Shown piece by piece: positions 1 to 64,000 of a stretch of 64,000 nucleotides of DNA; within the stretch, counting starts at the first letter, position 1, and each line of letters opens with the position of its first letter. The stretch comes from Hyphochytrium catenoides (taxonomy: Eukaryota; Protista; Hyphochytriomycota): assembly GCA_900088475.1 (NCBI GenBank), contig FLMG01004535.1, positions 103,568 to 167,567 on the forward strand, written 5' to 3'. A program made the translations under genes and the position numbers. The notes below the pieces were generated by a model. It did no database searches. It saw only the letters and a list, made by a program, of their open reading frames with translations, and was not told the DNA's origin.

Positions 1-771
1 CGAGAGAAAGCACGCTGGTAATGATCATCTGTCTTCTGTCAGTGCTGCGGAGTGTTAAGACAGACCAGAGTGGTAAGGAGCTGAACTAGACGCAGGTAGT
101 AGAAAGACCTCCTTTCACACAGCTTAACCGTGAAGAGCCACCTAACCCCTTCATCTTCGCAGTGATTCTCTCATTTTGCTCTGGCTCATCCAGAAAGGAA
201 CTCTCTACTACGACACAATCAACAAGACCAACGACGAAAGTGCTGCGCAAGAAGAGGCCAAACGCCGCCTGATGGACTCTTCAGTCTCCTGCTAGGTGTG
301 GCCGACGTCTGCAGAGCTGATGCGCAGCACGAGAGCTCAAAATGAAGCGATTAAAGCTCTGTTGCCGCTTGCCTACCAGATCACCTTGCTCTCGTCCTTC
401 CCAGATGACAGACAGAGATCAAAGTCTTCACCATAAAGGCCCAGAAATAATCCTCAAAATGTTGGCTCAGATCTCTGTTTCGATTCCCTTCTCTGGATCA
501 TCATCGGCCCGTCACGACAGTTCCTTGTACAAGTACAGTCACAGACAGATGTACGTACGCACACCGTACTGTTGTACTGATGAACAGCTGTAGGGCTCGG
601 TGATTACTGCTACTGTACCTGCTCTGGTTTGAAGACAGATTTATCACGTTGTTGTTCGCAGCGGTAGTTTGTGCGTTCATAGTACAAGATAGCCGTTTGC
701 GGTTAGGATGGACATTGATTCTGGGGATAAAAGATGTGTTCGCAGATCAGAAGCAGTTTACAGTACCTCTT

Positions 772-872
<101 letters not shown>

Positions 873-1426
873 TCTTCTCCTCTCTCTCTTTGTTTCTCTC
901 TCTGTCTCACTGTTCTCTCTCTCCCTCCTCTCTCCTCATTTCTCTCTCCCTTCTCTCTCTCTCTCCCTCTCTCTCCATCTCTCTTGCTCATCTTTCCTTC
1001 TCTATCTCCCTCGTTCGTCTTCATGTCATTTTTCTCCCGTCGTCTTTATTTCCTCTTTCCTCACGAAACGAACAGGTCCGTGGCTGTGCAAAAGGCTAAT
1101 CTTTCAGCTCACCCTGCGGCCCGTGTGCACAAGAAATTCTCTTCCCGCCTTACGTCACCGCGCACCTGTTGGCAATCTTTTCTCCGTCCCCGAAGCTTCA
1201 GGCACTGATCCGCAAGAGAAGCGAGGACCCTGGGGATGCTAAGGCACACAGCTCCAGCTGCAGCTCCGCCCCAGCGCCCGGGCGGCCAATTAGCGGTCAG
1301 AGCGGAGATACAGAAGCTCCTGCTACTGCAGACAGGAGAGGCACCACCTACGTCCCTTTGAGACCCCAAAAAAGAAAAAGAGAGAGAGAGAGACAGACAG
1401 AGAAGTCAGCATAGGTATAGGACCCG

Positions 1427-2243
1427 ATGGGCTTGGCAGCAGGCCCAAAGAGTGCCTTTCACTCTGTTTGGAAGCAAGGTCCGTCCCAAGCGAGAGGTAG
1501 TGTTCCTTCATAGACTTACAGACCGCTCCATCCTCTCCTCGTCTCTCTCTGGCATGCACTGTGTCCGCAGCCCCCGCGTCTCTTCAGGCCAGAATCTTCA
1601 ATCGTCAGGTCGCGCCTCAGATTCGGTGGTGGCTGCGCTTCCTTTCGAATTATGAGGATGATCCTCACGGCTTCAATAGAAATAGGACCTTGATGCACGC
1701 CTCGTCCAAGCAGATGGGCCTGCTGCAGATCGCCTATGCGCGGTAGATCCCCATTTCTCTTTTACATTCTCTCTCTCTCTCTCACACACATTTTCTCTCT
1801 CTTTCTTACATTCTCTCCCTCCCTCTCTGCCTGTCTCTTCCTCTTCCGGGTTGCCTTAGACGTCAAGTTGCACTCCTCTTCCTTCACGCCGTCATCTCCA
1901 CGCGTCCTTTTTCCCTCTCTCTCTCTCTTCTTTCTCTTCCTCTTGCCTAACTCGACCCTGACCCTTTGTCTTTATTATCTTTGCCAACCTTACCTGCCTC
2001 GCACGCTGCTCTTGCCTTGCACGCGGCTTAGGCGCATGGGCAAGGTGCAGGTGTCAGAGTTCATGGCTCCCTCAGGAGGTGACACTCCCCTGCGCATGCA
2101 AAAGATCGAGCCTAGAGACAAGGACCCTGCCGAAGAGCGCTCAATATTCTACATCCATGGTAACACCTGGCAGTGCCCTGTCTGCCAAATATACTGTCGT
2201 CGCCGACTACTTCCCGCAGTATGCCTCTCCTTCGTCTTGGGTG

Positions 2244-2276
<33 letters not shown>

Positions 2277-3326
2277 ACTCTCTCTCTGTCTCTCTCTTTT
2301 TTTGCTCTTTTCCTTGTTATTTTTCATTAATATGCACGGATCTCGCTCTTCTTACGTCCTCTATGTGGGGTCTAATGCTTGCCTCGCCTCTATTTCTTTC
2401 TATCTGCATCTTTCTCTTCTCTCTCCTGCTTTTTCAGGCGGTGGATTTGTGATTGGGAGCCTGTACACTCACTTACCCATCACTCTGACCTTGGCGGAGC
2501 TATCGGGGGCGACAGTGTACAGCCTGGACTATCGATTGGCGCCAGAGTACCGCCACCCAGCTCCGATAGAGGACGTTAGAACGGCGTACGAGTGGCTGCT
2601 GGAGGAGAAGATGATGCTTCCGGGTAAAGATCGTGCCCCATGCGATCTACCTTCTCTCTCTCTCTCCCTCCACCAAAATCCATCTCTTTCTCTTTTTTTC
2701 AGCCGGCTTCCACAGTTCTTAATCATCTCGTGGTCTTGCTTCTTTGAGGTTCTTTGTTTCAAACGTTTATGGCTGAAGATTGCGACTTATGTCCACGTTT
2801 CTCTTGCGCAGGCTCATTCGCCCTTGCAGGCGAGTCAGCTGGTGGAAATCTCGTGGTCAATGCTGTCGTGCGCGCGCTGGAGGAGAGACTTCCACTTCCT
2901 GAGGCCGTCGTGTGTTTCTCTCCATGGCTTGACCTTACAATGTCAGGCGACTCTGCCAAGACTAACGCAGCGACAGACCCGATGATCCCCATTGAAGCCA
3001 CACACATAGCAGCTCGACTCTATGCAGAAGGAGAAGAAGAAAGGGCCGACCCCTCAGTCTCTCCTATATTTCTCAAGCCAGACAAACTGAAGGGCTTTCC
3101 TCCCACCATGTTCCAAGTGGGATCGACAGAGATTCTCGTGGACGACTCCCGCCGTATGGCGACTCTGCTGAAGGAGGCTGGCGCTCTTGTGGACCTTCAG
3201 GTGTGGCAGCAGGTCTGCCATGCGTGGCAGATCTTCCATCCCTGGGTGCCCGAAGCCACAGCATCTCTCAAGGAGGCAGCAAGCTTTATCCGGCGTTACA
3301 CGGGAGGAGAAGAGGATGATTACTGA
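1427..3326 (+). CDS. Alpha/beta hydrolase, hormone-sensitive lipase (Abhydrolase_3) family esterase, about 5 exons
   Basis: Joining exons at GT-AG sites gives FYIHG|GGF (oxyanion HGGG motif), DYRLAPEYRHPAPIED, GESAGGNL (nucleophile Ser), FSPWLDL, VGSTEILVDDS and HAWQ. The start ATG at 1427 is tentative; the stop is at 3326. Confidence 0.9.
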
Positions 3327-6300
3327 GGACACCAAAGACATGCCAGTGAAGGGAAAATGGGAGAAGGTTTCTATTCTTGATCATTAGAGCTCATTAGGAG
3401 GCCACCGCGTGGTAGTGCTGACGAAGATCGAGGAGAGGGAGACCGTAAACTGCTATCATACTGTGACTTCCCACAGACCGCTGCGAGACCTTCAACAAGC
3501 CCAAGGAAGGAGTAGATCCCGGACGATGACGAACTTCTTGGCAACTGTACTATTGCCCTCCTCCTTCTTCCCTCTTCTTTGGGCTTAGCAACATTCTCTC
3601 TCTCTCTCGTTTCATCTCTCACTCTCTCTCTACACCGCGCTCTTCTTAATACTCTCCAGATCCGTACTCAGGGTAGCTACTGATGCAGGCTTTTCTCCCT
3701 AGTAGTCTGCAGAAATGAGACGAATGCATAGTAGTACGAGGGTCTAGCTACTCTGTAAGGAGCACTTGTTCTTTGTAGATCTTTCCTAATAGATTAAGAG
3801 GAACAAACAGCAATCAGCAATGGAGTCTCAGTCTAACTCCAATGCGCTCGAGAGTGAAGGCGGCGCCGCGGTACAAAGAGAAGGGACATGGCAGAGAAAA
3901 CAAAGGCTGTTGAAGAGGATGAAAGAAGAGGGCAGCAGAAGTGTGATGATCAAGGCGAATAGACCATTGCTCCTACTAAGGAGTAGCATTTTCGACAAGC
4001 GGCGGAGAGAAATGATATGCAAAGATATCTCTGCAAAGATATCTCTCCTTCCTTCCCCACTAAAAAATATGGCTCCGTCACAAGTTTTTGGATGGAGCCT
4101 TCCCTCCATGTGGAGTCTTCTCCTTCCTGGAGGAGGAACTTCATACAACGATTAGCTTGTTCCACTTCTTCTCTCTGCCTCTGTTCTTGCTTCCAGTGCC
4201 AGCGGTGATGATTAGGTGCAGGAGGCATTGCCCGCCAGAATGGAAGAGAGGTCTGACCACCCCTCCTCCGCACTGCCTAGCAGCTTCCTCTTCTCATCGA
4301 CGCCTAGATCTAATCTTGTCCAATCTAGTTCTACTGGCTCTTCATAGACAACCAAAAGGTTCACAAGGAAGAGAGGATCCTATTCCTCTTCAACCTTCCG
4401 CCGTGCTCCTGTCTCATCCTTGTGGAATGGCTACAAGCTATCAGCAACGTGATCAAGAGAGGAGCGAATGTGATGTTTGAGTGCTAGTCTTAGACCTCTC
4501 AAAAGTAAGTTCGTTCAGAGCAAGTGTTCAGACAAACAGGGAGAAGATGCAGAGGAGGAAGAAGGAGGAGAGAGAACGAGACAGTGCGGTGAGGCAACGG
4601 GTGATGAAGAGGACAGTGACAGGCAGGAAAAAAAGCCCGGCACAACGACTCTGGACTCTATAATCCAGGATAATGTTTCTATACATATTGAGAACGAAAG
4701 ATCCAGCTTCTACTTTCTCTGGACACTACGAATGTATGTGGAAGAGTCACAATGGAGTTGTCCAAAAGTTGGGGAAGTACAGCGCTACTAGCACGTGCGA
4801 CAAGAAGGCTTGTTCCAGGTGATCTCAAGAGCAGTACCTGAGCTGGCCTGGTTGACTAGGGAAAGAGAATCTAGAGAGAGGAGCGCCACATCCTTCTCGA
4901 AAAGACTTAACCTGATCATAGAGTTCCCATGCCGTACTCGTTGATCTCCTCGTCCTTTCACCTGACAATGGAACAAGGAAAGACACGTGGGGTCACTTCT
5001 GATACAATCTTCTCTCCCCTGTTCTCGCACATTCTCTGTTCTTTCTTCTCTTCCTTCGTGATCTTCTCTCTCTCTCCAAGTGCCATGATGACCACAGCCT
5101 CCTCCTCCTCCATGTGCTGCTGACCCTACAGCAGCTGGGCGTACCGTACAGCTCAGCTCTCCGAGAGACCCGCCCAGAACTTTTGGACCGACCAACAGCG
5201 CCTCATGAAGAGGAGACATCACCAGCAGTAAAGTGCCTGCCTGCCGGCCAAAGAAAGACGACGCTCTTCCCAAGAAAAATGCGAGCAAAAGATTAGAAAA
5301 GCAGCATGTTGTCTGGGCACAACGGGCAACGAAGAAGACGGAGGAGGAAGAGGAGGAGGAGGAGGAAGAAGAGGACGGGTCCGTGGATAAGTCCTGTAAT
5401 TACTTGTACATCGTACTTATACTTGGTAAGGTCTTTCCACGCTTTCTAAAGTCCGAGGAATTGTATAATGTAAAACGGTAGTGCACCCTCCTCTTCCGTT
5501 TTACCAATTGTAAGTATTTTCTACGCGCCAAGTGGTACTTACTTAACTCTTGCAATTGCAGGCCGGTGGATCCCTGGTGGTGAGAAAGGGCAAGAGTATA
5601 TAAAGCGAGCACTTCCAGTACGAAGAGCAGAAGGTACTTGGAGCTTTATAGACGTCCTGTCCTCAGGTATCATCATCCCTTTCTAATGACCTGTGATAAT
5701 AACCTGCAGGCCACTACGGGGCAGTAGTAGGAACACAACAGGAGCGACATCAGCAGCAGCAGTAGCAATGGCAGTAGGAGCAGCAAGGAGGAGCAGCGCA
5801 GCAGGAGCATCCTGGTCAATCCGTAGAACTACTAGCTTTCGTCGTAGAACTACACCGTATCAGAGTTGGTAAGGATATAGCACTACCGCCCTCATCACCA
5901 GAGAAAAGCGGACCCAAATGAAGACAAAGACTCCATTTCTAGAGTTTATCAGAGGCACTACGTTCATTTTTATATCTAAACAGCTTGTCGAACACCTTTG
6001 TACGAGCTAGCAGCCGACCCACCTTCAAGGAATGAGTTGTGTGCCTCTCGCGCCGTGAAAAATATCTTCGACCCTTTCTCAACGCTGGCTCTGTTTCTGT
6101 CTCCTTCACCACTCCCTGACAATATCTGTTATTTGACACTGACTCTTGGCTTTTAGAACCACCTAGGAAGCGATAAAAAGGGAACATGAAGAAGGAAGAG
6201 CTGCGGACGACACGAACAGAGATCAGCGCCATTGGCACGAGCCACTTTGCAATGCTGTAGTTCTAGTTCCATCCTGAGTATATGAGAGCTACCTCCAAAC

Positions 6301-8437
6301 GTCCTCTAAGATCATCAGCTAGTGGGAAACATCTTATAAAGAAAAGGGAGCCTCAGTTGATGACCAGTGAGACAGGCCGTTGGATGTTGTGAACCTGACC
6401 CCTAGTGTCCGTCACACTACCCTCAATGTTTGGTCTTATGTAGTCGCAATTAGATGGTTGATGAAAACACCACTGACACCTCGGCACATCAGTCATAGCA
6501 TCCATCTCGTCTTGGTTTTGTCTAAGTGGCTCTGTGATGAAGTTCTGACCTTTCTTCCCCCTTTGCTAACACTCCACCAAGTCCTGACATCCAGCTCTGC
6601 TAAACGACAGGGGCACACTGGACGGTTCTTGGCGGACCACCAGCCTCGAGTCACTCAGACTCTCAGGTGACTCTACTACTACTACCGGCTCACTGACTTA
6701 TAACCCTACTTCTGGAGTTGTTTGTCAGAGAAAAAGGGATCTCCTCTTTGTCCGTGCGTTGTTCGACTGACTCGGTCTCTCGTCACTCTCTCTTTCTATC
6801 ATTTCTGTCGCGTGAAAGTTTGGATACTCAGGTCGCGCGAAGGTACTTCCTCCCGCCTCTCTCCCACAGCACTGTGGGCCGAGTTCTAGTCAGACGCGCT
6901 AGTGCCTCAACCACTACTGAAAGATTCAGAAACGTTGCTTAGTTTCAATCTTTCCGGTTACTACAGCCAGGATGAAGAAGAATTAAATATTTCACCTCCT
7001 TTGTTTCATTTCCGAAAGAGCAAAACAGTTGCTGAGGCCACGACCCACTCCTGGAGTAGAACACAACGTCCTCTCCTCTCCTCTCTCTCTCTCTCTCTNN
7101 NNNNNNNNNNNNNNNNNNNNNNTCTCTCTCTCTCTCTCTCTCTTTTCTCCTTCTCACCCACTAAATCTCTCTCTGTCTCTCTCTCTCTTTTTCTCTTTCC
7201 CTGTCTCCCTCTCGCTCTGTCACTCTCTCTATCCTTTTCTCTCTCTCGGTGTGTGTGTCTCTCTCTCTCTACTCTGAGTCTCTCTCTCTGCCTCTAATAT
7301 ATCTGCCTCTAGCTTCTCCCGCTCTCTTACTCGTTCCTTTTTATTTATAATCTTTCTCCTTTCGGTTGAGAGAACCAGTAGAACTAGTGAGTGACCTGGA
7401 GTACTGCTAATACTACTCAGTCGAGTCAGACCCTAAGACAGAAAGGTGGGAGGTCTAAGATGCTTCTCTCTTCTCATGGGCTCAATGGGCTGAGTGCAGC
7501 CGTCACCTCAATGGAGAGGAAGGGAAGCTGGGCCGAAGAGGTACGAGGTACGAGGAGAGCAGCTTTGGCTGGGGCCAGAAGAGGGATAGATGGATGCTTC
7601 TATGTTGTTGGCAGGTGCAAATAGAATAGAGATGCGGCTGCTGTTCATGCAGGAGCAAGAAGGGCAAAGAGCAGAGAACAGGGAGAGAAGCCAGAACGGG
7701 AAGAGGGAAGTCGAGACAATTTTTTGTCGTGGACTGGGAGGGGAAGCACCCAAGGTGCTCCTCAAAGTCGTAGCTCATCAGCCTGAGCAAGGGGAAGAAA
7801 GAGAGAGCAGCTATGAGAAGGGACAGGATCCATCTGACCAGTTCATGGTCAGAAAAAATATTCTCCAGGGTTGGGTTCCCCCCTGCTCTCTCCTGCCCTG
7901 CTCTCTCTCCCTCTCTGTCTCTCTCTCTCTCTCTTCTCTCCTCCTCCTCTCTTCCTCCTCTCTCTCTCTAACTTGGCTCGTACTGCGATGCTACGAGTCA
8001 GTGTATGTCTCTTGGGCCTTGTGTCTGAGTCTTTTTAAGGCGAAAGGCCAACAAAGGGCCTCGTCCTACTTCTACTGTGTGCCACTCTTTTCCCCTCTTT
8101 CCTCTCTGCTTTCTTGTCTCGTTGAACCTCCTAGTGAGAGAGAACAAGGAGCTATAGAAAGAGAAGAGAGAAAGAAGGGGAGCACTTTTTTCCATTTATT
8201 TAAAGGCTTCTTCGTCTCATCATCTTGGCCGTCCGGCACTTCTCTTTCATTCCTCTTTTGAACCTGCAGCGCGCAAGAACTGGCGCGGACACACTCTCCG
8301 CCCATAACTCTTTGTCTGTCTATCTAGACGCGCTCCCAATTTCTCAGTCGCGCCCCACACCGACTGATAAACCCCCTCTCTCCCTACATTCGCCCAGCAA
8401 AAGTTCTCTCTCTTCTTTTCTCTTTTTCTCTCGCGCC

Positions 8438-9838
8438 ATGTCCGCTACCATCATGAGCAGCTACCCTGAGGGCAGCAACGGCCACCAGCACGTCTCTTCC
8501 CTGTCATCACAGCCGCAGATGCAGGGCTATCAGTACCCTTCTTCTTCTCATACCTACAGCCAGCACTCTCAAGGCGGTAGTCACCACTTCCACCACCTCC
8601 CGTCTGCTTCTTCCTCTTTCTCGTCCTCCTCCCACTCCCATCCCCACATGCAGAGAGGAGGTTATTACACCGAGCAATCAGAAGACTGGGCGCTTGTTGA
8701 CTTTCTCCTCGCGGCGCCTGTAGAAGACAGGACCAACGGCGGTGGTTCTCCCAATGGAGACTCTACGGGCTCCCCACATGGCTACACGTCTCACCTTGGG
8801 AACTATGAGGATGAGAAGCAGGTCCAGCATGAGACTCAAGTCGTGACCTTGGCGCCTTTTGACATTGACTTTTCTAGCCTTCGCCCTTTCTTAAACCCTA
8901 AGCACCTGGACTATCCTTCCTCTCATGGCGGCGCTGTCTCTGGAGGAATGTATGAACATATTAACCAACAGAATGGCTACTCTTCCTCTTTGTCAGCTCA
9001 TCCTGTTGCCCAGCATAGCTATGGTCCTTCTTCGCAGCCTCACACGCACAACCCGCAGGCGCATCCTCCCTCTCTCATCAGCTACCATACGAATGTCTCT
9101 ACACCCGCCGGCATCTCTCCCCAGGACTCGGTGGCGGCTGCCTACGTTGCCAAGATGTCCCCTATGGTTTCGGCCCTTGAGGGAGTAGTGAACATGGTTC
9201 GCATTGGCCAGCACAAAGAGAAGGTTTGCTCAGTCCAAAACTGCGGCAAGCTTGCTCGTTCGCGAGGTCTCTGCATGAGACATGGTGGCGGAAGGCGGTG
9301 TGAGGTTGAAGGCTGCCAGAAAGGCTCTCAGAGTGGAGGCCGATGCATAGCTCATGGTGGCGGCAAGCGATGCCGCACTGCTGGTTGCCTCAACGCCCAG
9401 CAGTCTGACGGTCTCTGCATAGCCCATGGCGGAGGCAAGCGCTGCGTGGTCCCTGGCTGCACCAAGAGTAGTCAGAGGAGAGGGTTCTGCCATGTCCACG
9501 GCGGCGGACAAAGCTGCACGGTGGCTAACTGCTCCAAAGGTGCTCAGCGCAACGGTCTCTGCGTGGAACACGGCGGAAGGCGCTATTGCAAATTTGAGAA
9601 GTGCCAGAAGACGGCACGAGGCGGGGGTTTCTGCATCGCCCACGGCGGAGACACGCGATGCAAGGCTCCAGAGTGCAACAAAATCGCCAAAGAAGACGGT
9701 CTCTGCACTCTTCACCTTTTCTCTCCCAGCAATGACTCGAAGAGGGCGGCAGGGGCTAAGGCTTCTTCTACTGCCAAGACGTCCAGCAGCGTGTCCACGC
9801 CGGAGAAGAAGGAGAGCCACCCATCTTCCAAATGCTAG
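8438..9838 (+). CDS. WRKY19-like zinc-finger repeat protein (7 tandem C-x4-C-x9-C-x2-H-GG repeats), putative transcription regulator
   Basis: Single-exon ORF with a Ser/His/Gln-rich low-complexity N-half followed by seven 24-aa repeats such as RRCEVEGCQKGSQSGGRCIAHGGG. The first ATG after the pyrimidine tract is at 8438. No WRKYGQK motif is present. Confidence 0.85.
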   Translation: MSATIMSSYPEGSNGHQHVSSLSSQPQMQGYQYPSSSHTYSQHSQGGSHHFHHLPSASSSFSSSSHSHPHMQRGGYYTEQSEDWALVDFLLAAPVEDRTNGGGSPNGDSTGSPHGYTSHLGNYEDEKQVQHETQVVTLAPFDIDFSSLRPFLNPKHLDYPSSHGGAVSGGMYEHINQQNGYSSSLSAHPVAQHSYGPSSQPHTHNPQAHPPSLISYHTNVSTPAGISPQDSVAAAYVAKMSPMVSALEGVVNMVRIGQHKEKVCSVQNCGKLARSRGLCMRHGGGRRCEVEGCQKGSQSGGRCIAHGGGKRCRTAGCLNAQQSDGLCIAHGGGKRCVVPGCTKSSQRRGFCHVHGGGQSCTVANCSKGAQRNGLCVEHGGRRYCKFEKCQKTARGGGFCIAHGGDTRCKAPECNKIAKEDGLCTLHLFSPSNDSKRAAGAKASSTAKTSSSVSTPEKKESHPSSKC

Positions 9839-12530
9839 CTGTCCACCGTCCCATCCTTTTTAAGTTATTCTCCCTCCTTTCCCATCCTCATCCTCCTTTC
9901 ATGAATCTATCGCGCCCCTGTACTTACTTTTATATCGAAGAGTCGGCACTGTCTCTCTCTCTCTCTCCTGTTGACATGATGAGGGAAGTAAGGGCGAACT
10001 TAGAGTGAGAAAGAGAGAGAAGAGAATTAAGAATGCGGACAAGTACTAGCCGCTTCTTCTCCTCCTTTCCCTTCTTCTCTCCTCTCCTGCATGCCACATC
10101 TCACTTTTATGGTCGTTTTTCCCCTGTCTGCGCAAGGTTATGTCATTTCTATTATTAAGTTATAAAGGCAACACCTTCAATGCTCAGTAGCAACGTCATT
10201 TCGCTGGTTTAGCGCCTTCGCTTGTTTTTTAGAGCTTGTAGCCTTCATTTCTCTATATACGGCGCTCTGAGAGATGGCCCTCTGCTGCTGAAGGGCTGGT
10301 TCAACATCGGTGAGGGTATATTAAGGCGGCTAAAGTATGCTATTCATGCTCAAAACGACGGCAAGCGGGGCTGAAGAAGACGAAGCCCGACTTTGAGAGC
10401 GGTCAACTCCTCCTCGGTAGGGATAGTGCATGAGTAAGGTGACCCCTACCGCGGCAACGTGTGGGTAAGAGAACAGACGGCAGCGGACAAAGATACAACG
10501 AGAAAAGGAAACAGCAGAAGAGTTCCTGCGTCCAAAGGCATCCCTCTTTCTCCCACACCAAGCATTGAATCCCCTCTGTCCCACATGCAGCTTTCAGAGC
10601 CAGACACACCGATCCTTCCACGCAGCACCAACAGCACGTGACACGATCTATTCTTTATGGCACTCGTCCTCGGCTCGCGAGAACTTTTCATTACATCTAC
10701 CGTCACCCATCATTCAGGTTGTATCAATGTCCTTCTTCTCATCAGATGCGAACGGCTACGTTGTCTTCCTTCCTCGTATAAGAGGTAGCAAAGTGGAAAC
10801 CAGCTCGCTGCTTCACTTTTCTACAGAGACATGACCGGTGAGGAAGAGGACGATCGAAATGGTCTGCCAATGGATCTTCAGATCCAGACGAAGATTATTG
10901 GATTCTCAGAGCTGCATCAGAAGATGGCCAGTGACGAAGATTGTTGAGAGGATCTGAGAATAGGAGCTTCAGGACCGAAATTATCTATAGAGTTCTAGGG
11001 GTTTGGCAGTCGATAAAGTAGGGTACTGATATAAAGGATGTTTGGTTTTTCCCTGTATACTAAGCTCTCTATCCTCGGGCGTACCACTAATATCGGCATG
11101 ATGCGGTAGCGAGGCTGTTCCACTGTCGAGAGGGTCTGCCTGTCTCATCACACCGTTTATCTTCTGAAAGGGTGGTTCTATTCGAGAACAACAGGAAGCA
11201 AGTGGCAATGGTAATAAAGCGAGACCGGTAATAGAGCACGAGCGACGAGACAGAGCGTTGAAAGGCCACCGCAAACGCATGTTAACAATCTCTAAGAGAT
11301 ATAACCCATGACTGAGGACACAAGAAATGCTACATTTTCATTTGCATCCATTTGACTAACCCCATGATGTACACATTAGGGATTCAGGATTTTCGATTCG
11401 GAATAACTAGTAGTGGTCGGCATAACCCAAAGGGACGGAAAAGTCCGGTCTATGGTCATATCCTATGTCGTACCTTACAACAAGGAGGCCTAGGGCGGCG
11501 AAGGATAAGTTATAGACTGAACTCGTTGGACTCTGATCGGAATAGGATCAAGGTCGATTGTGGGCAGTGAACTAACACACTACACAACTACACCGAACCC
11601 TACCCAACTCTCCTCGCATCCCAAAATGCGACAAAACAAAGGCTAACTATAGACTCTTGTCTTTGGCTCTGACATCTTATAAGCTATCGGTACAATAAAA
11701 GTACCTATAGGACAAGGACAATAAAATCTTGCGACTATATCAAGCCACCTTTGCCTTACCCTGTCCTGCTCTGCCCTGCCCTTGGTGGGTCTGGCTTCTT
11801 TCCACGAAAAGAGGGTCACCCTGTTCTCCTCTCTTTCTCCCTCTCTCTTTCTTTCTCTCTCTCTCTCTTTCTCTCCCTTTCTCCCTCTCTCTATCTCTCT
11901 CCTTCTCTCTCTTTCTCCCTTTCTTCCCTCCCTCTCTCTCTCTCTCCCTTTCTCTCTCCTCTCCCTCTCCTTTTCTCGCCCACTCTCTCTCTCTGTCCCG
12001 AGAGAAGACCACATCATCAAGCCCTTTCTCTCTCTCTCTCTCTCTCTCTTATCTCTCTTCACCGGCTCTCTCTCTCTCTCTCTTGTACCAACCTCCCTCT
12101 CGTTCATCACACGCTAGAGAAACCTTGTCGCTCACCTTTCCTGCCCGTGCAGTGAGAATATTGTTAGTGGCACTTTTAACCCGGCAACACCAGGCAAGCG
12201 CGCCGTACCTCGCGGCATTCTCAAGCCGTGCCTATAGACGGCTCTAAGTTGCGCCGCAGAAGCTCTCAGACGAAGCTTCAGATACTGACAACTCACGTCT
12301 CCAATCCTCCTGCAAAAGCAGCTAGCTAGCTGTCCACATATTCCGACCCTGTTCGTTAGAGGTCAACGTCTTTTTCTCTCTCTCTCTCCTTTGGCTTCTC
12401 CGATAGGTGTCATGGCGATTGGCGCGGCATGATCTCTAGCTCGTAGTAACAAGCTGCAGACCAGGAGGCTTCCAGTAGAGCCTCTTGATTGGCAGTAGAC
12501 AGCATGGCGACGTTAGAAAGAAGACCAGCC

Positions 12531-14783
12531 ATGAAGCTGCTGCTGTTAGCTTTGCTCTACTTAGCGGCAGGGGAACGCTTCAGTCCCATTGCAGCGCAAA
12601 AGAAAGGCAAGGTGACACAGGCGCCCACCACGCAAGTGCCGATCTCCGCTACTAACCCAGAAGGAACCTTTAATGAAGTTCCTAGAGCAGATGCTGGGAA
12701 GGAAGAAGAGCTAGCGAACTCCCCCGTCCAAAACTCAACAATTCTTTGTGAGAAGCTCTCTGCTCCGGGAGTCTTCTCCATCTTCCAACCTAGCTCAGAG
12801 GCTTTCCGATGCCCCGGGCAGCAGGTCATTACACAGATTCAGACTGCTAACTTTGGAGTCAGCAGCTCTCGGTGCAGCGACTCATCGCTGACGTTTGATA
12901 TCCTCTGTGACTCTCCATCCGCACCTTCCATTGTCAGTGAGAAATGCCTCGGCCAGAGTGGCTGCACCCTGACAGCGTCCACCAGCACCTTCGGAGAGCC
13001 ATGCACGCCGAGCTTTGGCAGTTCTCTGTCTCTTCTCGTGCGGATGAAGTGTGACACGCCCAGCAGCTGTGAGACGCCCGTTGCACAGCGCCAGTCTCTG
13101 AGTGTCTCCTGCCCTCCGAGTCATCAAATCAGCAAAATAGCTGCCGCCGTGACTCTTCCTCCCGCACCTTCATCGTGTGCGCCAGATAGCCCAGACTGCA
13201 ACCCCACAGCAGCACTCGCGGCTGCGGAGAGTGAGTGCTTAGGACAGACGACCTGCTCTCTTCCACGATTGTTGTCCATCCCAGCGAAATGTGTTAACAG
13301 CGGTCAGTCAGGACTGGCGGTGCAGGTGACATGCTCCAAGCTGGCAATCAATCAGCTAGTGAAAGAAGGTTCCTCTCTCTCTCTCTCTCGTGATAGCGGG
13401 CAAGTCATTGATAATGTTCTCTTCGCAAGCTATGGCACGCCAGGCTTGACTGACGGGCAGTGGACTCCGGGCCGCTGCAGTCTTCCTACCTCAAAGTCCA
13501 CCATTGAGAGCGCTTGTCGTGGCAAGCAGTCGTGTCAGCTAGAAGTAGGCAATCAGGCGTTCGGGGAGGATCCTTGCAGCGGGTCAAAGAAATCGCTAGG
13601 GCTTCAAGTCAAGTGCAACTCTCCTTATGCTTATTGTATGAGCAAAGTCAAGGGCATCACCAGCCCTGCAGCCAACCAGAAGCTCTGTACCTGTGCCGCC
13701 AAGTCCATGCAGGGTCCACCGTCTTCTAGCCTGGCGACAACCTATACTGCGTGCACCAACGAGGGCTTCCAGCAGGTCTGCAATGAGAACCCGGCAGCGC
13801 AGGGTTACACGCAAGGTTCCAACGTAGGGAACTTTTGCTCTTGTCTAGGGAAGAGAATGTCCGAGTTCACGGCTACTCTGTCGTCCAACAGCACCAGCAC
13901 TCCGAATAGCAGCGCCTGGAAGGCTGATTGCCTTCGTCTGGCTGCGGATGGAGCTAGCAAGAACCAGAACAGTAGCAGTGGCGGAGGAGACAAAGGAGAA
14001 ACGACGCAGAAGGATGCACAGGGCTCTGGCGATTCTGGAGGAGGAGGGATGTCTGGTGTCAGCATCGCTATGATTGTTATCGGTGCCCTGGTGGCTGTTG
14101 GTTTGGTTGCCTTCTTTGTCTTCCGCTTCGTCAGGCGTCGGCAAGAGGATGGAGACGATGACGAAGCTTCAGTGTATGGCGCCAGAGCCTGGGGTGGGCC
14201 CACGACGGTCAAGGAAGACCCACAAGCAGGCTTCACCGTCCAACAGACACCGCCGTCAGGAATCGTACCCCGCTCCGCCTTCCCTGGCACGTCTGTGCCT
14301 GAGAATGAGCCTGTGCTAGGATCCTATGTCCCTCCCATCTCAGTCGATCGCGACACGGATGTACAGGCTGCAGTTGTGGCTGCAGCAGCAGGGGTAACTG
14401 GGACTGCTATCTCCCATAACGCAGCGTCAGCGGGTCCAGCAGGAGCAGCAGCGGGCCCAGGACAGGCTAATGGACCGTCATTGGTGCACCAGAGAGAATC
14501 CGTCGGCGCTGGACAACCTGCATCAGCGTCGAGTCCTGCCGCCTTTGTCGCTCAGCCACCAGTGCCGTACGGCCAGGGGTCCGTCTCCTATGGTCAGTTC
14601 AGTGAGAGCAATGCGTCTGTGGGGCGAGGAAGCGCCAGCTTGACACAGAGTGAAGTTACCTTTGACGGAGATATGTCAACCTTCAGAGGAGATTCCTCGA
14701 CCTTCAGAGGAGATTCGTCAATGTTTAGATCGGAAGGGGTCAGAGAGTCAGGCAGAGACTCCTCCGACTCAATAGAGCTTTAG
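12531..14783 (+). CDS. Type I membrane protein with three SUEL-type (Gal/rhamnose-binding) lectin domains
   Basis: Signal peptide MKLLLLALLYLAAG. SUEL motifs include CPGQQVITQIQTANFG...CLGQSGCTLTASTSTFGEPC and IDNVLFASYGTP...CRGKQSCQLEVGNQAFGEDPCSGSKKSL. TM helix is IAMIVIGALVAVGLVAFFVF followed by RFVRRR, then a long cytoplasmic tail. An alternative in-frame ATG is at 12504. Confidence 0.85.
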   Translation: MKLLLLALLYLAAGERFSPIAAQKKGKVTQAPTTQVPISATNPEGTFNEVPRADAGKEEELANSPVQNSTILCEKLSAPGVFSIFQPSSEAFRCPGQQVITQIQTANFGVSSSRCSDSSLTFDILCDSPSAPSIVSEKCLGQSGCTLTASTSTFGEPCTPSFGSSLSLLVRMKCDTPSSCETPVAQRQSLSVSCPPSHQISKIAAAVTLPPAPSSCAPDSPDCNPTAALAAAESECLGQTTCSLPRLLSIPAKCVNSGQSGLAVQVTCSKLAINQLVKEGSSLSLSRDSGQVIDNVLFASYGTPGLTDGQWTPGRCSLPTSKSTIESACRGKQSCQLEVGNQAFGEDPCSGSKKSLGLQVKCNSPYAYCMSKVKGITSPAANQKLCTCAAKSMQGPPSSSLATTYTACTNEGFQQVCNENPAAQGYTQGSNVGNFCSCLGKRMSEFTATLSSNSTSTPNSSAWKADCLRLAADGASKNQNSSSGGGDKGETTQKDAQGSGDSGGGGMSGVSIAMIVIGALVAVGLVAFFVFRFVRRRQEDGDDDEASVYGARAWGGPTTVKEDPQAGFTVQQTPPSGIVPRSAFPGTSVPENEPVLGSYVPPISVDRDTDVQAAVVAAAAGVTGTAISHNAASAGPAGAAAGPGQANGPSLVHQRESVGAGQPASASSPAAFVAQPPVPYGQGSVSYGQFSESNASVGRGSASLTQSEVTFDGDMSTFRGDSSTFRGDSSMFRSEGVRESGRDSSDSIEL

Positions 14784-15580
14784 CCAGTCTTGCGCTCTCT
14801 CTCTCTCTCTCTCTCTGTCTCTCTTTCTGTCCCTTCTTTCTCTCTCTTTCTGTCCCTTCTTTCTCTGTTTGTCACTCCCATCTCCTCTGCTCTGTCACTG
14901 ACAGGAGGAAAGTCAGTGGGCTGAGGTTCTCTCTCAGCTGCACTATGAGATCTCTCTATCTATGGCTGTGTACATAGTAACAAAGGCTTCAATCAGATGA
15001 CTGTCTATTATTCCTTCTGAAGACAACTCTCTCTCTCTCGCTTCGTCGCCGGACTTTCTCTTTTTGCTTCTCCCTTCTTGCTCCTCTCTCTTGATGCTCT
15101 TCCCTCCTGCTGCGCTCTCTCTCTGTTTCTTCTCCTCAGTGGTTGCTTAGCTTATTTTGTTGCTTATTGGCTCTTCACCACCAGATATTGAGGCTCAAAG
15201 TAAAGGGACAGCATGATGTCGTTCATGGTTCTGGCTCGCTCCCTGCATCTCCTCCTTTCCTTGTTTCTCTCTCTCCCTCTGTCTCTCTCCTCTCTGTCTC
15301 TCTCTCTCCTCTCTGTCTCTCTCTCTTCTCTCTCTCTCTCTGTGTCTGTCTGTCATCTTGCTGTTGGTCTCTTCAGTTTTCTCTCCCTTGTCAGTGCCTT
15401 CGCCCCTTTGAACACTTGGCAAACACCGGTTCGATTGCTCCTAGGAACCTGCTAACGCCTAGTTGCTCAGGTTCTTGAGTCATTGCGTGCAAGTCAACAA
15501 ACTCTTCTCTCTCTTCTCTCTCTCTCTCTCTCTCCCTCTCTCCCTCCTTCTCTTGTCTCTCTCTTTCTCTGTCTCTCTCT

Positions 15581-15615
<35 letters not shown>

Positions 15616-15864
15616 CTCTCTCCTTTCTTACCTTTCATGCGAACTGCTCTCCTTTCTTGCTTGGGTCCTTTGGTAGGCAGCTCTTCTTTCTCTCATGTGC
15701 TCTCTCCCCTTTATCTGCACCGCACGGTGAAGGAAAAAGGAGAGAGACATCCGAGAAATCCCCATAGATTGGTGATGGAGAAATACAGAGAGAGAGAGAG
15801 AGAGAGAAGAGGCGAAGAAAGACGCTAAGAGAAACTGGCTAAGGACGGGCGCGGGAGAGAGACC

Positions 15865-16072
15865 ATGAGGCCGCAGGGTCTGAATACCACGGGCACGAGA
15901 CTCTTTCTCCAGAGCATCTTCCGACAGCCACGCCTCCTACTGCCGCACCTGGAGGTGAGAGGTGAGAGATATCCGAGAGAGAGGGAGGAGAAGAGAGAGA
16001 AGAGAGAAAAGGGAGAGAGAGAGAGGGAAAAAAGAGAGGAAAGAGAGAGAGAGAGAGAGNNNNNNNNNNNNN

Positions 16073-16103
<31 letters not shown>

Positions 16104-16535
16104 CAAGACGTTGAGGCAATGGACCGGAGGAAGAGAGTCCGCGAGAAGTTGAGAGACATGTGTAGCTGTATAGGAGAGGGAGAGAGATTGAATAGGTGAG
16201 AAAGAGAGAAGAAGAAAAACACACATATATATAGAGAGAGAGAGAGAAAGAAAAAGAGAATGGAGGGAAGGACGGAAGAGCCATCTCGAAGTTAGAGAGA
16301 GAGAGAGAGAGAGACGGAGAGACAAGTGGAAGGCGAAGAGGAGTAGGAGAGAGAGAGAGAGAGAATATCTTTCCTCTCCTGACCTTCCCCCGCCGCCTCC
16401 TCCCTGTGCCCTTCAGACATTAGGGAGATCGACTTCCAGGCGCTGCGGGCCCGAGGATTCCTTGGCTGTGTCTTTGACAAGGACAACACCATCGCCGCGC
16501 CACATGGACATAACATATGGCCAGGATTGCAGGTC

Positions 16536-16573
<38 letters not shown>

Positions 16574-17136
16574 TTTTCTCTCTCTCTCTTCTCTCTCTCT
16601 TTTTATCTTTCTTTCTTTCTTTCTTCTAGTTGTTATTCATTCTTCGGCTTGGGGCCTCTCTATTCTTCCTTCTGCGACCTCCATCCCTCTGTTCCCCTTT
16701 CACAACGCAAGGTCATTCTCTCTCTCTTTCTCTCTCTCCTTTCTCTCTCTGCGTCTCTCTCTCTTTTCTTGGCTTTCTTTCCTTCATTTGTTCCTTGCCA
16801 AGGCTCACATGGCGATCTGCCTGTCTTGCGTTCAGTCGTCTTTGGAAGAATGTATTCGGATCTTTGGGAAGCAGCAGACGCTTATCTTCTCCAATACCGC
16901 GGGTACAAACTACGCTTTCCCCTTCCTTCTTTTACTTTTCTCTGTCGTCTCTCTCTCTCTCTCTCTTGCTTTCCTTTTGCCTCTCGCCCTTCGCTTTCAA
17001 TCTCCTCTACTTTTCCTTGCCTTTCTCTGTACAAAGGGCTGCCCACTTTCTCCTTTTTTTTGCATTTCTCTGTTTCTGACTTCTTACCATCTGACCTTCC
17101 ACATTCTTCTTGATAAATACGCCACTCGAAGTTTGG

Positions 17137-17198
<62 letters not shown>

Positions 17199-18290
17199 AA
17201 TCTCTCTCTCCCTCTGATTCTCTGATCTTTCTATAGGGTCGGACGATGATCCTGACTACAAGCAAGCGGCGCAGATTGAAGAGAACTTCGGGCTCCCGGT
17301 CCTGCGGCATAAGGAGAAGGTAAGTTGGCCACTAAAAAAGAGGAAAAAGAGGGCCCGGAAGAGGAGAGAAGAAGATGAGAAACAGACAGAGTAGAGAGAG
17401 AGAGAGAAGAGGAAGAAAGGGAGAAAAGTAAACGAGAGAGAGAGAAGAGAGAAAGAGGATTAGCGCCGTCTTATCCTCCTGTCCAGTTGCTGTCTTCCCC
17501 TATTCTCCCGTTTTCGAGACGCTAATTCATTGCCTACCGCTGCCGTTCTCTCTCTCTCTCTCTCTCCTTCTTTCTCTCTCGTTCCCTTCCCCATTTGTCT
17601 TTTTCCTCCTCTCTCTCTCGTGGCTCACAGAAACCCGGTGGCAGAGATGATCTGGCTTTGTGGTTTAAGGGACAGGAGCTGGAGCGCTTTATTATGGTGG
17701 GAGACAGATTAGCGACTGATGTTCTCTTTGGCAATATCTGCGGTAAGCTCTCTCTCTCCCCATCCAGCCAAAAGACGAAGACCAAAATAGCTAGAAAGAG
17801 ACAGGAAAGAGAGCAAGAGAGAGTGGGAGAGTAGATAGAAGAGAGAGAGAGAGGTATAGTTAAAGCAGCAGGAGAGAGAGAGAGAGAAAGAAGCTGATGG
17901 GTCCAGATGGATAAGCATTCGAAAGAGAGTGGCAGCGCTAACGCTCCTTCTGGGTCTGGCCGGGTGCCGCGCGCAGGTATGCTGACAATCAAGACTCAAC
18001 CGTTGACGCCAAACGAGGGAGTTCTCATACGAAGCGTAAGGATGTTGCCTCTTTCTTTCTCTCTCTCTCTCTCCTCTCGGCACGGCTCTCTCTTTGTGCT
18101 AGGTAATGGAGCCAGCCAGCTGCTAATCAACTTGTTCTCTCTTTATTATTGCTATGGCATTGCAAAACCTGTGCAGGTGAGGCGAATAGAGGAAGCCGGA
18201 GTGGCAGCTGTGAGAGCAATGGGAGAGAAAGCTCCAGTGCACCGCCTCCTGGACCCGGCGCAGGCTCTAGAGGAGAAGAAGGGAGGCTAA
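15865..18290 (+). CDS. GEP4: Phosphatidylglycerophosphate phosphatase, HAD-IIIA (GEP4/PGPP1/YqeG family), 7 exons
   Basis: Phase-consistent exons give PRLLLPHLEVR|DIREIDFQALRARGFLGCVFDKDNTI (HAD motif I), IFSNTAG|SDDDPD, PVLRHKEK|KPGG, MVGDRLATDVLFGN and MLTIKTQPL. Confidence 0.9.
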
Positions 18291-19135
18291 CATGCCCAAC
18301 GGACGAGTTTGAAGAGACCTTTCTCTCTGCATGGCAGGAGAGGAAACGGCGGGCGCTCCATCCTGAGAGAGCCGTGCCCCAGTCTGGCCTTCAAGGGCCC
18401 GTGAGCTCTGGACAGCAAGGCTCAAGAATTTTCCTTGATCTATTTATCTTGGGCAGCGCCGGGGCTACTGGCGGTACGAACTTAGACATCTCCCGTCTCT
18501 AGCTATGGGAAGAAGGAGTTGACCCTTCGCCGCGGACGCCTGCTTGGGTCTCTCTCTCCAGGAAGTACTGACTCTCAAATGCTGGCCAAACAGTGCTCTA
18601 GCGCCGCAAAGGACTATGACAATATTTATCCCTGAATGACAGATGGACGTTTATAGCCTGGCTTGCTTCTCCTCTCTCCTCTCGTTTACCATCTCCACAC
18701 TTTCAATGTCTCAGATGGAAAGCGTCTCTTCTCAGCTCAGGCTCACTCTGATCTGTGAGAGCTGAAAGGGAGGATCTGCGACGATTATTTAAGGCTCCAG
18801 CCGTCCTTAACCGCCTTAGGGAGACGCTCTTCGGGCTTCAGACACTCAGAGTCAGTCAGCGATAATAAGATCTTAGCTTGCCAGTGAAGGAACTGCCTAG
18901 GTCTGGCCCCGGTCTCTGGCGAGTGTGCTGCGCGCCTGCTGATGAGTAGTGGGGCGGGGACGTTGGCGTTGCTCCCTCCTCGTCTCTCCTTACGATCAGG
19001 TCATCGTTGAATGCTTCCTGGAAGCGCCTTCTAGGGCCCTCTCTTTCTCTCGTTCCCTCCCCTGCCCTCGTCTCTTTCTCCCTCTCCGTTTGTCTCTCTC
19101 TCTCTCTCTCTCTCTCTCNNNNNNNNNNNNNNNNN

Positions 19136-19170
<35 letters not shown>

Positions 19171-19365
19171 TGCTGATGTCCCTTCCTCTAGAATCCGATG
19201 ATCCTCTTCTGTCCTAGTGGCCATAGTAGTATGAATGGCCCATATAGCAGAAACCGATAAGGTAAGGTCAGTAGTAATACATAAATCTCCAAGTAATAAG
19301 GCCGTTAGCAGCTCAAGATTGGCGTTTTTCCATCTTTCTTCTGTCGCTTCGCGCGGAGGGCAACA

Positions 19366-19426
<61 letters not shown>

Positions 19427-19767
19427 ACACACATAGAGAGGGAGAGAGTAAGAGAGAGAGAGAGAGAGAGCAAGAGAGCAGGAGGAGGGCAGGATAGAGA
19501 TAGACTGAGAGCCTAAGAGTGAGCCTCAGCGCTTCTTCTCTCCTCTTTCCCCCGCCGCTCGGGTTCCCTGTCGATCAGAAGCTGTTATCCCTCCGACCTC
19601 ACTCTCCAGTCCAGCGATACCACCTCGCTGTCCCTCTCTCCTCTCTCCCTACCTCAGCACTCTGAGATCTCTCTCTCTCTCTCTCTCCATCGTCCCACGC
19701 CTCTCTCTTCTCCTGTCAGCTCGTCCTGCTCTCTCCCCTTTAGACTCCTCGCTCTTCACGCTGCAAG

Positions 19768-20160
19768 ATGATTAACGCGACCACTGCGGCCGCGCAGCCC
19801 GCGGTGGCTGTAGGTCCCTCTCCCTCTCCTGCTCCTCCCACGCGGAAGGTGATCTTCATTGCTGATGACGATTATTATTCTTGGAAGCGGGAGGACAGCC
19901 GACTGAACGGGAACATCTGCTGCTTTATGGCTCTGACGCTCACCTGCATCGTCCTGGGCTTCTCCCAGCTTTACTCGCCTAGAATCTGCTTTGGGTAAGA
20001 AAGAGAGAGAGGAAGAAAACGAGAAAGAAGAAAGAGAGACAGTGAGAGAGAGAGAGAGAGACAGAGAGAGAGAGAAAAGGGAAGAGCAGCTAGCGCGTCA
20101 TGGGTCATGTATGGGTTATGAAAGGAAGGAGCAAGTGAGAACTCGTGAAAACGAGAGCAA

Positions 20161-20192
<32 letters not shown>

Positions 20193-20730
20193 GTGTCCAA
20201 TCTCTGGGCTTTGACTCCATCTTTCTTCCACGGGTCTCTCGCCTTGGTCATCCATCTGCTAGCTTTCTCTGGTCTCCATTCTGTCTCTTTCCCAATCCAG
20301 CAGCGCTAGATCTTAACCTCGGCCTCCTTTTCCGTGCCACTCTCTGCTTGTCTCTCTTCTCTCTTCTCTCACACACACATCATTGTCTCTCTTTCTCTGT
20401 CTCCGTGCATCGACTCTGCGTCCCTTTGATAAAACGCTCAACTGGGTCTTTCTCTCTTTGTGCCGGCAGCGTGTACAAGAGGTAAGGACATCCCCTCTGC
20501 TTGATTAGGAATTTCTCTTCACTCATTCTTTTTCGCTGACCCCTCCGCTTTTGATTGTGTCTGTTTCTCTCTCTCTCTCTTTTGTTCTCTCTCTTTCTCT
20601 CTCTCCTTCCTGTGCGTCTCTCTCTATATTACATCAGACTTCTCTCTATCCCTTTTCTCTCTAAAAGATCTAACTCTTTCTCTCTCTCTCTTTGGCTAAA
20701 AACATCTCAAAGTAGCTAATCTCTCTCTCT

Positions 20731-20777
<47 letters not shown>

Positions 20778-21642
20778 GCCCTGCGGACTGATCCTACAGT
20801 GTCCATGTGAACCAGACGGTAGCCTTGAACGGCTACTCTACGCAGCAAGCCTGCATCTCTGACACCTACGCGGACTCGGGCTCTGGCCGTCCTTCCATCG
20901 GCATCTGGGCCGAGGCGTCCTCTCTCACCTCCCCAGCCTCCAACCTCACAGTCAGCACTGATCTCTCCGCTGTCATCCCTGGTGAGTCTATCTTCCTCTT
21001 CTATCCTGTCATATTCTTTCTCTCTCTCTCTCTCCCCCCTTACCTCTCTCTCTCTCCCTTCCTCTCTCTCTCTCTCTGTCTCTCTCTTCTTCCTTTCTTT
21101 TTCTTTCCTTTCTCTCTCACTTTGCACATGAGATTTATCGCTTTCACTCTCCCTCCTTGCCATTTCTTAGTGTCACTTGAATGGCCTTCTGGATCTGGTG
21201 CCGCGCCTTCCCTCCCTCCCTCAGCTGGTCTTCTCTCTCTCTCTCTCTCTCTCTCGCTCTCTTTCTCTCTCTCTGTCTCTTTCTCTCTCGATCTCGCCCC
21301 GATTTCTCTCCCTTTCTCTCTCACTCTCTCTTCAACCCTCTTTTTATGGTAACTGGGTCCTGACACTCCTACCTTCTAAGGCGGCTGGCCACTCGCCAAC
21401 AGCGTGTTCCACTTGACGGCCGTCATCCTTGGCTTCTTGGCCTCCTGCGCGCTGCTGACCGTCAACCCGAAGGTTGGCTGTTTCTCTTGGGGAGCCCTTG
21501 CTCTGCTGTTCGCAGTCGTCTTCATCTGGGGTGAGAACCAGGGCTGATGCTTTACTGCGGCTCTCTTCCTTCTACCTTTCTCCTTTCCTCTACCTTTCTC
21601 TCTGTCTGTCTGTCTGTCACTCTCTCTCTCTCTCTCTCTCTC

Positions 21643-21679
<37 letters not shown>

Positions 21680-22124
21680 GTCTCTGCGCCTCTTATTCTC
21701 TCACCCTCTCTCTCTTCTTCATACCTTGCTCGAAGCAACGGAGTGCTCAGCTTTCTCTCCTCTCTCTGGCTTATCTGTCTTCCGCTGCCTGTGAATATCT
21801 CACCACCTTTGCTCGAGGGCAGATTCCGTCACCATCTCCCGCTGGAACTCGGAGTGCCCGGACCTAAAGCAGAAATATCAGGAGATGGCTGTTGACGCGA
21901 TCTTCCCTGCCTTACAAGCTGGACAGCTGCAGAGCCTCTTGAGCGCTGTGAACGTGGTTTGTTACTTTGACTGGTTCATCACTGATGTCGTCTTCGAGGC
22001 TCTCGCCTTCCTGGCGGCCGCCATTGGCTGTACGATTGACTACTATGCCTGGAAGACCGAGGCCAGCGGAGAAGGAGAGGATGGCATGCAGCCATTGCTC
22101 TATGGAGAGCAATACTATGAATAG
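19768..22124 (+). CDS. Uncharacterised four-transmembrane protein, 5 exons including a 12-nt microexon
   Basis: Exons 19768-19994, 20470-20481, 20800-20981, 21381-21530 and 21823-22124 join in frame. Four hydrophobic segments are present: ICCFMALTLTCIVLGF, VFHLTAVILGFLASCALL, FSWGALALLFAVVFIW and FITDVVFEALAFLAAAIGC. I do not recognise the family. Confidence 0.7.
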
Positions 22125-22332
22125 TTTACGAGGTATAGGGGAAGAAGAGAGAGAAGAGAGGGAAAGAGAGAAGAGAGAGGCAGAGAGAGAGAACTGAAGG
22201 GGTCATAACATGTATGTGGGGGCCAAGGAGGTAGTTGCCCTAGTGACTATAACAGTAAGTGTTTAATTGCGTCCAGAAAGCCAACTTCAGTGTGCAGCCC
22301 AGGAATGGCGATAATCCTCCGTGGGCGTCGGT

Positions 22333-22363
<31 letters not shown>

Positions 22364-22657
22364 TTCTCTCTCTCTCTCTCTCTCACCTGTCCTTCTCTCT
22401 ATACTTATTAGAGTGTCAGCTATTTGTGATGGCTCTGCATGAACTAGAGAGCGCGATGGACGAGACGACGAAGTAACAGGCTCCTGGGCCGACACCATAG
22501 TTAAGACTAAATCGTAGTGCTAGCCATTGTAAGAAGAATAGAGAGGACACAGAACACTGTGAACCCTAGGACCACAGGGGCCCTGCACAGAGAGAGAATA
22601 GCAGATAATAAATAGTAGATCGACACACAGAGATACTGGTCCTTCGCGTGAGACTCT

Positions 22658-24388
22658 TCACACCATCTCCTCACTCTCAGGCTCTCTCTCATCCTCAGAA
22701 CTCTCCTCGCCTTCCGCCATCTCCGTCACCACCTTTACGTCCATCGCCACGTCCATGGGAAGAAGACACAGCTCCTCTTTGAGAGCAGCAGCAGGAGAAG
22801 GCCTAAGCTTTTCCTCTTCTACATGTGGCTCGGGAGAGATGAGCCTCTTCGCGCTCTGCACCTCTTTCTCATACCTCCAAACTACCAGCGCAGAGACGGT
22901 GCATAGAAATGCATTCATTCCAAAGGTGACGGAGTCAACGGGAACATACGCGACCGAGATTGGCAGAATGATCCGTGCCAGAGAGCCCACAGAGCCGATA
23001 AGGCCCATATATGTGCCCTGCGGTCTCCTTCCTAGGAGCTTGGAGAAGGTGACAATGGTGACTGTGGAGACAATGGGAGAGCCCACGCTCCAGACAAGGC
23101 TTTCTCCTGCTATTAGCTGCGCCAGAAGCTTCTTTCCGGGAAGAGGAACGAGGACACAGTTGCCAACGACCATCACTACGAAGCCAAAGATAAGAAGGTT
23201 TATCTCTGAGATCCGGTGCTGAGTGCGGTCGATGGCGAGGTAAGTGAGCAGTCCAGCCAGGCCCAGATAGAGATGAAATGTAGAAGATTCAAAGATGGCG
23301 TGAGAAGGGTCGGCCTCTCTCTCTTCCTCAGAGTGAACAGCGATATGCCGCGTCTGCAGGAATATGAAGGTGGTTAGAGTCTCGAAGACAGAGAGAATGC
23401 CTCGTCCTACAAAGTTCAGGAACATAAACACAAAGACTCCGACCCGGATGAGCCTCTCGGGCAAAGCTTCCAGAGACGCAGGACTTCTCTCCCTCTCGCG
23501 TCGCAAGGGAGAACTAGAGTTTGAGTGAGATGGCGTAGAAGCAGTAGACACAGAAGGAATGGACCGTGTGAGTCTCTCTCTTTCTTCACACTTCTCTTCC
23601 TTAGCAGAGAGAGGAGGACTGGTCGCTGCGTCAAGCGGGTGCGCTAAGGAGTCGTCATACACAGCAAGGAGAAGGACCAGGACTAGCGCACTCAGCACAC
23701 CGAGAGCCACTCCCGGCGCTGTGTAGGCGTTAATATGCATATGGCCGACTCGCATGTCAAAGCCCTGCAAAAAAGCCCCAAAACCTGGCGTCACAGCAAA
23801 GCCAAGGAAGACAGAGAGAGAGAGGAGACTCATGAAGCGCAGGCGCTGCTGTGGGGTGGTAAGCGCGCTAATGTTCGCGCGGCAGACGCTGCGACATCCT
23901 GTGCCAAAGCCAGAGACAAGCCTGCTCATCGCCAACATTGTCAAGCTGTGATGCTGCTGTGCTAGGACATACAGAGCACTGGCCAGCATGCAGACAAGGG
24001 CTGAGAGAATGTAAGCAGAGCGGAAGGACCAACGGTCAGAGGTCCAGCCCAGGAAAGTGGAGGAGATAAGGCGCCCCACGCTGAAGAGAGCAGCCAGGAT
24101 CCCATAGTCCGAGAGGTTCCCTCCCAACGATTGCACATAGAGTAGAAGAGAGGGAAGCGTGATGCCGCGGGATGTTTCAGAGGAGAACTCTATGAGGTTG
24201 ATCATAAGGACATTCAGGTACCACTGCACGCGTTTTCCCAGCCCGCAGGGAAGAGAAAGGGAAGTATGAGGCTTATCATGGCTCTCTCTCCCTTCACTTG
24301 CTTTCTTTGCAGCCTTTTGGGACTGCGGCGTCTCGTCTGACGCAATCATGTCCTTGATATGCGCTGTCAGCCCAGCCTGGTCGCGCAT
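22658..24388 (-). CDS. Major facilitator superfamily transporter, MFSD8/CLN7-like
   Basis: Intronless 576-aa ORF with about 12 hydrophobic helices, MFS motif A (GWTSDRWS), SRLVSGFGTG, INAYTAPG and FSKLLGRRPQGTYMGLIGSVGSLARII. Confidence 0.9.
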   Translation of the reverse strand: MRDQAGLTAHIKDMIASDETPQSQKAAKKASEGRESHDKPHTSLSLPCGLGKRVQWYLNVLMINLIEFSSETSRGITLPSLLLYVQSLGGNLSDYGILAALFSVGRLISSTFLGWTSDRWSFRSAYILSALVCMLASALYVLAQQHHSLTMLAMSRLVSGFGTGCRSVCRANISALTTPQQRLRFMSLLSLSVFLGFAVTPGFGAFLQGFDMRVGHMHINAYTAPGVALGVLSALVLVLLLAVYDDSLAHPLDAATSPPLSAKEEKCEERERLTRSIPSVSTASTPSHSNSSSPLRRERERSPASLEALPERLIRVGVFVFMFLNFVGRGILSVFETLTTFIFLQTRHIAVHSEEEREADPSHAIFESSTFHLYLGLAGLLTYLAIDRTQHRISEINLLIFGFVVMVVGNCVLVPLPGKKLLAQLIAGESLVWSVGSPIVSTVTIVTFSKLLGRRPQGTYMGLIGSVGSLARIILPISVAYVPVDSVTFGMNAFLCTVSALVVWRYEKEVQSAKRLISPEPHVEEEKLRPSPAAALKEELCLLPMDVAMDVKVVTEMAEGEESSEDEREPESEEMV

Positions 24389-24494
24389 TCAGTAAGCCTC
24401 AGAAGAGCTGCTGGAGTGAACTGCCGAGCGCCCGTTGCGTTCATTCCTTGGGTTTGGCTCTTCATAACCGGTGACCCCGAGAAAGACAGGAGCA

Positions 24495-24542
<48 letters not shown>

Positions 24543-25074
24543 GGAAAGGAGCTTGCGGATTATGAGCTTGTGTCACCAGGCCTCAGCATCAAGAAGCAGC
24601 GAGCGCAAGAACGATGCAAGGCAGGGACACGACTGAATGAAGTTGAGAGACTCAGCCAGTGGTTGAAGGGAGTCCTCTCTTTTCCCTTCCCTTGGCAGTG
24701 AAGCATAATGTGCCCCACAGCATGAGAAGCTTCACAATTTTCACTGCCACCAAATGGACTCTTCATCTGCTCTCAAAGGTCCTGCTTGCACACAGAGGTG
24801 ACCCTAGTGAGCTTCTGACCATATCTGGAGGACCAAAAGCTTCAACGTGACAGGAGAGAGCGATAAGTGCTCGATGAGAGGGAGACAGAAAGAGTAAGAG
24901 AGAGAGAGAAAGAGAGGACAAAGAGGAGGACAGGGAGAGACGAGGGGGAGAGTGGGGAAAGAGAGACAGAGAGCAGAGATGAGGGTCCGTCTGACCAGCT
25001 GTAACCAGAAGTGAAGCCACGCAGTCACGCAGCCAGGCCGCTTGATGTGAGGAGAGAGGAGACAGAGACAAAGG

Positions 25075-25125
<51 letters not shown>

Positions 25126-28100
25126 GGGAGAGAGAGGGAGAGGTCACCCCTCTATAACAAGTACGAGTAGAGTACAGTTTGGTAGCCAGAAAAAACACCT
25201 GAGGCAAATATATCACAGATTCACCTATTTCTATTACCGCATAAGGAGGCATCTATCGCAGCATATTCGGCATAATCCAGCCACTGGCCACTGGGAGCAA
25301 CCTTCACTTGTGAGTTGAGAATTGAGAATGGACTTGGGAGGTTTGTTTTGTGAATCAGATTCTTGATTATTTAACCTCTGATTCTTGACCAATAGATTAA
25401 TAACGTTACCGTCCAGGCAGCAGCTATCATATTCGAAAGGAAATCGCTCTCAGTCATCAGAGACAACGGAAGAGAAATATCAAGGCCTCGGATCTCATAA
25501 ATGATCAGCCAAGCACGCTGCCGCTAAAATAGATTTGCACTGAATATTTATAAAAGATTATTAACTGGCGTGACGCCGATAGAACTCACAGTCCTAGCAA
25601 TGTGGTCATGCCCTCTAGTGATAGTGCTGCCTAGAGTCAGTTGCCCCACGAAGGAAGACTCCATAAATGTCCTGTCAGGTGACGCCTCTCGCGTTCCGCC
25701 CTAACCCGTCACTTCTTCCTGCTGCAGAGCTATCTGCCAGTCGATGGATCCAACTCAACCTCTTCCTCGACTACTAGCTGCTCAGCATAAGCAACCTCTA
25801 CATCTCGATTGTCTGCAGGCGCTAAACTCGAGTACTCCATCCTGAATAGCTGCGCCAGCAGCCAGGCAGGTTGTCTTCGTCTGGTTGAAGAAGACCATCT
25901 TTGTAAGGAAAGATGTCCTTAAAGTACCGAACGTCCTGAGAAAATATGATATTACGATAGCTGTTTAACGATCATCCAGCCTGAGTAGCTTGTAGGTTTT
26001 CTTCAGGGTAGCATACTCCAGGAAAAGGCACTTCCGCCCAATTTTATCTAACTTCTTCCGATGGACCTTATTAGGGACATCCGCTACCGCAAGGCAGCAT
26101 AAATACATTGCTGTCTGCAAGCGGACTCATTTGTGGGGATGAGGGGGGTTCCTTCTACTCTTTACGCTGACCACGGCGTCAACGAGGAGATTTCTACCTC
26201 CAATAGGCAGGAGAGCGTCGACCACATCACTACTACGTTTACACTCCACATCAGAACGATAGCAGAGAGAGGCAATCATCGATCTCTCTGGAGACGGAGA
26301 GCAATATCGCAATCTTACAACCGACGAGAGAAGCAGCACCCAGATGAAAAAAAAGGTCCTTGTTGTGATGGATTGACCTCGTCAAACATCAGACTACCAG
26401 AGGATGAAGTCAAGCGTGCGAAAGAATGTGGTTATTGGGCACTTTGACTCTCCTAGTATTTGTTACTGGCAGCCGCTCTAGAAGCAATCTTCAAGAGATC
26501 TACACTATCGCGTCTCCTGCTGGCGCTCTCTTCTTGTTGATGGTCATACTTTTGCTTTTGCCCTCAGTTCTTCGAGAGACTTCCTGTCCTTTGGAAGGGG
26601 CAGCAGCAGCAGAGAGCGTCCGATTTGTGGAGAGAGACAAAGAGAGACAGAGAGAGAGAGAAAAGGTGACAGAGCAGAGAGAAAGAGAAGGGGAGAGAGA
26701 GGAAAGAGAGAGAGAGGGTTCTGCGCGAGAGAGAGAGTTGCGAAAGAGAGAGAGGGAAAGAAGTGTACGGAGAGATCGGGGAGAACGAAGGAACAATGCC
26801 ATGTGCTTCGTGAGAGTGGTAGAACTCTACAGTACAAAGAGGAGCAAAGTTCTTTTCTTTCTAATACTAAGACTGGGAGTATCTTTCTCTTATCTTTCTC
26901 TCTCCGGTCCTGTTCCCAGACATCAATCAGATGATCCTCAGAAGAGGGAGGGGAGAGCGGAGCTCTGATTAACCCCGTCCAAAACAGATTTCATTGAAAT
27001 ATTCAATGTGAGGAAACCTTTCCCTTTGCCATAAGAACCGTCCTACCCTAACGTCTGCCCTGTACACCCAAAAAACACGCGCAAAACTTAATGGAAACCT
27101 TTCCAACCCACCCGTCCTCCCCTACCCACCCGACACACTGGTCATCAAAAAAGTTAGCAATCGCGAGGCAGTAGTAATACACAAATGTTAGGCTTATCAA
27201 CTAAAGTCAGAGGCGTACTACTCTTCCTACAAAACTGTCGCCAAATATCGCAGTGGCCGCCACAACACAATTTTCTATTTAAAGTCCGTTCTTCCTTGAG
27301 TTGATCGACTGACAAACAGTGGCAAGAGAGATGGGATTGTACGAATAAAAAGAAGGGCATCGGACATACAGAGTGTCCAAGGCACTTGGAGAAAGGAGGA
27401 ATAAGAACAAACGTCAGCTATGGAAAACTAGAAAGAATGAGAGACAGAGGGGCAGCGAGATACCCACTGCGAGAGAAAGAGTGAGTTTATAGTAGTTGTA
27501 CTCTTTGTAAATTGTCTGATAGAGAGGGAGAACGAGAAACAACGAGAGGCAGAGAGGCATAGAAGAGACACCGTAGTTCTCTGAAGGAGGGAAGTGCTCT
27601 GGCTTGCTGGTGGCTTATCTTGGGTCCCTCGCCCTAAGATGCGGCTCACCATAGAACAGGGAAGAGGACGAAAGAGGAAGAAGCCAGAGAGTCACACGCA
27701 CCTAATCTTCAGTACGAGGTACGGACTACATTGTGCGAGAGAAAGGAAATCGGCAAGAGACAGAGTGGTGATGGAAGGCAGAGAAAGAGGGATACTTCAG
27801 ACGAGAAGATAGACCTCAGGAGAGTGAAAGAGACCTGATGAGGAGCGAGAGAGACGAGCAGTGGCAGGAGAGCAGACAGGCACAAAGGAAGCATCAAGGA
27901 GCCAGACCCAGCACGTGCGAGCTGGCCTTCCTCTTCCCTGCTGCTGGTGCTGCTGCTGCAGTGATTGCCCAGTTGCCCGTTTGCTAGTGGTCCTGGTGCT
28001 TCCGTTGAACGGCGTCATTGCCAGCATTGCCGCTTTCTAAGAGCTTGACATCTTCACATCCGCTCTGTAATAAGAGGTAAGAACATCAGGAAAGCAGCCC

Positions 28101-28243
28101 TGAGTTTGGCAAGCTTTGTGCCAAGGGAGGCGGCAGGACAGGCATTGTCTCTCCTCCCTCGCGCGGCGCTTCTCTTCCTCCCGAGTCCCGCTCCAACAGC
28201 TGAAGTGCGACGGTTAGTCGGGAGTTAGTTTCTACAAGGAGGT

Positions 28244-30776
28244 ATGCGGCTAGAGCGGGTGGTAGCTTGCAGCGCTCTCGTCGCCTGTCTATGCGCGCGA
28301 CCGGCGCTGGTCAATGGAGAAGCTTGGGAAGGCGTTGTACGAGGTGCTGCGGAGTCTGAGACAGCCACTCAGTATTGGATCGATAAGGACACACCTAAGG
28401 TACTGCATGCAGGCTTCGAAAGAGACCAACAGCCAGCGAATGGCATGGCTTTTGCCTTCCTTTTCTCCTTTTTTCCCCTTGGCTTCAGTCCTCATACGCT
28501 GTCGCTCTCCCCTCCATACATAGCCCATGTTCCCTCTGATGGCCCGTTATTTGATGCTCATCCATGGGCTTCTCTGTCTCTCATTAGGATGCTTTCTCAA
28601 TCAAGTCTCCCTCCGACGGGAAGCAGCTGACCTTAGTGGCTAGCGACGAGTTCAACTCTGACGGAAGGAGCTTTGCCAATGGCAAGGACAAGATGTGGAC
28701 GGCGTTGGATGGACCTGACGTGACCAATGACGCTTTAGAGTACATGTCACCTGACGCTGCGACCACCAAGGACGGCGCTCTGGTAATTGAGCTGACACAA
28801 AGGCAAATGGGAGGAAGGAACTACGTCGGCGCTCATCTCCAGTCTTGGAACAAGTTCTGGTCAGTCTCCTTTGTCCCTGGACTTCAAGCGTGATAAGGGA
28901 AACTCATCAATCTCCCTCTTCGCCTTTCTCCTCCTCTCTCCGTTGCTCTGTCCTTCATCGTATCCTCGATATGCAGCTATACAGGTGGACTTTTTGTCGT
29001 AAGGAACAAGTGGCCAAGTGGCGGCGGAGTATGGCCTGCAGGTAATCTTACATAGAGTCTACTTGTGTCTCTTCAGCGTGTTTTCTCTTCTTTATATCTA
29101 TCTGGTGCGTCATCTTGGTAGCTCTCTCTCTCTCTCTCCCCGTCGACCCTTGCCACGAATAGTCTTCGGCTTCTGACGGCTCTCCCTCTGTAGCTTGGCT
29201 CATGGGTAACCTTGGCCGCCCTCAGTACGAGCAGTCGAACATGGGCGTGTGGCCATGGAGCTACAATAAATGCGACGCCGCAGCCACCAAGCAGAAGATA
29301 AGCGCTTGCAACGCCAACCCTGGCCCAGGACTCTATCCCAATCAGGGAAGAGGGGCGCCTGAGTTTGACCTTGTCGAAGCATGGAGTGAGTGCCTTTCCC
29401 AGATAGCAACGGTCTCAATGGTGATGACTGACTGTTTGTTCCTCGTTCTATTACACCTGCCCTTTGTAGCCACTGGAGAGGGTTTCAACGTCATCTCTCT
29501 CCAGATTGCGCCGAGCATTCCTCAGTACTATCGTCCTCGAGTATGGAACGCTGACCCCGCGCCGTCAGGACCTGGCAGCTGGTACAGAGGTGTCACCTAC
29601 GAGAATGGCCAGAACGCCTATTATGGTGAGCTCTTGCCGCAATCTTCCCTCCCTGCTAGTCTCCAGCAAAGGCCTCCCTAGTCCGAAGCTCTCCCTATAA
29701 ACACGCCCGTATCTTCGTAGCTCTTTCTTCGTCAGTGCGCGCAGCCTCATGAGCTTTGCCAGGTCCTTTCTGTTAGACAGAGGCGCATCTTGACTTAGGT
29801 GTGGGCGGTGTTACTCGTCTCCTCTAACCTGCTCTTTTTCTTCCGTTAGGACACGATAAGATGGGATATTCTACTGACGCAGTGGCCAGTAGAGCAGACA
29901 TAAACCAAGATGCGCGCTTTTCCTGGCAGACATATTCCTTTGACTGGAAGCCGGGGCCCGACGGATATGTCAACGGTTACTATGAGAACCAACTGATTGT
30001 GGGCGTGCCTGGCTCGGCGCTGGTAAGCGCTTGTGATGGAAATCAGCCTGAACTGCTTTTGCCCATGTCTTCTCGGTCTTTTGGAAACGTGATTGAGATA
30101 ATTTGGGGCTTTGCTTCACTTCCGGGATCTCCTATAGATGATCTTTATTCTCGTGCTTGTCGTTCCTATAGCGGCTTTCAAAGGTGTCGCTCTTTCCTCT
30201 ACCTATATCTTCCTCTCCTCACATCGTCCTCTCTTCTTCCCTTTTCAGGGCAAGTATTGCGACCCTACGAACCCGTCTATCTGCACGGGAGAACGAGAGG
30301 TTCCTAGCGAGCCGATGGCAATTATTCTCAACCTCGTGCAGGGCAGCGCCAGCTCTTGGGCCCTGGGTCCGGCAAAGGCCACTTATCCCTCCTATTTCTA
30401 CATAGACTATGTGCGCATCTACCAGGACCCCAAGGCTATCAACATTGGCTGCGACCCTCCAAAGTATCCTACCAAGGAGTACATTGAGGCTAACAGTGCC
30501 ATATATGGTCCTGAGGCTATTCCTGAGCCGCCACTTAACGCTTCGTTTTACTTCTACGCGCACCCACAGCCCACCACCAAGCCCCCCGTCACTACGAAGC
30601 CCACCACCAATGCGCCAGACACTACAGAAGCTCCCCCATCTTCGAAGGCCAAAGATAACGATCAACAGAGCAATCCGACAACGGCGAAGTCTGCCGCATC
30701 TGATATTAGCATATCTGCCACGGTGCTGTCTTCGGCCTGCCTGCTCTCTTCTCTCCTCATGTTCGTTAGACAATAG
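28244..30776 (+). CDS. KRE6/SKN1-family beta-glucan synthesis-associated GH16 protein, about 7 exons
   Basis: Signal peptide, WIDKDTP, LVASDEFN, LQSWNKFC|YTGG, VWPA|AWLMGNLGR, QKISAC, GRGAPEFDLVE (catalytic ExDxxE), PSEPMAIILN and IDYVRIYQ...IGCDPPKYPTKEYI. These are followed by a Pro/Thr stalk and a hydrophobic C-terminus. Confidence 0.92.
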
Positions 30777-31130
30777 CTTGACAGACTTACCACCGACGGC
30801 CCGGGAAGAGATATGAACAAGGATAGGATGTACAGAAGTTAGCGAGAAAAGGGAGAGAGAAAGAAGAGAGTCTCTCTGCGGACATGAGACTATTATTATT
30901 ATTAAAATACTATGGACAGCATAAATATGTCTTCAAACCATGTGACACCAAGCCAAGTGTCCGTCTTATCTGCCTTCCCTCTCTTCTCTTCACTAAAATG
31001 CTGATATCCCCTAGGTCCTTATCTGTCACGAAGACGCTAGCTTTCCTTTCACCGTGGCTGTCGTTTTCTTCTCTTCTCATACTAATGAGAGGACTAGGAG
31101 CGAAGGAAGACGGATAGTACGCTAAAGCAT

Positions 31131-33155
31131 CTAAACTCGTGCACTGCTCAAAGAAGATTGCCTTGCAATCTCCATCTCTCTTCCTTCGATACGTCGCACA
31201 TCCTCACTCCTGCAGGAGGAGAGGTCACGAGAAGAGAGAGAAAGCAGATCTGATGAAGCCTTCCTCAAAGAGAGAGAGCTCCTCATGCGACCGAGGCGAA
31301 AGCGGAAGTGAAGCTTGAGCTGCGCCATCAGGGCGAAGTTATTCCTGACAGTGATCGCATTGGACAGCTCCTCCTCTGAGACCTCCACTAGCGGCAGAAG
31401 AGGAGGTGGTGTCGCAGGAAAGAGCGAAGGAGAAAGAGTTGAGACAGGAGACGACAAGCCGATCTGGAGCCAAGAGTGTTGTCTCACATCTCTGAGAGAG
31501 AATCTCTGGCTAGGATCACGGTGCAGCATTCCTTGCAAGAGACTCTGACACAATGGGGAGACAGAGGATGGGATATGCACTTCTCCCTTGGTCATTCTTT
31601 CTAGGAGACAGTCCAGGGAAGGCGATTCCTTATCCTCTTCATAGAGAAAAGGAGGCCTTCCGGTCAACATGACCAGCAACGTGGCCCCTAGCGCCCAGAT
31701 GTCCGCAAGGCAAAAGTCATAGCCGCCTTTCACCGCCTCTGGAGGGAGAAAGTGCAGTGTGCCTCCTCCTCCGCCGCCTTCTCGTTCATCACCTTGCCTT
31801 CCTCCAGCACTATGTGTCTCTCCTCCCTTTCTTCGCCCGTCCTCTTCTGCCTCCTCTCTCACCCAGCAGGCAAGAGAGAAGTCAGCAATCTTTGCTGTCC
31901 TCCTCTCTTCTTCTGTGAGGAGAATGTTCTCCGGCTTGAGGTCCTTGTGCGCAATCCCGTTAGCGTGCAGATATTCCAGCCCACAGACAACATCACGAAC
32001 CACGCCAGCCGCTTCCTCCTCAGTCATCAGCTCCTCCTTGTGTCCCTCTGCTGCCAGCGTATCTCTTTCTTTTTCTTGTCTCTCTGTGAAAACAGGTGTC
32101 TCTCCTGCTCTCTTCTCTCTCCTCTGGTACCGCTGACTTTGCGGGCACCACGTCATGAGCTGACCTCCCGGAGCAAACTCCATAATGAGAAAGAGCTTGT
32201 CTGACGTCGGGTCGTCAATGACTTCAAAGAGCCTCACAATATTTCTATGGGATATCTTCTTTAGGATTGCTATCTCTCTCTCCACCGTGGAGGCGGCCGA
32301 GGAGGCGATGACCCGTCCGTCTGTCCTGCTGCGTCTAAACTCCATCCGACGCTTGAGGAAGGAGCGAGTCATCACCTTGATAGCCACCTCTTCTCCCTCC
32401 TCCCCTAGCTGACTCCTGCGTCCTCGTTGAACTATCTCGGGTGTCTCCTGTCTTGTCGGATCTGTGGCTTCTTCCGCTCTGTCTGTTTGATGTTCTGCCT
32501 CATCGTCCACTCTCATTGCGGCTCTTTCTATTGTCACTCCTTCTTTCGTTGAAGCATCTTCTCCTTTACCATCGCCCTCTGTCTCTCTATCTCTATTCTC
32601 ACCTTCTGTCTCCGCATCTCTCTCCTCTTCTCTTACTCTTTCCTCCTGGTGTACGGCACCTTCCTCTTGCGTTGGCGAGGGACAATGCCGCGCGAGAAAG
32701 ACCTCAGAGAAGGCCCCGCAGCCGATGCGCCGAATGATAGAAAAGTCATTGACTTGCTGCGGCTCTCCCTCAAACGAAGAAAGAATCGAGGCTCTTCTCG
32801 TCTCTCTCACTGTTGGAGAAGGGCTAGAGGAAGAGACACTGGCCTCCCGTCCCTCCGAACTGTATGCCGTTCTCCAGGTGGTCAGCTCTCCTCCAGAGCT
32901 CTCTCCCTCGGAGAAGGACGTAGCATCTCTCCTGTCTTCTAAACTATCTCCTCGGCTTCCGCCGGCCTCCATTAGAGGCGCCACGGAGCCTTCGCCATGC
33001 CTCTTCTCTGCTTTCTCTGGCTCATTGTCCGTCTTCACGGTCTCCTGGGCCGCAGATTCTGGCGCTATCTGCCGGTTCCAGCCCAAGAGAAAGCTCATGG
33101 CTTGGTGAGAGCGGGCGTTAGAGGCGAGCAAGAGCGCCGATGGCGGCTCATCCAA
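31131..33155 (-). CDS. CaMKK/GRIK-like Ser/Thr protein kinase
   Basis: GCGAFSEV, VAIK, EIAILKKISHRNIVRLFEVIDDPTSDKLFLIMEF (CaMKK-family-like segment), HKDLKPEN, IADFS, GTLHFLPPE and DIWALG. The C-terminal VSEEELSNAIT... resembles the CaMKK regulatory segment. Intronless. Confidence 0.88.
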   Translation of the reverse strand: MDEPPSALLLASNARSHQAMSFLLGWNRQIAPESAAQETVKTDNEPEKAEKRHGEGSVAPLMEAGGSRGDSLEDRRDATSFSEGESSGGELTTWRTAYSSEGREASVSSSSPSPTVRETRRASILSSFEGEPQQVNDFSIIRRIGCGAFSEVFLARHCPSPTQEEGAVHQEERVREEERDAETEGENRDRETEGDGKGEDASTKEGVTIERAAMRVDDEAEHQTDRAEEATDPTRQETPEIVQRGRRSQLGEEGEEVAIKVMTRSFLKRRMEFRRSRTDGRVIASSAASTVEREIAILKKISHRNIVRLFEVIDDPTSDKLFLIMEFAPGGQLMTWCPQSQRYQRREKRAGETPVFTERQEKERDTLAAEGHKEELMTEEEAAGVVRDVVCGLEYLHANGIAHKDLKPENILLTEEERRTAKIADFSLACWVREEAEEDGRRKGGETHSAGGRQGDEREGGGGGGTLHFLPPEAVKGGYDFCLADIWALGATLLVMLTGRPPFLYEEDKESPSLDCLLERMTKGEVHIPSSVSPLCQSLLQGMLHRDPSQRFSLRDVRQHSWLQIGLSSPVSTLSPSLFPATPPPLLPLVEVSEEELSNAITVRNNFALMAQLKLHFRFRLGRMRSSLSLRKASSDLLSLSSRDLSSCRSEDVRRIEGREMEIARQSSLSSARV

Positions 33156-33410
33156 ACGGAGGAAGAGCTGGTGCGCGACGTAGAAGATTGATAGATGAGA
33201 CTTCCGTCTCTCGGCCAGTCACTGAAGAGAAAGAGCGCTCACAAGGGAGACCGTAGCCACAGCTTTCTTCCGTTCACAGCTGCTCAAGGCGGGAATCTGG
33301 TGGAGAAATCAAGAAAAAGAGAAAAACGTGAGCGAAAGACTTGCATCTTTTAAATTGACATTCTCCCTTTCACCTTCGTGAACGCAGTGCACTGGCTCTT
33401 CTTTGCCTCT

Positions 33411-33455
<45 letters not shown>

Positions 33456-33537
33456 ATCTCCCCTTCCTCTTTCTTCTTGCATTAGCCAGCTCATCAAAAA
33501 CATCGTCCCTGTCGCACATAAGAGGCAGGAGAGACCA

Positions 33538-33721
33538 ATGGCCACGCGGAAGGGTGCGCGGGAAGCCAGAGAAGAAAGAGTTTGATCTTAAGGTTAATAT
33601 TGTAACAAACAGGGGAGGAAGAAAAAGACAGCAACGAGGGACAGAGAGAGGAGCGCCATAAGAGAAGGATGGCGTCACAAACGAATCAAGAGGAGCGAGG
33701 AGAGAGCGAGAGAGAGAGAGC

Positions 33722-33771
<50 letters not shown>

Positions 33772-35245
33772 GAGAGAGAGCAAGAGAGAGAGAGAGAGAG
33801 AAAAATGTTGCCCATTTGTTCTGTTGGCTCACTTTCTCCTCTCGACTGGGAAGACGGTTCCGTTGGTTTATTGTTAGGGAGACTGTGTTAGCTCTTTTGT
33901 CTATAGATATAGCCTTAGCGGTACGATGCGTGTGTTTGGAAGGGTGTCTTGCCTTTGGAGAGCTGATAGTTCGAGGGTGTGAGACAGACGCACAGCCTTC
34001 GTTAAACACACATCCTTTAGGAAAACTGAAGTGTATGGCAAACACACATCACAGTCAATCGCACTCGCCCATTGTGAAGAGGCGTTACAGGTCCGTTACT
34101 GCGCTTCCCATCCCTTTCCCTTATTGCCCGCGCCGCTGATGGCTCTCCCTCGCTCCCATTCTTAACTCTCTCCTTCCTGCCTCGCTCTCCTCTCTTCTCT
34201 TTACTGCCTCCGTCGCCCTTCTTCCGTCTCTTCTCTCACCCGCCGCTCGCTGCTTGACCCTTCTAGCTTCCCAGTGCACCTTCCTTTCCGTCATACCGCA
34301 AGATCGAAGGCTGAGGTGGCGGCTGTGCACTGGCTCGTCCCTCGCCTAGGAGAGCTACAGCAGAAGAAGACAGTAGGCTAAGGCTCCTGTGAGCCGTGCT
34401 GCTGCTGCTAACTAAGGAAACTGTGCGAGCACCCTGTGGTCGCCCCTCTCTCTGCCGTCTGTCAACCGGTCTTTGTCGCCCCACTGTGCTGTTGCGAAAG
34501 ACGGGAGGCGACGACGCGGCTTCCTGCCCGTCAAGAGCACGTTCTAACCTTTAGTTCTATGATCTCTGTTACTGTCTCTGCGCCTTGTTCTACGGCCAGC
34601 GTTGAGAGGAGCCATTTATCATAGAGTACGCCCAAAGGACGTTAAGCCGCGGGCAGTTTACGGTTATCAGTGATTATATGGCTAGCAGACCGAGAGCAGC
34701 GGAGCTGGAGAAGCATCTCTTACACATTCTCAGGCATAATGTATGCCCTGAAGAAGTTCTCTCTTTCTTTCTTTCTTAGTCTCTTCTCTTACATTGCCAG
34801 AGGCGCCACACCGCCTTGAAGGTTATCAGATCCATGCCCAGAGCAATCTCCCTTCCATCTTCTATAGGTCCCCGGCGTACGCCTAGATTTCGGGCCTCCA
34901 GTCCTCAAAGAACTTCTTGATCGCCTCGGTGCTAACATTTAAAGGACAGTGAGCATCATCCCAGTGATATAATGGAGCCGTCTCCTCTCCCAATAAGACT
35001 CTCTTATCTTCCTCTTTGCACTATACTTGGTCCTTTCTCTCTGTATCTCTCCGTTTCTCTGCCTCTATCTGTTTGTACGGTCTCTCCTCCCTTCTTGGTT
35101 CACCTTTCTTCCTTACCTAGCTGTCTGCTCTTCCGGTCCAAAAAAGATAAAGGACGATGCAGGCATGCTTGGTTCGGCTGCAGTGACAGCCGCCTGCCAG
35201 CCACAAAGGAAAGCGGTCGCGGAGGTAGCTGGAGCAGCTATGTGA
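33538..35245 (+). CDS. Possible multi-exon hypothetical gene
   Basis: Several short segments flanked by AG/GT read open: EYAQRTLSRGQFTVISDYMASRPRAAELEKHLLHILRHN (~34625-34740), VPGVRLDFGPPVLKELLDRL (~34868-34928) and AVCSSGPKKIKDDA (from 35121). The 5' exons are unresolved and no family is recognised. Confidence 0.25.
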
Positions 35246-35777
35246 ACGCCAATGACGGCTTTGTCATCCACAAATCTCTGATGGTGGTGGGAGAGAGGGA
35301 GAGAGAGAGAGACAGAGTCAGAGAGACGATGAGTGAGCAACCTAAGCAAGCCACGATGAAGATTCAGTGTGTCGCTAAGCAGAGAAACGGTCTGTCGGGA
35401 ACCTAAGCTTGGAACCGCCACTGAGCAAATTTAAGAGTCAGAGTATAAGCAGACATAACTGCAATATTCGCGAAGAGCTATTAGTTAGCGTTTCTCGTCG
35501 GCCCTGTGCCACTTGCCTTTGCCTCCACCTTCTCATCTTTTCGCCCTGAGAGCAATGATGTCCACTGCGCGTCAGTCAGCCTTTGTTCCTTTGTCCTGAC
35601 CACTGATAGCTCCCCTTGCCGATGCAAAGAGGACAAAAGGGAGAGAACAGATGGGGACAATTTCTACGGAAACAGAAGGCTTAGCAGGGTGATGGCCAAT
35701 AAAGAGACAGGACATAGAGGCACTAAATTCTTGCAACCCTTAATATAGAAGTAATGACTGCGAGGCAGTAGCCATTA

Positions 35778-37495
35778 TCAGGCTTCGACCATCTGGAACA
35801 AGTCCTCAAAAGTGCTCAGCAATACCTTGGAGAAGAGTACGAAGGCCTCAGAACAGTCCTGCCACTCTTTTCTGGTCGCTAGCCCTGTATACCGAGAGAG
35901 AAGTCCGCGAGGAAAGAGGAGCAAGACATGTCAATATAACGGCCGACTTTAGAGGTACAAGTGTGCGAAAGTGGGGTCGACTGAGAGGCCAGGAGGTACG
36001 AGATGAGATACTACAACCGAGGAAGAGCAGTCTATCACCGATTGTGAGCGGAACGGCGAAGCTTTCGTCAACAGAGGAGAAAGCGACCGTCTCCTGAGTC
36101 TCTGGCGGCAGCCTGAAGCGGCCGAGGAGTTCCTGGAGGGCCTGCGGGCTGGTGTCCAGCGTAAAGTTCTTGGAGCCTTCGTTATCGGGAGTAAAGTCGA
36201 AGATCTGAAACACAGCGAGTGAGCTTCCAACTAGAGCGGGAGGGCGCGCGCGGACGAGAAGAGGAGAGCCAGGAACAAGAGAGATTGTAGCTGAAAGAGA
36301 CAGACCAAGATCCACTGAGGACCGACAGCGCTATGGTTGCGGCTGCAGGCAGTAGACTAGCGAATGCTCAGAAAAATACTCGACACAAGAAACAGAATGA
36401 AGAGTCTTGGCAATCTCTGTGTCCGCGCGCCTTCCTCCTACTGAACGATGAGGGCGAAGAAGGAGGGAGAGAGAGGAAGAGAGAGCTCCCTCGACCTAGG
36501 GAAGAACTTACCTCTGACCATTTGTTGTTCCAGACGGTGAGGTTGGCTGCCCTAAGCTGGCTCTCCAGCTCAAAATACGTTGCGTAGAAGCAACTAAAGG
36601 AAAGAGACTCTGAAGACTCAATTACAGGCTCTGCTTGTTAACAAGAAGAGTTGCAGCATATGCACGCGTTAGCAAAGGAGAGACGCTGTCTAACAGGCGG
36701 TGGCTAGGCCATATACACCATGCCACGAGGCAGCAACTTATAATGAAGCTGACAGTAGAAAGACGAGTTCACGCCTATGAAATAAAAGAGGAAAGGAGCA
36801 AGCAAGACATGAGGCCATGAAGCTAGCGAAAGCTAAGCGCGGAAGAAGACTGACCCGAAGGGATAGAAAAACAGAAAGAGTCTACGTTGGAGAACCGTGA
36901 TCAACCTGTCTGACAGTAAAGACCAATGGCTACTCTCTTACAGTCCCTAGTTCGCAGCTGTTGGGCGAGAATGATGGCTGAAGAATCCTGAACGTTTCTG
37001 AGGAAGACGCTCGACTCGCAGGGCCCAATGAAGAGCCGGCAGTTCCGGCACTCGTCTACCTGAGAAGGGAAGGAGAGAGAGACGAACGTCAGTAAATTTT
37101 CACTTCAAAGACAGAGAGGACGTAGAAGGCAAGGGACCAGGGGAAAACGGACATAAAGAAAGTCAAAGAAGAGAGATAGAAAAGAAGAGAAAGGGAGTCA
37201 AAAGAGAGAAACTGAGAGGAGAGAAATAGAGAGACAGAGTGACCTGCACTGTGGCCGTGTGGTCCAAAAGGAAGATGTCACAGTCCTCACAGTCTTCTAT
37301 GATGAACTGCTGGCCGCCAATAGCTCCTGGGCAGCGGACTATTGTCTCTCCCTTCCGCTTCGACACTATAAAGTCCTCGCGATTCAAGGCTGGTCGCGCC
37401 TTCGGAGACGCAGCAGGGGACGAGGAAGTTCCCGCTGCGTGAAGCTCCGGAGGAGTGGGAGGCAGTGGGGCAGCCCCTGTGCAGAGGTTACCCAT
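35778..37495 (-). CDS. RP2: XRP2/RP2 (TBCC-domain ARL3 GTPase-activating protein), multi-exon
   Basis: N-terminal MGNLC acylation motif, GETIVRCPGAIGGQQFIIEDCEDCDIFLLDHTATVQV, DECRNCRLFIGPCESSVFLRN, QQLRTRDC (catalytic Arg) and NLTVWNNKWSE|IFDFTP. The 3' exons and the stop at 35778 are tentative. Confidence 0.85.
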
Positions 37496-38240
37496 GGCTG
37501 GGAGAATAGAAAGAAGTTAGTGAAGATAGAAGTATTCTTTACTTCGTGATGCGTGATGCACGGTGCCTAATAGTGAGGCGCTGGAGAGAGGGAAGCGTCT
37601 AGCTCTTCCTGGCCGTCGATCAGTACCGCGGTGGGGGAGGAGAGCACTCCTTAAAGACAACGTGAGGCTGCGACTAAGAGAGTCGAAGGGCAGGAGAGAC
37701 ACTTCTTATAGGGCGAGAGGCGCGAGGGAAGGCGCGAGGGAGCACTGACGGCCAGCATGGAAAGGCCTGTGCCGCCTGCTGCTGGTGATGGCGCCGCTGA
37801 TCAGAAAGCTGAAGTTTGGTTTTCGGGGGGGTAGCCTCCGCACACAGGGTAGCCAGGGACTCTATCAAGATCAATAACGCCTAATTAACTTGATAATGGA
37901 TAGATATCAACTTCAATGTAAGCCGAGTGGTAGCCCCCGTATCCTGGGAGGGGGTTGCCCCAACTGAAAAGACACTCCTGTCTAAAGACTATCGTGAACT
38001 CTAACTGAGGAGCTTTGCTTTATAGGCTTAAGGCCTCACCATTTTTGATTATAGCGCGGCAGAGCCAACGGAGGATAGAACGCGGTATGCGGAGCGAGAA
38101 GCAAGGCAGCCAACAGAGGAAATGTTTGTCAACTAAAGCGGCCCGCGATGGATCCCTCGTCAGGTAGGGACGGCAGCGAGCACGGGCGACAACATCCACC
38201 AGGAAGAACCAGCTGCCTCAAACAATAGAGCTGATGGACA

Positions 38241-38867
38241 ATGGAACTTGCAGACTGCGTAGTCTGGCCAGGGAGTGAGTTTGTTCCCGCTCTTTCTGCG
38301 CAGGACCCGAATTTCAGCGGCCACAGGTCACAAAGGACGACCATCACTCGGTGGCACCAGCATCTCATTCTCCAGCTGCAGAGACCGTCAGATCAAGAAG
38401 AAGGCAGTCGAACAGCTGTCTCCGTGCATCAAGTATGTCCTAACCCAAGCAGCGAAGAGTCAGCAGCTGCGCAAAGAAATGCGAAGTTCCAAGTCATCTG
38501 CAGAGCTCGTCACCAGCGCCAAGCCATCAAGCAGTGGAAGGAGGCTATACAGCTCTATTGGGCCTCATGTGCCCAAAAGCTCTTACGGTTATGGAGAAGA
38601 CGTATTCTCAAAATGGTCGTCAAGCAGTGGAAAGTATTTGCAAGATTCTATGCGGAGCAGGAGCTCCGGCTCTGGATGCTGCAAGAGCAGCTTCTTCGAC
38701 GTCAAGAGCATGAAGAAGATGACCACTGCGGGGAACGGCAGAGGAAGCCCTGTTGGGATGCAAAGCGGTTAGAACTATATTTATTGTTCCAAAGCTGGCA
38801 TGAAGTCTGTCTGCAAAGTTGGAAAGAGAGACACCATCAGTCGCCTGCAGCAACAGCTGGAGAGTGA
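38241..38867 (+). CDS. Hypothetical helical protein with Sfi1-like Trp repeats
   Basis: 208-aa non-repetitive ORF containing AIKQWK, ILKMVVKQWK and LLFQSWH. The start is uncertain. Confidence 0.4.
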   Translation: MELADCVVWPGSEFVPALSAQDPNFSGHRSQRTTITRWHQHLILQLQRPSDQEEGSRTAVSVHQVCPNPSSEESAAAQRNAKFQVICRARHQRQAIKQWKEAIQLYWASCAQKLLRLWRRRILKMVVKQWKVFARFYAEQELRLWMLQEQLLRRQEHEEDDHCGERQRKPCWDAKRLELYLLFQSWHEVCLQSWKERHHQSPAATAGE

Positions 38868-38972
38868 GTTATAACTTTATCTAGGTGAATCCTACAGCCC
38901 ACCCAGGCTCAAGGCAGCGAATGGGGCAAGGCATGAGATCCCTGGCATAGCGTCTCCTCGAGAACGTGGACT

Positions 38973-40496
38973 TTAGAGGTCATCCTTGGTGACTGGAAGC
39001 CCTCGCGCCGCATGGAACCGACGGGCGACCTGATGAAAACAGTTGGGTCAATTGCCAAGCTGCCATATTAGGAAGCATTTGAGGGGATGATCGTAGACAA
39101 GTCAGATGCCGCTGGAAATGTGTCAAACAGGGATAGTGAACGGGCTTGGAAAAAGCAGGGGATCAAGCGTCTCCCTCCTTACCTCCTGCCAGTTAACGAC
39201 ATTCCAGAAGGCCTCAATGTAGTCAGTACGTCGGTTCTGGTGCTTCAGGTAGTAAGCGTGCTCCCAAACATCCAGGGCTAGTATCGGCACCTGGCCCTCT
39301 ACCATCGCTGGTGTGTCCTGAAGTAGAAAAGATGGTAAGGTTGTTCTGAGTAGCGACAGAGCAGAGAAAGGCCCGCTTGGATAAAGGTTGACGTGGAAGA
39401 AAGTAGAGCCAAGCCTAGCTGGCGATAGCGAGTGTGTGAGAGACAGAGAAGCCTGAAGAAGAATGTTGCCTCCTTCTAGCGCGCCACCGAAGGACCTGAA
39501 TCTTTTTCCTGCTTGCCAGCAGTAGAAGTCGTTCTTTCCCCCTGTATGCCGGTAGTACCCTCTTTCTAAGTTAACATAAAGCAGCCTCTCGTGCAAAACG
39601 ACTCTTCTCTCTCTCTTGTTCGTTGGTGTAGCGCCACTGTACCTGATTGGGCGTGGATGTGAGGTACAGCTGCTGAGTCTTCTGGTCGTAGGCAAGCCAC
39701 GCCCATCCGGAGCCAAAGTGCTTGGCGGCAGTCTCGCCAAACTTCTTCTTAAAGTCCCCAAAGGAGCCGAACGAAGAGGAAAGCGCCTCGGCCAAATCAC
39801 CAGTGGGCTCGCCTCCTACAAGACAGGACAGTAGTAGATTAGGCGGCAAGCCGTCGACATAAAGCGCCCAAGATAAGGTTGGTCCGGAGAAGGAGAGCAC
39901 TACCATGCATAGCCAAAAGAGAATAACTTGATTAATAGCAGTCCCTACCAGCTTTGGGACCCATGACCTGCCAAAAGATCTCATGGTTCACATAGCCGCC
40001 ACCGTTATTACGAACAGCGCCGCGCAGGGTTTCTGGGATCTGCATTGGAAAGCGTTAAGCCAAGTGGAGAGCGATAGGGCCAAGTAAGGGCCTCTCTTAG
40101 CTAACGACTAAGTGTCTGCCTAGGTGAAAAAGGTTCTCCTCACCTCCTCCAAGTGCTGCAGCAGCTTATCAATACCCATCTTCGCCAAGTATCTGTCCCA
40201 GGGAGGAAGCAGCAAGGTCAGAATGATGGTGAGGAAGGTAGTGGCATGAAGTTAAGAAGAGGATTCACGCACTTGGTCTCAACCTTCGAGCGAAGTGTCG
40301 TGAGCGCAGCATTGAGTTTGTCCGTGTAGGCCTTGTGGTGGCCCAGATGGTGGATGCGCATGGTCTGCTCATCGATGTACGGCTCCAAAGCGTCGTAAGC
40401 GTATGGCATTGACGGGACTTGGAGGTTTTGAGCCTGGCATAGGCTCTGCCCAGCAAGCGCAAGGCCACAGACAATAGCCGAGACCAGCAACTTCAT
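38973..40496 (-). CDS. Fe/Mn-family superoxide dismutase (Mn-type signature) with signal peptide and C-terminal KDDL, 6 exons
   Basis: [55 protein letters not shown]|DTP and [16 protein letters not shown]. The last exon (38973-39029) reads [18 protein letters not shown]. Confidence 0.95.
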
Positions 40497-40725
40497 GGCT
40501 TAGAAGAATCGACTTTCACTTCTGGTCCAAGGGCTAGCAGCTGCACACCGAACTCTATTGTTGGATGATCTTGATCAACAGGCAAGTATAAGAGCTTGTC
40601 AAGGAGAGCGTCGAACGGTTGTCAGGCTTGCGATCTCATCATCCGCGGGCCCAGCCTGCCTGCCACCGCCGCCTCGCGATCTGATGCTTCGAGCTTCAAC
40701 CTAAATTCTTCTATAGTTCTTCGCC

Positions 40726-40780
40726 AAGAGATAGCTGCAAACGGCCATGATTCTAAGAGATAGCCGCAAACGGCCATGAT
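40726..40780. repeat. 29-bp period direct repeat upstream of the SOD gene
   Basis: AAGAGATAGCTGCAAACGGCCATGAT at 40726 and AAGAGATAGCCGCAAACGGCCATGAT at 40755 differ by one mismatch. Confidence 0.85.
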
Positions 40781-41024
40781 CCGCTAAGTCAAGGCAGGAG
40801 AGATCATAGAGGCGGCTGGGAGCTGAGGGCTAATAAGGAGGCGACAACTATGGAGGAAGAGAGGAGCGGCAGTGCGGTACAGATGGGCCAAGGCAGGTAA
40901 ACGTTCTTGTTTATTAGGTCAGTCCCTTTAGGCTAGTTTCAGCTTCAGCGCCTGGTGCCTGGAGAGCACAAGGCACAGGAGATCTTGAGACAACATAGCG
41001 GGAGCCCCCTGGATAATTGGTTGA

Positions 41025-44098
<3,074 letters not shown>

Positions 44099-45411
44099 GG
44101 TGCCTAAATGGGTGTCTCAAGAAAGAGTTGATTTCAGGCAAAGTCCAGAAGGCTAAGCCGATGTCTTGCTTTGCAGAAAGCGCCTTGTCGCTCTAGGTGC
44201 TACAGCTTTATTGAAAATCGTCAGCAGTCTTTGCTGGCAGGCTTCCGCGGCGCTCAGCTGGACTCAATCTGACTGTTCGGCGGCGAGTCTCAAGGAAGCT
44301 TCACGCTCCCTCTGTGGGGAGGCAATGCAGATAGCGCAAAAGATTTCAGGAGCCCTGCCCTCCTAGCTCTCGTTCTCTGTCTGTCCTGTACCTTCCTTGC
44401 CCTTCTCTGTCTGTTTCTCACAATATCTCTATCCCCATTCCGATGAGTTCTCCACACTTCGTAAAGGGGAGACGTCGGTAGCCTAGGCAACGGGGAGCTA
44501 GTACTGTGGTATGCGCTACCTAGTAGGAGTCACATGGTCATGGGGATAGCCCCTGGCTACTTAGGCTGAAGGGCCCTCATCTAAAGATTTTATGAAGTGT
44601 TGCCCTGCTAGAAAGGGGGAATGAAGCCTTGTAGTAATACGCTGGAAACCTTTGCGCAAGAAATACTAGTAACCATGGGTGTAGTAGTACGCGATGCAAC
44701 CATCATGTTTTCATGTTGCAAGATTGCAGAAAGATTCAAAAGATCTAAACCGCCCTTTTGACTATCAGTGCTAAACAAAGTACTGCTTTTCCAGATGTTG
44801 ATATACGAAAAGACGGTAAAAGGGCCTCTTAGAGTCATGTCGAGTTTTGATTTTTGGGCTTAGTTTTGAGGAGACAGAAGAATTGATAATCATCCGGTGC
44901 CTTTCCTCTGTTCTATTGTGCTGTAGAACTAGATGAGCTCCATCTAAGAAGATGATTGAGATGATAGAGAGACGAGGCGGCACTCTTCTCAACTGCAAGC
45001 CGGGCAGGACGGAGGTGGAGCCTGAAGGCAAGAGTGAAGACCAGCTGGTCATCCCTTCTCCAAGCTGCAGCTCCAGCCGCGTGGCCTGTAAGCATTAGGC
45101 CTTGGTGGAGACATCCAGACGTAACTGCCTTTGCCAACCACGCCCAAGCGTTGCAGCGATACCTACTGGAGACCTAGTCTTCAGCACGGTGATCAACTCG
45201 CCGGTGAAAGTGGCCAGTTTAGCCTCGACCGTCTGCGTTCTCGTTAGTTGACCTCAAAGATCAAACAAGTAACGAGTAGGGAAGGTGAGGTGGAAGGCGA
45301 AGTAGCAGGGCTAACTGACTAGCTGCTAGTCGGCTTATACACTCTCCCTCTGCCCCGCGACAATCATAGAGTATCGCCGAAGCCCATTCGCAAGCGACAA
45401 GTGCAGGCATA

Positions 45412-48400
45412 ATGAATCTTGAGACAAAGTTCGTTCGCATATTGGGGAAAAATGGAAGCACACATTTTGTGGCCTTTTACACTGGTAAACTCGGCCGTGG
45501 GTGAACTGCTCCTGAAGCTTATGTCTCTAAACCTCCATATATCATGCAACGGTGCAGGAGTATCCTCGCTAGAGATGTCCAACTTATTGAAGGTTTTGGT
45601 GGGAGCTGCACCATTCGAGGTCTGACAACGCTTGACTTTTACGACGACTGTGCCCACTTTTCCGGCGCGCAACTGCTGAAGAACTACTGCACTTACGCTG
45701 ACCGACCGGTGTAACTTCCTCATCAGGTGGTTGTGGGCTTGGAAGATGACTCGAATACTGCCATTCCAATGTCAGTTGCGTGCCAGTTTCCTCAGAGCTT
45801 GTCAGCGGCACAGTATAAAGTTTTGGTCGCTGGTAAGTCGGCCAAGTAGCTGAGCCCCATCGTCGTCTTCGCTATAATCTGCCGTCTACTTTGCCTTAGA
45901 CACATCCCATCTCTACGCCGAGCGGTATACTAAGACGAGCACGCAATTGCCAAGACCGAAGCCTACGAAGGAGACGACTTGCACAGAAAGCAGTATGTCT
46001 CTTCTCTGAGCCTAGGCTCACCTTCATCTCTTCTTATATGCATGTGAAAACGTAGCTTTCGGGTCGTATGTGTAAAGCACTGAGAGTATTCTTTCTTTCT
46101 CCAATATCTGCAGTCAGTCCTGCCAGTCTGGGCAGCGTGATCAAAGGCCTAGCTGACGAAGGCTACGTAACTGCAGAAGAGAGTGAAGTGCTGCGTCAAC
46201 TAGCAAGAGAAGGAGCCAAGGTCGTCACAAAGCCCTTCCAGGTCTACCGGAAGACAGGTGGGAAGAACGCCTATCTCGGTAGCTGCCTTTGGCATCCGCA
46301 GTATGCCTTTGCCTACATCCTCTAAGGGTGGCTCTTCTCTAAGGGTGGCTCTTCTCGCTGGCTCATTATAACGCTTACTCTTCTCAGGACACCTTGGACG
46401 TTTAAAGTCGGAGCTTGTGTCTGTTGCTCATCGGAAGAGTGACAAGAAGGCGCCAACAGGGCAACTGAAGGTTGTACAGCTCAGTCGGTTCGTTGATGTG
46501 CTGCGGAAGCAGAATATGGTCTCAGAAAAGGTAGGTCTTACTTTACGGCTGAGATAGTCCTCAAAAGAATGCTTCGGACACGACACTCTTGCAGAATACG
46601 TCGCACCTGGATGACTTCATCTTTCGCTAATCTCGTATTCCTCTTCATTTGCTTTGACTTGGTCCACAGGAAGAGACCATCCTACTGCAGCTGATAAAGG
46701 CGAGGGATGCGGTGATCAACGCCGCATTTGAGCTAGCGGAAGTGGAGCATGATGTGGAAGCGCTGAGGAACATGATGGTGAGTTGTTTTGTTAAGATGGG
46801 ATTAGAATACTTACCCCTTCGCTGCGCCCGGCGCTTTGATGCAATACTTCCAACCGCAGCGTTTTGACTTATCGTTTCTTCGTGGTAGATCCTCCGGGTA
46901 CGCCTTCTGCTACCAGATGAAGTTCGCGCGCAGCAAGTTGAGCTTCTAGAAGTTCTTAAGCTTCTCGTACAGCGGAAACTCATCTCAAAAGAAGGTAGCT
47001 GACGTGTGTGACGTTTCACTTTCGCCCGCATTGTGTGTCTTGCATTGACACTCCTCTTGCTCATTTATCACTTGTTGAGTCCCTACGTGGTCTTTCTCGT
47101 ATATTTTTGACCCCACTCTTCCCGGATCTCCATTATCTTGATTATCTTGATTATATCTGTCGCCCAGGTGCACGCTTCTTGATGTACAAGATCATGAACG
47201 CTGATAAGTTCGTAATAGCGGCCTGTGAGGCCTATGAGATGGACCATGACGTAGAAGAGTTGATGGTAACATGGCACGTGGTGGGCGATAAAACAGCATC
47301 GAATGACCATTTCACCTTCTTGTCGATTTGTGCTCATTCGCAAGGATACTCTTCTCCGAGTTGCACGACTAGGAATGAGCGGAGAGATCATGAAGCAAGC
47401 CCGCGGCCAAGCTCAGCGGTTATCGCAAACCCGCACCTCTTCAGCGTCGGCGCAGCTCCGAGGGTCGCAAAAGCTTCTACAGGAGTTTTCCAGAGTAAGT
47501 AGTATGTAGGGAGCTAGCTACAGCGTGCCTTGAAAGGCAAAGCCACGGGCTAGCCACCATCCCCAAGCTGCAGCACTGGCCTTTATGGACATAGGAAAGC
47601 AACTTGTAGAATGCTAACACCCATCTTTTGAACTGCTCTAGTCCGGCTTCATCACTGGCGCGGAGTTTCGCGTTTTGATGTCCCTTTTGCAAAGCGAGAA
47701 TGAATATCTCATGGCAGCTCTGCAGACATTTGACGAGGATGGTGATCGAGAGGAACTTGTAGACACTCTCAGGAGGGTGGCACGCCTGCAGGCGCCGGGG
47801 AAAGATGAAAAGGTTAGTGGGGGACTCTGATTGGCTTTGCTTTCCTTCTCGACAAAGAAGTTTTATTATCTGTCGATCCTGCTTCCCTTTAATCTATGGA
47901 CTTCCCCACTTTTTGATGCCTAAGGTTATACCCCGGCGGCTGAGAGATCTGCCTTGGTATCGTCCAAGCACTTCCACTCACTTTCGATCCTTGTTCAAGG
48001 ATCTTTCTGCTTCTTGTTAGCACGATTCTGCTTTGACTCGTAAGATCGGTAGAGGTAGCTCTTACATCGCCGGACTGAGTTCCTTTTCTCCCCTCGTCTC
48101 TTCTGACCAATACTGCAAAGCCTTCTTTAAGATCTGGTAGTAAGACATCCAGTCTTTATTCGGCCACCTCAAGCGAGGTTGATCAACTGGAAGACGAAGA
48201 GAGCACAGATGAGGAGACGGTGGCATTAGAAGTGGCAATGGCCTACCCTACCAAGGAGTTGGTGTTACTGCTGCAAAGAGGAGAGCAACAGAAGATCCTG
48301 ACGCCTGAGTAGGACTAGACGCCCGGCTCTTTTCGCTCTCTTTTCCATCTCTCCGTCTCGCCGGACATGTCTTATCACCTCTTTCCAAATTCGCTCTCTG

Positions 48401-51256
48401 CTATGGCCATGCATCTGTGGTCGATACTTTGCATAACCTTGCACGCCCTTATCCAACGCTCTGACGCTCAGTCCACTAAGTCCTTTCTATATATTTACGA
48501 CAACATCAGGGACTGCTCGCGGCTGCGCCGTTTGATAGGTGAGCGAAATCCTGCGCTCTTGGATCCTCTGGAGAGTTTCAAGGAAAGCCAAAACATTAGG
48601 GAGCTATTGAGGGCGCTGAAAGCATTAGCTCGCACAGGGCTAGAGAGAAAGATGCCTGGAAACGTGAAGCAGTCCAAAGACAAGACTTCAAATGGCAGAG
48701 ATGTCACTTCCAGGCCAGAGTCTACATTCCACGTCTTGATGCGGGAGCTGACGGGCACTGCGGTGCTCACTTCGGAGGAAGCATTTATGGGCTCTGCTCT
48801 TTTTGAAGAGGGAAATGAGCTAGTCCATGCTATCTGGCAGGTTTTCCAGGCCAACAGGTATGGTGCACCATAAAGATAGGAAGAGAGGCCTACGTGCTGC
48901 CTCTTTGAAATAAGCTGACCGCGGGTCTGCTATCATTCTCTCTTCTCTTTCTAGAGACGTGATGGATCTCGTGGATTCTCTAAAGCGCATCTATCGCCAT
49001 CAAACGGAGGGTGATGGCCAACAACCGACCGGTAGAGTTTCTCCCTCATGTCATTATCGCTCATCTTCTCTTTTCGTTTGAAGATTCACTGGCCTAACCC
49101 TTTGCAGCTTTAGTCTATCGGAATCAGCCCTATCTGTCGTCTGCCATGCCAGCTTGGTAATAACTGAACTATCCGTCTCTTCGGTCCTTTCCAGTCACAG
49201 TGATTCGACGGAAGCTAGAAGAGCTTTCCAACCTTCACTTCTTGACGAAAGTCCAAAAAGAGAAGCTTTTGAAGCTGTTGGACAAAGAGGATGAAATGTT
49301 ATTAGCGGCTTTCGAGTTATGGGAGAGGGACCAGAATGTCGAAGAGCTATTGGATACCTTGCTTAGGTAAGAGAACTTCAAACAACAGAGATAATCGTGG
49401 CCCGGGACTTTCTGAGCGCATGATGCCACCTTAAACAGGCTACTACGGCGGGACGATCTCATAGAAGAGCCAGCTGAGAGAAGTTCACAACCAGATCGTG
49501 CGCGAGAAGAGCTTTCTGAATTGGCCCTTGCCCTAGAGCAAGACGGCAAACTGTCTTCAAACGAGCTGCAGGCGCTGCTTTCTTTGGTTGCAATGAGCGA
49601 GCCGGCTGTCCTGGCTGCACACGATGTTTATGAGAGTGACAGGGACATTGAGGATCTGGTGCACTCTCTGCAGATGATTGCTCAAATCTATGCCCGGGAA
49701 GGAAACGGGATCAGTCCGGCCGGGCTCGGACGTCATACTGAAGCAGGAGAAGTGGAGGACGACGATAAAGGTCTGTCACCTTTTACCGCCGTCAAATAAT
49801 AGCTAGTCCTTGTAGGGGATGCCTAGTATGCTCTACGTTGTTTACTCTTGGCTGTCGAAGGTTGTCATGGTCCTCGTCCTAAACCACCTCATCTCCGTTT
49901 CTTCCTTGCAGTGACCACAAAAGGAGACTACTCCAAGCAATCACTCCAAAAAGTAGTTGCGGTCCTTCAAGAGTCTGGCGCTCTAACGCTGAAGGAATCC
50001 AACGTCATCAGCCATCTTATCGAAGAGCTCGACGATCGAGTGCTCGCTGCCTTTGATGCTTACAGCTTTGACCAGGATGTGGTAATACGAGCAACAAAAT
50101 TTGCTGCTCACGAGTGGTCCATTCCCCTGAGTTTGGCGGTGATGCTGTCTTGGCAATGTTGAATTCGTCGCTGCACTTGTGAACACGTTTTCATAGGGTG
50201 CTTTACCTCGCCTCGCCCTCTTGACCCTTATTAACCGTAGGATCTTTCCTAACTTCTATCGTTCGCCTTCTTACCTCCCGGCCGCAGGCAAACTTCGTTG
50301 ACTCTTTGAAGCGAATAGTGTCTTTAGAAGAGCATGAGTTCACTGTTGACAGCCAGACGAGAGTTTCAACCCATGATGAGGATGCGAAGAGCCTGGCTGT
50401 CAGCAAGGCGCCAGTACACGCTCCATCCGCTCCTGCCTTTACAGATCTACCTGTGGAACGGCAGTTGCTTCGCGTGGTCTCAGAGATGAAGCTATCGGAG
50501 AGGGAAACATCAGCCCTTCGACGAAGGATAGCTCAAGGAGATTCGTTTGTAAAGGCTGCATTGGAAGTTTATAGATTAGAACAGGACCCGGTAAGTCTTT
50601 TGGCGCAGACAGCAACTTTATTTCTCCTATATTTCAAACCTAGCCAGTTTCGACCATCCCAATAATAGCATTCTTGAGGTCTGGTGGCTCCGATCTGGGA
50701 CTATTCGCCCCGTAAGGAGATCTTTTGTTTGCCTGAAGCTAGCAGTTCGTGCTTTTCCTTCCCTGTTGACGACCTCCAGGTATTGAGGTTACCCTCTCAC
50801 GACCATCTCCAATAGGCTGACCTCAAAGACACACTTCAGCGAATTGCCAAGAGAGCCGCAGAGGAGGATGCCGCCACGCGCTTGGTGTCTAGTAGAGCCC
50901 TAGTGCGTGAAATAGTGACGGAGATGAGAGAGGTAAATCTGCCGGGCTGTTCAAGGTGTCTTTCTGCTTCCCTCTACCCAAAGGTTCATCTTTGCATTTG
51001 CCGTTCGCCCAAGGGCTTGATTTATATGTGGCCATGATTCACTTACAAATGATGAGCCTGCCGAACGCACGGTTGACGACTGCTAATGCAATTTCCTTTA
51101 CAGGCGGACTTTCTTACGCAGAAGGAGTTCGAAAGGCTGGAACAGATGTTTGAAGATCCAGAAAGCAGTCTTTATGACGTCTTAGAGCGTTACGACGAGA
51201 CTGGCAGGATAGAGGTTCTGATAGACGGTCTTCGGGTCTGTGCTTCTGATTCGTAG
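45412..51256 (+). CDS. Large uncharacterised protein: ubiquitin/PB1-like N-terminal segment plus 11 copies of a ~55-60 aa helical repeat, about 18 exons
   Basis: Exons join in phase, with one junction near 48.1 kb ambiguous. The N-terminus reads MNLETKFVRILGKNGSTHFVAFYT|GVSSLEMSNLLKVLVGAAPFE|VVVGLEDDSNTAIPMS. The recurring repeat consensus is L-x3-G-x-L-[TS]-x2-E-x3-L-x2-LI-x3-D-x2-[VL]-x-AAF-x2-Y-x2-D-x-D-x-EEL-x-DTL-x-R. Stop TAG at 51254-51256. Confidence 0.8.
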
Positions 51257-53615
51257 AATATAAGGAAGGTGTCTATGTCGATCTGTCAGTACGCGGAAAG
51301 TAGCTCTATTTTGAAAAGATAGTGGAACCGTATAGCGCACAAATGAACATTTGTCCTCTGGCGTCGCTAACGGGGAAACATAGTCTCACTCTTGTCCAGA
51401 AAGATCGGACACCTCCCTTTTAGGACAAGCGCGAAGCTCCAAAATGGTTATGTTTCGTGGATGGGCGGTCGCGAATTTTATCTGTTCCCTCCCTATCTCG
51501 TGACAGCCTGCTATCATCTGGGCTTACGCCATGGCCGAAGACCAGGACACGCAGCATTTGTGAGTGCGTTCCAAACATAACCCGGAAGGTCGAAGGGAAA
51601 CAGGCTCTTTAAGGGTCCAAGAAAGCACTTGGAGGGCAATCCTCGACGACACCTAGCGGTCAGTCGTGATTCATTCATTTGACTTCTTGAATGATCGATA
51701 GCTCCTTTGTAAGGGTTCCGTACAAGCCAAGAGGATAAGACCACGAAGCATTAGCGTCTCAAGTAGGAGAAGCTCTGCTGAGTCTTATAAAAGAGTCGGC
51801 TTGCCGCGAGTCACTTTTTTTTGCTCTCCGGACAAAGGTCAAAGCTTTAGAGATAGACCTTACATGAGTTTATCTCCCACGAAGTACGGTATAAAGGAGG
51901 AAAGGACAACAATAGGTGGTAGATCTGAGCTGTGAATAGCGAACTGCTGGCGAAATGGTGAAGGACTCTCACAATGCCCCAGCGGAATGGGAATCAAGGT
52001 TTCACGAAGCAGGCTGAGAAGGGAGTCTGCACCATCTTCTCTGATCAGTGAACCTCCAGCGGGCGTGAGGCGCGTGTCTTCTGGTGGAGATGGCGCTGCC
52101 CGGTTGACAGAGGAAGGAGATGACACTGACCAGAGAGCTGACAAAATTCTTGTGTGATGATCTAAAATTAGGAATTGGTGCAGACAGAGAGAAAGATAAA
52201 GAGGAGAAGAGAGGGAAAGAGACGGAGATTTCATAAAGGGAAAAGGTGTTCAAGGCGGAGAGATTGTGAGCAATGGGGAGAGAGAGAGAGAAAGAGTGAG
52301 CGAGAGAGAGAAAGGCGAGAGAGGGAGAGACGGAGAGAGTAAGGGAGGGAGAGTGAGAGGAAGAGAGAGCGAGAAAAAGAGAAAGCGAGGAGAGAGGCAG
52401 AGGAGGATGCTTGACTTGTACTCGTCTTCATCATTCATTGGGTCAATAGTCAAATTCAGCTCTATCTGCGATATCCTATTGGCTAACACTACCCAATCAG
52501 CAACCGACTGAGAAATACACATCTGTGATTGGAGGAGAAGGGCTGACCAGCGTGGACTAAGATACCAAGGCCGCTGAAGCAGCTCTGGGAGCTGCTGCTG
52601 TGAGTAGTCTGTATAAGGGGCTTTATAGGGAGGGAAATGGGGAGCATCGGAGGCAGGCAAAGAAGTTCAAAAAGAATGCACTTTCCCGCCCGACGCATCA
52701 GTCCTGTTAATACCTTCTGCCCTCTGCCCCTCTCATTTCTTTGAGGGGCCAGGTCGGAAGGGTGTGACGGTTGGAACCTCTTATCACTATGGTCGAAGGA
52801 CGGTGCTGACTTTCTCCAATGATGGAGTTATTTAGGACGGACGAGGAGCCGGCGTGCCCGTCAGCGATAACCTCATTGGCTGCCTGCTAGCTAGCTGTCC
52901 TTCTGATGTTCTTAGCCTATGATGTCCCTTATTCAACAGATGACCTTAGAAATGCACTCTCTCCAAGAGTGGAACCCGCCAACCAACCATAGCCAAAGGA
53001 CCTTCTACCTCTGCCTGTACGCATACCCATAGACTTCATGGTCCAGAAGCAGTAAGAAGAAAGGGTAGGAGTAGGGGGATAGGACTCGTGCGCAACAAGA
53101 AAAGGATCCATACTCAGAGCAATTCCACTAGGAATTCTTTATATAACTAGATAGAATAGAGGATGGCGAGTAGTGGTGAGTGGTGAGCGTCCCCGATCTG
53201 TTAAGAGGCAGATCTGAAGGTTATGTGGCTTACTACAGAAGGAAGTGAAGCAGAAGAGCTGCAGCTAAAGGCAGAGAGAGGTACACTCTTTGATGCATCG
53301 TCCAATACTGGTAAAGAAATGCGAGGGAGTAGGAGCACAACAAAGGCAGGCAGAGGGAAATGAGCAGAGAATGGCACTGTCAACGAGGAGCTGTTGATCA
53401 AAAGACGCTGCGTAGTCCGCGAGCAATCTTTGACGTTGCCAAAAAGTTGAAGGCCGGATCGGACCGAGTGCCTTACTGGTGAGCCGAGCGGCCCCACCCT
53501 CAGATAACAATTTTCTATCTCTTACAAAGTTTGGCATCACAGGCCGCGACACTCCTATCGCTGAGCCTATCCTAGACGACAACTGCTGGGAAGGATTCTA
53601 TCTTCTGTATCAGAA

Positions 53616-55787
53616 ATGGCCACTCCTACAGCCTCTTACCGAGGCCTGGAAGATGACTTTGAACAAAATGGGAAGCAGAAGAGTTATGGTGGAGTAGATG
53701 ATGCTGCTCAGCGTAATTATTGGAATGGTGGTGCAGAAGAAGGCCGCCCAAGTAAACATCTATGGTGGAGAACTGCAGTCGAAGGGCTGGAGGTGCAGAG
53801 CTTTATCCACAAAGTTTCTGCTCCGAGCTACTGGACGGAATTCTTGCGCAGGCGCTGGGCGGGTCTGGCTACTGTTGCTATCCTTAGTCTTGCTCTCCTT
53901 TTCTTAGGCATATTTGCGTTTCCTCCGCTGGGATGGAAAGGGTGGGTTACCTTCGCCATCGTGGTGATCACTCTTGGACTCTTGGTCGAGTCGGCTTTGC
54001 CAACGGAAGTTGTGCTCTTGCTCGCTGGTACAGCTTTCATGGCATTTTTCATCATTCCAGTGAACAAGGCCTTAGCTGGCTTCTCAAATGAGGGCATCGC
54101 CACTGTCACCGTCCTCTTTGTCGTGGCAGAAGGGATACAGCGTACCAACGTTCTTAACATCGTCTTCAGGTTCTTGCTAGGTCGTCCATCCACTCTGCGC
54201 GTTGCACTTCTGCGTATGGTAGTCCCTTGCGCGTTGATTTCCACATTCTTGAACAACACGCCCATTGTAGCGATGATGATCCCCGTCATCGTAAGATGGG
54301 CAGAGTACTCAAACTTTTCTCCGCAGCAGCTGTTGATACCAATGTCCTTGGCTGTCTCTTTGGGCGGTACAAACTCTTTGATCGGCACTTCGACAAATCT
54401 TGTGCTTCAGGGTCTGGCGGAGACGAACAAGCTGAAGGACCTCGATGGCAAACCCGTGTCAATCTCCATTTTCGACATCTCCAAAGCAGGGATCATCTAC
54501 TGCGCGGTGGGTCTGGCTTACCTACTGCTCTGCACGCCTTGGCTGCTTCGCGGAGAGAAAAAGAGTGCGGAGAAGGTAGATCTCGAAAAAGCGCTAGCAG
54601 TCGCTGGCAAACAGCGATTGAAACTCTACTCTATTATCCTTCGAGTTAGAAGGAGCTTCCCTAGCCTTGGGCGGGACTTGAGGGAAGCGGGCTTCTATAA
54701 TAACGCTCAACATCTTGAGGTTCAGCAGCTAACACGAGCTGACACTGACCAACCGCTCATCCAACCGCCGGCAGAGACAAAGGTCCAAAAAGGAGACGTG
54801 GTCATCGTCCGCGGTCCTCTGGATGCCATAATAGCTCTGTACAGACTGGACGGTCTCTCTGTAGCTACTCGAAGCAGCGAAGCCTTGGAAGTGAAGCGAC
54901 ACCGCCGCTCATTGTATGAAGTTGTGATCGGCCCCTCTTTCCTCGATCAGAACTCGACGTTTGGCGGCTCTGCCTGGGAGGCCTTCTACGATGGAGCTCT
55001 TGTCGGTGTGCAGACGGACGCTCGTGAGTTGGACCCTCTCCTTATTCATCAAGTACCCCTTACGACTGGCCAGACGGTTCTGGTGGAAGGGAAGGACGAC
55101 TTCATTAGAAATTATCGCCATGTCAACGACTTTTCTCTAATCTACCAACTGTACGACTCAGAAGCATACAGGACCGATCTCTTCCACATGCTGTTTGCCT
55201 CTGGAGTAACGCTAGCTGCAATAATCCTCGCAGCCCTGGAACTCGTATCTCTTTTTATCACTGCCTCTGTCGCGTCATTCCTGCTTATCGCGACAGGATG
55301 CATAACACTCCGGCAGGCGGCCCTCTCTATTGACCTACCAGTGGTCATAACCGTGGCGTCAACGTTTGCTCTTGCAGCTGCCATAGACGTAACAGGGGAT
55401 GCTGCAGCACTGGCAGATCAACTGATTGCTCTCTTTGAGCCCTGGGGAACAATTGGTCTTCTCTTTGGAATCTACTTAAGCACCGCCATCCTGACACAGC
55501 TCATCACGAATAATGGTGCAGCGGCGTTGATGTACCCCATCGCTCTCTCCACCAAGACCGGAGTGGCCATTAAGGAGAACTTGAACCCCTACGCTGTGAT
55601 CTTTATACTCATGCTCTCCGCATCAGCTTCCTTCTCGACACCATTTGGTTATCAGTGCAATATGATGGTCCACCGGCCAGGACAATACACTTTTATGGAC
55701 TGGGTACGGTATAGCTTAGGGTTACAGATTATCCTGGCGGTCCTGGCACCATTCCTCTGTGACTGGTTCTGGCCATCTCCAAGATAA
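53616..55787 (+). CDS. SLC13/CitMHS-type anion (sulfate) symporter with TrkA-C (RCK_C) domains, SLT/SAC1-like
   Basis: Intronless 723-aa ORF with ALAGFSNEG, STFLNNTPIVAMMIP, LGGTNSLIGTSTNLV, a soluble central region, ITNNGAAALMYP and SFSTPFGYQCNMMV. Confidence 0.92.
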   Translation: MATPTASYRGLEDDFEQNGKQKSYGGVDDAAQRNYWNGGAEEGRPSKHLWWRTAVEGLEVQSFIHKVSAPSYWTEFLRRRWAGLATVAILSLALLFLGIFAFPPLGWKGWVTFAIVVITLGLLVESALPTEVVLLLAGTAFMAFFIIPVNKALAGFSNEGIATVTVLFVVAEGIQRTNVLNIVFRFLLGRPSTLRVALLRMVVPCALISTFLNNTPIVAMMIPVIVRWAEYSNFSPQQLLIPMSLAVSLGGTNSLIGTSTNLVLQGLAETNKLKDLDGKPVSISIFDISKAGIIYCAVGLAYLLLCTPWLLRGEKKSAEKVDLEKALAVAGKQRLKLYSIILRVRRSFPSLGRDLREAGFYNNAQHLEVQQLTRADTDQPLIQPPAETKVQKGDVVIVRGPLDAIIALYRLDGLSVATRSSEALEVKRHRRSLYEVVIGPSFLDQNSTFGGSAWEAFYDGALVGVQTDARELDPLLIHQVPLTTGQTVLVEGKDDFIRNYRHVNDFSLIYQLYDSEAYRTDLFHMLFASGVTLAAIILAALELVSLFITASVASFLLIATGCITLRQAALSIDLPVVITVASTFALAAAIDVTGDAAALADQLIALFEPWGTIGLLFGIYLSTAILTQLITNNGAAALMYPIALSTKTGVAIKENLNPYAVIFILMLSASASFSTPFGYQCNMMVHRPGQYTFMDWVRYSLGLQIILAVLAPFLCDWFWPSPR

Positions 55788-58299
55788 ACCTATCGGGCAA
55801 CCTCCCCGGTTCTCTTCACATATAGTTAGATCTGCCTACGCGAAGCATATTGGTTGTAGGGTGCCTAGAACTTGCTGTCATTGTCATAAATCAATTGGCT
55901 GTACACCTGTCTCATTATCTCCTCCCTTTGGGTGATGGCAGACTGCCTCGAGTGCTTTGTCTTCATCATCACTGCCTCTCTTTGTCGTCTCTCAACAAAT
56001 TGTTGTCCTTGCCGCTGCCCACTTTGCCGCCTCCAACTTCATCTCCTAACGTCCTCGGGAATCTTCTTGCTGCCCGAGAGCTGCTTCTAGGGCCAGCGAC
56101 ATTATGAAGGCTGGCTTGGGCTTCTTCTCCTTCTCCACCGCCTAGACCTGGCTTGAACTGAACCCGTTTGGGAGAAGGCTGGTCTGACGGCGTTTTCTCC
56201 TGAAAGAGCTTATCAATGAAGACCCAGAGGAAGGACGAGGAGAAGGTAGATCGAGGACGACAGTGTTCAAAGTAATAGAAGAAAGAATCTTATCCTTCTT
56301 TGGGGTGGTTTCACTTATAATGCAACAAGAGGGCCTACCAAGCTCCGGCTGGGGGTGTAGTCGCAGCAGCAGCTGGCGATGTAGTAGGAGCAGGAGATAT
56401 TATAATCACTTAATACACAGTGACCCATCATCTGGTACGTACCTGCGAGTGCAGGGAAGGGACATGAATAGACAGGCAAACCGTGTACGACTAGAGATAT
56501 AAGCTGCTGAAGGCGCCAAGGTTGATTATCAAGAACGACATAACAAAGAAGGAATACAACGACGAAAAAAAGAGAAGAGAGGCGGAAGAAGAGAACAACA
56601 GGGAGACGAGGCGAGAGAAAGGAAAGTAACAAAGAAGGGGAGGCAGAGAGAGAGAAACAAAGAGCGAAGCCTTTATGTTTCGTCCATTATAAGGAGCGAG
56701 TACGCCCAACAGACGACCTCCCAAGAATCTCTTGGGCATCCGGAGAAACCGGTAATAGCCATATGCTGGGGAACGTCTTGCCATAATGGATGGCGATGGG
56801 AGAGGAAAAGCTGGGATGGACAATGGTGATGGTGCCGATCGTTTCTTTGCTTCCTTCGGAGCAAACGAGGTGAGATAGTCCATTATTATCATCCGACGAG
56901 GTGGAACGGATGCATGATGCTGCAAGAGACGTGAGGGAAAGGACTAGTGCTCCCTCCAGTAGCTGTGCTAATGGCCAGAGGAGAACTCCCCTGGTTACAA
57001 GCTGGGGACTATCTAAGGTCCTGGGTTAGTGGGGCCTCAACGGAGGAAAAGAGAACAGGAGGAGTACGACTGGCTGAAGGCGCCGCCGTAACTTGGTTGT
57101 TGGAAAAGGTGCATTCATTGTCCGCAAAACTTTGACTTCATCATTCTTGATTATCATCTACATGACGCGCGTTCTGCAGATCCCAGAAATTCTCTTCACA
57201 GTCTCGTCGTAGAACACCGCTGGTTTGATGTCTTCAAGCCGAGGGACTCCGGCACAGCTTTCCCTAGAGTCTGCATTATTGTCGCCAGGCGAGTACTACT
57301 TTATTACGTGTTGAGGCAACAGATTGATTGGTGGCGCTCTGATCTATACTGAGAGCACCAGAGTGAGAATAAAAAGAAACTAGTCATCGCAATACGCAGA
57401 AACGTTTCCTCGTATGTGGTGGAAAGTCTTCGAGCTTTGCCCTTTCAATAACCAAAGTCCTTGGTATGATATTTTTGTTTGACAGGGCGCTTGCACCTGT
57501 TCATCTCTGATGGCCACCCACAACTTCGTGAGCACTCATGAGCACTACAGAGATGACACCTCTGTCACTGCTGCAGGTCCGGTCGTTGTTGGCAATTCTC
57601 TCTCTTCGTTCCTGATGGGCCACCACACAAGCGCCGCTGGGCAGTACCTAATAAGAGTGCTTTTCGCTCATCACTACTCTATGTTCCCTGGTGGTGTTTG
57701 ACATCGTCGGGCGGGTCATCACCATGTGACCTCAAGCATCTACTTCACTGCCGTTGTCCAGCCATAGGATTGTTCATCATGCCATTGGAAGTAAGAGGGT
57801 GAGGGGTTTAGTTAAGTCTTCGATTCCGCAGTATGGAAGTGGCCTTTATAAGAACAGGACTTAGACTGATCGTAACGACGAGTTAATATCCCATCCTAGT
57901 AAGGACAGATTTACCTCCCTCAGAAATTAGATAAAGATGGAAAAAGGAGATAGAACTAGAGGCGACCAGCAGCAGCATCCTTCCTACGAAGTACAACTGG
58001 ATCCCGTCATTGGACCTGCCAGGCCACAGCACTAGTTCAGATGAAGGTAATCTTTATATTATAGCATTGCGAGTGGCTTCCTGTCCTATCTATCCGACGT
58101 AGCGCTTGGTCCTAGAGCTAATAAAGTCACATCCCGCCGTGCTTCAGCATATAGTGTCTCGTTTTGGATTCTTCTAGCTTACTACTACAGTGGCAGAGAG
58201 GGTATGCACTTATATATATGTAACAACGTTCCCTTCAGAAATAGTCTTCACTGGGCTGCTAGAAAGAAGACTGCCAAGAACAGAGCTCTCGTCATCGAC

Positions 58300-59280
58300 G
58301 GCACTTTTGCTGGCTGGCTGGTACCAACTCTGTTGGAACCTAGACTGGCTACTGGCCTGGCCCCTCGGCTGACACGTATTTCGGTGATCTTTACCGTCGG
58401 CAATTAATTACGCTGACATGTAAGACTGCCACCCCAGCCAACGCTTCTAGGATGAGCGCTAGGTTCTAGGCTATGGCTAAAAACCGTGAACGCAATCTTC
58501 CCTAGCACGCTGGCTCTTCTGGGTTACGGATAAGGATGCCACCACGTAGGCTAGCACCTTCTGGGCCGTTAGGTAGCCTGATGCCTAGCATGTCAATCAG
58601 CTAGTTAGGGCCCAGGCTGGTGCCAAAATAAGCGTCTCACGGTGCCTGGTGTGGCTTATAGGCCGACACGTAAGCTACTAGAAAGTAGGTGGACACTCTA
58701 AGAAGTTCGCTCTAATCCTAAGAAGGACACTAGCAGGCACGCATCAAGGCGGGACACGTAGGATGGCACCACGGCTGACAGCTAAGGATTGTTGCATAAA
58801 GACTGGCGTCAGGGTTGGCAGTAAGATGGCAATTCTTAGAGCAGGCATCAAGATTGGCACTACTGCTGCTGGCACCAATGGCTGGCATTTTGACGAACAT
58901 TTCACCACTTTCGTCGGTATCAGGGCTGGCACTAACGCGGGTAAGTTGACTGGCCGGCTACCTGGACTGGAAACTCGGCTGACCATCAGAGGGCCCCCAC
59001 CATGCTGGCAAGGGAGAGTTGTCATATAAGTAGCAAGATGGCCTTTGCTCGCACCTAACGCTGGACGCTGGCACTTATGCTAGCAAATACGCTGGTATAT
59101 GGGATAGTGGTTATGCGACGCTGGCCTGTACGCTGGCATCTACGCTGGTACATCATCGGGTGATGGTTCTCTAGGGTGGTGCCTCGGCTACCAGCTAGCC
59201 TGGCACTAAGATAAGCACCTGAAGCTCGTACCAAGACTGGTACCTAGGCTGTCACTTTCTTGAACCTGTGCGCTGGCATG
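58300..59280. repeat. Highly degenerate ~12-bp period repeat (GCTGGC/GCTGGCAC core on +)
   Basis: Recurrent gctggc/ctggca/ttggca cores at roughly 12-nt spacing. The short ORFs show a Gly (plus strand) or Pro (minus strand) every fourth residue. Boundaries are approximate. Confidence 0.5.
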
Positions 59281-62200
59281 GAATCCCCCATCTTCTGCCT
59301 CATTGTTCCCTACTTCTTGTTCTCCCCTGGTATTTATCTTTTATGCTCTTTGCTTTGTCTCCCGGCTTGTCTCTTGTCTAGACTTACTATTGGCTAGGAC
59401 AACCCTTCTATTCCCGCAGGCTTCCTCTTCTTCAGCTTACTCCATCTCTTCCTCCATTGTAGCTATTATCATCATTTATATAGCTTCACTACCTTCTATT
59501 CGCCTCCTTTGTTCTGCTCCCGTTCTATCTGGCTCCTCCCATCCTCCATCACTCTTCTTCTTCCTCCTCTCCTCTCTCTCCTCACACATACACCATATTC
59601 CTATACCCAACACTTCCTTTCTTCTTTCTTCACCGCTGTTCAGTTCCCCCATCCTTGCTCAAAGCATCTCCTACCTCTGCCTTGCTTCCAGCCGTCTCCT
59701 CTGCCTCTCTGTCCTTTGTGTTTCCTCCTAGACAATCTCTTCTTTATCTTCCTACTACACTTCCTGGACTCTTAACTTTAGTAACCCTTTTCTCTCTCCG
59801 GTCTGCCATGGGCACAATTTTGAGTAGTAGCCTCTTCTCGGAACGCTCTGTGTGGGCCTCCTTATCTGTTGCTCCCTTCCTTCAGCTTAACCTCCAACGT
59901 GTACTTAAGTCCACCACTACTCATCTATTGCAGTGGCTTTCTCTACAGCACTACTGTTTATATCTCGTGTCCAACATATAGCTTTTTTGAGCTATGTCGT
60001 ACTTTACTTCGGTCCCTCGCCACTCTTCTGAACTGGCCAAACTCTCTGTGTGTTTCACTTTTCAACTCTTCATCCTCGGTACTGATGATTCTGCTTTTGA
60101 CTAGCGTGAATCTGGTACATAAGAAGTGCGTGAGAAGAATTGTCTAGAACATGAGATCCAGAGTCTAAAGAACGGAATCATCAAACGGAGTGTTCACACA
60201 TATAGGGAACCTTTGCAAGCAGAAGAGCACGCAGAGACGTAAGGGAAGGAAAGAAGTAGCGAGTGGAGATAAAGGATCAGGAGATCATAGACAACGGTGG
60301 TCGACCGGCACGGCAGGAACAGCTGTTCCGGGATGAAAGGCTGATATAATGCCAACAACTGTCTCTTGATTGGTATAATATGTGTTTCGTGTTCGTAAGT
60401 ACCCATCGTCCCACGCTACTCCAGAGTATTAATGTCCACGGCACGTGTCGTGTCTCTTTTTCACACGCTCTTTCCGGAGGCAAAGGATCGACATGTTGTG
60501 AACACCTACTCTTCCTACTCTTCCTAGAAAACCGCTTCCTTTACATTGTACCCCCGTCCGTATACTTGTAAGTCTCTTCTTACATGCCAAGCCTCACGAC
60601 TGCCTTCTCCTGTTCTAGCGTAAGAGATTGGCCTCTAAGGGAAAAGCGGAAGTGGAAAGAATTGTGAGGTGGATCTCATCTGAGTCGCAGTCTGATGGCC
60701 TTGTTGCGTTTCGACAGCAAGAGCTAAGAGATTTCCTACTTAGCTTGTTAGGGCAATCCCATCGCAGGCAAGCAAGGTGGATGACGAGAAAAGAAACAGA
60801 GGAAGAACGAGCGCCGACAGAGTTCCGGCACAATCACGAAGAGAAGATTCGGGACGGCGGAAGGAAAATTTCCTCGCCAGAGAGAGGGAACAACAAAGGG
60901 AAAGTAATTGAAATCGGATCTACCACTTCATTCCTTTCCGTTGGCTTGGCACCAACTCATACCTTCTCTCTCGCTCTCCCGTGTTGGGCGAAATCTCAAG
61001 CGTAACTTAATGATACCAATGGGAGGAAAAACTGAGAGCTGGCGAGAAAAAGAGAGGGGGTGACCGAGGAGAAGCAGAAGTAGTGAAGTAGATGAAGGAC
61101 TCAGAGCGAGAGGCAAATGAATAGAGAAAACTAGAACGAGATAAGTATGGAATGGAAGACAGCCAACGGAAAAGAGCCAAAGAGCTACAAGGAGAACAGA
61201 AGAAGAGGGACAAGAGACACTCAGAAGCTCTTAGGGTTAGGCATTTCTCCTCTCTCCGCAACAGCCTTAAATAAAAAAACGTCTTCTCCTTATTCCATGT
61301 TTTGATGAGACACTTCTTGAGTCTTTTGAACGATACCACTCAGGAGACACATAGGTTTCCGCTCTTTCTCTTTCTCTCTGTTTATATTCTTCTCGCTCCG
61401 TCATGTGCTCCATGATGTGTTTCTCTCCGTTTCCGACAAGGTTCAAAAGAACAGTAGAATGCGAGTGAGAAAATTGATAATGGAGGCTCGTTTGCTATCT
61501 TTCGTCCCTCTCTCCCTCACTGACACTCTCTCTGTTCGCCCTTTTCTTCTCCCTTCTATGCTCTTTCTTTGCGATACAGCGACACCCCATTTGTTCCTGT
61601 TCCCTTCTCCCATCTTCTTGGTCCCATTTCCTTGACTCTTGGCACCGGGGAGGACCCAACAGAAAAGTGAAGAGAGAGGAAGAATGCAAGAGGAGATGAA
61701 GACTAAGAGTTGCAGGGGTAGACGAAGGCACTGAAGAGAGAAAGGTCTCTCATCCTTCCTCCATTACCCCGTTAAAGGCAGGGAGCATCTCCTTGCCTCG
61801 ACTCCCCCTTCTGCACCCCTACTACTACTTCTACTTTTGGTATGCATGGATAGAATAGAGGTAATAGAGGAATTGCGGAGAGAGCACTGGGAGATGGAAA
61901 ACAAGAGAGAGAGAGAGAGAATATGCGGAGAGGAAGAGACAGAAAAAGTGAGAACGGGAAAGACATATCAAGGGACATAGACTAGAGACAGAGAGAGACA
62001 GATAGTTAATCCAAAAAATGAGAAGTGGAGGAGGTAGCTACCTCAGGCAACATGCTTGACCTGAAAAGATAATTTGCCGAGGACGCAGCTAGCGTAAGTG
62101 TTATTCGTCTCCAAGCGGTTTGCCCTTGAATGGGTCAGAAGCTGCGAAGCAGAGTTCTCTCTTGGACTCGATGTTTAAAGGGGTAAGGAGCACTGTTCTT

Positions 62201-62393
62201 TTCGTAGATGGATATGGAATCGGAACGGCCAGTGTCTGCATATGGATCGGAAATTAACCATGACAGCACCGAAGGTTGGTCCCCGCTATAGAAGAACAGC
62301 GGAGATGAGCTGCCCTAGATAGGTCCAGTGGGCGGGATAGATATAGAGGTAGCCAACCGAAGATAGTTATAGACGCTCTAGGGCGTAGCACAA

Positions 62394-62413
62394 TAGGGTT
62401 AGGGTTAGGGTTA
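62394..62413 (+). repeat. Short interstitial telomeric tract
   Basis: tagggttagggttagggttag, in the same orientation as the terminal telomere. Confidence 0.85.
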
Positions 62414-63059
62414 GTAGAGAAGTTCACCAGTAGTGCCGGACAAAAAAGTAGGAACGAAGGACGACGTACTCCGATTAAAGCGCCATAAGCCTCTAAACGA
62501 GATTATCCTTCCTGGCCTGGAAGCCTTCGTGAGCCACTTCTGCTTCCCTGAATATTTCAAAGAGACCGAAGGCAGTAGGAGGAGGGCAGTTGGGTACTGG
62601 TTGAGCGTTAAGGAATTGGGCATACGGACGAACATGATAGAGAACTTTTGCTACGTCAAGTAGATAAGTGTTGGGGGTATGTGGCAGAGATAGGGATCAT
62701 ATTAGGTCTTTCAGGGTAGGTGTAACGACGAACGTGTTAGTGTTTTTGGTGAACATGTGAAAGAGGTTATATTGGGGATAGGCGGTAATGACAGAAATGA
62801 GAATAGGATGTTGGAGTGATTATATCGCAGTATACAGGTGCTTGGGAGTATAGGTGCTTGTGTTTCGGAGATAATTTCGGAGTATACAGGTGTTCGGGTC
62901 TAGACATTTAGATGTAGGATAAATGACTGTGTGAGAGTTTTTAGTGAATATGTCCAAAAGGTAAGTGATCCAAGTAGGTGGGGGGAGAGGATAAGGGCCG
63001 CAGGTGAAGGAAAGGCCAGCCGGGTAGGATAAGGGCAGGGAGTAGGGAGAGGACACTGT

Positions 63060-63865
63060 GTTAAGAAAAGGGCAGCGGGTTAGTAAAAGGGCAGCGAGAC
63101 GGAAAAGGGCAGCGAGACGGAAAAGGCCAGCGAAACGGAAAAGGGCAAGGGTTATTTAAGAGCAGCGGCATATGGAAAGGACAGCATGTTAGGGAAGGCA
63201 ATGGGTTAGGTCAAAGGGCAGCGCCTTAGGGATAGAACAGCGGGGTAGGGAAAGGGTAGCGGGTTAAGAAAGAGCAGCGGCTATAAAAAGGGCAGCGGGT
63301 TAGGCAAACGGCAGCGGTTGAGCAAAAGGACAACGGCTTATGGAAAGAGCAGCGGCTTAAGGAAAGGGCAGCGTTTGAGCGAAAGGGCAGCGAGTTAGGG
63401 ACAGGGCAGCGTTTTAGGGACAGGGCAGCGGGTTAGAGAAAAGGCAGCGTGTTAGGGAAAGGGCAGCGGGGGTTAGGAAGACGGCAACATGTCAAGTGAC
63501 GCGGAGCGGATTGGGAATAGGAAAGCAAATTAGGTTAAGGGCAACGGGCAATTGAAGCGAGGAAGGTTAGAACAAGGGCAGCTGGCTCAAACAAGGGCAG
63601 CGGGGACAAGGGCAGCTGGTTCAAACAAGGGCAGCGGGTCAGAGAAACGGCAGCGCATTACGTAGAGGGCGGCTGGTTAGTGAAAAAGCAGTGAAATAAC
63701 GAAAGGGCAGCGATTAGACAAGAAGCAGTTGGTGAGATAAAAGCATGAGGGTTACTTAATGGTAGCGACTTATAAAAATGGCAGAGGGTTAGACAAATAG
63801 CACCGGTTAAGATAGGGCAGCGTGTTAGCAAAATGGCAATGGTCACGAATATGGCAGCGCGTTGG
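63060..63865 (+). repeat. Subtelomeric degenerate satellite, ~19-20 bp unit (consensus approximately AAAGGGCAGCGGGTTAGGG)
   Basis: About 40 diverged tandem copies with a GGGCAGCG core, directly abutting the telomere. Confidence 0.9.
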
Positions 63866-63870
63866 TAGGG

Positions 63871-64000
63871 TTAGGGTTAGGGTTAGGGTTAGGGTTAGGG
63901 TTAGGGTTAGGGTTAGGGTTAGGGTTTAGGGTTAGGTTTAGGGTTAGGTTTAGGGTTAGGTTTAGGGTTAGGGTTAGGGTTAGGGTTAGGGTTAGGGTTA
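63871..64000 (+). repeat. Telomere, (TTAGGG)n with variant units
   Basis: Tandem TTAGGG runs to the end of the window, with the G-rich strand 5'->3' toward the end. Confidence 0.98.

Follow-up and report, generated by a model that had tools for sequence, protein, structure and literature searches.

A superoxide dismutase (SOD) gene of Hyphochytrium catenoides lies on the minus strand of the window (the whole stretch analyzed, 64,000 nucleotides), and exon reconstruction placed its ATG at 40496 and its TAA stop at 38975–38973 (Table 1). The spliced coding sequence of 729 nt encodes 242 amino acids in six exons, and the five introns (80, 104, 133, 325 and 153 nt) all have GT...AG borders. An in-frame TAA is located two codons 5′ of the ATG, so that exon 1 permits no longer N-terminus. 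The 5′ neighbor on the same strand encodes a Cdc48/p97 ATPase; a protein kinase and a SKN1/KRE6 fragment are located farther from the gene.

Table 1 Features of the SOD gene, with positions counted from the first letter of the window.
Feature	Position	Strand	Basis
Whole coding span, ATG to stop	38973..40496	-	Gene model, Pfam domains, gap-free homologue alignment at junctions
Signal-peptide-like leader, residues 1-22	40431..40496	-	Hydropathy and clade-wide leader pattern
Exon 1: leader and first N-domain helix; H49 (40352-40350), H53, Y57	40273..40496	-	
Exon 2: clade-specific segment, (K) plus 16 aa	40144..40192	-	Insertion common to the clade
Exon 3: NNGGGYVNH, ligand H110 (39985-39983)	39949..40039	-	
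Exon 4: first half of C-domain, ends in NQ of NQD; Mn-type Gln179 (39645-39643)	39643..39815	-	
Exon 5: DVWEH, ligands D195 and H199; ends ...NWQE	39183..39317	-	
Intron 5, 153 nt, GTAAGG...TCATCAG	39030..39182	-	
Exon 6: last 18 aa and stop; KDDL codons 38987-38976	38973..39029	-	VARRF.AA.G homology

Gene structure and enzyme family

Comparison of the open reading frames with Pfam revealed Sod_Fe_N (PF00081) on those of exon 1 (E 1.1e-16) and exon 3 (E 5.5e-6) and Sod_Fe_C (PF02777) on those of exon 4 (E 2e-14) and exon 5 (E 2.2e-20), all past the Pfam cut-offs. An earlier sequence-only reading of this DNA had noted all four metal ligands together with the Mn-type signatures NNGGG and Gln of PNQD, and each of these was found. 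The ligands are H49, H110, D195 and H199; like the gateway residues H53 and Y57, they belong to the conserved motifs IHH..HH..Y, GGGYVNH and DVWEH. The Mn-type marks comprise NNGGGYVNH (residues 102–110) and Q179, and the active-site Gln is provided by the C-domain (NQD), not by the N-domain. By these sequence criteria, the predicted product belongs to the Fe/Mn SOD family and to its Mn-specific subclass. The best-scoring solved structures for the closest relative, P0131, are all Mn enzymes, with bacterial MnSODs at 220–241 bits and human SOD2 at approximately 170 bits. The AlphaFold model of P0131 has a confident SOD fold (mean pLDDT 90) with a low-confidence leader, and its C-terminal helix extends to the tail.

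Alignment with homologues was gap-free over all five exon junctions. Exon 6 prolongs the C-terminal helix of the family (VARRF.AA.G), as seen from the bacterial SodA P0019 (...NWQEVARRYTAAKG) and from the Cafeteria SOD, in which the part matching exon 6 reads ...EEVARRFAAASA (shown also as ...NWEEVARRFAAASA). The last intron, which had been proposed between approximately 39030 and 39183, was found at 39182–39030 with GT–AG borders and a 3′ end rich in pyrimidines, and the terminal exon that was thought to join in phase 0 after NWQE and to end in KDDL was indeed present, with homology crossing the junction. Since homology is unbroken through all five junctions, the pattern of the gene is, as judged from its sequence, not due to chance, and we take the six-exon model to be sound. 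The splicing of intron 5, and with it the KDDL end, is predicted from homology. In conceptual translation, retention of intron 5 would give the protein an unrelated 19-residue tail that lacks a retrieval-like motif, and no homology was found for this tail.

A run search returned DNA runs covering the locus (X1–X3) and one low-share run, possibly of RNA, from another organism. Contigs from the DNA runs span exons and introns alike. Apart from these, one 232-nt X4 contig spans 40378–40613, corresponding to the 5′ flank and the start of exon 1. The DNA runs also revealed a second haplotype or strain, the differences and small indels of which were concentrated in the introns and flanks of the gene. 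All six exonic variants were synonymous (6/6), and exon 6 carried no variants, compared with six in the approximately 200 nt 3′ of it.

The leader of the predicted protein has MK as its n-region, followed by a hydrophobic core of 14 residues and by C-Q-A just ahead of the predicted cut A22|Q23; its designation as a signal peptide is a heuristic call from hydropathy and the -3/-1 pattern. The maximum 9-aa hydropathy of the leader was 2.64, and it contains one basic residue, no acidic residue and no Arg. The SOD fold follows at once, with the mature start QNLQVP.MPY..., in line with the earlier description of a signal-peptide-like leader (22 aa) that passes directly into the SOD domain with no space for a transit peptide. 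The mature protein has no hydrophobic segment (maximum 19-aa Kyte–Doolittle mean, 0.56) and is predicted to contain no transmembrane segment. At the opposite end, KDDL occupies the very C-terminus; it falls outside the PROSITE pattern [KRHQSA]-[DENQ]-E-L.

A eukaryotic clade with leader and tail

The initial search used a 225-aa open reading frame (39123–39800), region 162–206 of which corresponds to exon 5; the matches were then compared with the spliced product and used in profile searches of 90% clusters and then of 1.84 billion representatives. Bacillus/Paenibacillus-type SodA proteins were 55–59% identical to the Hyphochytrium SOD over the whole mature enzyme, and the nearest database proteins, which are few, longer and of eukaryotic type, were at most 64% identical. 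These closer eukaryotic-type sequences share a hydrophobic leader, the mature start QNLPLPPLPY, an -EL tail, an inserted LAKMGID..LLQHL, and GGGY for GGGH. The insertion (LAK.G[IV]D..L) was common to the clade and missing from bacterial SodA, and the Hyphochytrium protein carries this and the other marks of the clade, namely LAK.G[IV]D, GGG[YF], an extra residue after QDTPAM and the mature start QNL..P..PY. When metagenomes were scanned with the peptide encoded by exon 4, the matches reached at most 68% identity, and the best of them (L006) is of bacterial type and lacks a retrieval tail.

Counting of leaders and endings among 370 sequences with recognizable SOD motifs revealed 73 with both a signal-like leader and an xx[DE][LVMIF] ending, 252 with neither, 19 with the leader only, and 26 with the ending only, which were mostly N-terminally truncated fragments. 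In the FastTree phylogeny (365 rows), the Hyphochytrium SOD was enclosed by three successively larger clades of 93 rows (support 84), 100 rows (support 96) and 113 rows (support 86). In the IQ-TREE phylogeny (78 rows), which is unrooted and has moderate support for deep branches, it was located among 38 leader-plus-tail rows; the leader-plus-tail label required two changes on this tree versus a mean of 25 when shuffled. Constraining all 45 leader-plus-tail rows together raised the log-likelihood by 23 units over that of the free quick search, and since this tree was not rejected (p-AU 0.74), a single clade is compatible with the data. The two nearest neighbors on the tree, P0173 and the Cafeteria protein P0261, lack a retrieval-like motif. 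The leader-plus-tail clade stands apart from the bacterial sequences; the earlier impression of a bacterial SodA-like protein thus holds for similarity (55–59% identity) but not for the position on the tree. On these comparisons, the Hyphochytrium SOD is a member of a eukaryotic clade that keeps both the leader and a KDEL-like tail.

The endings of individual members differ among lineages: KAEL in the Emiliania huxleyi cluster, KEDL in Hondaea fermentalgiana, KVEL in Amoebidium parasiticum, KQEL in Lapot gusevi, KDEL in the chytrid Boothiomyces, RDEL in the chytrid Spizellomyces, KDEL in the sponge Oscarella pearsei, HDEL in three species entries of Branchiostoma, and no KDEL-like end in Cafeteria. 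The xx[DE][LVMIF] ending was present in 91 of the 113 rows of the surrounding FastTree clade, versus 8 of 257 outside it. Among these 91 rows, position -4 is K in 69; position -2 is E in 85 and D in 6; and position -1 is L in 71, V in 10 and M in 8. No constraint is seen at positions -8 to -5 or in the length of the tail, which ranges from 4 to about 50 residues. The consensus is K-x-E-L after a variable linker (approximately 80% KDEL-like of about 113), with KAEL as the commonest ending. A tetrapeptide kept behind a free linker is the pattern expected of a terminus that is read by a receptor. The endings -EV, -EM and KPEL, present in some members, do not fit the human code and are poorly recognized by human receptors; the receptor for the motif may differ, or the motif may serve a function other than ER retrieval.

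At the N-terminus, the 77 complete leaders of the clade vary in sequence and length (median, 18 aa), with A, G or S at position -1 in 75 and a small residue at -3 in 76, and this clade-wide occurrence of small residues points to a signal-peptidase site. Nearly all complete N-termini of the clade thus appear to consist of a short hydrophobic leader with a canonical signal-peptidase site. Several members, including those of Emiliania and Hondaea, carry the database label ‘mitochondrial MnSOD’, a label that their N-terminal sequences do not support.

To relate these endings to known ER signals, we compared them with the 152 C-terminal variants screened in human cells by Raykhel et al. (PMC2140024). 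In that system, position -3 takes any residue but Pro, position -1 takes L or F, M less well and I weakly, and position -2 strongly favors E, with AKDDL giving ER localization in >20% of cells only (PMC2140024). ER-located human proteins end in KAEL (MSRB3), KEDL, KEEL, KTEL, KVEL and REDL (GPX7) (PMC2140024), and most endings of the clade (K-x-E-L) therefore fit the code as widened by experiment. Arabidopsis AtPDI10 natively ends in KDDL, and PDI10:GFP-KDDL co-localizes with an ER marker (PMC4030966). KDDL, the ending of the Hyphochytrium SOD, is thus a documented ER signal, although probably a weaker variety; since Asp at -2 is weak in human cells, retention of the enzyme in the ER may be partial.

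Proposed location of the enzyme and competing explanations

The sequence-only reading had deduced an ER-lumenal MnSOD, and the conservation of leader and tail across the clade lends strong comparative support to this idea. The explanation that we favor, as a probable one, is a soluble, ER-lumenal Mn-type SOD retrieved by the KDEL receptor. The 22-residue leader would direct co-translational import into the ER and would be cut after Ala22, as suggested by its sequence and by conservation in the family, and the resulting mature N-terminus would fall just where the SOD fold begins. Folding, Mn uptake and oligomerization would take place in the lumen, consistent with the intact ligands and Mn-type residues. 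Molecules escaping to the Golgi would be captured through their KDDL end by the ERD2/KDEL receptor and carried back by COPI vesicles, a step suggested by the K-x-E-L-type terminus across the clade together with the published receptor specificity. Within the lumen, the enzyme would convert superoxide to H2O2 and O2, and the superoxide could originate, for example, from NADPH-oxidase-type enzymes or from flavoprotein leakage.

A MnSOD that passes beyond the ER to the surface, medium, vacuole or a lysosome-like compartment, with a working leader and a KDDL that is too weak or unread, is the main rival explanation, less likely but with several points on its side: AKDDL worked inefficiently as an ER signal when tested in human cells (PMC2140024), plant MnSODs reach the apoplast, vacuole or Golgi (PMC9543660, PMC6680209), a retrieval-like end is missing from the nearest neighbors P0173 and P0261, and several ends in the clade (-EV, -EM, KPEL) are non-canonical. 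However, retention of the tetrapeptide in 91 of 113 rows behind an unconserved linker is hard to explain if it is unread, the clade includes canonical KDEL, HDEL and RDEL members, and KDDL is native to a plant PDI located in the ER (PMC4030966). A wrongly modeled 3′ end, or a silent gene, whereby the product would end past a retained intron 5 or in another exon, is much less probable. The runs covering the locus are DNA, and their contigs contain no splice joints; nevertheless, exon 6 continues the C-terminal helix residue for residue across a gap-free junction, intron 5 has GT–AG borders and is rich in pyrimidines at its 3′ end, no homology was found for the retained-intron reading, and the exonic variants are all synonymous with none in exon 6. 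An end within retained intron 5 was rejected on the basis of the exon 6 homology, the GT–AG intron and the lack of homology found for the retained tail.

Targeting of the leader to another organelle, i.e., the mitochondrion, a complex plastid or the periplastidial space, appears very improbable. The mitochondrial labels of the Emiliania and Hondaea members and the ER-wrapped plastids of many clade-bearing lineages would accord with it, whereas the leader lacks both Arg and amphipathic character, the SOD fold starts directly after it so that no transit peptide fits, residue +1 is Gln and not aromatic as in heterokont plastid import, and the clade includes plastid-free Hondaea, Amoebidium, chytrids and animals. 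Mitochondrial and plastid targeting was rejected for the composition of the leader, the lack of space for a transit peptide and Gln at +1. The remaining candidate, a bacterial sodA acquired by recent transfer or present as a contaminant and devoid of special sorting, is the most remote of all, even with its 55–59% identity to Bacillus/Paenibacillus-type SodA and with bacterial proteins as the best-scoring solved structures of P0131. Five spliceosomal introns, the eukaryotic character of the neighboring Cdc48 and protein kinase genes, the occurrence of two haplotypes among the DNA runs, and insertions shared with other eukaryotes in a clade apart from bacteria on the tree all speak against it, and bacterial contamination is refuted by the introns, neighbors, haplotypes and clade insertions.

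Extending the ER-lumenal explanation to its relatives, we propose that the Hyphochytrium gene is one of an old and widespread eukaryotic clade of ‘ER-type’ MnSODs, and the distribution of the clade suggests that many organisms may remove superoxide within the endoplasmic reticulum. More tentatively, and with a little less than even confidence, these genes could represent an ancient ER-lumenal MnSOD paralogue present in haptophytes, stramenopiles, rhizarians, ichthyosporeans, chytrid fungi, a sponge and amphioxus; as part of the same tentative extension, the paralogue would have been overlooked since the models in use (yeast, flies, vertebrates and flowering plants) either do not have it or have never been searched for it.

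Relation to known enzymes and significance

SODs are usually assigned to the cytosol, mitochondria, plastids, peroxisomes and the extracellular space. In extracellular Cu/Zn SOD (SOD3) and fungal Cu-only SODs, a signal peptide brings SOD activity through the secretory pathway; these enzymes differ from the Hyphochytrium SOD in fold and metal, and they are secreted or surface-anchored rather than ER-retrieved. Accounts of ER redox chemistry describe Ero1 as a producer of H2O2 and PRDX4 and GPX7/8 as its users, and to our knowledge the standard accounts include no superoxide dismutase.

Among known Mn enzymes, bacterial SodA of the Bacillus/Paenibacillus type (PDB 2rcv, 6pro, 1jr9) has the same two-domain fold, four ligands, Mn-type Gly-Gly-Gly and C-domain Gln. 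The Hyphochytrium SOD differs in being split by introns and in its leader, which is predicted to be cleavable, as well as in the extra segment LAKMGID..LLQHL, GGGY for GGGH, one more residue after QDTPAM, and the KDDL tail. Mitochondrial SOD2 belongs to the same family and shares the metal chemistry, but has a basic amphipathic presequence, a matrix location and no C-terminal sorting tail. Closer in routing are Arabidopsis MSD2 and rice MSD1, Mn-type enzymes with an N-terminal signal sequence that enter the secretory pathway and are non-mitochondrial (PMC9543660, PMC6680209): MSD2 travels to the apoplast and vacuole (PMC9543660), and MSD1 is located in the Golgi and plastids (PMC6680209). No ER-retrieval motif is reported for either in these two papers. 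Signal peptides have also been predicted for MnSODs of Symbiodinium (PMC4416395). The earlier statement that secreted SODs are usually Cu/Zn enzymes is not absolute, since MnSODs of the plant secretory pathway (MSD2, MSD1) are known. The sorting logic proposed here, in which a soluble redox enzyme enters by its signal peptide and ends in a KDEL variant recognized by ERD2, is also that of human MSRB3 (KAEL) and GPX7 (REDL) and in AtPDI10 (KDDL) (PMC2140024, PMC4030966), although their folds and substrates are unrelated to those of SOD and none of them removes superoxide.

A literature search of incomplete coverage returned no paper on an ER-resident SOD or on a native KDEL-type tail of an Fe/Mn SOD, an absence that, given this coverage, is not proof of novelty. 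The clade of leader-plus-tail MnSODs is large and apparently undescribed, and the Hyphochytrium protein, as one example from a widespread clade, would be an enzyme of a well-known kind in a compartment not reported for it before. If the ER-lumenal explanation is true, a conserved family of MnSODs that pairs a signal peptide with a KDEL-type tail would add a missing compartment to SOD biology and would imply both a real source of superoxide in the lumen and a lumenal supply of Mn for the metalloenzyme. If the more tentative idea of an ancient paralogue also holds, superoxide would be a regular by-product of the ER lumen, with dedicated Mn-dependent disposal ahead of the known ER peroxidases.

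Chytrids such as Spizellomyces and thraustochytrids related to Hondaea include transformable organisms. Because the family is present in transformable chytrids and thraustochytrids and also in amphioxus, these lineages offer tractable systems in which the predicted ER location can be tested.

C-terminal ends outside the canonical retrieval signal

Analysis of the C-termini in the eukaryotic SOD clade, most of whose roughly 113 sampled sequences carry a leader and a KDEL-like tetrapeptide (ER-type), revealed that the last four residues of about 20 members are K-[ED]-E-[VMI] or KPEL. These ends should be poor signals under the human KDEL-receptor code, derived from variants screened in human cells (PMC2140024), which suggests that either the receptor has another specificity in the lineages bearing them, probably haptophyte or other algal, or retention there is tuned and leaky.

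Architecture variants among ER-type SODs

A subgroup of ER-type SODs found among the homologs from sequence and profile searches (P0001, P0009, P0164 and P0183) contained a low-complexity, Ser/Ala/Gly-rich insertion of 30–45 residues, located in the C-terminal domain after the conserved GSGWxWL strand and before the beta-strand that follows it; members of this subgroup have long tails followed by KREL, QEEL or GSEL. In the HDEL-type SOD of Branchiostoma (P0295, P0412 and P0415), an extra segment of approximately 100 residues separated the predicted signal peptide from the SOD domain, and a 252-aa isoform (P0413) lacks this segment. This SOD type was also present inside far longer proteins, namely P0149 from Lagenidium giganteum (486 aa), P0125 from a dinoflagellate (523 aa) and P0286 (1217 aa), in which SOD possibly occurs as tandem or fused domains; these three proteins have neither a leader nor a retrieval-like end.

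Sequence variation and neighbors of the H. catenoides SOD gene

Comparison of contigs from the DNA runs with the window revealed two sequence versions of the locus (pos. 38600–40900), which are haplotypes or strains. All exonic differences between them were synonymous. Small indels in the introns consisted of a GT insertion following position 39431 and two 5-nt deletions, one at 39602 and the other at 39874, and the 5' flank of the gene contained a 4-nt deletion at 40533.

The upstream neighbor, labeled 'TERA ATPase' in the Atlas, is spread across at least two ORFs, on which matches to CDC48_2, to AAA (two domains) and to AAA_lid_3 were found. On the other side, the 208-aa ORF ends about 100 nt from the SOD stop codon, and a Pfam search with it yielded no match.

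Other features in the window
Feature	Position	Strand	Basis
SKN1/KRE6 beta-glucan synthesis protein match (C-terminal part), 212-aa ORF	30138-30776	plus	domain match
Protein kinase domain, on 674-aa ORF	31131-33155	minus	domain match
208-aa ORF, convergent with SOD gene 3' end	38241-38867	plus	ORF call
Cdc48/p97-type AAA ATPase, upstream neighbor of SOD gene	41546-43394	minus	domain matches
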